From the human T2T-CHM13v2.0 reference genome, Homo sapiens, in NCBI RefSeq assembly GCF_009914755.1, contig NC_060935.1: a stretch of 64,000 bases of DNA. The stretch is one strand, 5' to 3'. Of the stretch, positions 1 through 64,000 are shown piece after piece (positions within the stretch are counted from its first letter, which is position 1; every line of letters starts with the position of its first letter). Position numbers and translations under genes: made by a program. The notes under the pieces are model-generated. The model was given only the letters and a program-made list of their open reading frames with translations. It did not search any database and was not told the DNA's origin.

Positions 1-3000
1 TTTTTTAAGTGAATGGCGCTCTTATTAAAAGAGAAATCTGAGCAGTGGCCTTTAAAAAAAAAAGATAGATCTTAGAGATGGGAAAACTCTTGATCAAACC
101 CATTTGCAGTTTCATTTGTACTTGAGTTTGCTTAAATTTTTTTTTACTTGTACCTCATTTTTCAGTCTCAAAATATATTTTATAGGAAAAATGGGGGCAT
201 TGATAATTTTTCATATACAACTTCTTTCTGCTTTTTCCCTTTATAAAATTTATAATAAAACATACCTGACTTTTATTTTTCTGTAATGCCCTATTTTAGA
301 AATGCAAAGAGATTATAGTTTGCAAGGAGGAGCTTTCGTTTATAATAAAAATTGATTTTGGCACATATTGATGGCTTTCCCATGTGCCTTTTTCAGTTCT
401 GTTCTGATATTTTTCTATACAGTAATTAAATTTGTGGTTTTGTTCTGAACTAAAAAACAGTGTAGTCTCACAACACTTGAGTGGTGAGCACTGGGACTCT
501 TCCCAAAGTCCTTCGACTTTTTTTTTATGCAAACAAGGCTGGCTGTGGAATAGGACAAGTGATTAGGAAGGAGCATTTGGTGTGCCCTCTGCAGTGGGCA
601 GCATGCTGGCTCGCTCGCACGTGTGGCTGATGGTGGCTGGCTTTTAGCTGCACTGGCTGAGCAGTTGGAAGACTAAGATAACTTTGTAGATCCTGCTTTT
701 TAACCAAAGGTGCAATACTCTCTATATGGATGTAACTACCCCAGTTTTTGCTCAAGTTCTGACTCTGTTTCTAGTTTCTCTGAGCTAATGAATTAATGAT
801 GTACAAAGAAGTTTACAGATAACAATGTTGTTTCCATCTGTGATGATATGAATTGCTCTATTTCTGCACTGTCTGTGTGGTTCCTGTGGACTCACCAGGG
901 CACACAGCCTTAGACTGAAAGCCCTATAAGTGAGGAATAAAGCTCTTCTGTTCAGAAGGGATTCCCATGTGATATAGGAAGCACTCTTTTTCTCACTTGG
1001 TGAATTTTAGAGTTTTCTTCCATAGAAACAATTTTTCTGTTGCTTTATACATGTACATATGTAAAAATACACAGCGGTATTTATGTTTGTTTCTAAAAAA
1101 AAATTAACAATAATAAAAAAGAAACATTCCCCTGACTTTCATCCCTGGGCCACTCTCTTTTGGGGCAGGCACAAGGAAGAGACAGAAACAGAAGCAGTAG
1201 GATAGCAACTGGCCCAGCATTTAAGCTCCAAGAACCACCTCCGTCTTCTTGTAGTTTCTTCCGTTCTTTCCTACCATATTGTTCTTGGAAAAATGGAGTC
1301 CTTTGTTTTTCCATCTGCTAATACCAACTGAGTGTTCCAGGCATGGTGCTTGCTCACTGTGATGGGCAGTTAACAGCCAATATCCTGTTCAGGGAGCTGG
1401 CCATGTAAATGGGAATGTAAACTAGAGGAGCACTTTGGGTAATAGCGGGAGCAGCCAAAATGAAATGTGGGGTGCATCCCGGGGATGAGCTTCGTGGAGA
1501 GTATACTGTTAAGTTTGGCAATTGAAAGAGGAAAGGCAGCCTAATGCGTGCTCCCTCATTTAAGCTCACTATGAAGTGACTTACAGTATTCTGCTTTTGG
1601 GGCATGATACTGAGGAAACTGGGGCTGAGAGAGTATAATTGACTAGTCACAAAGCCTTCCTAGTAAGTGGTGAAGCCAGGATTTGAACTCAGATCTTTTT
1701 GCACCCTAAACGAATCATTGTTTTAGATAAAATTTTATCTAGTGAAGGTGGGAGAATGTTTTCAAGCAGAGGGCTTCACACCAGCACACTGTACCTAAAC
1801 TGTCACCCCTCACAGTCTTTGGGGCTGGGCATTCAGCCTTTGCTACCAGCCCTTCACTTGGCATCCACATTTTAACTTTGAGCCCTTGGTCAAAACGTGG
1901 ACTTAATTTGGGTTGGTGCTGTGAGGGTCATCAGTAACTGGGGGAATGACATGGTCCTGGAGACAGAGCTGCTTGGCACCACTCTGAGGGCATTAGGACA
2001 GTCGCAGAGAGTGAGGCTGTCTGTCACCTGCTTGCAGGAGTTGGTGCTGCTTTCTTTCACTCCCTCCATGAGCATTTTATCTCAAAGGCAGTATACTTAA
2101 CCTTCCTAACCAGCCATTACCAGGATATGGGCTCAACTCTGTTGATGTCCCAGCTCCATCCATACCCCCTTGTTCAGCTCTGGAATCTAATAGCACATTT
2201 GTGAGGAGGCAGGGACAAGCATCTTTACCGAGGTCATCATGGGGTCAGGCTGATAGCCATGGTCTTCTTGGCCTCCCACACTAGCTAGTGAGATAAACTC
2301 GCTACAGATAATTGAGGTCATCCCAAAAGACAACAAGGATAGCTTCTGGGTGGGTGGGGAGCAGAGGGGAGTGGCAGGAAGTATCCAAGCTTAAAAGAGA
2401 CACTGTGCTTTGCCTGGGAAGATGTAGGAAGGCCTCCTGGAGCAGGTGGCTGGTGGCTGACCATCCCAGTAACTATCCTTGCAGACACTGCCCTAGCCAG
2501 GTTGGTTACCACTTCTCCACAAACTCAGACGTCGAAGGGGTAGACAAAGGTCTATGGTCCTCATGTGAAGACCGAAACCAGACTTGCATTTGTCTGTCCC
2601 TCTGTGGAGTTGGAAAAGTGGCTTACCCGCAATGGAGGCCACTGCCAGATGTGTCTTCCTGGTGAGTCTTCTTGCTTATAAGCTTCTCTTTACTTTCCAG
2701 GGAAGGGTGTGGCAGAGTTCTTTGGGCTGGTGTTTTCCAGCCTTTTTAAAGTAGCAAAACTCATGTTTTGAATTGAAGCTTACTCCCTCAAATCCTTAGT
2801 AATGGCCTCTTAGGCTATTCCATTGAATCAGGTTTGAAAAGCCCCCTGTTTTAGGCAGAAGGAAAAGGAGGTGTCTACCTCTTATGCTGTCCCTTCCAGC
2901 CTTTACAGAGAGCTCCTGTGTCCCATTTAAAGCCCATGTTTTTAAATTCTGTAGTTTTGAAGTTCTGCCATGTTCCTAGGAAGAAAACAGACTCCAGGAG

Positions 3001-4283
3001 AGAGTGGTCATTTGATGTCACATTGATAGATGAGTCATCCTAGCTACAAAAGTTACTCTCCTGAAAATCCGTTAGAATAAATTCTAAAGGTCAGCTTTAT
3101 GCTTCTACTAATTGGCAGTTGTTCTCAATGTGCTTGTTTGTGGACTAGATCACCCCCAAATTGTGTAGACTTAAATTTTAGTAAAGAAAAAAATTGTTCT
3201 AGTGAAAGTCTAAGATTTCTACGTAGATTTGAACTTGAAAAGCATAGGAATGATTACTGAATTCAGTCCAGTGGTTTTCATTGAGAACCTAAGTGTGTTC
3301 TAGGTCCTTTTGTAGACGTTGGGCACATAGAATTGCATCCAGAGTTTCTGTTCTTGAGGAACATTGAACTTTTCTGTTATTTTTCCAGTAGATATCCACA
3401 GCTAGGGGGCTCTGCAGTAGAAATTAAACAGGATAGTGCAGAGGCTGCCCAAGTGAAAAGAATGATTCATTCTGGGAGTGAGGGAATTAAAGCTTCATGG
3501 AGAAGTGTCATTAGAACTAAACATAGTTGAAGGCAGAGAATTTCCATAAAGTTGGGACTATCTGGGGGACCATGAAGAGCATCATGTAATTGGGGACATG
3601 CGGTGGGAGGTAAGACTGGAGGAGCCTAAGGGAAGGGCCCTCGATTATCCCACTGAGGAGAAGGGATTCATCTGTGGGCCTAGGGGCATACATGGGGTTC
3701 ATTCAAATTTACCCTCTGGAAAGACCTCGCCAGCCAGGTTTTGCAGGATAGCTAATAAGAGGGAGGCCAAGCTGGAGTCAGGGAGGCTAATTCCTGGGCT
3801 GCTTTAAGAGTGGGGAAGAGAGTCACAGGCTGGGACCAGGGGCCAACCCACACCCCCTGGGGCTGCTCCGTGGCACTTAGCACTCATCCTTGGCTGGCTC
3901 CCTGCTTTGGTGCTCTCTGCCTGCTCTGTAGTCTTTCCTACTCATTGTGTTTAAAGAATAAATTATAAGTTCTGTCCTTATGAAGTCTGAAAAGTGTTGT
4001 GTGCCAGAACTTTTCAGAAAGATTTTCAATAGCAGCATTTAAAAATCAACTTATTAAAATTGGGTTCTCTTAAAGTAATGGTAATTGACTAGGAGTGTGC
4101 ATCAAAATTATGAAGTTTTTGTTGCAAAATTTAAACAGTACAGAAAATATATTAAACACTCATGTTTATACTATCTGGAATTGATCATTTTCATTATATA
4201 AGTTTTTTTTAATGAAAAATCAAGTGGCAAACATTATTCTGTACTTTTTCCTCTACCCACCCTCCGTCTTCAACCAAAATTAA

Positions 4284-4788
<505 letters not shown>

Positions 4789-5127
4789 TAAGATAGACTC
4801 GGCCAACAATTTGGTGACCTTGGATACAGACCCTGACTGCAGAGGAGAGATACGAGGTTCAGGACATATAGGGGATGGTTGAACTAGAAAGGGAATAATG
4901 CGAGGAGACAGTGAACCAGGAGCAGAGAAGCTGGGAGAGTAGAGACAAAGCGTCAGTAGACTGAAGCTGAGATTCAAGAGCTCGGTAAGATGGAAAAAAG
5001 AAAAAAAAAAAGGCATTTGTGGCCAGAGCACAGTGATTTTGGAAATTAAATTTATACATTCAGAGTTGTGGGGATTTTCTCCCCCGCCCCCCCCGGGGTT
5101 GGGGCATTTTCAAAATATCTAGGACAA

Positions 5128-5431
5128 GGCTGGGCACGGTGGCTCACGCCTGTAATCCTAGCACTTCGGGAGGCCGAGATGGGCAGATTGCCTGAGCTCA
5201 GGAGTTAGAGACCAGCCTGGGCAACACGGTGAAACCCCGTCTCTACTAAAATACAAAAAATTAGCCAGGTATGGCAGTGTGCACCGGCAGTTATAGCTAC
5301 TTGGGAGGCTGGGGCAGGAGGGTTGCTTGAACTTGGGAGGTGGAGGTTGCAGTGAGCCGAGATTGTACTGCTGTACCCCAGCCTGGGCAACAGAGCGAGA
5401 CTCTGTCTCCAAAAAAAAGAAAAAGAAAAAA
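5128..5431 (+). mobile_element. AluS
   Basis: GGCTGGGCACGGTGGCTCACGCC...A-tail; degenerate TSD aaatRtctaggaca. Confidence 0.95.
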
Positions 5432-8400
5432 TGTCTAGGACAGAAGCTAGAGTACAAACTGCAGGCCTAGAAGAGAGCTTAGCTTTGAAGGAGTTGTTTC
5501 TTAGTGATGGGAGTGCTATGTGTTTGTCTCCTACTCAGACAAAACCCTTTTGACCCACTGCTCTCAAGGGGGTAGGTTTTATAGATGACCCACAGCCTGT
5601 AGCTGGGCCTGAGTCTACTTCTAAAGTAGAAGATGAATCCATGCAGTTGCAGTGTGAAAGAGGCTTCTAGGCCTATGGAATATCCATTTAAAAATCCTGA
5701 GGATGCTGAGTTAGAGGTCTCCCTTGGACCTTGTGTCACCAGCTGCAGCGACAGCAGTGTCACCAACACCAGCTTTACCTGTTGTCTTCCATCTCACCCT
5801 TTCCCTTAGTTTAGCCCCTATTGGCGTCTCCAGTGGAGTAGTGAGAAGCAGCAGCATGTCTGAGGATTAGCTCACAGCCTTAGAAATTATTCTCTACTTC
5901 GAATTGTTTCACTTACCATTAATTCATGAAAAAGTCATTAACTGTTTTTTTAAGCTCCAGGGATTTATTATCCCAGCATGTAGAAAGAATGCAGAAGCAT
6001 TCTCCATGTGTTAAGCAGTCTTTTTCCTACTCAGAGTTTCTTTGTAGAGTTCCATGCAGGAGTCTCTTTGCCTGTATGTTCAGTTGCCCTAAGAAGTTGT
6101 TCAGACCCTGCTCAGAGTCCTTCTTTCCCCATTAGCAGCAAAAAGGCAGTCCTTTCTTGCTGTTTTCAGAAGCTCACGGTAGCCACAGCCAAGGTCTGGG
6201 AAGCACCACCACACTGTGGGCCATCTCCATCTTCCCATGAAGATGGGCCAAGCCACCTCTGGTTCACTTCTCGAGTGTGTTTAGGTGAGTGTATGACTCG
6301 GGACAAAACTAAGAGGAAAGGAAGTCTTCGCCGTGCCCTCCGCTCGGCAGGAATACATCTTAGGCAGTAGATGTATTCACGTCAGGCTCTGGATGTGTAT
6401 TGAAGAAAAACCTGTACTTGCTGACATTGCATCATCCCAGTAGAGCAGAAAGAGACCTGAGCCCCTCTGATTATGTCCAGTCGCCGGTGACTAATTTATG
6501 AGCTACATGTGCTCCCCCGGGGCCATTTTCTTGTTCTCGCCCTGGTGGCCTTTATGATTTGATTTCTGAACAGGCCATTCTTTCCAAACTGCTGTTCCTT
6601 CCAATAGGCAGAGAGCTTAAAGTTCAAATTGTTGATTTAATTCTTTTGAGTTCAAGAACTTCACTGGGGCATTGCTAAAGTCCACACTGCTGAATCATGT
6701 TTGTATCATCACTGATTCCATCCAGGAATGGGCCTGTCCACAGGGAAGGTAGACGTACTTCACTTCACTCTGTGTTGCTCCGTGAAGCCCCCTGAGCCAC
6801 TCTGCTCCTTCAGGACTTGGCTGTTAGCAGTGCAGGAGGCAAGGAAAGCCTGAGCAACAACCTCCTTTGTCTGTGTCCACACCAAGACACTTGGCCTTGT
6901 CACGGGATTTGGGAAATGATATAATCTTTCCTGGCATTTCCCAATCTTCAGGGGGAGTTCTTTTGCATTTATGACATATACGCTTTCTCCTCAAAGATAT
7001 TTTTATTACCTTGTTTTTAATTTAACTGAACGAAAACTAAGATTGGAGACAATTTCTCAGGCTTCAGTTGGAACCACTTGCCAACAGTGTGGTGATGGAG
7101 AAATTAATGATGGGAGCCAGGGCACTGAATATGTAGATAAAGATAATTCTGTGTGAACTGAGCCAGGTCTGGATTTTCTTTATAAGGGCAACAGAAACAG
7201 TCTCATCATTCTACATTTTTATCTCTTCATAGCGAAATCCCATTGTTAATTGGCCTCCAACTTAGATAATGCCCTAGAATGACATCTATCCGAAAGGTTA
7301 TCTAGTGAGGACAAGGGCTCCTGAGTATTTCAGGTCCCGAGCAGAATCCAGCTTGGAAAGCCAGTCCATTACCTGGCCCCCGTAGACTGCAAGCTCACCC
7401 AGGGCCAAGGCTGCAAGCACCATACTAAGTACTTGAAGCAGTCCTGAACAAAAGTGTTTTTATCTTTGATTTATAAATTAGGACACAGAGGCGTGGAATG
7501 GCTAACTGGCTTGCTTAGAGTCACAAGTCTGAAGTTAATCCAGGGATATCTGGTGCCACAAGCCAAGCTCTTTGCAGGATGTTCTTCTGCCTTCCCAAAG
7601 AGTACTGGTCCAGGATGAGGTTCATTTTCCTGACTTGGAATGCTTTGCATTGTCTCCCTCCACTGAGCCCTCTTCATTGTGTCTTTATGTTTGAAAGAAA
7701 TAGAAGAAGGACTCACTCTGGAGCTTAACTTGAGTCTGGAGCCAGTTTAGGTTCCTCTGGCCCCTTGCTGTCACCTCTTAGAGAAAAGGGGGCTGAGGTC
7801 AGAAGGGTGCCTTCTCCCAGACACCTGGATCCGGCAGGAAGCTGTCCTAAATCCCAGGCTTCCTGGGAGAGAGTCATGAGGCACACCTATGAGTTTGCTC
7901 GTCTGTAGTCCTCATCTACAATCCTTTATGATGTGAAGCCCCACATCAGAGTTAAAGGAAACGATGTTGACAATTATAAAATACCAAATATAGCTGAGTA
8001 TATTTAAAAATGAACAATGGTAAAAGCCTTGAAAATTTTTCCTTGGATGTGAATGGAGTCTTTGGCATTTGGAAATACAATAAAATGAATTAATTGCTGC
8101 TTATTAGGCAGCGAGTCAGGAGAAGCATGAATGTGCCTTCTGTCCTCTGCGTTAGCTGTTACCTGACTGAAGTAGTCTCCTTTTGTATTTACTCCTGCCT
8201 TTTCTAATGGTAAGCAAATTAGAGATCATAGCTAGAAAAAAAATCAAGTGCCCTCCATCCTTTTTCCAAAACCATAATATAGTTCTGTGATGTTTATCTG
8301 CTCAAGGGGTATGGCTAATAATTGCAGAGGTCATGTGGAGCCACATAGTGCAAGATTAGAAAGAACATCTGCAAGATTACTTCTTAGGAAAGTATTTTGT

Positions 8401-11400
8401 GTTTTGTCTTTTTCTGAAAAAGTGATTGTGCAAGCAAATTGCTGTCTTTCCTCCCTTGCACTATATTGCTGGTTAAAGCATATTTGAAGAAAAACCATTT
8501 AATAACTATCAAGAGTTTTTGAATCCATGGTCGTTTTTTTGACTTTACTATTTTTTCTGACGTATTTGATGGACTTCTATATGAATAAATTACATTGGAA
8601 TCCTATCTTTAAATTCTGAAATCATGGCCCATGAATAAACTGTTTGGAATATATTGATTATGCTGTTCATTAAAATTCCATATATGGCAGCTATCATATA
8701 TTGTATATGCAAGCATGTAACCTTTTTATGTTATCTTTAAAGTTTGTTCATGGTAATACCTATAGAATATGAGATAATTGATTTTGCAGAATAATCAAAA
8801 GCTGAGAAGCAGAAGGAAGAGAAGGGAACAAGACTCCTCTGATATCCAGACTGATCCGTGAGATGTCCTTGAGTTTTAAGAGTACACCACTCCAGCCATG
8901 TGCATTTGTGATATTGCTGTCCTCCTGTCATGTATATTACATGTAGATATTTTCCAAACATTGTGTCCATTTCAACCATAAAAAGGAGGCAATCAGCAGA
9001 ACAGAGAGCTATAGCAGCAGTAGCCTTGCTCTCCTTCATGAAATATGAAAGCCTGTTTTTACTTAGAACAATAACAATTTGTAAGGCTTCAGGCTGAGGA
9101 GTTTATGCATGACACAGCCTGCTGGACCATGTAGCAGAGGCAGCGAGACCATTGAGTGTGGTGTGTTGGAAATTGGTTAATGATAAAAGTAGGGTAGATG
9201 ATGAGACAGGCATCCCGAGTCTCAGGTCAGTTGGACCGTTTGTTCTTAGAACCCATCCTCTTTCCCATCAAAAGTCCATAGACCACCCATAGTTCCTGCT
9301 CCATGAGTGTTTTCTGCATTGCAGGTCATGGGCTTGGGTTGGGGTTCAGTTGGAAAAGGGAGATTTCCCTTTTCTTTCCCCACTCCCCAAAACATTTGGC
9401 TTTTTATGTCCTCATTCTTTGTAATCTTAGGGATAGAGGGACGGAAAATCAGCAATAAGTAGTCAGTGTGAACTTGTCCAAACATTTTTCTAGGATGCAA
9501 TTTTCTTATTCTTGCTCATATGCACACGCACGCACACATACACACTCAGAATATTTCCTGTAACCTGAGACTTCACAGAGCATAATTCCGTATTAACCTA
9601 ACAGTTTTTCAGGATCAAACAATGTGCTCACCTTTGTAAATCTCATCCACATCTCAGAAATGTTGGTGTGAAGACATCTTAAAATTAGTGTGGTGTACAA
9701 ATGTAGCATGTGTTTGAATTTACCTAGCTTCGCTTGTTTGGATAGATTAGCCTCCTCCCCTTTAGAGTGAGGATGAGTAGTGAGGATAGAGTCGAATGCT
9801 TTAAAGTCTGGGATATTAAACCAGAGTGACACAGAGGAGCAGTTCACTCAGGTCTGACACTTAGAGTTATTTTTTCAAAGCCAGGCAGGTATCTCTGGGC
9901 TGCAAATGACAATTTAGAGGTCCTTCCATTGAAATCTCTTAGCTTGGCATTCTTTCAAATTCCCGTTTCAGGATAAGTGGGTCTGTAGGCAGACCCTTGG
10001 TTCTGATTTCAAGATATCCCTGGTGGTGCTTATTATTTCCAGGGTCACATTAGATTTTAAACAAAAACATTTTAATCCTTTTAATTTTCAATATATATTG
10101 TAGATAAAGGGGAGATGTTATAAAAATTAAATGAGTAGTCAGAGTAGCTCGACCACAAAAGGTAGGAAATCACTGGTATAGACATTTTAGTCCATTTGCA
10201 GAAAATTGCCTATTCTCAAATAGGTAGGTCAAGTGCAGAAAGAACCTCTACTTGAGATGAAATTTCCTTTCTACACTTAGCTTTCTATTAGGACAGCAGA
10301 CCAAAGCTGCCCAAATTTTAACATCCTGCTGTCTTCTCACTAGTAGTTTCCTTGACTATATGCATTGAAAAGTATCTGTTTATAATGGAATTTACCCTCA
10401 TAGCTACAAATACCTTTAAACCCAGAAGGACATTAGGCAGTAATGTGCAACTTTTAATTTTATAAATAAAGAAACTTCGAAGTCATTAAATGACTTGATC
10501 CACATAATGCAGCTCATTAATGTCAGGCAGGGACAGGTTTGAAGCCAGGTCTCCGGACACCCCAGTGGGTACACCTTTTATAGTCTTGGAGCAAGTTGGT
10601 GTCATAAAAGCAATTGATTTGCTCTCCTGCTCTTGAACTCCTGTTTTCATTTAGGTACCTGGTAGAATGCTGGGTAATGAGAGAGTCAAACCTTACTTTA
10701 ACAGAAGAAAAAGATCATGTTCTGAAGCTGTGTGACATAAACAGCAAAGATAGGTGCTTTTCTCCTTTTCCACACTGACTGATTTCCGTTTCAAAAAAGA
10801 ATATCAAACTTGTTTGAAGATTTCAAATGATTTTTAATAAGCCTAGCAAATTTCAAGCAACTCAATAAAGCGGGATGTGGAGATGCAGGGAACTCATTTG
10901 GACCTGGACTTAGAATTCATGAGTCACCCCACCCAAGTGTGCACAAACAGATTCTGTATTTGGGCAAGCAGAAGTGCCTCTGTCTGCAGAATTTCAAATA
11001 CGTGGAACTCTTCGGGTCTGTGAGAGGATCCACGATGTTCTTCTGGAATGGAGCCAAGCCCTCAAGTTCTTTTGTAGCTATTGCTCAGATGTGTCAGTCA
11101 GGCAGGCAAGACGTCTGTGCTGCCATTTTCCAATCCCCCTAGCCTGGGCCCCAGAGAAGTTGTAAGGCTTGTTCTGTGCTGAGGAAGGCACCTGTGGTCA
11201 TACCTGAGCCATTACCTCAGTTTCAGAAATCTGCCTTGAGAGCATTTATAACCCCCTTGGTAGAGGTTGAGTGGCTTGGGGGCTGGAGTCCAAAGTGACT
11301 GGTCTAAGAGAAACCAATGGATTCGTATTGATGTCAGGGTGATGTTGATGGGGAATGGAGTTGGTGTGACTAGGGCCATGGTTTCTGTTCATGGGCTACC

Positions 11401-11890
11401 CTCTGAGGGGATGGACAAGCGAGGAGCAGGTAAAGCCACAGAATAGCCAACAGTAGATTGCCTGGCACTGAGGTCTGCATGTGTGGGCCCAGTTTGTCAG
11501 TTTATCATAAAATCCCATACACTTCAAGATTTGCCCTCTTTCTGGCATCCTCAGTATCTGACATGTTTCAAATCTTAAAAAAAAGGTTAGTTGAGGAAGC
11601 TAGCTTTAGGTTAGAACATTTGACAGATTAGCAAATGGAGCCCCAAGTCGAAGAACTGCCATCTGATAAGAAGGAGATAACAGCAGCAAAAGGATCATTC
11701 TGAGTCACTCTGGCCGTTCTTTTGAGGCCCAGGAATCCTGCCAGCTTCTAGGGCCCTTGGAGTGTCACTCGGCCACGGGAGGTGTCATTACAGATGTTCA
11801 TAATGACCTTGAGCATCCATGAAAAGCTGTTACTTGAGGCTCCTTAGTTTTTCAGTCACAGCCAGAGTAATATATAAGACATAAAAATTA

Positions 11891-12199
<309 letters not shown>

Positions 12200-12224
12200 A
12201 AATTAATGGAAGTGTTAGGCTCCG

Positions 12225-12327
12225 TTTTCTTTTTCCCCCCTCCCCTCCCTTTCCTTTTTTCCTCCCTTCCTCCTTCCCCTTTTCTCCCTCCCACCCTCCC
12301 TTTCTTCCTTCCTTTTCTCCTTCATTC
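12225..12327. repeat. Polypyrimidine (CT-rich) low-complexity tract
   Basis: About 100 nt, almost entirely C/T. Confidence 0.85.
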
Positions 12328-12630
12328 TTTTTTTTTCTGATGGAGTCTTGCTCTACTGCCCAGGCTTGAGTGCAGTGGCTTGATGAACACAGCTCATTGC
12401 AGCCTTGACCTCCCAGGTTCAAACAGTCCTCCCACCTCAGGCTCTTGAGTAGCTGGAACCACAGAAGTACACCACCACACCTGGCTAATTTTTTTTTGTG
12501 TGTGTGTGTGTGTGGAGACAGGGTCTCTCTATGTAACCCAGGCTGGTCTTGAACTCCTGGGCCCAAGTAATCCTCCCACCTCAGCCTCACAAAGTGCTGG
12601 GATTATAGGTGTGAGCAGCCACACCTGGTC
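12328..12630 (-). mobile_element. AluJ with a (TG)n run in the linker
   Basis: Diverged antisense dimer. Confidence 0.92.
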
Positions 12631-13286
12631 TTCCCCTTTCCCTTTTTCTTTATTGGCTCTTTTTCAAAGGTTAATGTAAGCTTTTTGGAAATTCACATTG
12701 TCTTCCTGACAGTTATAGGGCAAAGTAGTATCTACACCCTGGGAACACCTAGCACATCTTTCTTAGAAGCCCTTAGCAGTTGTTCATGAGCTTTGATTTT
12801 TTAAAAACTCCTTTGGCCTTGCTTTTGATGCCTTGATGTGTTTTTTTCATCACCTTTGGTTATATCAGTAAGCATTGAAGCACCCTCTCTGCTGGTACTT
12901 GGTGTCTTAGCCTGAAGCTCCCTTTGACGTTCCCTGGAGGTGGAAAGCACTCTTTTTATTTTGATGTCACCATTTTGTTTTTGCTTTGATGGCATTTGGG
13001 CCTGGAATATAGACCCTCTATTGGCACCGGTAGCCTTTATATGCCTACGAGGCTCAAAGCCCTGCCTGTGCCCACCGGGCCTGTCTCATACCAGGAGGCT
13101 ATTTCTCTGTCTGTCCTGGGGAAGCCACAGAACCAGTGCAAAGGAGTTGAGGGGTAGTTTTTTTATTATTGCTGTTGTTGGGTGCCCTTCTCAATCATTG
13201 CCTTTCTAGATAGCCATCTGGATCACCTTTTCTTCCTAAAATGTGAAAAGGCCCACACCCCTATGCATTTTATTGTTCCCAAGTAT

Positions 13287-13336
13287 TATATGTTTGTGTA
13301 CATATATACATATGTATATATACACATATATATATG
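13287..13336. repeat. (TA/CA)n low-complexity microsatellite
   Basis: tatatgtttgtgtacatatatacatatgtatatatacacatatatatatg. Confidence 0.75.
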
Positions 13337-13413
13337 TTTTTTTTTTAACCAAAGAAGAAAAAAAATCCCTTTTTATGCAATCCTTTTAACAAATTGTTTA
13401 TTATTGTATCCAG

Positions 13414-13425
13414 GTAACAAGCATG
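13414..13425 (+). CDS. TEAD1: TEAD1 alternative 12-nt microexon encoding VTSM, just after the TEA domain
   Basis: ttattgtatccag|GTAACAAGCATG|gtaagt: AG acceptor with T-rich tract, consensus donor, phase 0-0. Matches the known VTSM insertion between ...SKLK and DQTAK... in TEAD1 isoforms. Confidence 0.92.
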
Positions 13426-13630
13426 GTAAGTATTTTCACCAAACTGAGTATTCTGTATTTTAGCTGTGCTTGGCAGACTTTTTTGGCTAGCTTTGTGTTG
13501 TTAGCCTTGGCTTTCCTAGAAAAGACCCGTTCAGGAAAAGGAGAAACCACGTACCTGTAGCATCCCCTAGGCTCCTGGCTTCAGTACGAACCCACGTAGC
13601 CTTAGCCCCACGGCGGGGATACCTGAGAAA

Positions 13631-14108
13631 GCATGCACCCCGCCAGCATGCTGCTTGGCCCTGTTACCCCCAACCCCCGCTGCTTCTGAGCCTCTCCAGC
13701 CAGGTGTCTGCAGGGCTTCCAGGCCTTGCATGACCCCAGCAGCTCCTGGGACCATGGCCCTGTGACAGTCAGGACACACAGATAGGGCTCCTCGAGCTCT
13801 GTGGACGGTCCTACCCCAGTCCACAGCTACATCTCTTCTCTCACTCCTCCTCCCATCCGTTTGCTTAAAAGCAGGGCCTTTATTTTTTTTTCTTCCTTAA
13901 ATGTTTTAAGTAATTGGAGAAATCTTCTGGAAGCTGACAAGCTAAATAAATACGTTGTCCACTCTTCTGAGAGGCTTCACATTCTGTTGGAAAATGGATT
14001 TAATCCCTAAAAAAAGCCTTGCCCCATTGGGTCTTCCCAGTAAATGTTGAGAGGTACGGTAGGTTGAGTGTGGTTTAGCCTTCTGGCTGTGTTATTTATC
14101 CATGCATG
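13631..14108 (+). promoter_or_regulatory. Cluster of RBFOX-type (T)GCATG splicing elements downstream of the microexon
   Basis: GCATG at 13631 and 13646; TGCATG at 13727 and 14103. Confidence 0.6.
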
Positions 14109-14232
14109 TTTGCTTTTTTTGGCCTATTTTGTGGCTCTGTATTTTAGTCCATGTGCTCGTGGCTGTGCCTGTGTAACCTGCCTGGTAGCCATGCGTTATG
14201 TATTAAGTTGGTGTGTCACTGTCACCTTCAAG

Positions 14233-14367
14233 GATCAGACTGCAAAGGATAAGGCCCTGCAGCACATGGCGGCCATGTCCTCAGCCCAGATCGTCTCGGC
14301 CACTGCCATTCATAACAAGCTGGGGCTGCCTGGGATTCCACGCCCGACCTTCCCAGGGGCGCCGGGG
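14233..14367 (+). CDS. TEAD1: TEAD1 coding exon (about D111-G155): DQTAKDKALQHMAAMSSAQIVSATAIHNKLGLPGIPRPTFPGAPG
   Basis: ccttcaag|GATCAG...CCGGGG|gtaagt; 135 nt, phase 0-0. Peptide is visible in ORF 14068..14433 and matches recalled human TEAD1. Confidence 0.97.
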
Positions 14368-14521
14368 GTAAGTCATGAGCTCAGTCCAGTAATGACAGCT
14401 GCTGGGGTTGGGGTTGGCATGTGCCAGTGTTAAGCCTCCCACCTCCATTTCTTGTCATGTGGGTCAGGTATGTGAGAGGGCAAAGGCTACCTTGTCAACT
14501 GATAACTGAGTCTAAAGTGGT

Positions 14522-14641
14522 GAAAGTAAGGAGGGAAGGGAGGCAGAGAGCTAGAGAGAAAGGGAGGGGGAGGAGAAGGAGGAGGAGAGGAAGAAAAGAA
14601 AAAAGGAAAAGGAAGAGGGAGAAAATCAGAAGAGGAAGGAA
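14522..14641. repeat. Polypurine (GA-rich) tract
   Basis: About 120 nt, almost entirely A/G. Confidence 0.85.
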
Positions 14642-15529
14642 TTCTGAGTCCCTGAAGACATGGAATTAAATGTGCCTTTCTGGGTTGGGCTCAGGCGTCT
14701 TCTCTCTTTATCTTTTTCCTGGCCCTTGGTCTCTGTCCCTCTGTCTTCAGGGGCAACTAGCCCCTAAAGGGACAAGGTATTCTATTAACATTTACATTTT
14801 GACACCTACCAAAGGCTGAGAAGCATTATGTTATAATCTCAATCCTCCAGGTAATCTTAAATGCTGCTTATTGTCATTGCCATTTTGCAGATGAAAAAGC
14901 TGAGGTTATTCAGTAGCAAAACAAGAGTTTGGATAGCTGGGATCATAGTGGAATGCATAGTGATGTCAAGAATCAGCCCCAGGGTTGCTTGACTCCTGAG
15001 GCTGCTCTTTCCCTCCTCTATGTCATGCCCCCTTTCCAGCCCACACCAATCGCAGCAGGGAAGCTCGCTGCAGAGAAGCTGCCTGCATTGCCGCTTGGAG
15101 CTCCTGGCCTTGTTCAAGCTTTGTCCTCTGCCTTGCTGGGTCTTCACTGCTGTTGACGCAGAATATTATGCAGGGAATGTTTCAGAATGAAGGGAGGGTA
15201 CATGGATAAATCAGTCAGTTCAAATATTGGTGAGCCCCCTGCAGCACGCGCAGATCTTTGCTTAGGTGTAAGGAAAACAGGAGCTGCTGCCTGCGTCTGC
15301 CCTTGGGGGCATTTTCAGGAAGGAGGCGCTAAGGGGAGCTCTGGGTTGCCAGTCCAAGGATATAGGTTGTGGTCTCGTGCAAGTGGTGACCGCATTTGCA
15401 CTCTGGGAAAGCGATTCTGTTGGGTGATCGAACCTGCTGTCTTTTAGCAGGGGTTGTGATGCGTAGGCATCCTAAACTGTGCTTTGAAGTAAACTCGTAA
15501 TTCTGAGGCCTTTGCATTTTGCCTTCCAG

Positions 15530-15576
15530 TTCTGGCCGGGAATGATTCAAACAGGGCAGCCAGGATCCTCACAAGA
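15530..15576 (+). CDS. TEAD1: TEAD1 coding exon: FWPGMIQTGQPGSSQ(D)
   Basis: ttttgccttccag|TTCTGG...CAAGA|gtaagt; 47 nt, phase 0-2. Confidence 0.96.
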
Positions 15577-16420
15577 GTAAGTCTGAGGAGGGGTGGGCAC
15601 TGACAACTACGGGCTGGTCCCAGCCCACGTGGGGAGAGCTCTTCCTGGACCATAGTGTCTCAGGGCCTGGAGGAGAAAGGAGCATTACACTGAGGTCCCA
15701 GAAGGCATCCCCTTTTTATTGTGTACTTAGGCCCCTGGCAGGAAAGAGACTGGCTTTTCGGATCTGGGAGAGGTGGAAGCACCTCATTCCCACCTTAAGT
15801 ATTAGCAGTCATCCAGCTGGAAGCAAGAAGTGGACCCCTCTTCCTTCATGGTATTGAAGGCTGAGCTGTGGTCCTCCTTGCCTGAGAAAGGGCGGCACAG
15901 GTGATCCTCTAGCCCATTTCATTCTAGCCAGCCCTGTAGTAGGGTGGCTAGTAGACAAATCCTACTGATGCCTTGGGGGCAAGAGAAGAAAGATCAGTAA
16001 ACTGGAAATAAGGGCTATTTCGGGATAAAAGAAAGGAAATCTTGCCTATATGCTGTAAAAAAAAACTTGCATTGTTTGGCCTAGAGAAGGAGAGCCTGAA
16101 GCATGTCCCACACTTTGCCTAGAAGTGGTGACTGCTTGACCTCAGAGGTTCAAAGGCAGATGCCACAGCACAAGGAATTCAGGCTGTCTTTCCAGCACAT
16201 CCCATTGAACTGGAATGAGGCTTGGTGGTTTGATCCCTACCTGGCTGCTGGTCCCTCTCAGTTTATGGAACAACTGCCTCTGCCTGGGGTGTGCTACCAC
16301 CTGCAGGCAGGGACCACAGCGGTGAAGGACCTCCCACTGGGAGGTCATGGTGGGGCCTGGGTAATAGCCCCTGCTGCAGATGCGATCTCTTAACTCTGTC
16401 TGCCATCTCTCTGTTCCCAG

Positions 16421-16482
16421 CGTCAAGCCTTTTGTGCAGCAGGCCTACCCCATCCAGCCAGCGGTCACAGCCCCCATTCCAG
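16421..16482 (+). CDS. TEAD1: TEAD1 coding exon: (D)VKPFVQQAYPIQPAVTAPIP(G)
   Basis: ctctctgttcccag|CGTCAAG...TTCCAG|gtgagt; 62 nt, phase 2-1. Confidence 0.96.
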
Positions 16483-17494
16483 GTGAGTGTCCCTGAAACT
16501 CCTTTTTGGGAGCACAGCCCCACACAGCTGACAGCTGGGTCTGGCACTTTGTTCCCAGAGTCAAGAGATGCTCAACTTTGCCACAGCCGCACATTGCCCC
16601 TGACTTGCAGGATCCTTGGGTAGCCTGTAGCTCAGGAGGGCCACAGGGTCCCGATTCCCATCAGTCATCTCCCAAGAGCTTTTCAGATGGTTTGTTTAAG
16701 AAACAGGAAGCCTCCTCACTTTCACTGAAGACGCTGGATTATCCTCAGAAGGCGAAGTTGCTGCAGCATCTTCCTCAATATAAACTGGCCAAATTAGGCA
16801 GTCTAAGTCTCAAGGCCAGATAGGGTTTCATTCACCCTTTCTTAGATAAGTAGATTTCGGTCCTGCTACCTTTCTTTAAAGGAGAGAGTACATGGAAGCT
16901 CAAAGTGGAAAACATGAATCTGTCTAGCCTACCTGTCTCCTTCCCCACAAGGCGCACCCCCCATCCCCACCTGTGTGTGTAGAATTACTCCTTTGCACTA
17001 CTTGAGGTGTACAGTATAAAAGTCACTGCTCTCCCTTATGGATTCCCCAAACTGAAAATGCTTTCACGTATTGCCCTGTGCCCGAGTGCTATGGAGCATT
17101 CAGAGAGAATATTCTATAGTGCTAGTGACCACAGTCTTAAGGAAGATGGGCAAACACAAGAAGTGCATGGCATGTTCGGGTCTCACAGGAAGTCTTTGGA
17201 AGCATTCACTTCTCACTGTCCTGTCATTCTTGGCTTGGTCCCCAAGTAGACCCCTTGGTGCAGGATTAGATGTCCTCATACTGCAGCCCTTAACCTTAGC
17301 TGAAGTTGGCTTAATGAGGAACACATGCTTTGTGCTTATTTGACTGTTTACCATCACTGGGGCCCTCTGCCAGCATCTGTCGTCTGAGTTATCCTGGCCA
17401 GAGCCGGTGGAGAGGGGGCTGTTGGCATTTCCTTCTGGGTCATCTGTAGAGCCCTGTTCCAGTATTTGCCTGAGGCCCAAGGGGAGGTGAGTGA

Positions 17495-17752
<258 letters not shown>

Positions 17753-17949
17753 TGACAAATATCCTGTGTGAAAACGGGCCTAGGAAAGAATAGCCTTTTG
17801 ATTAAGTAAAAAGGGATTCCTATTGGCAGATTTGTAGAAAACAGCAGAGCAGGAGGTGTATTACTGTCCTGGACCCCAAGGTGCTGTGGGGAATACTTGA
17901 GTCAGAGAGAGGGACGTTTACAAGCTCTTATGTTTTGTAAAATTTAACA

Positions 17950-18190
17950 AGAAGTAACATTTATTGAGCCTTGCCATATGCCTGGTCCCATGCAGAGTTA
18001 TTTAGATATATGATCACAATTCATCCTCATAAAAACCCTAGGAAGCTAGGTACTAACTGACAAATGAGGAAACAGAGAGCGTAAGTAACTTTCCCAGAGT
18101 CACACAGTTAATCTCTGATGGATTAGAGATTCAAGCTCGGGTCCTGAAAACTCTAAAGCCTAATCATTTAGCTGTTATTCCATACTCTCT
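17950..18190. mobile_element. MIR fragment
   Basis: catttattgagc...aattcatcctcataaaaacccta...aaatgaggaaacagag...aagtaactttcccagagtcacacag matches the MIR core. Confidence 0.7.
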
Positions 18191-18256
18191 TTCCAACTCT
18201 GTTTTCTCAAGATAGCAAGTTGTTCTCTTCTTAAGAACAACTTCTTAAGAAGAAGT

Positions 18257-18532
18257 GGCCAGGCATGGTGGCTCACGCCTGTAATCCCAGCACTTTGGGA
18301 GGCCGAGGCGGGCGGATCACGAGGTCAGGAGATCAAGACCATCTTGGCCAACATGGTGAAACCCCGTCTCTACTAAAAATACATGGCCACGCACATGTAG
18401 TCCCAGCTACTCAGGAGGCTGAGGCAGGATAATTGGTTGAACCCAGGAGGCGGAGGTTGCGGTGAGCCAAGATCGCGCCACTGCACTCCAGCCTGGCGAC
18501 AGAGCGAGACTCCATCTCAAAAAAAAAAAAAA
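18257..18532 (+). mobile_element. AluS (Sc-like) with a short deletion at the linker/right-arm start
   Basis: aaaaatac is followed directly by atggccacgc; TSD-like gaagaagt. Confidence 0.92.
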
Positions 18533-19741
18533 TGAAGAAGTAACAAAATGGCACTTTAGCAGTTTGCCATAGAGTGCAGTGCATTATAATATCATAAATA
18601 CCAGTAACATTGGCATCTGGACTCTATTTGTCACTTTCTTCTTTCCTACCTCCCCCACCCCCATCTTGTACCCATCGTCCCATTGTTTCTCAGCCAGGCA
18701 TTTCCCATACATATGTGATCCTCCCTTCTTTCCCACCCAACAAGCCCCGTACCCTTTCTTCACACCCACTCCTTGGCTGTGAGTATGAGCGTTGCATCTG
18801 TGTGTGGGTGAGCCCAAGGCAAAAACTGAAGGAATCCTTAGTTTGTCTCTGAGATCCTCACCAACTCTCACCACGTTCTCTATCTCACCCCATCCTTCCC
18901 ATCTCATAAGTCCCATGCTGTCTGTGTGTTGCCTGCCTTAATGTCATTTCTATTATCGGGAGACAGTGTCAAGAATGAGCTAAGAGCCTGTGGTAGATAA
19001 CCGAGATGCTGAACAATTGGAGGTGACCTCTCACGGGAGTGTTTGCACTTCAGCTTGAGGGAAGGCCTCCCGTGGGGCAGAGGGGCTTGACCAGTCATCA
19101 CCAGAGTGGAGAACCCACATGTGGCCCACTCATGTCTTTGTCCACAAATCATGAACTTTGGGAGCTGGTGGAAAAATAGAGCTGCTTCCAAATTAGGGGG
19201 AAAAATGAGGGAAGGAATGTAAATTGGGCCCATCAGGACAGGTACAAGAAAATGGGGCTATTCAGACCAGGAAAGAGAAGAAAAGGCCAACTGGATGACT
19301 CCTTCCAAGCAGCTGAGTGGCTAACAGGAAGAGTGATGGTGAGGGTTAAATCCGTCTAGGTGGAAGGCATTAAGACAAACTGAAAGATGCCCTGCGTGAC
19401 TCTGTCCTGCTGGTTCTTTCTGGGAAGCATACATAGTTCTTTGGTTGAAGGCTGGGCTTTGGCCCAGATGCTGCTTCTGCCTCTTGTAACTGGTGTTTCC
19501 ATGACACTTTGTTGTTTACAGAGTACTTTGTGGTTGAGTATTTCATTCTGTCCTTACAGTGCCCCATCAGATAGGTTCTGTTTTCCCCATGATAGGTTCT
19601 GTTTTCCCCATTTTACAGATAAAGAAACTGAGGCCCAGACATACTAAATGACTTAAGATTAAACAGAAGGAAACAGGAGCCCAAATCTTGTATTTCATTG
19701 TATCCTTTTCACTATCGTAAAAGATCACCTCCCAGTTTTGA

Positions 19742-20059
<318 letters not shown>

Positions 20060-20499
20060 TTGAATTGTCTTTTCAGTCTGAATATCTCCTGTGTAAGCAA
20101 ATTTCTGTTTGCATATGACTGTTTTTTAGGAAACAGCTCCAAGACACTGGGAGGCAAAAGTCCCCACATGATTTTTGCTTCCCTGGTTAAAATACTATGG
20201 AATCATTTATAAAAATTCTCTTTTTTTAAAAGAAATTAAAATAATGTGGTAGCTCCCTCATTGTTAACTGTGCTCTCCAGTTATGGACCTCTTAGGGCCC
20301 AGAAGGCTCGATTGCCTCTTTTTGTTGTTAGTATTTGTTGGGCTAAACATTTTGAATCATTCAGACCATTCTGCAAACATTCGTGTGCACCTGCATGTGC
20401 AAGAAGCTGTACAGGAGAGGGGCTCATCGCTGCCCAGACGGCCACAGCCTCCGCCCCTGGGGAGTATAATGCCTAGCAGGGGAGACAGACACGAAACAG

Positions 20500-21160
20500 A
20501 TGATTATCTGAGAGATCATTGCAAAGTGCTGTGACTTCTAGGAAGGAAGAATACTGAACGCTGTGAGTAACAGGAAACAGGGCAAGCTTCCTTGAGGAAG
20601 TAGCCCTTAAGCCGAAAGATGGAGGATTGGACAGGGAGAGAATAAGGGAGCAGAATATTCCAGAGGTGATGAAGCTGAAGTGTATGTGGCAGTATATTAA
20701 ATCAGTGACTATTTTTGGAAAGTCAAGGCCCACTAAGTTGCTAGAGTAGAGGCCAGAGATAAGTGTTTCAGGTACGTTCAGGATACATATGATAATCTGA
20801 ATGGGTAAACTGGATCTGGCCTGCTGTTGTTGAATAAAAAAGCTTGACTTACATAGACTCCACCACATGACTTAAAAGGCCCTGGAATGAAAGGAAGGCC
20901 TGGTGTAACATCCTTGGGACCTTTGAGAAAGATAGTTATATTTTAGGGGATATGAATTGGGGATTGGGAGAAATTAGAATTTATTTAACAAGTATTTTTT
21001 GAGCACCTACTACACGCCAGCCACTGTTTCAGGTGTTAGAAATTCAGCAGTGAACAAAACAAAGTTCTTTTTCTCATGGAGCCCACACTTGGGTGGAGAA
21101 CACAAGAACTACCCAAGCACATAAATACCCAGTATGTCAGGGGATGCTAACTGCTTATGT
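20500..21160. mobile_element. L2 fragments
   Basis: atttatttaacaagtattttttgagcacctactacacgccag...gcagtgaacaaaac resembles the L2 3' end. Confidence 0.55.
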
Positions 21161-21187
21161 GGAATAATGGTCCTTTGTCACAACTGA

Positions 21188-21319
21188 TTTTTTTTTTTTT
21201 TTGAGATGGGGTCTTACTGTGTTGCCCAGGCTGGCCTCAAACTCCTGGGCTGAAGTGATCCTCATGTCTCAGGCTCCTGAGTAGCTGGGACTACAGTTAT
21301 GCACTGCCATGCCCCAACC
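21188..21319 (-). mobile_element. FLAM / Alu monomer
   Basis: Single monomer with poly-T. Confidence 0.85.
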
Positions 21320-21574
21320 TTCTTCACAATTGAAAGTTACTTGCTTTTTGGATTTAAAGTATATAATTTCAGAAAATAATAATACCCCCTAATAGATACG
21401 TTGATGTTTCTGGCTTGTATTATGATACTAAGTGATGTGCATTAGACATTACCAGCCAGAGCTCTGTCACTGCTGTGAAATTATTTTGCCTAACCTCAGT
21501 CACTATTGTTGGTGTCGCTTCTGATATTCCTATGTTACAAACACTCATTCTTCAGTTGAACACAAATGATTTAA

Positions 21575-21916
<342 letters not shown>

Positions 21917-22748
21917 GCAGATTGTTAATAGGATCTATATTTGATTTTAGTGGACATGTGAGGGCCTGAAGGTTGGTTCTTGTGCTAGAGGGAAAAAGTG
22001 GTGGCTGACCAGTTGAAGTGATGGAGAATTAATAAAATTATTTAAAGCATTTGACAGTATCTTAAGTACCAGCCTCTCAAGTTATATACTGTGTGCTTTA
22101 TTGGACAAACACAACGTGCTATTACAATCAAGGTATAATGGTACTTCAGGGCTAAGGTTACACTGAAAAATTTGTATCATGTAGATAGTTTCTTTGGCTC
22201 TTAGAGTTTTTGTGACTTCTCAGACTTTAATTTTGCTATAGTTTTGTTCCGACAACAGAAACATTAAGGCCATCTAAGATAAACTCAGCTGATACATTTT
22301 AACAAATTTGGGCATACAGTACTTAAAATATAACATCCAGCATTAACCACATTAATTTGATAAGCGAACAAAGTGACCAATAATTAAAGGGCCCTAAGTA
22401 AGTTAAACTTTGCATTTGAATTCTCTAGATGTTTGTTACAGACAGACATGTACATATGTTTCCCCCTACTTCTTTGTAACGGCTTAGGCTCATTAGACCC
22501 AAGGGGTTATAAAATATTTTTAGTAGAGAAGAGAACTTATAGGTAGTGCTGGCAAAAAAAGAAATTATGTAGCCAGGTTCCATGCTATTTGTCATTAGTG
22601 ACTTCTTTCATCTTTATTGAGCTCTGTGAGGTAGGTTATTCTATTCCCTTCTACAGAAGAGGCTTGGAGAGATGCTGCCTTACAGTAGCCAGCTTTGCAC
22701 CCCAGCCTGCCTGTAGCATCTCTTAAGACAAGATAAGACATGATTGCT

Positions 22749-23038
22749 GGCTGGGTGTGATGGCTCACGCCTGTAATCCCAGCACTTTGGGAGGCCAAGG
22801 CGGGTGGGTCACTTGAGGCCAGAAGTTTAAGACCAGCCTGGCCAACATGGTGAAACCCTATCTCTACTAAAAATACAAAAATTAGCTGGGCATGGTGGAG
22901 GGTACCTATAATCTCAGCTACTCGGGAGACTGAGGCAGGAGAATCGCTTGAACCCAAAAGGCGGAGGTGGCGGTGAGCTGAGATCACGCCACTGCACTCC
23001 AGCCTGGGTGACAAGAGTGAAACTCCATCTGAAAAAAA
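22749..23038 (+). mobile_element. AluS
   Basis: Full dimer; TSD aagacatgRttgc. Confidence 0.93.
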
Positions 23039-24234
23039 GACATGGTTGCATACTTTGGTACCACCAAAGCCAAGAGAAGAACCTTAGTTTATCTCCTCCT
23101 TAGTCTGAAGTGGCCTTAGAACCAGCATTTTCTGAAATTTACTCGTTGGCTCACCACATATGTCACCCTTGCCAACATTGAAGACTTCCTCACAACCCCA
23201 CCACTCCTAGCAATAGTGATGGCCAACATTTACTAAATATTTTCTGTATGCCAACACTATGCATTATCTTATGTAATCCTTATGAAGTAGCTTGCCCAGT
23301 GTTAGACAGCCAGCTGACATGGGAAGTAGGATTCAGATCCAGGTCTGTTGACTCCACATCCTGAGATAGTGACCAAAAGGCTATACGGTCCATTTGTAGC
23401 TGATGAGTAGTCTGTTTTTGTAGCCCAGGGCCGTAAGGAGCTAATGGGAGAATAATTAGGGGGATGATCGCCCCCTGCTGGCTCTGTGTCATGTGTAAAC
23501 CAGACGGCAGCTTCCCCAAGTTGGTGGTGGTTTATGTTGGAGGAGAACCAGCGAGTCAGTCCCTCTGTTACCTTTGGCTCTACTGGAAGCTAAGAGAAAA
23601 ACAGCAGAGGGTGAAGAAAGGAAGGAAGAGTGTAAAAAACAAAGACTATTTTAGTTGGAAATATACTTTCTACATGATTTCAGTGTTGCATATCAAAGGA
23701 TCTCAAGTGTTAAGTGTGATATCCTCCACCCAGGGTGGGCTATTTAAAAGGGGCCTCCCTGAAATCAGGGTCCAGTTTCTGGAGGCCAAGTTAGGCAGAT
23801 GAAAACCCGGCCTGGCTGAGCTGTCAGCTGAATCCTGAAAGTACACAGGGAGTGGTTTTCCTGATAAAGCCTGGAGTGATGCCTCCACCTCAATTCTGGG
23901 GCACGGCGGGTTCCTCCAGCCCCCCACAGGGCAGCAGCTGGCAAACCCCTGCCTGCTCAGACTGCCCGGTCACCAGGCTGTGTGTCTCATGCCTGTTGTG
24001 GTCTGGATGCCATAGTGAGCAGGAGCCAGGAAGAAAGCACAGAAAGGATTTACTCAGGCGGGAGTTACACAACCAGAGGAGGGAAGAGTTGGGGGTGGAG
24101 AAAGAGGCAAAGAGATTGTTCTCTTTAGATTTTGAGGAAGCACTCACTGCCTTGCAGAAGAGAAGTTCCATGATACAGTAGAGGAACAAACCCGATCAGG
24201 GAAGGCACACGTTTGCTCAACATATGAAACTCAT

Positions 24235-24591
<357 letters not shown>

Positions 24592-25265
24592 TGAGCTCTG
24601 TATTAGTATGCTGAGCATTATGTCCAGTCTGTACATAAAGGAACCGTGGCTCAGAAACGTTAAATAAAGTTATCAAGCTCTACCTCCAAAAACGGTGACT
24701 GTGCCAAAGTTTACCACCACTCTGTATTCTTAACCATGTCACTGTACTTTTGAAGAAATAAAGACAAAGTTCAAAAGTTAAAAACAGCTGCCTGCAAAGT
24801 AGGAGCTCCCCAAGCAAGGCCAGACCTCTGAGGGCCTTCCACATTGGGTAGATGGTTACTCTGGGTTTCCTCTGAGTTCCTATTCCAACCCATGGAAAAT
24901 TGTCTTCCACAAAATCAGTCTCTGGTGCCAAAAAGGGGACCGCTGCTTTAGAGCCTATCTTTCATCATGCTCTAGTGGCAGCAAAGAGGTGACTGATACT
25001 AGAATTCTTAGCAGCTGTTTGAGATTTGGGGCAGATTACCGCAGCTCAGCCTCAGTTTCCAGTCTGTCTTAAGTGGACATAACAGGATCGCTGCCATGCT
25101 TACTGTGATGATTACATTTAGTAATATCCCTGAACATACTGAGCACTCCACAAATGCTTCTGAACCTGAATGTCTTACAGTAATGTGAAAGGAAATTGAG
25201 CCAGAGCTCTGGACAGGGATCAAGCTTGCGAGAATGTGCTCACTAAGTGCTTTGGACTCTACTGA

Positions 25266-25607
<342 letters not shown>

Positions 25608-26878
25608 TAAACTTTTCATAAAGGTAGTAAATTAATGTGGTCAAAAAATCTCCAAGCATAAGAGAATGGAAGGGAGATGTCCCTTCCTTCTCATTCCTAT
25701 CCTACCCTTAAGTAGGTAGCCACTGCTACTATTCTCTTATGAGGCTTTGTAGTGATTTTAGTGCATATACAATCTAATATGAATATGTATTCTCCCACCC
25801 CACCCTGCTTTTTAAAGAGAGGATGTGATCTAATTTGTGCTTCAGGAACACGATGGCTGCATCAGGTGAGAGCAGGGGCTGGAGGAAACTATACTGTTGG
25901 CCAGCTGGTGGCTGATGAGGACCAAACCAGGGCAGGGGCCATGGCTGAGGAAATGGCAGAGGGGAGAGATGTTATGGAGATAAAATTAAAAAGCCTTGTG
26001 GATTAATGAGCTGTGAGAAGAGGAGGATAAATGGTAATGACTGGGTGTTGGAGACCAAGGATGCTGATAAGATTTGAAGAGTCCTGGAACAGAGGAGGAA
26101 GCAGGATTGCTAAGAACTGACTTGATGATAATGCTTTTGCCTTTCATTCTCAAAATAAGCTTGTTGAAATACCTATTAGAGACAGGAAAGCTCAGAGAGT
26201 TTAAGTAACTTCATCTGGGACCTGGCTAATAGATGGCAGGGTTGACTATTTGAACTTTGTCTGAATTTCACAGTGTATGAGAAAATGACACTTACCCCAC
26301 TATCTGGGAAAATGGGAAGGGCAGGGATTGTTCTCCATTCACAGATGGACATTTGATTTGGGCTCCAGGACAGGAGAGAGTTCCTGAAGGGTCACCTGGG
26401 CTTGGTGATGGCAGCCCCTCAGCCAGAAGGAAGGGAGTTTTGCTGCCTGGTGTTCTGGCCCTTATCTTTATTCCAAGGGGCTGGACCTCCTGGACGTGGA
26501 TGTGGGAGTTAGCAGTCTTCATAGTCAGAGGGAGCCCAAGGTCTCCCCTCTGGGGGACTGGCAGGCCTGTGGTTGAGCCCGCATGGAAGGTCTGTAAATA
26601 TATCCTGCAGATAACATGATTCTTTCTCGTAAAGGCAGTTGGTCAAACGTGGGCCCAAGGATGATTTAATTTCACATTTTTATACTTCTTTCAATGGCCT
26701 AAATTTACAGATCAACTAAAATTCCGTTGTCAGAACACAGATCCTTTCTTGGTTTGGAAAATGTGACCAGGACAGCTCTAAGGAAATATGACATTAATGA
26801 GGCCTGTGGAAGAAAGAAGAGGGGGATGGCTGTGCATGGGGGATTAGGTTGGAGACACAAGATAAAAAGCAAGGTTTC

Positions 26879-27243
<365 letters not shown>

Positions 27244-30200
27244 TTATCCTGGGCAGGACAGAGAAGGGCACCGGTGTCTCTGGAGAAGCTTCCTAGTTTT
27301 ATAGTGGCTGCTGAGGCAGTTGCTCCATCTTGGGGTGGAGAATGGCTGTTTGAACAAATCTGGTTCCTGGTCCTTCAGAAAAGAGGCTCCTTCTCTCCTG
27401 TAATTCAGGGCTTGGAAGTGATCTCATGCCAGTAAGCCAGGTCACCAGCATCTGTGCAGCTCTGTGTGGCCTGGGCGGAATTTTCACATTGACTGTTTCA
27501 TTTGACCTTGTAGACAGGCTAGGGTTCATCACTGCTCAGATGAGGAAGCCAGGGCCCAGAAAGGTTAAGCAACTTGCCTCAAGCCACTCAGCTCAAAAAT
27601 AGCAGAGCCTAGATATTCTAACCCAGGTGTCATTAATGTTCCCATCTCATGCTTCGGAATAAGTGGTCGGAAAGTACATTTGGCCTTCCAGGTTTGGGGA
27701 GGAAGGCTGCAGCTGATCTAACGGTTGGCTCTGCTTAGTCCTTGAATGTCTCTCAGGTTTTTCTCATGTTTTTCCAAGCCTGGTCTTCCAGCAGGACGTA
27801 GGAGATGGAGTGTCTCCCGGGGAAGGAGATGATGGCTCAGTGTGGAGCACCCCCATGCCCCTCACAGTCCTGAGCCCTTGCCGAGCCACCTGCGAGCCCC
27901 TCCCGGCCCAGGGCACACTCTCTTGTGGCAGCAGACAGTGTACTGTGTTTCTCAGATGCTCTGGCCACTTCCCCTGTTTCTTCATTACCCTTTGGGAAGG
28001 AGGCCACTGAAAGCGTCTGGAAATCCGGGTTCTATAGACATTTCACAGAGGCCCCAGTCAGGCCCCCTCTGCTTTCTTTGGCAGGTCCGCACCCCACGCA
28101 CCTTCCTGGTTGCTCACTCAGTCGGTGGGCCTTTCAGCTGCACTTCTGTGGGGAAGACACACTCCTGTCTGAGGAAGCAGCAGCCCCTCTGTAGAGATGG
28201 TGCTGGGAGTGGGAGGTGGGAAGGATGCATCTCGGTGTGAGATCCCGGAAGGAGGCATTCACTTGCTCCTTGTTTCCAATGATGTTTCTCTCTGGGAAGA
28301 ACGAGGGGCATGGGATGAAGTGGCATATCAGGGCCAAGTGGCCAGAACAGGGCTGGTGCCCTGGACAGTGAGCTGAGGAGAGAACCCACTTCAGATTCAC
28401 TTTCTCCTGGGCAGGAACCGTGAGCACAGGCAAGCTCCTGGGCTGAATGTGCGGGAACCTGTCTTGGCTTGGCTCCGCAGCCATTCCCTGTCCCCCCAGG
28501 GGCCACCGCAGGCTGCCCAGCCTGCCCTGGGGGGTAGGTGGACAGACATTCCAGGCAGGACCGTGACAAGAAGTAAATGTAGGTGATTTGTCCTTGTTCT
28601 GTTCCAGCTTGTACATTAGCATACCTTGACATGAGTTATTTGTCTTGATTTCTTTAAATTCCTAAGTGGATTATAATTTTTTTCTTGGTATTATTTGACA
28701 GCAGTCATTTTTCAAGGTTTCACTACGTTCTTCAAATACTTAGAATTTTTGGAACAAATTTAGGAAAAGACTGCCATCTTCAGGTTGGACGGTGCAGTGC
28801 AGGACCCGGTGTGTCTGAGGGCACCTCGCAGATGCTGAGGACTAGCAGATTTGTAGGGCTTTTTCTTCCTTTTCCACAAAGATTGAACTGCCTTCATCAG
28901 TTCAATACATCTAGATTCAATACATCTAGAATGTATTGTCAGTCCTTTTAAAAAAAAGAGAAAAAAGCCCCAGTGACCACTGTTGGAAGTTGTACTGTTG
29001 TGGTTTGTTTCATCTACAGTGATGGACAACCTCCTAGGCTGTCCCCACTCCACTTTTGGGAACAGACTTTGCATGCCTTAGAGGAAGGTAGGAAGCAGGT
29101 ATCTGGAGAGGGTACTGTGTGCCTGAGGGAAATGCGGACGCCAGACCCCACAAGGCTTCCCCACACTGCCACTACCCTAGCACCGATGGTAACATCAGAA
29201 CAGAATCGCCTTAATGAGTCTGAAACTTTCCCTGTCTTCATTTATGCTTTAAGTTTTAGTATGTCCAGGTTTTTGTTATCAGAGGGACCGTATTGATTTC
29301 ACATTATTTCGTCCAAAGTAAAGAAACATCATGATTCTTCCGGAAAGTAATAACAACAGCAAATTACGTGCTATGTACAGTGTTATGTGTTTTCCTTGCA
29401 TTATCTCATTTAATATTCTTGACACTCCAGTACAGTAGGTACTATTATTATTCCTGCATTATAGTTCTACTAAGTATACATATTTCCACTATGGCTGTGG
29501 AAACTGCAGCAGAGAGAGAGGGCTATAATCACTTGCCCTGGATGACTCAGTTAGGAAGTGGTGCTACTGCTCAGATTCAAACCCAGATCCCATCTGACAC
29601 CACAGTCCAGGTGTTCATCACTCCTCACTGCAGGCTCCCTAAGCAGCAAAGAACAGCAGGGACCAGGAAACAAAGTGACCCATAGAGCAGCTTTGAAGGA
29701 AGACGAAAGTCCTTTATTAACCCCCCCCGGGTATCTCAGAAGCCCTTTGCAAGTGAATGGTTGACTTTCGAGGGTTGCATTCACCTTTATTATTATTTGC
29801 AACTGCTATGAAGAATAACTGGAGGGATTATAGCAAAACAAAGAGAAAATGGACATTTCTCCAAGTCAAAATAGAAATCCACATATTAAGATGGCATCAG
29901 GTACTGCGTGGCATCCTTGATCCAGGTAGGGTTTTACTGGTGCAACATCTTTTTGGTGAACCCTACCTGCAGACAAGCGTCCCAGCTCCTGTCCAGCTGT
30001 CCTGAGTGTTTGAGCGGTAGGAAAGCTTTGCAGTCTGACCCGAGCTCCTTTAAAGCCCAAGGAACTTGTGGCTAACACAGAGTAAACATCCTGAAGTAAT
30101 GTTTTTTGCTTCCTTTTATGGTTCTTTCCCTTCCTCAGAAAAACTCCATAATCTTTCAAGATAGTTTTTGATTGGTGGTTTATTTAATAAAATAATTGTA

Positions 30201-30432
30201 TAAGCCAGATTGAAGCACGTGGCCCATAGGAAAAGCAGTATTCTGCTCCTTCATGGCTCCTCACCTTCCAGTTCTACTTTTTGGGGACCATTGCTTGCAG
30301 CCTTTTCAGCCATTTCTTTGTATTAATATATTTACCTCCACATTTCTAAATAACATGCTTATATTGTGTATCTCATTCTATTAATTTTAGGCATCATCTG
30401 TTGACTTCTTAACATAGAAGACTACGATTTAG

Positions 30433-30546
30433 TTCTCTAAATTTAGTATATGCCCCCCTCCGTCTTCCTTTCAGTCCCCCTATGTGCTTTTCTCTAAATT
30501 TAGTATATGCCCCCCTCCGTCTTCCTTTCAGTCCCCCTATGTGCTT
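30433..30546. repeat. Perfect 57-bp tandem duplication (2 copies)
   Basis: ttctctaaatttagtatatgcccccctccgtcttcctttcagtccccctatgtgctt x2. Confidence 0.95.
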
Positions 30547-32812
30547 ATATCACATTAAAAAAAATTAGCATTCAGTTAATTTTACAAACCCATATAAATT
30601 TTGCACACAGCGTGGTTAATGTTATATATTGGAACCATTTCCTTAATTGTAAAACGTTTTTTTCTGGGGTGTATGGTTGTCTTCTTAAAAAATTGTTCAG
30701 TTTTACATAGCTACACCAATTCATCCTCAAAGTTTCGAGGAGAACTCATACTCTTCTCCAGATGGTGAGATATAAATCAGGTCCGCTCTCTTGGTGACAT
30801 CCTTCCAGGAGTCCTCAGCTCCACGGATCCACTCTGGACTGGTTGCTGACCTGGCTGGTTTCTTTACCTTTCTTCTATGTTAGGCCCCATCTCTTTTTAA
30901 AACGTATTCCATCCTTTTGTAGGAACATACCCTCCTATAGCTCCCTGGGAACAAGTTGCAAGGAAGGTCAGTTTTCTGATACCTTAAATATCTGAAAGAG
31001 TATTCTACTTTCATGTGTAATGGATAATTTGATGTTCATTATGGTTTTTGCCTTGGACTTGTGAAACTTTATTCATGTTTTCTAGGTGATTTCCACATAT
31101 TTTCTCCTTGCTAATGAACAATATGTTTAATGCTGGAGAATAAGGTCATTCTTATAAAAAGAGCAGGTAAATGCTAATTTAGTTCATGTGATATGTAGAA
31201 GTGGTGTTGACTGTCTTTATTATCCCCATCTTCTCTGTAGGAATTTATGAGAACATATATTTATTTGGGAAAGATAGAATTCTAAGTATCGAGGTAATAA
31301 GCTTGCTCTGTACAGTCACTCTGTAGGTTCTATGAAGATGAGCACTTTGTTGTTAGCTCATGGATTCCTGGTGTCTAGCACAGTGCCTGGCATGTATGAT
31401 GGATGATAGGTGTGCTGGTTCATTCTATTAAAATCTGTAAAACAGGCAGAGTGAGTACCTTTTCCATCGTTGACCTTGAGATGTTGATAATCAGTTGTGC
31501 CTCTACTGAGTGCCTAGGGGACTCTTTTGGAGAAGTCAAAATTAGCCTCCGTTTTGGATATTGAGGAAATCGAGTCTTGGGCCTTGCATATGTGAGTCAT
31601 TGACATTCGCCCTTTTTCTGCTCATATCTTGATCCCAAATGCCAGTTTTCTTTCCCAAATGCCAGTTTTCTTTTATGAGTATTTGTTTTGTGCCCCATAG
31701 AATAGAATTGCCCTTTTTTTGTTTTATGTGCCACCTTCACTTTTGGGGAAACTACCACTGCTGGAGAAGAAACGAGATTTATTTGGGAAGGAGAGAAGCA
31801 AATAAATAATCCACCTTGGCCCACTTCCCTTATAAGGAGAACTGGCAAGACTGGAAATAGAGCCTTCACCAAAGGGTTTTTAGAATTCATTTCATTAAAA
31901 CTTGAACCCAACATACAGATTTCTTCCTTTCAGCCTTCTGGATTTGGGGACAGAGGGATTCCTGACCTACCCAGGTTGAATGAAGGGGAGAGGGTGGTCT
32001 GTTTGTTTCAATGCTGTGGTCTCCAGGGCACCTTCTGTAGTACTTTGTATTCTTAGAAACAGAGTCACCACCTCTTGGCAGCAGTGAAGCCACTCAGATG
32101 CCAATGGTCAGAGTTTGGTTTCAAGTCACCAGCCTTGTAGAGACAGTGCCCAGTTTCCTTTGGCAAAGACAGCCTGCCCCTTCTCTATTCATTTCAGCCT
32201 TGAACACAGAGGTAAATTCCTCAAAATAGAAACCTTTGTGGACTCTATCTGATGCATTTGTGAATCATGTTTGTCACTAATTCTAATTTAACTTCATAGA
32301 AGTTTTAAAACGCTGTTTAGTTTTTTTGCTGTTGTTCCTTTCCCAAATCAACTTTCAAAAAACGTTGGTTTAACGGTGTTAGAAAGGCTTAGACATTTTC
32401 TTTTGGGGGACAGTGTGATTAATGTTTGCAGCAAACGCAAGGGCTGTGGTGTTGACAGATCCAAGTTTTATTAACTCCAGGACTATTCCTGGATGTGTGA
32501 CCTCAGGCAAGTCAGTTCATCTCTAAGCTTCTATTTCCTCATCTGTAAAATGATTTAAATTAAATCCACCTCCAGCAGCGTCATGAGGCAAAGATTACCT
32601 GAGATCACATCTATAAACAACACATTGCTCACAGCGCCCAGTGGACACGAGGTCTCTTCCTGCCTTCCTTCAGGCACAGGTGAGAGGCCCACACTCTGAG
32701 CAGCTGGTTATGAGTGGGCCATTATCAGGGATTTGAACAGTCACTTGGCTTCACTGCTTGCTCCCAGCTCTTGGCTTGTGTTTCTTTTTTCTTTACTAGG
32801 CAGGAGGGATAG

Positions 32813-33215
<403 letters not shown>

Positions 33216-34597
33216 CCTATCAAACATTTCTTATATGGCAGGTCCTATGCCAAGCACCTTCTGAGCATTAGCTCCTTTAATATTCACATATGTTGCAAAT
33301 ATTACAGGTATTATATCCCCATTGCACATATGAGAAGTCTTGAGGTTTCAGGTTTGTGTCTGGCTCCAAGGCTTTCGTGCTTTACACTCAGCACCTTGCT
33401 TTTCAGCTGTACCTTCGTGGTCCCCATTGGTATGTGGTAGATTTTACCCCCATTCACCTTCTTGACCTGTAGATGTCAGGGCCGTGGTTCCCATTTCCAG
33501 CAGTGCAGTGCAGGGACATTTTGATGTTAAGCACAAAGACTTCAAGTTTCCCAGCTTCTCAACTTCACCCCAGCTCTGACCTGGCCCAGGGGCAGCTAGC
33601 GAGGCAGAACAGCTAGGAGTGAGGAGCCTAAAGGGAGACTGGGATTCAGCTCAGTGAGTCCCTAAGGCTTGTATCTCATGCCTTCCATAAACTCACTCCT
33701 TGCAGAAGGCGCTAGAATGGACAGAAGCGGTGCCTTCTGGAACTGGGGCGGTCTGAGAGCTAGCTGTAAGCAGAGGTTGTTAATCAGGGTTGGATGGACG
33801 GATACATAGCCAGTTGTCTAGGTAATAAAGAAACAATGCCTTTTGCCCTGTACTCCCCATTCCATTTTGTGTTTCTGATTGCCTTTATACCAACGTCTGT
33901 GCCCACACCTTTGCCCATGTTATTCTTTTTTACTTTTGCCCACTGAGACTAGAAAGACTAGAAGCTTCTTAGCAGCTGTGACTGTGTCTCATACATTTCC
34001 ATGGGCTGTTGTTTATAATTGGAAAAAGTGATGTGGCAACATTTGAAAAAATGTATAAAAAGCTCAAAGATGTTCCCTCCTACCCTTATAATCTCACCTC
34101 TTCCCACCCCCATAATCTCACTTCCCTAACACAATGGCTTTTACTTTTAACCTTTTTAAAAATAATTTCTTCCTTCTGAGGCAGACCCTGTTGTTTTATA
34201 GTATCTCCCAGCTTCTGTCTTACCTGCCAGGTGGCTAGTCCATGCAGCTGCATCCATGTCAGAGCTTGATAGGGTTCTCTCTTTCACCTCACCTGATACC
34301 TTTTAGGATTTTTGAAGCTTTGGAAAAGATACCACTCTGATGTTGAACAGGAGAGGGACCTGGCCCTCTCCAAAAGATACTGGCCTCAGTTGCACTGCCC
34401 CTTATATGCAACACTGGCATCAGATGGAGTGTCCAGCCTCCTGTCTTTTGGCATGGTGGCCAGAGATCCAAATGTGGGTAGCAGGTTATAGATTTAAACC
34501 AGTATTCCTTCAGGATATATTTCATAGGGTTTTGTGACCAACTGAGTTTGAGAAACTCTAGATTATATGTTTAAAAATGTTTCTTTATGGAAGTGCC

Positions 34598-34886
34598 TTT
34601 TTAAGAGACAAGGTCTTACTGTGTTGCCCAGGCTGGAGTGCAACAGCATGATCATAGCTCCATTACACCTTCGATCTTCCAGGCTCAAGTGATCCTCCTG
34701 CTTTAGCCTCCCAGGTAGCTGGAACTACAGGCATGCACCACCACACCTGGTGATTTTTTTTTTTTTTTTTCTGGTAGAGATGTCTCACTGTGTTGTCCAG
34801 GCTGGTCTCAAACTCTTGGGCTTGAATGAGTTTCCCTCCTTGGCCTTCCAAAGTGCTGATATTAAAGGCATGAGCCACCATGGCCA
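34598..34886 (-). mobile_element. AluJ
   Basis: Diverged antisense dimer. Confidence 0.9.
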
Positions 34887-35521
34887 GTCAATGGCACTGC
34901 TTTTAATACGCTAGTATTTACTGTGAATCTCTAAGAGAGGTCTTATTAAAAGAATAATAGCTAGATTTTATTGACTGCTTATTCTTGTTAGATCTAGGAT
35001 CCCTGATGAAGTCTGTGGAGTGTCTTATTTAAACCCTGTAACAATCCAGTGAAGTGAATGCCATCACTGTCCCCATTTTAGAGACTTGAGAGGCACTTGC
35101 GCAGTATCATAGCTAGTTTGCCTTGGGCAGTGTTTTGTGCTTGAGTAGGATGAGTCTAGACCCACACAATCTTTTTTTTTTTAAAGCAGGTCCCAGTGAT
35201 TAAGTTCCATGGACTGTACATTCTTAACCCATGTATAATACTCAGCTTTGCCCAAGCCTTCTGTTACTTGGGACTTCCTGTGGAATAGATTAGTACTCAG
35301 GGACAGTAGTTGGAGAATTGCCAGTTTTAACTTGGAATGTGAGCAGACTTGGACTGCTAGATAAAGAAGGCGGATGGAGTTTCTCAGTGAACCCTATTTG
35401 GTTCTGAGGCCCATGGAGCCTCTGCATCCCCAGGTTTCTTGGTCTGTGTCACATTAAGTTGGTATTAATGCCTATTCAGTGGGAGAGGCATGCCCGAAGA
35501 GTCTGGAGTATAACGTCTAGA

Positions 35522-35689
35522 CCAGTGGTCTCAAATTTGGCTGTGTATTGGAATTCACTGAAGAAGCTTTAAAAATTATGATGTTTGGCCTCTCTCAGGG
35601 ATTCCAGTTTAATCCAGATTATGCCCAGGCCTTTGTGATGTTTAAATGATCCTTGGGTATTCTGATGTAGCCTGGGTTGAGAACCATTG
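35522..35689. mobile_element. MER5-type hAT-Charlie MITE
   Basis: Termini cagtggtctcaaa ... ttgagaaccattg; about 170 bp. Confidence 0.7.
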
Positions 35690-36345
35690 GTTTGGACACA
35701 CTCCTTTGTGGTCCAGTTACCATGTCTTATCCCAAAGCAAGGGGAAGAAAAGGGTTCACTTTGTGAGTGAAATGACTTAACGTGGTTTAGAGTTTTTTGT
35801 TTGTTTTTTCATGAATGAGTGACCTGTGTTCTTTTTCATCAGCCATGTATGGCCTTGTAGATCTTCTCTGTGATCTGTACCCCAGTCCTAACTTTGCACT
35901 GACAGTGACATATTGAGCAGCCCTTATGTAGAAGTTTTGGATTGGTTACTAAGGGGACTGGTGACAAAGAGGCTCAGCACTCTTATTCCTGCTGGAAGAA
36001 GGAAGTGGGTACCATTGCTCAGACCACTGTATCTACGCTGTCCCAGGAGAGTTGGGACAAGAAGTGCATTCTGGGTTATGACATGAGCTAACTGCACACA
36101 GATTTCTTATTGGGCTCCAAAGAGTATCACTTTCATTTTCAGTTGGGTCAGGTGAAATTGGGTAATACAATTGTTTCTTGGTTTGGTAGCTGGGTAACTT
36201 AAGCTGTTGTTATTAATGTGTCCGCAAAAAAGCCTTTTTTAGATATTTCGGAAAATATATGCCCTTGTCAGTAAAAAGCAATGATTGTCTCAACCCTAAG
36301 CTATAATCGCTTTTCTAAACATACTCATCATTTCAAAAGCATTGA

Positions 36346-36660
<315 letters not shown>

Positions 36661-38061
36661 TGATTTCCGTGGTTTTTGTCTGAATGGTCACATCTCTTAC
36701 ATGAGCACAGTGCAGCACAGCTGGCTTTGGATTTACACTGAGTGCACCTTCATGTGCTTCTGCACAATTGCCAAGGGAGCACGGACTCACACCTGTGAAC
36801 TGTCCTCATGCCGGCCTTATGCATCCACATGGTGCACCTGGGTGACATTCTCTGTCCCTGCCAAAGGGCACAAGGGACAAGCAGCCTCTTTGGACTTCAC
36901 TTAAATTCCCGGAGCTGGGATGAAAATAAAGTTACATGCTTCAAGATTTTGTAAGCATCAGAGAGGAAACAGAATTGCTTTGCCCAGTGTATACTTCATT
37001 TGTGCTTTAAAATGACGGGCAAAGTCCCCTGGCTGCTGCAGCTTTGCTGATGTTCCAGAGCCTCTGAGAGGAGCTTTGCCACCCTTTGGCACTAGTCAGC
37101 CTTGGGCCAGGGGAATGCTAATGGGTCAGAATGGGCATAAGTATAATGTGTGTGTGCTAAGGGATTGGGGCACCAGATAACCTGCTAGCGCTGCGAGTTT
37201 ATGATTCCTCAGCCTTTACACACATTTTTTTTTAAAACTGTTTTAAGTGTTTGTGCCCCTTAGCATGGCATTAAAGGCCCTAAGCGACCTGGTTCCAGGG
37301 TAGCTTCCTCTTGTGTCCTGCCAAACCCCTGTTGCCCCACCTGTCCAGTCTATGCTCTGCCTTCTGTTTGTCTAGATGGACTTTCTGCTCCTTTCTCCCT
37401 GTACCACTGGGCCAGCTCCTTCTCCTTCATGAGACAATAGCTCCACTATAATAGAACCTTCCCCATTTGAGCAGACCATTGATTTCTCTTTTAATCCCAT
37501 TGCATTTGGTAATCACTTCCCATGCTGTGTCATGATGGTTTGGAGGTGTCCCCCTTCCTCTGGGCTCTGCCTCAGGGGGCCTTATTCATATAGTGGCTTC
37601 CTTTTTTATTGAATGCTTGCTTTGTGCTAGGAGCTGTGCTGAATGCTTTACGTGCATTTCATTTCATCCTCCACGTTTTAGGTGGAATTTGCCTCAGCTC
37701 CACCTAGGAAAAAAGGCTCGTAGATCACCAGAGACAGGCTTGTAGGTTGGGTACCTGGAGCTTGACATCAGATCTGTGTGACTTTAATGCCTCTGCTCTG
37801 TTTCCTCGTTGCATAATCCCTTGTGGACCCTGACCACAGGATCTGTCAACCTAAGCCTCTACGTATCTCTATACCAAGCAAGAACCTTACACAACAAAGC
37901 CCAACAGATGTGAGAACAAATGGATGAATTAAAGAAAAATTTATGTTTTAGATTCCTTGGAAGGAAATTTGCATATTAAATTAGTTTGTTTCGTTTCTTT
38001 TAGCCTTCCATGATAACTAGATTTCATTTTTTGTGCTTCCATTATTGAAATTTGGTTAGTA

Positions 38062-38379
<318 letters not shown>

Positions 38380-38515
38380 TTATATTAATGGATGTTGGAT
38401 CTGTAATACACATGGACAACCTGAAAAAGCGATCACAGTCACATTTTCCTTTTCTGAATTGGTGGCTGCCTTCTAGTAATTTGGATGGTGGTTGGAGATC
38501 AGTTATATGGTAACA

Positions 38516-39535
38516 GGGTAGCTTTCAAAATGTGGCCTGCGAACCCCTAGGGAGTTCCTTGATATCATTTTAATGGGTTGACAAGGTCAAAACTATTTTT
38601 GTTATAATACAAAGACATGATTTGCCTTTTCCATTCTGCTTATATTCACACTGATGGTACAAGAGCAGTGGGATAGAACTGCTTTAGTATGAATCAGAGC
38701 AGTGGCTTTGCTGCTAAAATTCATGCAGTTGAAAAAAAAAGTCCTTCATGAATTTTATTACAACCTAGAGTACACATTGAAAGTGAACACATAAGTTTTA
38801 TCACATCAAGGAAAACAAATGACATTATTTGTTGCCAAAGATAAAATTTGGGCTTTCAAATGAAAATTAGAATACTGGGAAATTTGTGCCTACCTTAGTG
38901 AACTTCTCAGTACTTAAAGACTTTTCTGATGAGATCCACGATGATATTGACAAAATGTAATTTGATATTGTGTTAGAGCAATGGATTTTAATGTAACAGA
39001 GTTGGAAAAATTCATTGATATGGTTTCAGACTCCATATTCCAGCCTACCATTAAGAAACTACTACTGCTTGTTGACTTTTGATATAGTATCAAAGGAAAA
39101 TGACCACTGTTATCTGAGGAGTCTGTCACATAATGTAAAGCAGCACTACCTGTCTCACTAATTTTTTAAAAATACAGGCATGTTTAATTTTTTTAAAAAG
39201 ATGTATATCAACATGTAATTAGCTTATTATTTCTTAAAATGAATGAATATTTTAAAGTTTGCTCAGTTTTAATTTCCAGTACAGAAAATATAGATATAAC
39301 CTGTAGTAAGCAAAAGGTCTTTGAGGTCCTCAATAATTTATTTGGTCCTGTTTGCAGTATCGTACATGATCACCAAACTGCTGCTAGAATGCTCACACCT
39401 GTTACGGCAAATTCAAAACCCAGGAAAGGCGTCTCCTGGGAATTTACTTGAGGTCAGGGTCAGGCTGTCTGGTACATCAATAATTTATTTACGAGTGTAA
39501 AGGGGTCCTGTGATCAAAAAGTTTGAGAGCCACTA
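38516..39535 (+). mobile_element. Charlie1-type (hAT-Charlie) non-autonomous DNA transposon relic
   Basis: 5' end ...ttcaaaatgtggcc...aggtcaaaactatttt; 3' end gtgtaaaggggtcctgtgatcaaaaagtttgagagccacta; both resemble Charlie1 termini. Confidence 0.75.
39344..39476 (-). pseudogene. 5'-truncated retrocopy of the H/ACA scaRNA SCARNA16 (ACA47; miR-6516 hairpin)
   Basis: 133-bp insert between 14-bp direct repeats TCAATAATTTATTT (39330-39343, 39477-39490). Minus strand reads ...TTTGCCGTAACAGGTGTGAGCATTCTAGCAGCAGTTTGGTGATCATGTACGATACTGCAAACAGGA, a hairpin with an ACA box and a pocket (CAGGT / GTAC) complementary to the U1 snRNA 5' end. Confidence 0.82.
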
Positions 39536-40729
39536 TTTTAAAGGATGTAAAAAGGGGTTGTTTATCCAAGTGAATGAAAAGCTAATTCGGAATTATAGAA
39601 TGTTATGAAGAGAAACCATTTTCAGTAATTTCAAATTCAACAGTAGTGTTTTTAAATAAGGTTTCTGATAATTAGCATATTGTTTGAATATAAAGTAGCA
39701 TAGAGTGCGCTTAGAAAGTCTTTTTTGGTTTTGCCTCCAAAATTGCCCTTATTTTACCCAGTGGATGATTTTAATAAATGTTTTCCATGGTGGGGCCCTT
39801 CAGTCATGAATCCTCAAATAACAAAGTCTAGATTGCAGATGTTTAGAGTATGGTAGCTGTTGGGAGATGTGCAAATTTAGAAACAGTTACTCCGAGATCA
39901 GATACTTGTTTATTAAGATTTGCAGAATTAAAATGGAGAACTTCCATGAATATGATAGAAAACATCACTCCTTCAGTAGAGTTGTTAGGAATATTTAACC
40001 TTTATAAAGAAATTCAGTCATAACTATGTTAAAATAAAGGAGGGAAGGCAATTTAAATTCGGTTTGCAATTTGAAATGTCATTGGCTTCCTCTAATGACT
40101 CAGTAAGAATGAATTACATTTAGAATATCTATCCTTGGATATCAGTAGGTGCTTCCAGTGGGTGTTTCCGAAGTAGGTTTAACACTCCCTTCGAAATATC
40201 TTTTAGCAATATGCTTAGCAGATGTGCTTATTTTTGTTACAACAGAGACTCTATACCCAGTCCTTTTCTTCTCTCTTTTTCAAATGGCCTAAAGTCTCTA
40301 GGCTGTCAGTATCAGCCTGACTCTTACCTGTTTATTTGATCGTTCCTGAATTTGGTTTTCAGAATATCTGCTACGTCCAACCTGGGCTCGGTCAGGCTAG
40401 ACCACGTGAGGGGTTTGCTATGGAAGAATACTATGTGTTACCTAAAGTACCTGCATTTAAGCCCCAGATGCAGGCACCTCAGTTCTGCCAGTTGACACTT
40501 GGAGGCGAATGGGATGGTGATGAGCCAAGTAGTAGTCACTCCACTGATTTTAGGGTGGAAGATTCTACTGGCATCCCAGGCCCCAGAGCATAAATGAATA
40601 ACAGAGTCAAGGATGCCAGCATGAGTACCCCTCTACCATATAAGCTTTACAGTGTCTCATGCCTTCATGGTGTGGGACCCCTTAAAGCCCGTATGAATGG
40701 CTGTTTATCTGTTAAGATCTTTCTAAAGA

Positions 40730-41650
40730 GCCTTATTGAGGTATAATTTATATACTATAAAGATCACTCATGTTAAATGTACAATTTAGGCCTGGCGTGG
40801 TGGCTCACACCTGTAATCCTAGCACTTTGGGAGGCCGAGATGGGCAGATCATGAGGTCAGGAGATCAAGACCATCCTGGCTAACACGGTGAAACCCCATC
40901 CCTACTAAAAATACAAAAAATTAGCCGGGTGTGGTGGCAGGCCCCTCTAGTCCCAGCTACTTGGGAGGCTGAGGCAGGAGAATGGCGTGAACCTGGGAGG
41001 CGGAGGTTGCAGTGAGCCAAAGATCACGCCACTGCACTCTAGCCTGGGCGACAGAGTGAGACTCCTTCTCAAAAAAAAAAAAGAAAGAAAGAAAGAAAAG
41101 TACAATTTAATTATTTTTAGAAAAATTTACAGAGTTGCATAATCATACTAAAATCCAGCGTTGGAATTTGTCTGTCACCCCGCGAGGATCTCCTGTGCCC
41201 ATTTGTGGTTAGTTCTTATTTCCACCCCCAGCCCCAGGCAACTGTGGATCTACTTTCTGTCTGGATCAATTTGCCTGTTCTAGACATTTCATATGAATGA
41301 AATCATTCAGTGTATTGTTTTTCACAGCTGGCTTCTTTTACTTTTGTTGTATTTGAGGTGCATCCTTTTTATTGTAGAATTAGTGTCCCATCCAATGTAT
41401 ATACCACATTTTGCTTTGTTCATTCACTGGTTGATAGGCATGTGGATCATTTCCACTTCAGGCTATTATGAATAATGGTGCTATCGAGTCTTTGTAGACA
41501 AGTCTGTGTGGACATACCGTTTCATCTTTCTTGGGGAGCTACCTAGGAGTGGAATTGCTGGGTCCTACGGTAACTCTATGTTTAACATTTTAAGATACTG
41601 CTAAACTTCTTTTTTATGTGGTTGTACCATTTTACATTCTCACCAGTAAG
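40730..41650 (-). mobile_element. Old L1 (L1M) 3'-end fragment interrupted by an Alu
   Basis: ttattgaggtataattt...; ctagacatttcatatgaatgaaatcat; cctaggagtggaattgctgggtc...ggtaactctatgtttaac. Confidence 0.8.
40789..41099 (+). mobile_element. AluY/Sc-like element inserted in L1
   Basis: Dimer with (GAAA)n tail; TSD gtacaattta. Confidence 0.93.
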
Positions 41651-43738
41651 ATCTTAGGGGTTCTTCTCCTTCAGCCATTATGTCTGCAAGTATTGGGGTA
41701 CAGATTACAGGGGACATCTTAGATGAGGGGCTGGTAAGCAAAGGCACTGAGACAGGGTGTGTGTAACGTATGCTTCAGGTGCATTGAGGTGTGTTGCAGC
41801 TGAATCTTCACTGGTAATGGAAAGATAGGTGAGTAGAAAAATTTGGAAAGAGAAGGAATCCAGAATTTAGTTGTGACAGCAGTAGGGAGCAGTCGGTGTT
41901 TTAACAATTTTTCAGTCAACAGAGTAATGGGATTCTTTTTACTGAGTGTTACAGAGACTCTGCATTTTGCCTTTTCTAGTTTTATTATATTTTCCTTTTC
42001 ATGACAGCCTCTTACTCATTTCCTTTCTATTTCTTTTGCCCTCTTTTTATTTACTCCTATGTGTTTTAATTCTACAGCGTATTTAATTACAAAGAGAGAA
42101 GAGGTGATTTTGCAGGAATGGAAGGGAAGGGAAGAGGTTCCTCTCTTTTTCAGCAGTACCTGAACCTGACGCTTAACTGGTACCTTCTTTAAGCCAGGCA
42201 CTGTGCCAGGGCTAAGCACATACTTGATATTATTTAATCCTTGTGAGATACATGTGATGAGTCCCACTTCACACATGAAGAAATCAAACCATACAAAGGC
42301 AAAGTGACTTCTGTGACATCATATTGCTAGTAAATGCCACATCTGCTAGACTCCAGAATCCATGCTCTTTGTGTAAACCTGTGCATGGCCTCTTCAGGGA
42401 GCACGGTTCTGTCACTAGAAACCATCCCAACATAGCTTCACTTAAATGGAAGCTAATGGTGATTGCTGAAGGATAGCAGCCTTGGTAGTTTCTCTTTGAA
42501 GTCCTGTCATTATGAGATGCTCTGGTGTGTTTACATGGGAGCTAAGGTGTATTTTCATATATATGTTCTGTATATTATTATGTTCTGATTTTTTTTAAAA
42601 AGCCTTTCTTGCTGGGAAAAGACTGGCCTTTCTGGGTCTAGCCAATTCTTAGAGTAGGAAAATGATTCTGTCTAACAGAGGATAGTCCAGGAGCCTGCTT
42701 TTCATATGCAAACCAACCAGTCCAGAACCAGACCTCCTCTATGTGGTCCAGGCACCCCAGGATACAGTGTTCCTCTGCCCTAATCATTCCCTGGAATGGT
42801 ACCAGACAACTAGGGACCACCTCTGAAGCTTAGAGCCAGCTGGAGTTATTCGAACTAGTCAATCCTTAATTGGTCACTCTGTTTCCCCTGCCCTGCCCAT
42901 GGAAAGCCCAGGAAAGGCTCTGGTCTAAGCTGGCCTCTTGTCTTCTGCCTCCTGACCACCCTAGTATCTTTCCATGTGGCCCTTGATGGCCTGCCATGCT
43001 TCCTGTCTTGGGGACCTTTGAGTGTAATAAATTTTTTTCCTGAACTTCTCCTGTGCTCTGTGGCCGCACCTGACTGACCATCACATAAAAGAATACAAAA
43101 CGTAAGGTGAATAAACTATTACCAGGAAATTCAGGTTGGAGTCTAAGTCTTAACTAGACAAGTTAGTGAGATCCTGCAACTACCATTAGGAGAAAGCAGT
43201 GTTGTTTTTATATTATGATTATGAAGGTATAACATTCTAGACAGTTGGGAATATATAATTTTTAATTCAGTCCTAAATGCATCATGAATATAACCTAATG
43301 TGATACATATTTATGTAGTTTTGATCAAGGAATACGTGAAATCTGACACTCCACTTTTATACCTTATGAAATATCATGTTAGCTATATGTCAGTATACTT
43401 CAAATTATCTGTTTTTTTTTTTTTTTTTTTGAGACAGTGTTGCTCTGCTGCCCAGGCTGAAGTGCAGTGGTGTGATTTACACACATGGTTATGTGTGTAA
43501 ATAACCATGTTGCTTTCTAAAATAGTTGTAGCAGTTACTCTCTCAGGCCATGCATGAATAGACCAGGCATCTTCATCAGCCTTGACTGGTGCAATTTAAA
43601 ACAAAACAAAAAACAATCTTCTATTGTCACTTGTTATTTGAGTTCTTCTACATCTGCTTTTATTTTTTCTTCCTACTCAAAAGTCTTCGATTCTTCCTCA
43701 TTCTCTGTAGAAACAATGATTACTATTAAGGTTGAAAT

Positions 43739-44450
43739 ACCATATTTCTTCAATTCTGAGACATGGACTTGTTCCCATTTCAACAGTTCTAAAATTGGAA
43801 TGCTTCTGTCAGTTGATATCCAAAGCACTTTGCCACATTTTCTTTATATCCAGTCTATTATTGAATACTATGCAGCCATAAAAAGGAATGAGATCATGTC
43901 CTTTGCAGGGACATGGATGAAGCTGGAAGCCATCATCGTTAGCAAACTAACACAGGAACAGAAAACCAAACACCACGTGTTTTCACTCATAAGTGGGAGT
44001 TGAACAATGAGAACACAGGGAGGGGAACATCACATACCAGGGCCTGTTGCGGGGTGGGGGGCGAGGGGAGGGAACTTAGAGGACAGGTCAATAGGTGCCA
44101 CAGACCACCATGGCACACGTATACCTATATAACAAACCAGCACGTTCTGCACATGTATCCCAGAAATTGAAGCAAAATTAAACAAAAAAGCATCTTCTCC
44201 ACCCCTAGGCAGAGGAGTAGGTTGTGACTGGTTATTATCACCTGACCCTGGCCAGCATAGAAGACATCTTGCCATTCCCTGGACACCTTAGTTGAGTTAT
44301 TTGCACTTTATAGTACCATAGCAGTTGAATTTTAGCTTAAATTTAAATCCCTAATTAAACCATCTCGGAAAATTACGCATTGATGTGGCATTGAAATTGT
44401 TATTATGGTTCAAGAGGAGTTTTGGAACCAGATTTTTTATAAATGAGGCA
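43739..44450. mobile_element. Possible TcMar-Tc2 (Kanga/MER104-like) relic interrupted by L1PA
   Basis: taccatatttcttcaattctgagac...catttcaacagttctaaaattggaatgc resembles the recalled MER104/Kanga terminus; boundaries uncertain. Confidence 0.45.
43831..44189 (+). mobile_element. Short L1PA 3' end with a 5' inversion
   Basis: Sense L1 ORF2 end/3'UTR from about 43863 (gaatactatgcagccataaaaagg...EQKTKH...SGS*), preceded by the reverse complement of adjacent upstream L1 sequence. Confidence 0.88.
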
Positions 44451-45111
44451 AGTACTTGTACTGGCAGCTAGTCATACTTCTTTTTTCCTTACAAAACATG
44501 ATCAGGTGCTGTGTAGGCTCTAGGAAAGAGGGATGTCCACCCACAAATGGATGAAGCTGTGCTTCATTGCAGCATTGAGATTCAGGCAGATGGATTGCCA
44601 GTGACGTGGCAGACAGTGCAATTAATGTAACAAAATGTCAACAGCCTTGGGAATTGATCATAGATTGAATTCCCAGAGCTAGAAGACATGAGTATGATTC
44701 AGTCATGCATCCCGAAGGACAAAAACCCAAGTGTAGCTCACAGCTGACTGTCAAAAGCAGTTAATTTCTAGCTATATGAAGTTTACAGAAGGAAATAAAA
44801 TTACAGATTTAACCAAATAAGACATGCAATTGAGACTAATACCTTTGGAGGGGCCTCAGAATTCTATTTCCTGTCCTAATAATGTTCAAGGGTGTCAAGA
44901 TTGGAAACACTGCTCTAAAGAAAGCTGTATGCTTTTAACATTCTATTCATAAACATTATAACCCAAAACTATTCATAATAATAATTAGTACAGTAAAGGC
45001 TTAGTCTTAAACTTTGATTGGAATAATAAAGAAGAAAGCAATATGAAAGTGAAATCTTACGGATTTGTATCATGTTGCCAGGTTATAACAAATTTTTAAA
45101 TATACATTTAA

Positions 45112-46024
<913 letters not shown>

Positions 46025-48146
46025 TAAGTTTTCCATTTCTCCCTACTTCTGTCTCATCTCAAAATGCGTTTTAAAGTTAACTGAACAATATTAAGTGATG
46101 AAATGATTTAAGTAGAAGAAAGATTAGTGAGAAGTATCACGATATTCAGAGGTACTTGGGGGCTAATACATGTTAAATTTTAAGTAGACTGTGGTTACAT
46201 GAGTCTTTTTTTTTTTTTTTTAATTATCTCTTGATAGGCCCTGCTATTGTAAGCACAGGAAGAGAGAAATCAATACATTTGTATATCTGCCCATTTTGGT
46301 TTGTTTTCGTAAGAAAAATATCTGGAGCTTGTGAGCACTTTCTGTGGTGACTGCTGCTTGGGATTGCTCCTTCCTGGTTCCCGAACCCTGGATGCCAAAC
46401 TTCTCTGTAGGCCTTTCTAAGGGAGCGTACCCTGTCTGTGGCCTGTGTTCAGTGCTGCAATGTATATAATAGATTTTCAAGGCTTTTTTTTTTTAAGTTA
46501 CCTGGAAAGTTATTTTATTTCAATCAGTAAATGGTCCTAAAGAAATTGCTGTGCATTGGGCACTCTGCCACATTGCCAACTCACATTACCACCTGAGAGT
46601 TTGTTGAGGAATCATCCGCAAGCAATTCGTAGGAGGAAAAGGAGACCTCAAGAGACTCACTTGAAAGCTTTTCTGGGCCATCTCGTTGCTAGAAAGTCAT
46701 TCAACAAACATTTGCCAATGTCGTCTTTGCTTCTGGAAAACTGGGAAGCAGATGTGATTGAGAGTTCTGATTTGCAGGCTCAGGGTCTGGTGAGGGATGG
46801 CAGACATGTGGGCAGGTGAACAACAGCACCGAGGGGTGGGAGCTGTAGTGGAAGTGGGCAGAAGTTGCTGTGGAAGCACAGAGGTGGAACCCTTTTTGCC
46901 TGAGAACATTTCGGAAGGGCTCACAAAGACATGGCATTTAAACAGAATCTTGATAGAATTTGGTCAGTGCAAGGGGAGTGAGAAGGAGTTTTCAGGGCAG
47001 TGGATACTCATGTACAGACAAGGAGTCCTGGGAGGTGGCGAGAGGTCCCCATGGCCGCTGGGGCTTACCGAACTCAGAGAATAGGGAGAGATGTGGGTGG
47101 AAACACTGGTCACAGGGGCATTCACTTCGAAAGACCACACCTGAATCCTCTGAAAGCCTAAAACGTAGTAGGAATGAAATCATGGATTTCACAGGATAGG
47201 ATAGCTTGGAAAATGAGCACAAGAGCTTACATTGCTTTTCCTCCCATCCTCTTCTATCAAACCACAGATACTTCTCTTTTTTTTAAACCTTTGACTCTGA
47301 AGTCTTCAGGGCTTCCGGGCAGAATCTCTTGCATTGGGAGTTGCCTTGACCTGGAGGAATTCATTCCAACAGCTATTCCTAAAAGACTTTCTGTCCTGGG
47401 TCCTTCGGCTCTGTGATTGCTAAGAAAGCCCAGGTCAGGGGTCTGTCCCTTCCTTCTGGGGCCATTTAATTCCACTCCCTTCTGTGGCTACAGACTGAGA
47501 TGCTAAGCCACGATCCCACCTGAGCTGCTGCCACAATTAGCTTGATTCATGCTGTCACCTTTACCATTTCACCTCAAGAAAAACCTGAGAAGGAAAGAAT
47601 TGATGTGCCATAGTCGGGGTGGCTGCATATTTTCAGACCCAGTTTTGCAAGGCGTAGTTGGATTAACTGGACACTTCAGGGATCTCAGTCAGTTGCTTAA
47701 AACTGAACCTAGGCCCTTGGTGGTGTGAGAGACCCCCTCTCCATGTGCAGGTAAAGATCCACGGTACCTCCTACCCCCCAGTCCACCCCATGTTAATTTA
47801 CTTTTTAAATTAAAAAAGTGATGCAGGTTTGTTATGAATAGTTTGAGCAGTTGAAAAGAATATAGAATAAAAAGTGAGATCCTCCTTGCACACATACATG
47901 CCTGTGGTCAGCCAGATCCCAAAATTTGGAATGTATCCTTTTAGACTTTTACGTATGTATCTACAACCATTATACGTATACATATACATCACTTGTTTTT
48001 ACTAAAAAGGGATTATGCTCCAAGTGTTTCCTGCAACTTCATTTTCCCTACCTAAAGTGTCTTGGACATATGATGCCTTTTACAGCAATGAGAATTTGAG
48101 GGTAAGTCTCAGTTTTTATTCTCTGTGGTAAAGGTTTCTTGATAAG

Positions 48147-48328
48147 TAGAGTTGTCAGATTTATCAGGTTGCCCAGTTAAATTTGCATTTCAAATAAACA
48201 GTGAATACTTTTTTGGTGTACATGTCCTATACAGTATTTGGTATATATGTTCATATGTACTGAAAAAGTATTTGCTGTTCATTTGAGATGTGAGTTAACT
48301 GGGTTCCCCGTTTTATCTGGCAGCTCTG
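48147..48328. mobile_element. MER53-type palindromic hAT MITE
   Basis: Termini tagagttgtcagat ... atctggcagctct; internal arms cccagttaa / ttaactggg. Confidence 0.78.
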
Positions 48329-50073
48329 CACTTGTTAGTTCACTTACGTATCATTGGCTTGGGGTTGTTATTGTTGTTCTATGAAAAACTTTTCATGCAC
48401 AAAACCTTGAAACCATAAAAAGGTCCTGTTCCCTGGGAAAGGTGGTGTCTGGGCCAGTGTTCACACACCTGATGAATGAGAAAGGTTTGGGGCCAGCTCA
48501 GCTGGGCACCCAGAATTCATTACTTGCCTCTATTGGAAAGAACTGGCCCGTGTAGCTGCTTTGTAGTTGGAGCTGAGACCTGACTCTTTCATCCTAGCCA
48601 CTATGTGAAGTTGCCACTAGTGGTCACCTGAAGTTGTGTGGGTGATATTAATTGAATTTTTGAAAAACTAAATGCTGGTATTTGTAGGAATTTGCAGTGC
48701 AGACGGGCAGCCTTTCAGCCAGTGCATAGCATAATTAGAGCAAGCTTTTAAGATTCTTTGAAGTGCCAAATGTTTATGAAATTCAAATAGGGGTGCCAAT
48801 CTGCACAATAAAGGGGCCCTTGGTGGTGTTTTTAAAAATCTTCTATTTTGTAGATGTAAATATATGCCATAATTAGCGGGAAGTAACTTGAAGAGCCACG
48901 GCTGAGTTTATTCCTATTATTCTTATTTAAAACAGCTGTGGCAGGCAGGCTACAGCTGCTGTCTCATCATTGGGTTGGGCAGGGCATAAGGGCCGAAGTG
49001 AACACACTCAAAGACTCTTTTCTGAGGGCAGCTCGTTCACTCCCCCTACATGCTGGCTTCCTTGCTGGGGAGCTGTCTCACGGTTGGCCCAGCTTCCCCA
49101 CCCACCCCAAGCCTCTGAATGTCAATGGGACTGGCTTCAAGGGTCTTAGCCAGAAGGCACTTGCCTGCAAATGAGAGGGCGAGGAGCCTTTTAGAGCAGC
49201 CAGCTTTCTCCAGACCTCCCCCTTCTCTCTGCCCATGGCAGTGCTGCCTCTAGGGGCACTGTTGCCCCACAGCCCCAGGCCCAGTGCAGAGCGATTGTCC
49301 TTTGGTGCCTGTGGGAGCAGCTGCAATGCCGCACTGCGTGCCCTGCCTGGCCGAGCCTTACCATGTGGCAGGCCTGGACGGCTGCCCGCCACAGGGCCCA
49401 GCTCCCAGCACCGCCTGCCAAGGAGCCAGATGCTACCATTGGAAAAAATTGCTTCACAATTTGAAATCTTGGTTCTTTGATCATTGCTCGGAGAGGATGA
49501 AGAAGAGAGGTTCAAAGTAGTGTTTTAAAATGCCAGCGTCTCGTTGCAGCCATCAGTGCCTATTAGACTGTCTCTGGTTGGGGACAGTCCTCTTGATGTT
49601 TTCATTTTTGCAACCAGGTCATTCTCCCCAGCTCTTCCAAGCCCTCTGGATAGGAAGGGAAGGTCCACAGCCTGCTCCTGACCCTGTGCCCCTGCTGTCC
49701 CCCTGCCTCGCGCCTTAGAGGTTATCTGCTTGCCTTTGTTCCAGCAGGCTTTTCCCCAATAAAGCTTGTAACAAAGTTGTTGTCATCCGCCAAATGCTGC
49801 CACCGCGTGAGCTGCTCACTCCCATTCTTCACTGGGCAGGAGTAGCCTTCACTTCCTGATCCTTCTGCCCCCACAGCCAGGTCTCCAGAGGACGGAGGTT
49901 TTGCAGGGATGATCCACTCTGTCCCCTGGCCTAGCACCCGCCTCCAAGGACTTCAGATCCCACATACTTGGGTGAGGCTTCATTCTTCCTTACCCTTGAA
50001 ATGGGAAGGGTCAGTCTTTGGAGAGTGTTGCATTTTTCATATTTACTGCCAAAAGGCAAAAACATGAAATTTA

Positions 50074-50943
<870 letters not shown>

Positions 50944-51521
50944 TCAGTGTCTCTAGATGTGATTTGAGGCTCTGTCTTCATCTCTATTGTGGTCAATATT
51001 TCAAATTGACAAGTGAACAGGAGTGATGATAGGTATTGTTAATGACTGTGAATTTTATAGTACATTATAGATTACAGGTGAATTTTATATGCATTATCTC
51101 CTCATATTACCACCGTGGCCTTTGGAAACACATCATCTTCCCTGTGGATAAAGATGAGAAAAGCGAGACCCAAAAAGTGATTCCAAATCTCTCACTTCTG
51201 CTGCCTGTGCTGTCAGTCCAGTGTCTGAGATGAGATGACAAATGAGAAGCAGCATTCACAGACGCCTGGACCAGTGTCGGACTGGATGGGATGAGTGGAG
51301 GACTGAACTTTGTAGAGTTTAACAAAAGTAAATGTAAAACTTGAATCTTGGGAAGCAAACAGAACCTGAAGAACTATGTGGGTGAGGAGGAGGAGAGGAA
51401 TGGTGAAGTTAAGGAGGAAAGGAGAGAAAACTGCAGAATTGTGTTACAGAAGTGTTCTTCGGTCTGTGGTACCCGAAGTTCTGGATGGAAGTTACAGAGG
51501 AGCTCATTTCAACTTAACAGA

Positions 51522-52010
51522 TGTAATAGGCAGCATCATGGATCCCCAGACATGCCTCCTCTGTAGCCATGGAATCTGTGGATAATGGTACATTACATGG
51601 CAAAGGGGAATTAAAAGTTGTTAATCAGCAGATAGAATATCTTGGATTATCTAAGTGGGCCTAGCATGGTCCCAAGGTCCCTTAAAGCAGAAGAGGGAGA
51701 CAAAAAAAGACATCCAGAGAGACGACAGCTGGCAATGTGAGAAGGATTCGGCTGGTGTTTCTGGCTTTGAAAATGGAGCAAGGGGCTCCGGGACAAGGAA
51801 TGTGGGTGGTCTCAGAAGCTGGAAGAGGCAAGGAAACAGAACCCTCTTCAGAGCCTCTGTCTAGTAAGGAGTTGCGTCCCTTCTAGTTCCTTGATCTTAG
51901 CCAGCCCGGAGCTGAATTAAATTTCTGACCTACAGGAATATAAAATAATTAGTTTGTCTTGTTTTAAGGCACTAAATGTGTGATAATTTGTAGCAGAGAA
52001 AATTAATATA
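51522..52010 (+). mobile_element. MLT1 (MLT1D-like) MaLR solo LTR
   Basis: tgtaataggcag...ttacatggcaaaggg...agaagctggaagaggcaaggaaacaga...taatata; perfect 5-bp TSD ACAGA (51517-51521, 52011-52015). Confidence 0.85.
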
Positions 52011-52049
52011 ACAGAAAAAAGCATTAACAGTTAAGGCTGTCTGGCAATA

Positions 52050-52139
52050 TTATTATTATTTATAAATAGAGATGGGGTCTTGCTGTGTTGCCCAGGCTGG
52101 TCTCAAACTCCTGGGCGTAAGTGGCCAGCGTGCCTGGCC
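52050..52139 (-). mobile_element. FLAM/Alu fragment
   Basis: agagatggggtcttgctgtgttgcccaggctggtctcaaactcctggg. Confidence 0.75.
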
Positions 52140-52830
52140 CAGCAGCATTATTGAAGTGATTTTCCTGTGTCTGAAAGTATTTAGCTTTAAGGCAGTGCAG
52201 GTCAGGATGCTGTGGAAAGGATTTCTGCTTTTGGAGGTAGGAGAGAGTTGACCTCTGAACTAAGTTTCAGCTTAGCGTTTAGGGTCTCTGTTTCTAGAGC
52301 AAACAGGGAGAAGATTTCTTAGAAGGACTCATTTCCCTGGACTTACCTTCCCCAGCCATATTTCTAAGTGTTGTTTTTTAACACTGCAGAACCTGGCCTA
52401 TGACCAGCCTTTTTGGCTAGCTTGTGCCCAGAAGATGGGATATGGTTTGACTTTGGAATTTATTGGAAAGATAAGTTTTACTAGTTTTCAACTGTTTCTT
52501 GGATTTTTGTTTTTATTTACTTTTAGAAAATATCCTGTGGTTAGGTAAAAGCTGATTAGGCAGAAATAGTTTGTATCTCTGATAGTGGTACATTTTTAAA
52601 AACTCATTTTCTTGCCTTCAGAACTACATGAAATAGGTTTGCTTTCCACCTGGAGTGATTTTCAGTTGGGAGGGGGGACGTGTCAGTAGGGTAGATAATG
52701 AACTCTGCAAATCCCAGACTTCTTTGTTGTTGACTTAATGCTAGCATTCTTTCTTTGATATTACCTTCACTTCATGGGAGTTCAGTGACTGCATTTCTTT
52801 CTGGAATAGCCATAACACTATCAGCTGACA

Positions 52831-52896
52831 GATAATTATATATATATAAAATTATATATATCTTGATAATTATATATATATCTTGATAATTATATT
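52831..52896. repeat. AT-rich imperfect tandem repeat (gataattatatatatatctt)
   Basis: About 3 degenerate units. Confidence 0.75.
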
Positions 52897-53129
52897 TTAC
52901 ATCAATACTTCCTCCTAGAAAATTCCTGAAGAGCATCTGTGATATGGTTGGATAGCTACATAATTATTTTCCATGTTCAAGGGTAATTACAAAGCAGTTG
53001 TAATGGCAAATTGGTTATTTACTGTTAGTTGGGAAGCCTTTTAAAATCTAATCTCTTAAATTTACAGTAATAATTAAATAGAGAATTTTCTCAGACTGTT
53101 TCTCCCTACCTCTTATCTAAATGAAGGAT

Positions 53130-53650
53130 AAAATGCACGTAGACTCTATGACCGAGTAATTACACTCCTAGGAACATCCAACAGAAACACATCCATATGT
53201 CCCTCAAAAGCATATTCAAGAACGTTCATAGTAGCACTCTTCTTAATAGGTCCATTTGGAAGCCTCGCAAATGTCCCTAAGTAATAGGGTGGATAGATCG
53301 TGGCATTTTTCATTCAATGGAATATTCTACAGTAATGAGGATGAATGAACTATATACAACAACATGGTTGAGTCTCACAAATAAAATGCTGAGTAAACAA
53401 AACTAAACACTGTAAACCCTGTTGCACTTGCTTAAAGTTCAGAAACCAGACAAAACTAATGTGTGATGTTTCAGGATCATGGTTACGCTGGCAAGGTGTA
53501 TAGATGATTGTGCCTGGAAGGAAGGATATTTGGGGGAGAGAGGGACTTCCATTTCTTCATCTGGGTGCTGGCTCACTTGATGAAAATTAATCAAGCTGTA
53601 AACTTCCAGTTTGTGTACTTTTCTGAATGTATATTTTAATTTTATGTAAA
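53130..53650 (+). mobile_element. Old L1 (L1ME-like) 3' fragment
   Basis: gtaattacactcctagg...gttcatagtagcact...caatggaatattctacagtaatgagg...gagtctcacaaataaaatgctgag. Confidence 0.7.
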
Positions 53651-54028
53651 ACTGTTAACTTTGACAGCTTTAAAACATGTAATTTGTTGGGATGGTTTCT
53701 GAGGGTAGGTTGGGTATTCTTTAATAACTTTGTTTTGAATAATTCTATCATTGTAACTACAGATCATCCATTCCAAATGGAAGCTATATTAAAGTTGTTT
53801 GGGGAGTTCTAAGAGATAATGGTAAACCAATGGTGAGGTGGTAGGAATGGTCTGCCGCAGCTGCAAGCAGTAAGGACTTTGCTTGGCTGTAGGGAATTTA
53901 CAAACAATGGCAAAACCATCTAAAAAATCAATTTTCTTTTTATTATCACCATATTAACTGACAAAACCTCCTTTGTTGGCCTGAGTCCTAAATAATTGGT
54001 GAAGTTAGTGTTGAATTTTTTTAATTAC

Positions 54029-54313
54029 TTTTTTTTTGAGACAGCATCTAGTTCTGTTACCCAGGCTGGAGTGCAGTGGTACAAATCATGGCTCATTGCA
54101 GCCTCAAACTCCTGGGCTCTAGGAAGCTTCCTATTTTAGCCTCCCAGGTAGCTGGGACTACAGGCACATGCCACCATGTCCGGCTAATTAAAAAAAAAAA
54201 ATTATTTGTAGAGATGGCATCTCCCTATGTTGCCCAGGCTGGTCTCGAACTCCTGGGCTCAAGCAATCCTCCTGCCTCAACCTCTGAAAGTGCTGGGATT
54301 ATAGGTGTGAGCT
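54029..54313 (-). mobile_element. AluJ
   Basis: Diverged antisense dimer. Confidence 0.9.
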
Positions 54314-55047
54314 GAATTTTTATTTTTTATATATGTATGTATACAACATATGTTGAATTTTTATTTTATATATAGAACATCTATATGCTTCAAATTAGCA
54401 AGCACATTATCCATTATATTACTTCTCCTTCAGTAACACATGTGGACTCAGCCTAGTACTCATTTCAGGTGCAGTCTGAGTCCACAGTCCCCATGGTGCT
54501 CCTTGTTCCAGTGGTTAAACAGATTTGTCAATGAGCAACAATAGTAGAATGATTATGAAGATGAGGAAACAGAACTTTTTTTCCATTCCTTCATTCTCTG
54601 TTTCTGCTTTGGGAATTTTTACGTTTACAATTTTAAATAACTGAAGTAGAGTGCTGGTTATTGTTGAAAGTCATTTTGTCAAATAAAGGAAGGCGGTCTT
54701 AAAAATGCGTCAGATCTGCTAGGTGTGCCACTGCTGTGGGACAGCTGCTTTCACCAGCGTTACTTAAGCATGGAACCTCGTACAGACAGAACCGTAACAG
54801 TTGTGAACATATTCAGCAATTTTACTAACATAATGATGAATAATACCATTCTAAACTTAGTTAACATTTTAAAATTATATATATTGACAGATTATTTTTT
54901 CTGTTTTAAGGTTGACAGTTTTTAAAAACAATCTATTTACTCTCCCAGTGACCCACCTGCCCCCATACACAATTGCTTATTTCACTGTGTTCCCTTCCAT
55001 AGTCCAGTCTGTACACCAAAATCACTAGACTGCTTTCCCCCATGCTT

Positions 55048-55162
55048 AGAAATAGGGTCTTGCTACGTTGCCTAGGCTGGTCTCAAACTCCTGGGCTTAA
55101 GCGAGCCTCCTGCCTCAGCCTCCTGAGTAATTGGGACTACAGGTATTCTACCACACCCAGCT
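55048..55162 (-). mobile_element. FLAM / Alu monomer
   Basis: Single monomer. Confidence 0.8.
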
Positions 55163-55741
55163 TGCTAGACTGCATTTGATTATTTACTAGTCTTTCAGAA
55201 CAACTTGATTAATCAAAATCAACTAGTACAATGTTAGCTTACAGTGTATTCATAGCACATGGAGACTCTTTTTCAAAGCTAGGAATTTAAAGTTGAAAGA
55301 AAGAAAAATAATTTCTAATGCACCTTTTCTGCTCAACACAAACTTATTGCAGCATCATTGGGAAGCATCATAGATATTCATCAGTAGAGCGTGTATTAAA
55401 TTATGGTGTATCTGTGCCATAGAATAGTGTGCAGCCACTAGAAAGTGTGGCTGTTCATTATTTCAAATGGCTGTACTTTATAGTACTGAAATTCCATGTT
55501 AGTACTATATGAGTTCTAAGTGGCATAGGTATATATATATGTTTAACGCAAGGTTTTAGAAAAGTTAATATAATGTGCTACTGTTTGTGTGATAAAGGAG
55601 GAATGTATATGCTTGAATACCTAAGTGCTGAATATCTCTGAAAGGACACTTGAGAAATGGATAACATTGGTTACCTTTAGGGAGGTTGGCAAATTTTGGG
55701 GTTCATGCCCATTTTACAGTTTTATTTTTCCCCCGTCTTTA

Positions 55742-56125
<384 letters not shown>

Positions 56126-56650
56126 TTAATCCTGCCACCATAAAGCACCTGAACTGCTTTTCACAGCGAAGTATTCTAAGGTGTCAGCAAAGCGAGGCAG
56201 TGGCAGTTCTTGAAGGTAACACTGCCATGTTGAAAGCTCGATGGGAATTCCAGTGTTCAGAGCCCCTGTGTGCCTGAGGTGTATGGTAGCCCCTCTGCCC
56301 TGGAGACTGGAGCTCAGTTAGACCCAGGGGCCTCTTCAGCCTTGGGAGTTCAGATGCTGATCTCATTTAGGGAAAGACATGCATGATTTCCTGCTGAGCT
56401 GCTCTTTTGTGGAGCCAAATGTTAAACCTTTGAATGTGAGAAAAATGCACACCTGGGTATTTTTGTTTGTTTATGATTTATACCCCATAAAATCCAAAAT
56501 GCAGAATGTGAGGAAAGCTCACTACATTTATGGGTAACATAAAACCGGATAAGTACAAGTTAAAGCAGATTGGAAACCAGTAAAAGGAGCTGTACCCTGA
56601 CTGTTAGTAGCTATTAGAAGCACCTGAGACAAGTTAATTATTGTAGTTGA

Positions 56651-56988
<338 letters not shown>

Positions 56989-57171
56989 GGTTCTCTTTAT
57001 TTGTAGACAGAAAGTAGGAAGTTTTGCCTAAGGAGTTGGACATTTTCCTAATAACCAATTCAAAAAGGAAATTTAAATGTAGATACTTATTTTAAAGTAT
57101 ATGATGACTCAGGTCTTAGTGGTTAGTGCCTGTCAAGGTATAAAAATTAGCCAGTCAGAATCTGCCAAATC

Positions 57172-57475
57172 TGGAGCAATACGGTGCCTCACACCCGTAA
57201 TCTCAGCACTTAGAGTGGCTGAGGTGGGCAGATAACTTGAGGCCAGGAGTTTGAGACCAGCCTGGGTACCAAGGCAAAACCCTGTTACTACTAGAAATAC
57301 AGAAATTAGTTGGGCGTGGTGGCACATGCCTGTAATCTCAGCTACTCAGGAGGCTGAGGCGGGAGAATCCACTGAACCTGGGAGGTGGAGGTTGCAGTGA
57401 GCCTCGCACCAGTGATTCCAGCCTAGACGACAGGGCCAGACCCTGTCTCAAAAAAAAAAAAAAAAAAAAAAAAAA
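57172..57475 (+). mobile_element. Alu (S/J)
   Basis: Diverged dimer with long A-tail. Confidence 0.9.
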
Positions 57476-57489
57476 GTGCCAAACCTCAC

Positions 57490-58100
57490 AAAATATAAAA
57501 TCTCATTTGAGTGTCAGATCCACGTACCTCTGCTTCAACAACCACCACGGCAGTCCACATTTATCATCTCTCGCTTGGACTGCTATAATGGCCTCCTAGT
57601 ATATATATATATACATACTTTCTGCTCTCTTCCGGAGTCTTCTCCGAGCCATGGTCAGAGGTGCCTTTTGGAAGGCAGAGCTGGTTGTGCCCTGTCACTG
57701 TTCCAGGCCTGTCTGCTCACTGTGTCCTTTGGTCTCAGGATATTTCACCTCTCCAGCTCTCCTGCCATCCTCTCTCTCTTGCTTTCTCTTTAGCGCTTCT
57801 TTCTGGCTCTGTGCCCTCTTCTCTCTTATGGAATGCTTCTCTTGCCTAAGCCTCGTCTTCTTTCTTGGGATCTGAGTTGCATCATCATTAGAAGTGTCCC
57901 TGACCCTGGGGGCCCACTCCTCACCGTTTGTGCTCGTGTCCCCCCGTACCTCTCTCCCTGGTGCTTAGTTCCGTGTGGTATGTTCCTCACTTAATTGTAA
58001 GCCTCACGAGAGCAGGCCCTGGCTCAGCTTTTGCTTTTTTTATCCGCAGCTCTGAGCATTGTGCCGGATGCGGAGCAGGGGGTTGGTAGATATTTGAGGG
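57490..58100. mobile_element. L2 fragments
   Basis: catctctcgcttggactgctataatggcctccta; tgtaagcctcacgagagcagg. Confidence 0.55.
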
Positions 58101-58122
58101 AAGGCAGCTATTACTCTGTGGC

Positions 58123-58439
58123 TGTCTTTGGTCTGTTTTGTGCTGCTACAACAGAATGCCACAGCCTGGGTAATTTATAAAGAACAAAAATTCATATCTC
58201 ACATTTCTAGAGGCTGGGATGTCCAAGATCGAATCTGTAGCATCTGGTGGAAGGCACATGAAGGGCCAGAGAGAGCCAGCTTACTCCTGAAAGCCCTACT
58301 TATAGCAGCGTTAACCCATATGCAAGGGCAGAGGCTCAACACCTAAACCCATCCCAAAAGGCCTCACCTCCAACACTGTTGCACTGGGGTTTAAGCTTCC
58401 AATGCATGAATTTGGTGGGGGCACATTCAGACCACTGCA
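58123..58439 (-). mobile_element. MST/MLT1A-family MaLR solo LTR
   Basis: tgtctttggtctgttttgtgctgct...gaatttggtgggggcacattcagaccactgca. Confidence 0.8.
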
Positions 58440-59437
58440 ATGATCAAACGCTGCAGCAGCCAGTTTCCCCAGTGGACATTGCATCCTGCTGAAGACATTT
58501 CTCTCTGAAGCACAGTGCTAATCATACCACTTCCTTGGCACGCAGGCTTTCAAGGGAGTATCCATTTCCTACAAAATACAATCTAAACTGTCTTCTTCGC
58601 CCCCATAACCTGTGCCCAAGTTGCATTTCCAAACTCCCAGTCTGAGGTCCTTAATCCATGCCCAGAAGCTAGAATGCAGCACTCCAGGCCTTGGCCTGCA
58701 CTGTACCCCCAGCCTTCCCTGCATGTGCCAGTCTAAATCATTCCTCAACTGAGACCACCTGTGGAAAGTCATACCTTCCATTGCTGCAACTCTAAGTATC
58801 TCTGACATGGTACTTATTTTCTATCTGAATGATAGTTATTTTATGTATCTTCCATATCAGTTGTAGGCAAAACCCGTACATTGTCTAGCATGAACCTTTC
58901 ATAGTAGGTGCTTAATAAAAATGTGTTAAATGAATGGCAACTTAAGTCATTATTTAACATCTTTGTAAGCCAGTCTTTAATAGGAACCATTTCCCCTCCA
59001 GATATTCTAATTTTTAAGAAAGTTTCTGTTTGTACATATATGACAAATGGCTAGTCAGCTGCAGTCTCTTGTTTTTTTTAAAAAATATCTCTAAAGATGA
59101 GTGAACATGAATCCAATTAATATCCTGCTTTCTGTGCATATTTCAAAGACCTTGTGGATCTTTTATTGCAAGGGTATAGTAGTATTCTGATACTGAATGC
59201 AAGAAAGTAAAACAAAATTGATACTTGTAGCATGTCATTTCAAGAGAGGACTGCCCAAATTAGCAAACTCTTTAAAAAACGACAGATGGGTATTGAACTT
59301 GTTTCTAGATGAGCATCACCTTCCCAAGCCAGCCCTCTTCATTCAGCCAAGCAGAGGTCTTACCCTGAAAGTTACTGCTCGGTGCCATGACTCCTGGGAT
59401 GAGAGAATAACCCACACCTCCATTTCCTTTCCAACAG

Positions 59438-59578
59438 GCTGATTTAAACTGCAATATTCAAGATGATGCTGGGGCTTTTTATGGTGTAACCAGTCAGTAC
59501 GAGAGTTCTGAAAATATGACAGTCACCTGTTCCACCAAAGTTTGCTCCTTTGGGAAGCAAGTAGTAGAAAAAGTAGAG
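59438..59578 (+). CDS. TEAD1: TEAD1 coding exon: [47 protein letters not shown] (YAP-binding domain)
   Basis: catttcctttccaacag|GCTGAT...GTAGAG|gtaagt; 141 nt, phase 0-0; absent from the ORF track and translated by hand. Confidence 0.97.
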
Positions 59579-59689
59579 GTAAGTTGGCCTCTGTATACTG
59601 GAAACTTCATTCAAGGGCAGACTGTTGCCTTCCTTTAAACCTTCCTTGGGGCAGAGAGTTGTATTTTTGGATGTCTGCTTCTTACCTTC

Positions 59690-60049
59690 TGTATTAGTCC
59701 ATTCTCACACTGCTATGAAGAACTACCTGAAAATGGGTAGTTTATGAAGAAAAGATGTTTCATTGACTCACAGTTCCACAGGCTTAACAGGAAGCATGAT
59801 TTGGGGGGTGTCAGGAAACTTAGAATCATGGTGGCTGAAGGTGAAGGGGAAGCAAGGCACATCTTCTCATGGTGGCAGGAGAAAGGTGGGTGGGAACCAC
59901 CACACACTTTTAAACCATCAGATCTGGTGAGAACTCCCACAGTATCACAGGAACAGCCTGGGGGCCACCTGCCACCAGGCCCCTCCTCTGACATGTGGGG
60001 ATTACGATTCGAGGTGAGATTTGGGTGGGGATACAACCAAACCATATCA
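59690..60049 (-). mobile_element. MSTA-like MaLR solo LTR
   Basis: tgtattagtccattctcacactgct...gagatttgggtggggatacaaccaaaccatatca; near-TSD ccttc/ccctc. Confidence 0.88.
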
Positions 60050-61739
60050 CCCTCCTTCTTTCTCCCACTTCTTTTTCCTGTTAACTTCTAAAAAGCCAAA
60101 GTGATTTGGAAGCACCTGAAAGGAAGCAAATAGGATGTCCCGTGCCAGTCCTCTGACTGTGTCTGAAGTCAGCTGTGCCCTGCTCAGCCAGTGCTGTGCA
60201 CCTTTGCATGAGGCCTTGTGGGGTAGTGTGGTATGAAAGCTGGGTCGAGATAGGCCCTGCCACTCAGAATGATGCCCTCCCTACACCCAACCCCTAGGTC
60301 CAAGGGCACTCCCAGGCATTGTAGATAGATGTCAAGGTGGTACTCAGCTGATTGGCACCTGCCCTCTGAAACCATGATACCTTGAGTTTGATATTGTTGC
60401 TTTTGCCATTTCCACTGCCTTCGCTTTTAATTGTTTTAGATAGAGTTTATTATATATTAGGATCCAATCTCTTTTTACGGCTTTTATGTTTCATACCTTC
60501 CTCCCTTTAAAAAGATGTATATTTGTTTGATCAGGGTGAGTTGCTTTGTTGAATAATGTTTGTTGTTGGCATTCCTTAAAGGTTGTATTTTTTAGTGTCT
60601 TCTATCCATCACCCAATTAATTGATCCATGTTCAGTGAGCAGTTTTTATTTGCAGTGGCCCCAGACCTTTCAGGTTCAAGAGCCCACCTTAGCTGTACAA
60701 AGACTTTGTGCTGAGGAGGGAGAGAGGGAGAAGGATATATTTCTTAAGACCTTGGGCTAAGCAATGAGGATTTGGGATGCTGCAGGCCCTCGTAGCACAA
60801 GCCCCCTGAGCAATGGACAGGCCTTATGAGAATGTTGTTGAGGAAAGGTTATGCTGGCAGAAGAGGATCCAGGGGAGTTGACTCAGATGGACAATTTAAG
60901 CTTAGGGGTCATGAGCTTTCCCACAATGGTGGCAGTGGGAATCCTGTAAGATGTTTTGAATGGAACTTAGAAACTAACTGGATATTAATGAGGAGGAAGA
61001 GTCAAAAGTCACACTCACATTTTATGCTTGGAAGGATGGTACTGCCACTAATAGAGATAAGGAAATAAGGTGTTCAAGAGGAAATAGGCAATGATTATAG
61101 ATGCAAGACTAGAACTTGGATGACAGGTAAAGACTGGAAATATAAATTGGGAATCCTGAGCATTAAGGATTGGGAATGGAGACCTAGCTGCAGAGAGGGA
61201 ATAGAAAGGGCACAGGAATAAGGATTAAATTTGGGGAGCAGCCACTAGCCCTAGGATAAGTAGAGGGAGACATAAACAGAAGAACAGAGGACAAAAATGA
61301 GTGGGGAGGGCGGGAATTGGCTCAACATAATGTCTAGGAAGCCCAGGAGGTGAGAAGGTGGCTGTATCATGAAACATGGCTGGGACGCCTGGAACCAGAT
61401 GACCTCCTCGCCTCTAAGAAGGAGGAAGCAAAGTTACCTGTGGGTGATTGGGAGTGTGGAAGATGAGTGTTAGGCAATGTTAGTGAATAGCTAAGTTGTC
61501 AGGGATGTTCTCTGTAGTTGAAATTCCCTGCCTGGACAGGTGCATTTGAGAAAAGATGAACCAGACAGCTTACTCAATTTCCCAAATGTCAAATTACTGG
61601 TGTCCTCAGACGATACACCCAAAGCTCTATGCAAATTCAGGGAGCAGGGAAAGGTTGCTCTTGACTGATAAAATCACAGGAATTTTTATGGAGAAGGTGG
61701 TGTGCATGGTAGGTGGGGTTTTACCTTTAAGCCTTTTAT

Positions 61740-63240
61740 CTGTTTAGAATGTGTGTCTGCATTTGGTGTGAAGTAGTAGTCCACTTATATTTTCTTCCAG
61801 ATAGGCGTTTGTATCAAAACCACTTATGAAATGATTCATTCTTTCCCAGTTAAACAGATCTGTCCCCTTTAAATTACCATATATTCTGAGAGCTGTTCCT
61901 GGAGTCCCACTGTTCTATTCCACCCACTATTTGTGTCTACGTATCCCAGTACCATGTGGATTTGATTACAGTGGCTTTATAGTATATACTGATATTTGAT
62001 GAGGCGAGTCAGGCTCACTATTCTTTTTCATATATTTTCTAAGCTAGTAACCAACATTTATTCTTCCAAATAATTCAATCACTTAAACATATAAAGAAAA
62101 ACAAAAACCTTGTTTGAGCAATCTAATTGTAATTGCATCAAACTTAGATGTTCTTTTGGAAAAATTTTATATTAAATATTTCTAATCAAGAATGTATTTG
62201 CATTCTCATTTCATTTTATGTATTTCAATAAGATTTTATCATTTTCATTATACAGGTTTGTCTCTTTCTTGTTAAATATATTTCTAAATATTATATAATA
62301 TGTTGTAATTTCCTGTTTCTAGATTCGAATTAATAGAGAAAAGCTCTTGATTTTGCATATCTGTCTTCAATATGGCCATCTTAGCAAATTCTCATACTTA
62401 ACTTTAGTTTTTCCCCCAGATTCCTGGGGTACCCTTGTATAGTTAACTGATGTTAGTTGAAAAAGTTTTGGTGTTTTGCCCTTTAGGATTATATTTACTG
62501 TAGGCTTTTATTAATGGTCTTTATTACTAATTTAAGTGTTTTCTTTCTATTCCTATTTTACTTAGGATTTTTATTAGTTACAGCTGCAATACGTTATCAA
62601 ATGCTTTTCAGCAACTGTTGCTATATGATTTTTCTTCCAAGTTGTTGACGTAACAAGTTAATACATTTCCTCAATGTGTATGAAACACCATAGCATTTCT
62701 GAAACAGTCTTACTTTGGATTTATTGTTGCATTCTATTTGCTGATATTTTACACAGAATTTTCACATTACATTTCATAAGTAATATTCGTCTATACTTTT
62801 TTCTTTTCCTTTTTTTTTTTTTTTTGAGATGGGGTCTCACTCTGTCACCCACACTGGAATGCAGTGGCATGATCTTGGCTCACTGCAGCCTCAGCCTCAC
62901 TGGGCTCAAGCAATCCTCCCACCTCAGCCTCCTGAGTATCTGGGACTACAGGCCTGTGCCACCATGCCTGGCTAATTTTTTGTATTGTTTTGTAGAAATG
63001 TGGTTTCGCTGGTCTGAAACTCCTGGGCTCAAGCGATCTGCCTACCTCAGCCTACCAAAGTGCTAGGATTAAAGGTGTGAGCTGTCACACCCAACTATAT
63101 ACTTTTTTCAATAACCTGTTTGCCAAATTTCAGTCTTGAATGTACACTAGTTTCATAAAAAGAATAACACTGGAAATAACTATTCTTTAAAGATTACATA
63201 AAACTTACTCCTGTGAAACTATTTGGTCTTTATATGTTTT
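61740..63240 (-). mobile_element. Old L1M fragments (ORF2-derived)
   Basis: T-rich, with L1 antisense motifs (ttgattacagtggctttatagtat; ttatcaaatgcttttcagca). Confidence 0.6.
62797..63095 (-). mobile_element. AluJ
   Basis: Diverged antisense dimer. Confidence 0.88.
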
Positions 63241-63259
63241 TTAGCATCTACTTTTAATT

Positions 63260-63520
63260 AATTATTTTTAATTGATAGATAAAAATTTTATACATTTATG
63301 GTGTATAACATGATGTTTTGAAATATGCATACACAGTAGAATGGCTGAATCGAGCTAATTAACATGTATTACCTCACACAGCTTACCAATTTTTGTGGTG
63401 AGAACACTTAAATACTCTCTCAGCAGTTTTCGAGGATACAGCGCCTTGGTATTAACTGCAGTCACCATGTTGTACAGTAGATCTCTTGAGCTTACTTCTC
63501 CTAACTGAGATTTTATATCC
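63260..63520 (-). mobile_element. L1MA-like 3' end
   Basis: atttatggtgtataacatgatgttttgaaatatg...gtggtgagaacacttaaa...gtcaccatgttgtacagtagatctcttga. Confidence 0.8.
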
Positions 63521-63687
63521 CTGTGGCCTCCGCCTTTTTCAGTGGTAAATAGCTAAACTTGTTAGTTGTGGTCATTTCCACAATGACTGATCTATTTATT
63601 GACATTTTCCCCTTCTTTTTGACTCAGTGTTAGCAAGTTGTATTTTTCTGGGAAAGCATCTCTATCTGCTGTGTTTTCTTTGCTTCG

Positions 63688-63689
<2 letters not shown>

Positions 63690-63735
<46 letters not shown>
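63690..63735. repeat. (GT)23 microsatellite
   Basis: Uninterrupted GT run. Confidence 0.95.
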
Positions 63736-63737
<2 letters not shown>

Positions 63738-64000
63738 AGGGTTATGTGAAATAATCTCTTATGTATCTTCTAATTTGTACTGTAATTGTGGTCTTGCCAC
63801 TTTTCCTTTTTCTCCTTTTTAATTGTGTGAAGAGTTTATTTTGTCTGTCTAAAGGACCAGTTTTTAATTCTGTCTGCATTTTAAATTTCTATTTCATTGA
63901 TTTGAGCTTTTATCTTTATTAATTCCCTTTTCCTGGCTTCCTTTGATTTCTTTGTGGTTTGGGTTTTTTTTTTAAGGATGTGTGTTTTATTCTGTAAATT

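What the first reader, a model, noticed from the sequence alone, without database searches (positions are those of the whole stretch)
39330..39490. Hidden tailless retrocopy of the U1-guiding scaRNA SCARNA16 (miR-6516 hairpin) inside a Charlie1 transposon
Seen: the 3' end of the Charlie1 relic is split by a 133-bp insert between perfect 14-bp direct repeats (TCAATAATTTATTT). On the minus strand the insert ends in a hairpin, TTTGCCGTAA-CAGGT-...-GTAC-GATACTGCAA, then ACA-GGA-CC. The ACA box lies 14 nt after the start of the 3' pocket strand. CAGGU pairs with U1 nt 7-11 and GUA(C) with U1 nt 2-4, leaving U5/U6 unpaired, which is H/ACA geometry for U1 Psi5. Recalled knowledge: SCARNA16/ACA47 is the U1 Psi5 guide and its 3' hairpin is annotated as miR-6516. 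Inference: L1-mediated retroposition at a T/AAAT site. The copy has no separate poly(A) tail, is 5'-truncated and has no ANANNA H box, so it is probably non-functional as a scaRNA. It may already be annotated as an Rfam-predicted copy.
Basis: partly seen in the sequence, partly recalled or inferred. Interest (0 to 1): 0.8.

Follow-up and report, generated by a model that had tools for sequence, protein, structure and literature searches.

The report
Dead, truncated SCARNA16 retrocopy, already catalogued
This is a broken, reverse-transcribed copy of the small RNA SCARNA16 (the guide for a pseudouridine in U1 snRNA), pasted by the LINE-1 machinery into an old transposon in a TEAD1 intron; it is real but ordinary and has been listed in print since 2006-2007.

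Summary
A 133-bp insert (39344-39476, minus strand) lies between two perfect 14-bp direct repeats (39330-39343 and 39477-39490). Taken alone, the insert matches Rfam SCARNA16 at 130.3 bits over model positions 57-187. It therefore lacks the first 56 nt of the RNA, and it carries 2 nt (CC) of the parental intron at its 3' end. There is no separate A-tail: the duplicated target itself begins AAATAAA. At least nine paralogues of the surrounding old repeat run through the junction with a single copy of the 14-mer and no insert, so the insert is not part of the transposon.

The copy is dead as a scaRNA. It has no 5' hairpin and no H box, two base pairs of its 3' hairpin are broken, and it lies antisense to TEAD1.

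It is not hidden. RefSeq annotates it as LOC124900312. Luo & Li (NAR 2007, Table 1) list it as ACA47f: intronic, chr11, 5'-truncated, without the poly(A) flag. The genome holds the parent on chr17 and five retrocopies, which are the paper's ACA47b-f.

Two points were not confirmed. The name "Charlie1" could not be tested here, and "tailless" cannot be told apart from a 1-3-nt oligo(A) tail hidden in the duplication. RefSeq's span also overshoots the real homology by 41 nt.

The parts
39346..39476 (-). SCARNA16-derived sequence, RNA positions 57-187. It holds the 3' strand of the 5' hairpin, the hinge with a mutated H box, the small middle hairpin, the 3' guide hairpin and ACA-GGA.
   Evidence: Rfam RF00424 on the insert alone: 130.3 bits, E 6.8e-31, model 57-187, flagged 5'-truncated. 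Alignment to the parent L001.
39344..39345 (-). Two bases (CC on the minus strand) beyond the mature 3' end. They match the first two intron bases after SCARNA16 in the chr17 parent.
   Evidence: The parent reads ACAGGA|CCTACG. The copy reads ACAGGACC and then the TSD.
39330..39343 (.). Target-site duplication, the copy on the 3' side of the retrocopy (AAATAAATTATTGA on the minus strand).
   Evidence: perfect 14-mer, 2 matches in the window, 0 of 100 shuffles reach 2.
39477..39490 (.). Target-site duplication, the copy on the 5' side of the retrocopy.
   Evidence: It abuts the first homologous base, 39476.
39491..39535 (.). Terminal 45 bp of the host interspersed repeat, ending in a sharp terminus at 39535. 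This stretch is NOT SCARNA16-derived, although the RefSeq/cmsearch span (to 39517) covers part of it.
   Evidence: 11 paralogues stay conserved up to ...CCACTG and diverge right after it. Right-flank matches are 78-90% identical.
38580..39329 (.). Patchy body of the same old host repeat to the left of the insertion.
   Evidence: Matches to paralogous loci at 70-83% identity from about 38582 to 39343.

Best explanation
This is a LINE-1-mediated retropseudogene of the H/ACA scaRNA SCARNA16 (ACA47). It corresponds to a 5'-truncated Type-1 sno/scaRNA retroposon in Weber's scheme and to entry ACA47f in Luo & Li's catalogue.

Inferred mechanism:
1. A SCARNA16 molecule not yet fully trimmed at its 3' end, still carrying 2 nt of its host intron and possibly 0-3 added A residues, was used as template by the L1 machinery.
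2. L1 endonuclease nicked the A/T-rich target 45 bp inside the end of an old DNA-transposon relic, between ...GT and AAATAAA in the orientation of the insert.
3. The T-rich primer started reverse transcription at or next to the RNA's 3' end.
4. Synthesis stopped at RNA position 57, and the staggered second nick produced the 14-bp duplication.

Since insertion the copy has picked up 9 private substitutions in 131 positions. Three features that a working H/ACA scaRNA needs are missing or damaged: the 5' hairpin, the H box and an intact 3' lower stem. It also lies antisense to its host gene TEAD1. It is therefore a non-functional relic.

Shown here: homology, boundaries, the duplication, the intron-derived CC, the truncation point, the damaged motifs, and the absence of the insert from paralogues. 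Inferred: L1 as the agent, the template being a processing intermediate, and the absence of expression.
For: - Rfam SCARNA16: 118.8 bits in context and 130.3 bits for the insert alone, model 57-187.
- The genome holds 6 matches: the chr17 parent at 224 bits and five copies. These agree in chromosome, and roughly in position (a different assembly), with ACA47b-f in Luo & Li's Table 1. There ACA47f is intronic, chr11:12882940, 91.6%, flagged 5'-truncated and not flagged poly(A).
- The homology ends exactly at the 5'-side TSD (39476|39477) and 2 nt before the other TSD. Those 2 nt equal the parent's intron bases.
- The 14-bp perfect TSD falls in the 13-16-bp peak that Weber reports, and the target resembles his tt|AAAA consensus. 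Paralogues of the host repeat read TT|AAAAA at this place.
- In 10 of the 22 fetched paralogue loci (9 distinct genomic places, since L015 and L027 are the same place) both flanks match, with the two matches overlapping on one copy of the 14-mer. None of the 22 contains the insert.
- Of the other four copies, three carry +1 or more C-bases after ACAGGA. Two have clear A-rich tails with TSDs, and a third has a short A-run with a TSD.
- The copy has no H box and its pocket is weakened.
- The 3' hairpin has 2 broken pairs. The parent folds canonically at -19.1 kcal/mol. The copy's MFE is a different fold at -13.3, and 134 of 200 shuffles fold at least as well.
- PAPD5 oligoadenylation and PARN/TOE1 trimming of sno/scaRNAs are established (PMC10493513, passages).
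Against: - No discrete A-tail is present, which Weber lists as a feature of Type-1 snoRTs and which classical L1 trans-mobilisation normally needs.
- The base just upstream of the TSD is now ...CGT|AAAT rather than TT|AAAA.
- No orthologous empty site could be examined, because no primate genomes are available here. The insertion is therefore dated only by divergence.
- The perfect 14/14 TSD is slightly better than expected for about 7% divergence. About 2 differences would be expected over the 28 sites, with P(0) about 0.13 (my own arithmetic).
- Absence of expression was not tested.
Confidence: 0.93

Rival explanations
1. Truly tail-less priming. The L1 reverse transcriptase started directly on the non-adenylated 3' end (...GGACC) of the scaRNA precursor with no A:T annealing at all. 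This would be a variant of L1 retroposition distinct both from classical A-tail priming and from the internal-priming 'tailless retropseudogene' class.
For: No A residue lies between ...ACAGGACC and the TSD. Luo & Li note a few H/ACA retrogenes without a poly(A) tail and cite tailless retrogenes. Noll et al. argue that an oligo(A) tail is not strictly required.
Against: The TSD starts AAATAAA, so a 1-3-nt oligo(A) tail annealed to the primer would leave exactly the same sequence, and the two cases cannot be distinguished. Short oligo(A) tails on sno/scaRNA precursors are known. The two other copies with the best-preserved 3' ends do have A-rich tails.
Confidence: 0.25
2. Tailless retropseudogene in the sense of Schmitz 2004 and Noll 2015: made by internal priming of the L1 primer on an A-rich, single-stranded internal region of the RNA, which gives a 3'-truncated copy.
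For: No oligo(A) tail, clear TSDs and an A-rich target. Noll et al. count 42 snoRNA-derived tailless elements.
Against: The copy is not 3'-truncated. It reaches model position 187 and goes 2 nt beyond into the intron, whereas that class is defined by at least 10 nt missing at the 3' end (methods passage).
Confidence: 0.03
3. The segment is part of the host transposon's own sequence, or arrived by DNA-level duplication or gene conversion, not by retroposition.
For: None found. The only point in its favour is the missing A-tail.
Against: None of the 22 fetched paralogue loci contains the insert, and in 10 of them (9 distinct places) both flanks match with the two matches overlapping on one copy of the 14-mer. 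The parental flank is limited to 2 nt. The homology boundaries coincide with the TSDs.
Confidence: 0.01
4. The copy retains a function: either a source of a miR-6516-like small RNA with altered sequence, or a one-hairpin guide, transcribed antisense within the TEAD1 intron.
For: The 3' hairpin region is 64 of 67 identical to the parent. The ACA box and the CAGGU pocket strand are intact. Luo & Li report that some antisense or intergenic H/ACA retrogenes are expressed.
Against: The predicted canonical hairpin is lost: the MFE is no better than shuffles and 2 stem pairs are broken. There is no H box and no 5' hairpin. The copy lies on the strand opposite to TEAD1, and per the annotation supplied with the finding the only annotated minus-strand transcript in the window (TEAD1-AS1, 55713-57451) does not overlap it. 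Its divergence (6.9%) lies within the range of its sister pseudogenes (5.3-13%), so there is no sign of constraint.
Confidence: 0.02

Closest known systems
ACA47f in Luo & Li, 'Genome-wide analyses of retrogenes derived from the human box H/ACA snoRNAs' (NAR 2007; PMC1802619, Table 1, row 85), and RefSeq pseudogene LOC124900312
   Same: Same locus: chr11, intronic, 5'-truncated, classed as a retrogene, not flagged as having a poly(A) tail, 91.6% identity. I count 121 of 133 = 91.0% against today's parent. The RefSeq cmsearch span, 39346-39517 on the minus strand, equals my one search hit.
   Different: Nothing biological. The RefSeq span includes 41 nt (39477-39517) of TSD and host repeat that are not SCARNA16-derived, and it omits the 2 intron-derived bases. 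In the passage I saw, the ACA47f row does not carry the paper's antisense flag, although the copy is antisense to TEAD1.
Type-1 sno/scaRNA retroposons (Weber 2006, PLoS Genet; PMC1687206)
   Same: A few bases of the parental downstream intron at the 3' end, a 14-bp TSD and an A-rich L1-type target. The copy derives from an intron-encoded H/ACA scaRNA.
   Different: The 5' end is truncated at position 57 instead of coinciding with the mature 5' end. There is no 5-30-bp A-rich tail. The copy lies antisense in its host intron, so it cannot be processed from the TEAD1 pre-mRNA.
The four sister retrocopies ACA47b-e (L002-L005)
   Same: Same source RNA. All five copies share states at RNA positions 57, 96 and 98 that differ from today's chr17 gene. 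Three of the four carry extra C-bases after ACAGGA.
   Different: The sisters begin at the RNA's 5' end. L002 and L003 have clear A-rich tails (about 29 and 16 nt) and L004 has a short A-run. Only the chr11 copy is 5'-truncated and lacks a tail.
Tailless retropseudogenes (Schmitz 2004; Noll 2015, PMC5322556)
   Same: L1-dependent, flanked by TSDs, no oligo(A) tail.
   Different: That class is 3'-truncated through internal priming. This copy has the full 3' end plus 2 nt of intron.

Membership tests
SCARNA16 (Rfam RF00424), sequence family | Covariance-model score above the gathering cut-off (65 bits) | tested here: met
   118.8 bits in context. 130.3 bits for the insert alone, model 57-187.
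Functional H/ACA scaRNA | Hairpin-hinge-hairpin-tail architecture with both hairpins present | tested here: not met
   Model positions 1-56 are absent. In the full-length alignment that part is forced over the TSD and the host repeat, with an 11-nt gap and many non-standard pairs.
Functional H/ACA scaRNA | H box (ANANNA) in the hinge | tested here: not met
   The parent has AAAGUA. The copy has CAAGUA, and no ANANNA match was found in the 20-nt hinge stretch.
Functional H/ACA scaRNA | ACA box 3 nt from the 3' end and about 14-16 nt from the target position | tested here: met
   ACA-GGA is present, and the ACA begins 14 nt after the first base of the 3' pocket strand. This is a DNA-level statement only; no RNA 3' end was observed.
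Functional H/ACA scaRNA (U1 Psi5 guide) | Bipartite pocket complementary to U1 on both sides of U5/U6, closed by an intact lower stem | tested here: not met
   The 5' strand CAGGU pairs 5 of 5 with nt 7-11. The 3' strand GUAC pairs 3 of 4 (the parent's GUAU pairs 4 of 4). Pairs 127-177 and 133-171 are broken. The canonical fold is no longer the predicted MFE.
Functional H/ACA scaRNA | CAB box in a terminal loop (Cajal-body localisation signal) | not tested
   I did not check it. The motif would have come from recall only.
Functional intronic sno/scaRNA | Sense orientation inside a transcribed host intron | tested here: not met
   The copy is on the minus strand. TEAD1 is on the plus strand, according to the annotation supplied with the finding.
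Type-1 sno/scaRT (Weber 2006) | 5' end coincides with the mature RNA's 5' end | tested here: not met
   The copy starts at RNA position 57. In his Type-3 section Weber mentions truncated versions, ascribed to arrest of the RT.
Type-1 sno/scaRT (Weber 2006) | 0-9 bases of the parental downstream intron after the mature 3' end | tested here: met
   CC equals the first 2 intron bases of the chr17 parent.
Type-1 sno/scaRT (Weber 2006) | A-rich tail of 5-30 bp | tested here: not met
   ACAGGACC is followed directly by the TSD. At most 3 A's could be hidden in the start of the TSD.
Type-1 sno/scaRT (Weber 2006) | TSD of 8-19 bp at an L1-endonuclease-type site (tt|AAAA) | tested here: met
   A 14-bp perfect TSD. 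The site is cgt|AAATAAA, and the paralogue consensus at this place is ctt|AAAAA.
Tailless retropseudogene (Schmitz/Noll) | 3'-truncated at an internal single-stranded A-rich site (internal priming) | tested here: not met
   The 3' end is complete and extended by 2 nt. The class definition comes from PMC5322556, passages.
   40 and 35 genomic matches for the left and right flank, including the locus itself. A sharp terminus at 39535 is shared by 11 paralogues.
   Pfam found nothing relevant in 7 window frames or in 7 paralogue frames. tblastn with frames from 11 genomic hAT-dimerisation-domain loci gave a best E of 0.029, which is noise. DNA comparison gave only Alu-Alu matches. The other terminus is not in the window (1 match only).
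That the terminus looks like a MER1/Charlie-type end is my recall only.
mir-6516 hairpin | Stable stem-loop equivalent to the parent's 3' hairpin | tested here: not met
   The parent folds at -19.1 kcal/mol (z -2.08). The copy folds at -13.3 in a different structure (z +0.53). The canonical structure with the broken pairs opened scores -10.9.

The most novel reading that the evidence does not exclude
The chr11 copy records L1 reverse transcription that started directly on the non-adenylated, 2-nt-extended 3' end of a nuclear scaRNA processing intermediate. That would be a full-3'-end, truly tail-less mode. It would differ from classical A-tail priming and from the internal-priming 'tailless' class, and it would imply that L1 RNPs sample H/ACA precursors in the nucleus before PAPD5/PARN processing.
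Probability: 0.2. Interest if true: 0.25.

Novelty: already known. Interest (0 to 1): 0.08.

Why it matters
It matters little on its own. It is one of five catalogued SCARNA16 retropseudogenes and shows no sign of function. Three small points may be useful:

1. The RefSeq pseudogene span (39346-39517) comes from a forced full-length cmsearch alignment. The real homology is 39344-39476.
2. The copy is a clean textbook case of a 5'-truncated scaRNA retrocopy that keeps 2 nt of parental intron. That fits retroposition of a 3'-processing intermediate.
3. All five retrocopies share states that today's chr17 gene has lost, so together they preserve an older version of SCARNA16.

Tried and rejected
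- Naming the host repeat failed. Pfam on 7 stop-free frames of the window's repeat and on 7 frames from paralogues gave no hAT or other relevant family. A genome search with PF05699 gave 11 loci, but tblastn of their frames against the window repeat and 22 paralogue loci gave 35 HSPs, the best at E 0.029. Two of these weak HSPs (E 0.078 and 0.16) fall at the expected place and strand but are not significant. blastn between those loci and the repeat returned nothing for the window, and only Alu-Alu matches among the 25 top rows printed for the paralogues. The second terminus was not found in the window.
- The weak Rfam SNORA51 match at 39227-39319 (20.8 bits against a cut-off of 50, E 0.59) was rejected as noise in AT-rich repeat.
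- My first energy evaluation of the copy in the canonical structure (-15.7) is invalid because it kept non-standard pairs. It is replaced by -10.9 with those pairs opened.
- In one search my 6-nt register for the 5' pocket strand was one base too long and printed mismatches. The 5-nt reading, CAGGU against U1 nt 7-11, is exact by direct reading of that call's sequences.
ACA47 and SCARNA16 do not occur in his main text.
- An orthologous empty site in primates could not be sought, because no primate genome is held.

Full report
**What is in the sequence**

The plus strand carries TCAATAATTTATTT twice, at 39330-39343 and 39477-39490, perfectly identical. These are the only two matches in the 64-kb window even when one mismatch is allowed, and none of 100 dinucleotide-preserving shuffles gave two. 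Between them lie 133 bp (39344-39476).

Read on the minus strand, the insert ends ...TTTGCCGTAACAGGTGTGAGC...ATCATGTACGATACTGCAAACAGGACC and runs straight into the repeat, which reads AAATAAATTATTGA on that strand.

**What the insert is**

Rfam's SCARNA16 model (RF00424, cut-off 65 bits) matches 39346-39517 on the minus strand at 118.8 bits, E 8.7e-27. This is exactly the span of the RefSeq cmsearch pseudogene LOC124900312.

That full-length alignment is forced at its 5' end. Model positions 1-56 are laid over the repeat and the flanking DNA, with an 11-nt gap and many non-standard pairs. When only the insert is given, the score rises to 130.3 bits (E 6.8e-31). The match then covers model positions 57-187 at maximal posterior probability, and Infernal flags it as 5'-truncated.

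The SCARNA16-derived DNA is therefore 39346-39476. The stretch 39477-39517 belongs to the duplication and to the host repeat.

**Parent and sister copies**

A search of the window's own assembly found six SCARNA16 matches:
- the gene on C17 (224.1 bits, L001);
- two copies on C1 (L002, L003);
- two copies on C2 (L004, L005);
- this one on C11 (L006).

In the alignment with flanks the four sister copies begin at the RNA's 5' end. Only the chr11 copy starts inside the RNA, at position 57.

The parent's genomic sequence reads ACAGGA|CCTACG. The two bases CC between ACAGGA and the duplication in the chr11 copy are therefore the first two bases of the parental intron.

The ends of the sister copies are as follows:

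| Copy | After ACAGGA | Tail | TSD |
|---|---|---|---|
| L002 | one C | A-rich, about 29 nt | 15 bp, 1 mismatch |
| L003 | one C | A16 | about 11-14 bp |
| L004 | C-rich extension | short A-run | 13 bp, 1 mismatch |
| L005 | 3' end decayed | not clear | best repeat only 7 bp |

**The insert is not part of the host repeat**

Both flanks are old dispersed repeats. The left flank has 40 genomic matches, the paralogous ones at 71-82% identity. The right flank has 35, the paralogous ones at 78-90%. Both counts include the locus itself.

I fetched 22 paralogue loci. In 10 of them (9 distinct genomic places, since L015 and L027 are the same place) both flanks match, and the two matches overlap on one copy of the 14-mer. 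None of the 22 contains the insert.

An alignment of 11 paralogues shows conservation up to ...CCACTG and an abrupt loss of similarity after it. This places the element's terminus at window 39535, 45 bp from the insertion.

The same alignment shows that the window's host copy had a private 2-base difference inside the 14-mer, and both duplicated copies carry it. The duplication therefore happened after the host repeat had already diverged. At the nick the paralogues read TT|AAAAA, and the window now reads GT|AAATAAA.

**Mechanism**

The following features fit Weber's description of Type-1 sno/scaRNA retroposons. He reports a TSD peak at 13-16 bp, a tt|AAAA target, 0-9 intron bases, and a template that is a precursor not yet trimmed at its 3' end (PMC1687206, sections 6, 14 and 15 read).
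- a 14-bp duplication;
- an A-rich target;
- homology that stops exactly at one duplication, and 2 nt before the other;
- 2 nt of parental intron.

The truncation at position 57 is what Luo & Li ascribe to premature termination of reverse transcription, seen in 39 of their 202 sequences (PMC1802619, passages).

The one feature that departs from the usual picture is the missing A-tail. Because the duplication begins AAA, a tail of one to three A's annealed to the T-rich primer would leave the same sequence. Short oligo(A) tails added by PAPD5/PAPD7 and removed by PARN/TOE1 are established for snoRNAs and scaRNAs (PMC10493513, passages). I therefore cannot tell 'no tail' from 'very short tail'.

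The copy does not belong to the 'tailless retropseudogene' class of Schmitz and Noll. That class is 3'-truncated through internal priming (PMC5322556, abstract and passages), whereas this copy has a complete and slightly extended 3' end.

**State of the copy**

Against today's parent there are 12 differences in 133 columns, giving 91.0% identity. Three of these (RNA positions 57, 96 and 98) are states shared by all retrocopies, so they are changes on the parent's side. Nine of 131 positions are private to this copy: 6.9%, Jukes-Cantor 0.072. The sisters range from 5.3% to 13%.

With commonly quoted primate neutral rates of about 1-2.2e-9 per site per year (my recollection, not a tool result), this gives an age of tens of millions of years. 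The error is wide because only nine events are counted. The perfect duplication is compatible with this age; my own arithmetic gives about a 0.13 chance of no change in 28 sites.

Functionally:
- The 5' hairpin is gone.
- The H box AAAGUA has become CAAGUA, and no ANANNA remains in the hinge.
- The lower stem of the 3' hairpin has two broken pairs, 127-177 (A to C) and 133-171 (U to C). A third change keeps a G-U pair.
- The parent's 3' hairpin folds canonically at -19.1 kcal/mol. The copy's best fold is a different structure at -13.3, and 134 of 200 shuffles do as well. The canonical structure with the broken pairs opened scores -10.9.

The guide pocket was checked against a U1 gene taken from the same genome, whose 5' end reads AUACUUACCUGG. 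CAGGU is complementary to nt 7-11. The parent's GUAU is complementary to nt 1-4, and the copy's GUAC to nt 2-4 only. U5 and U6 stay unpaired, and the ACA begins 14 nt after the first base of the 3' pocket strand. This is the geometry expected of a U1 Psi5 guide, but in the copy it is a fossil.

The copy lies on the minus strand inside a plus-strand TEAD1 intron (from the annotation supplied with the finding). It therefore cannot be released from the TEAD1 pre-mRNA.

**Comparison with what is known**

- ACA47 as the guide for U1 Psi5 is stated in PMC7960923 (table and text passages).
- hsa-mir-6516 is listed against the SNHG20 intron and the SCARNA16 record in PMC10459839 (one table passage). 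An ACA47-derived small RNA is listed in PMC2730528 (passages).
- The locus itself is row 85 of Table 1 in Luo & Li: ACA47f, intronic, chromosome 11, position 12882940 in an older assembly, 91.6% identity, flagged 5'-truncated, 'Retrogene' without the poly(A) flag.
- Their ACA47b-e sit on chr1 (two) and chr2 (two), matching the sister copies.

The finding is therefore correct but already in print and in RefSeq.

**What I could not confirm**

The name 'Charlie1', and even the superfamily hAT, could not be confirmed. No repeat library is available, and the protein-level and DNA-level attempts gave nothing significant. The other terminus of the element is not in the window. That the terminus looks like a MER1/Charlie-type end is only my recollection.

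I also could not examine primate orthologues, expression data or the papers' supplements.

**Verdict**

This is a real, cleanly delimited, dead retrocopy of SCARNA16, and it is already known. Interest is low.

Noticed in passing
window 39346-39517 (RefSeq LOC124900312): The annotated pseudogene span is the forced full-length cmsearch alignment. 41 nt at its 5' end (39477-39517) are target duplication plus host repeat, and the 2 intron-derived bases at 39344-39345 are left out. The insert alone scores higher (130.3 against 118.8 bits).
   Followed up: yes
L001 (G000:C17:77982158-77982344) against L002-L006: All five retrocopies share bases at RNA positions 57, 96 and 98 that differ from today's chr17 SCARNA16. 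The four full-length ones also share a T at position 2, where the gene has C. The gene has therefore changed since the copies were made, or the copies come from another allele; either way the copies preserve an older state.
   Followed up: partly
L004 (G000:C2:53466793-53466975, minus): This sister copy has an odd C-rich extension of 9 nt after ACAGGA, before a short A-run and its 13-bp TSD. Only the first two C's match the parental intron. The rest may be untemplated.
   Followed up: no
window 39227-39319 (minus): A weak Rfam SNORA51 match (20.8 bits, cut-off 50, E 0.59) inside the AT-rich host repeat. I judged it to be noise.
   Followed up: partly
window 38059-38361: An Alu-like element just left of the host repeat. 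It gave 30-48-fold coverage from Alus in the flanks of the fetched loci and coincides with a masked stretch in the supplied annotation.
   Followed up: no
window 39344-39476, private substitutions: By reading the letters, three of the nine private substitutions create CpG dinucleotides (RNA positions 102, 127 and 171). This is unusual in direction, but with nine events it is not interpretable.
   Followed up: no
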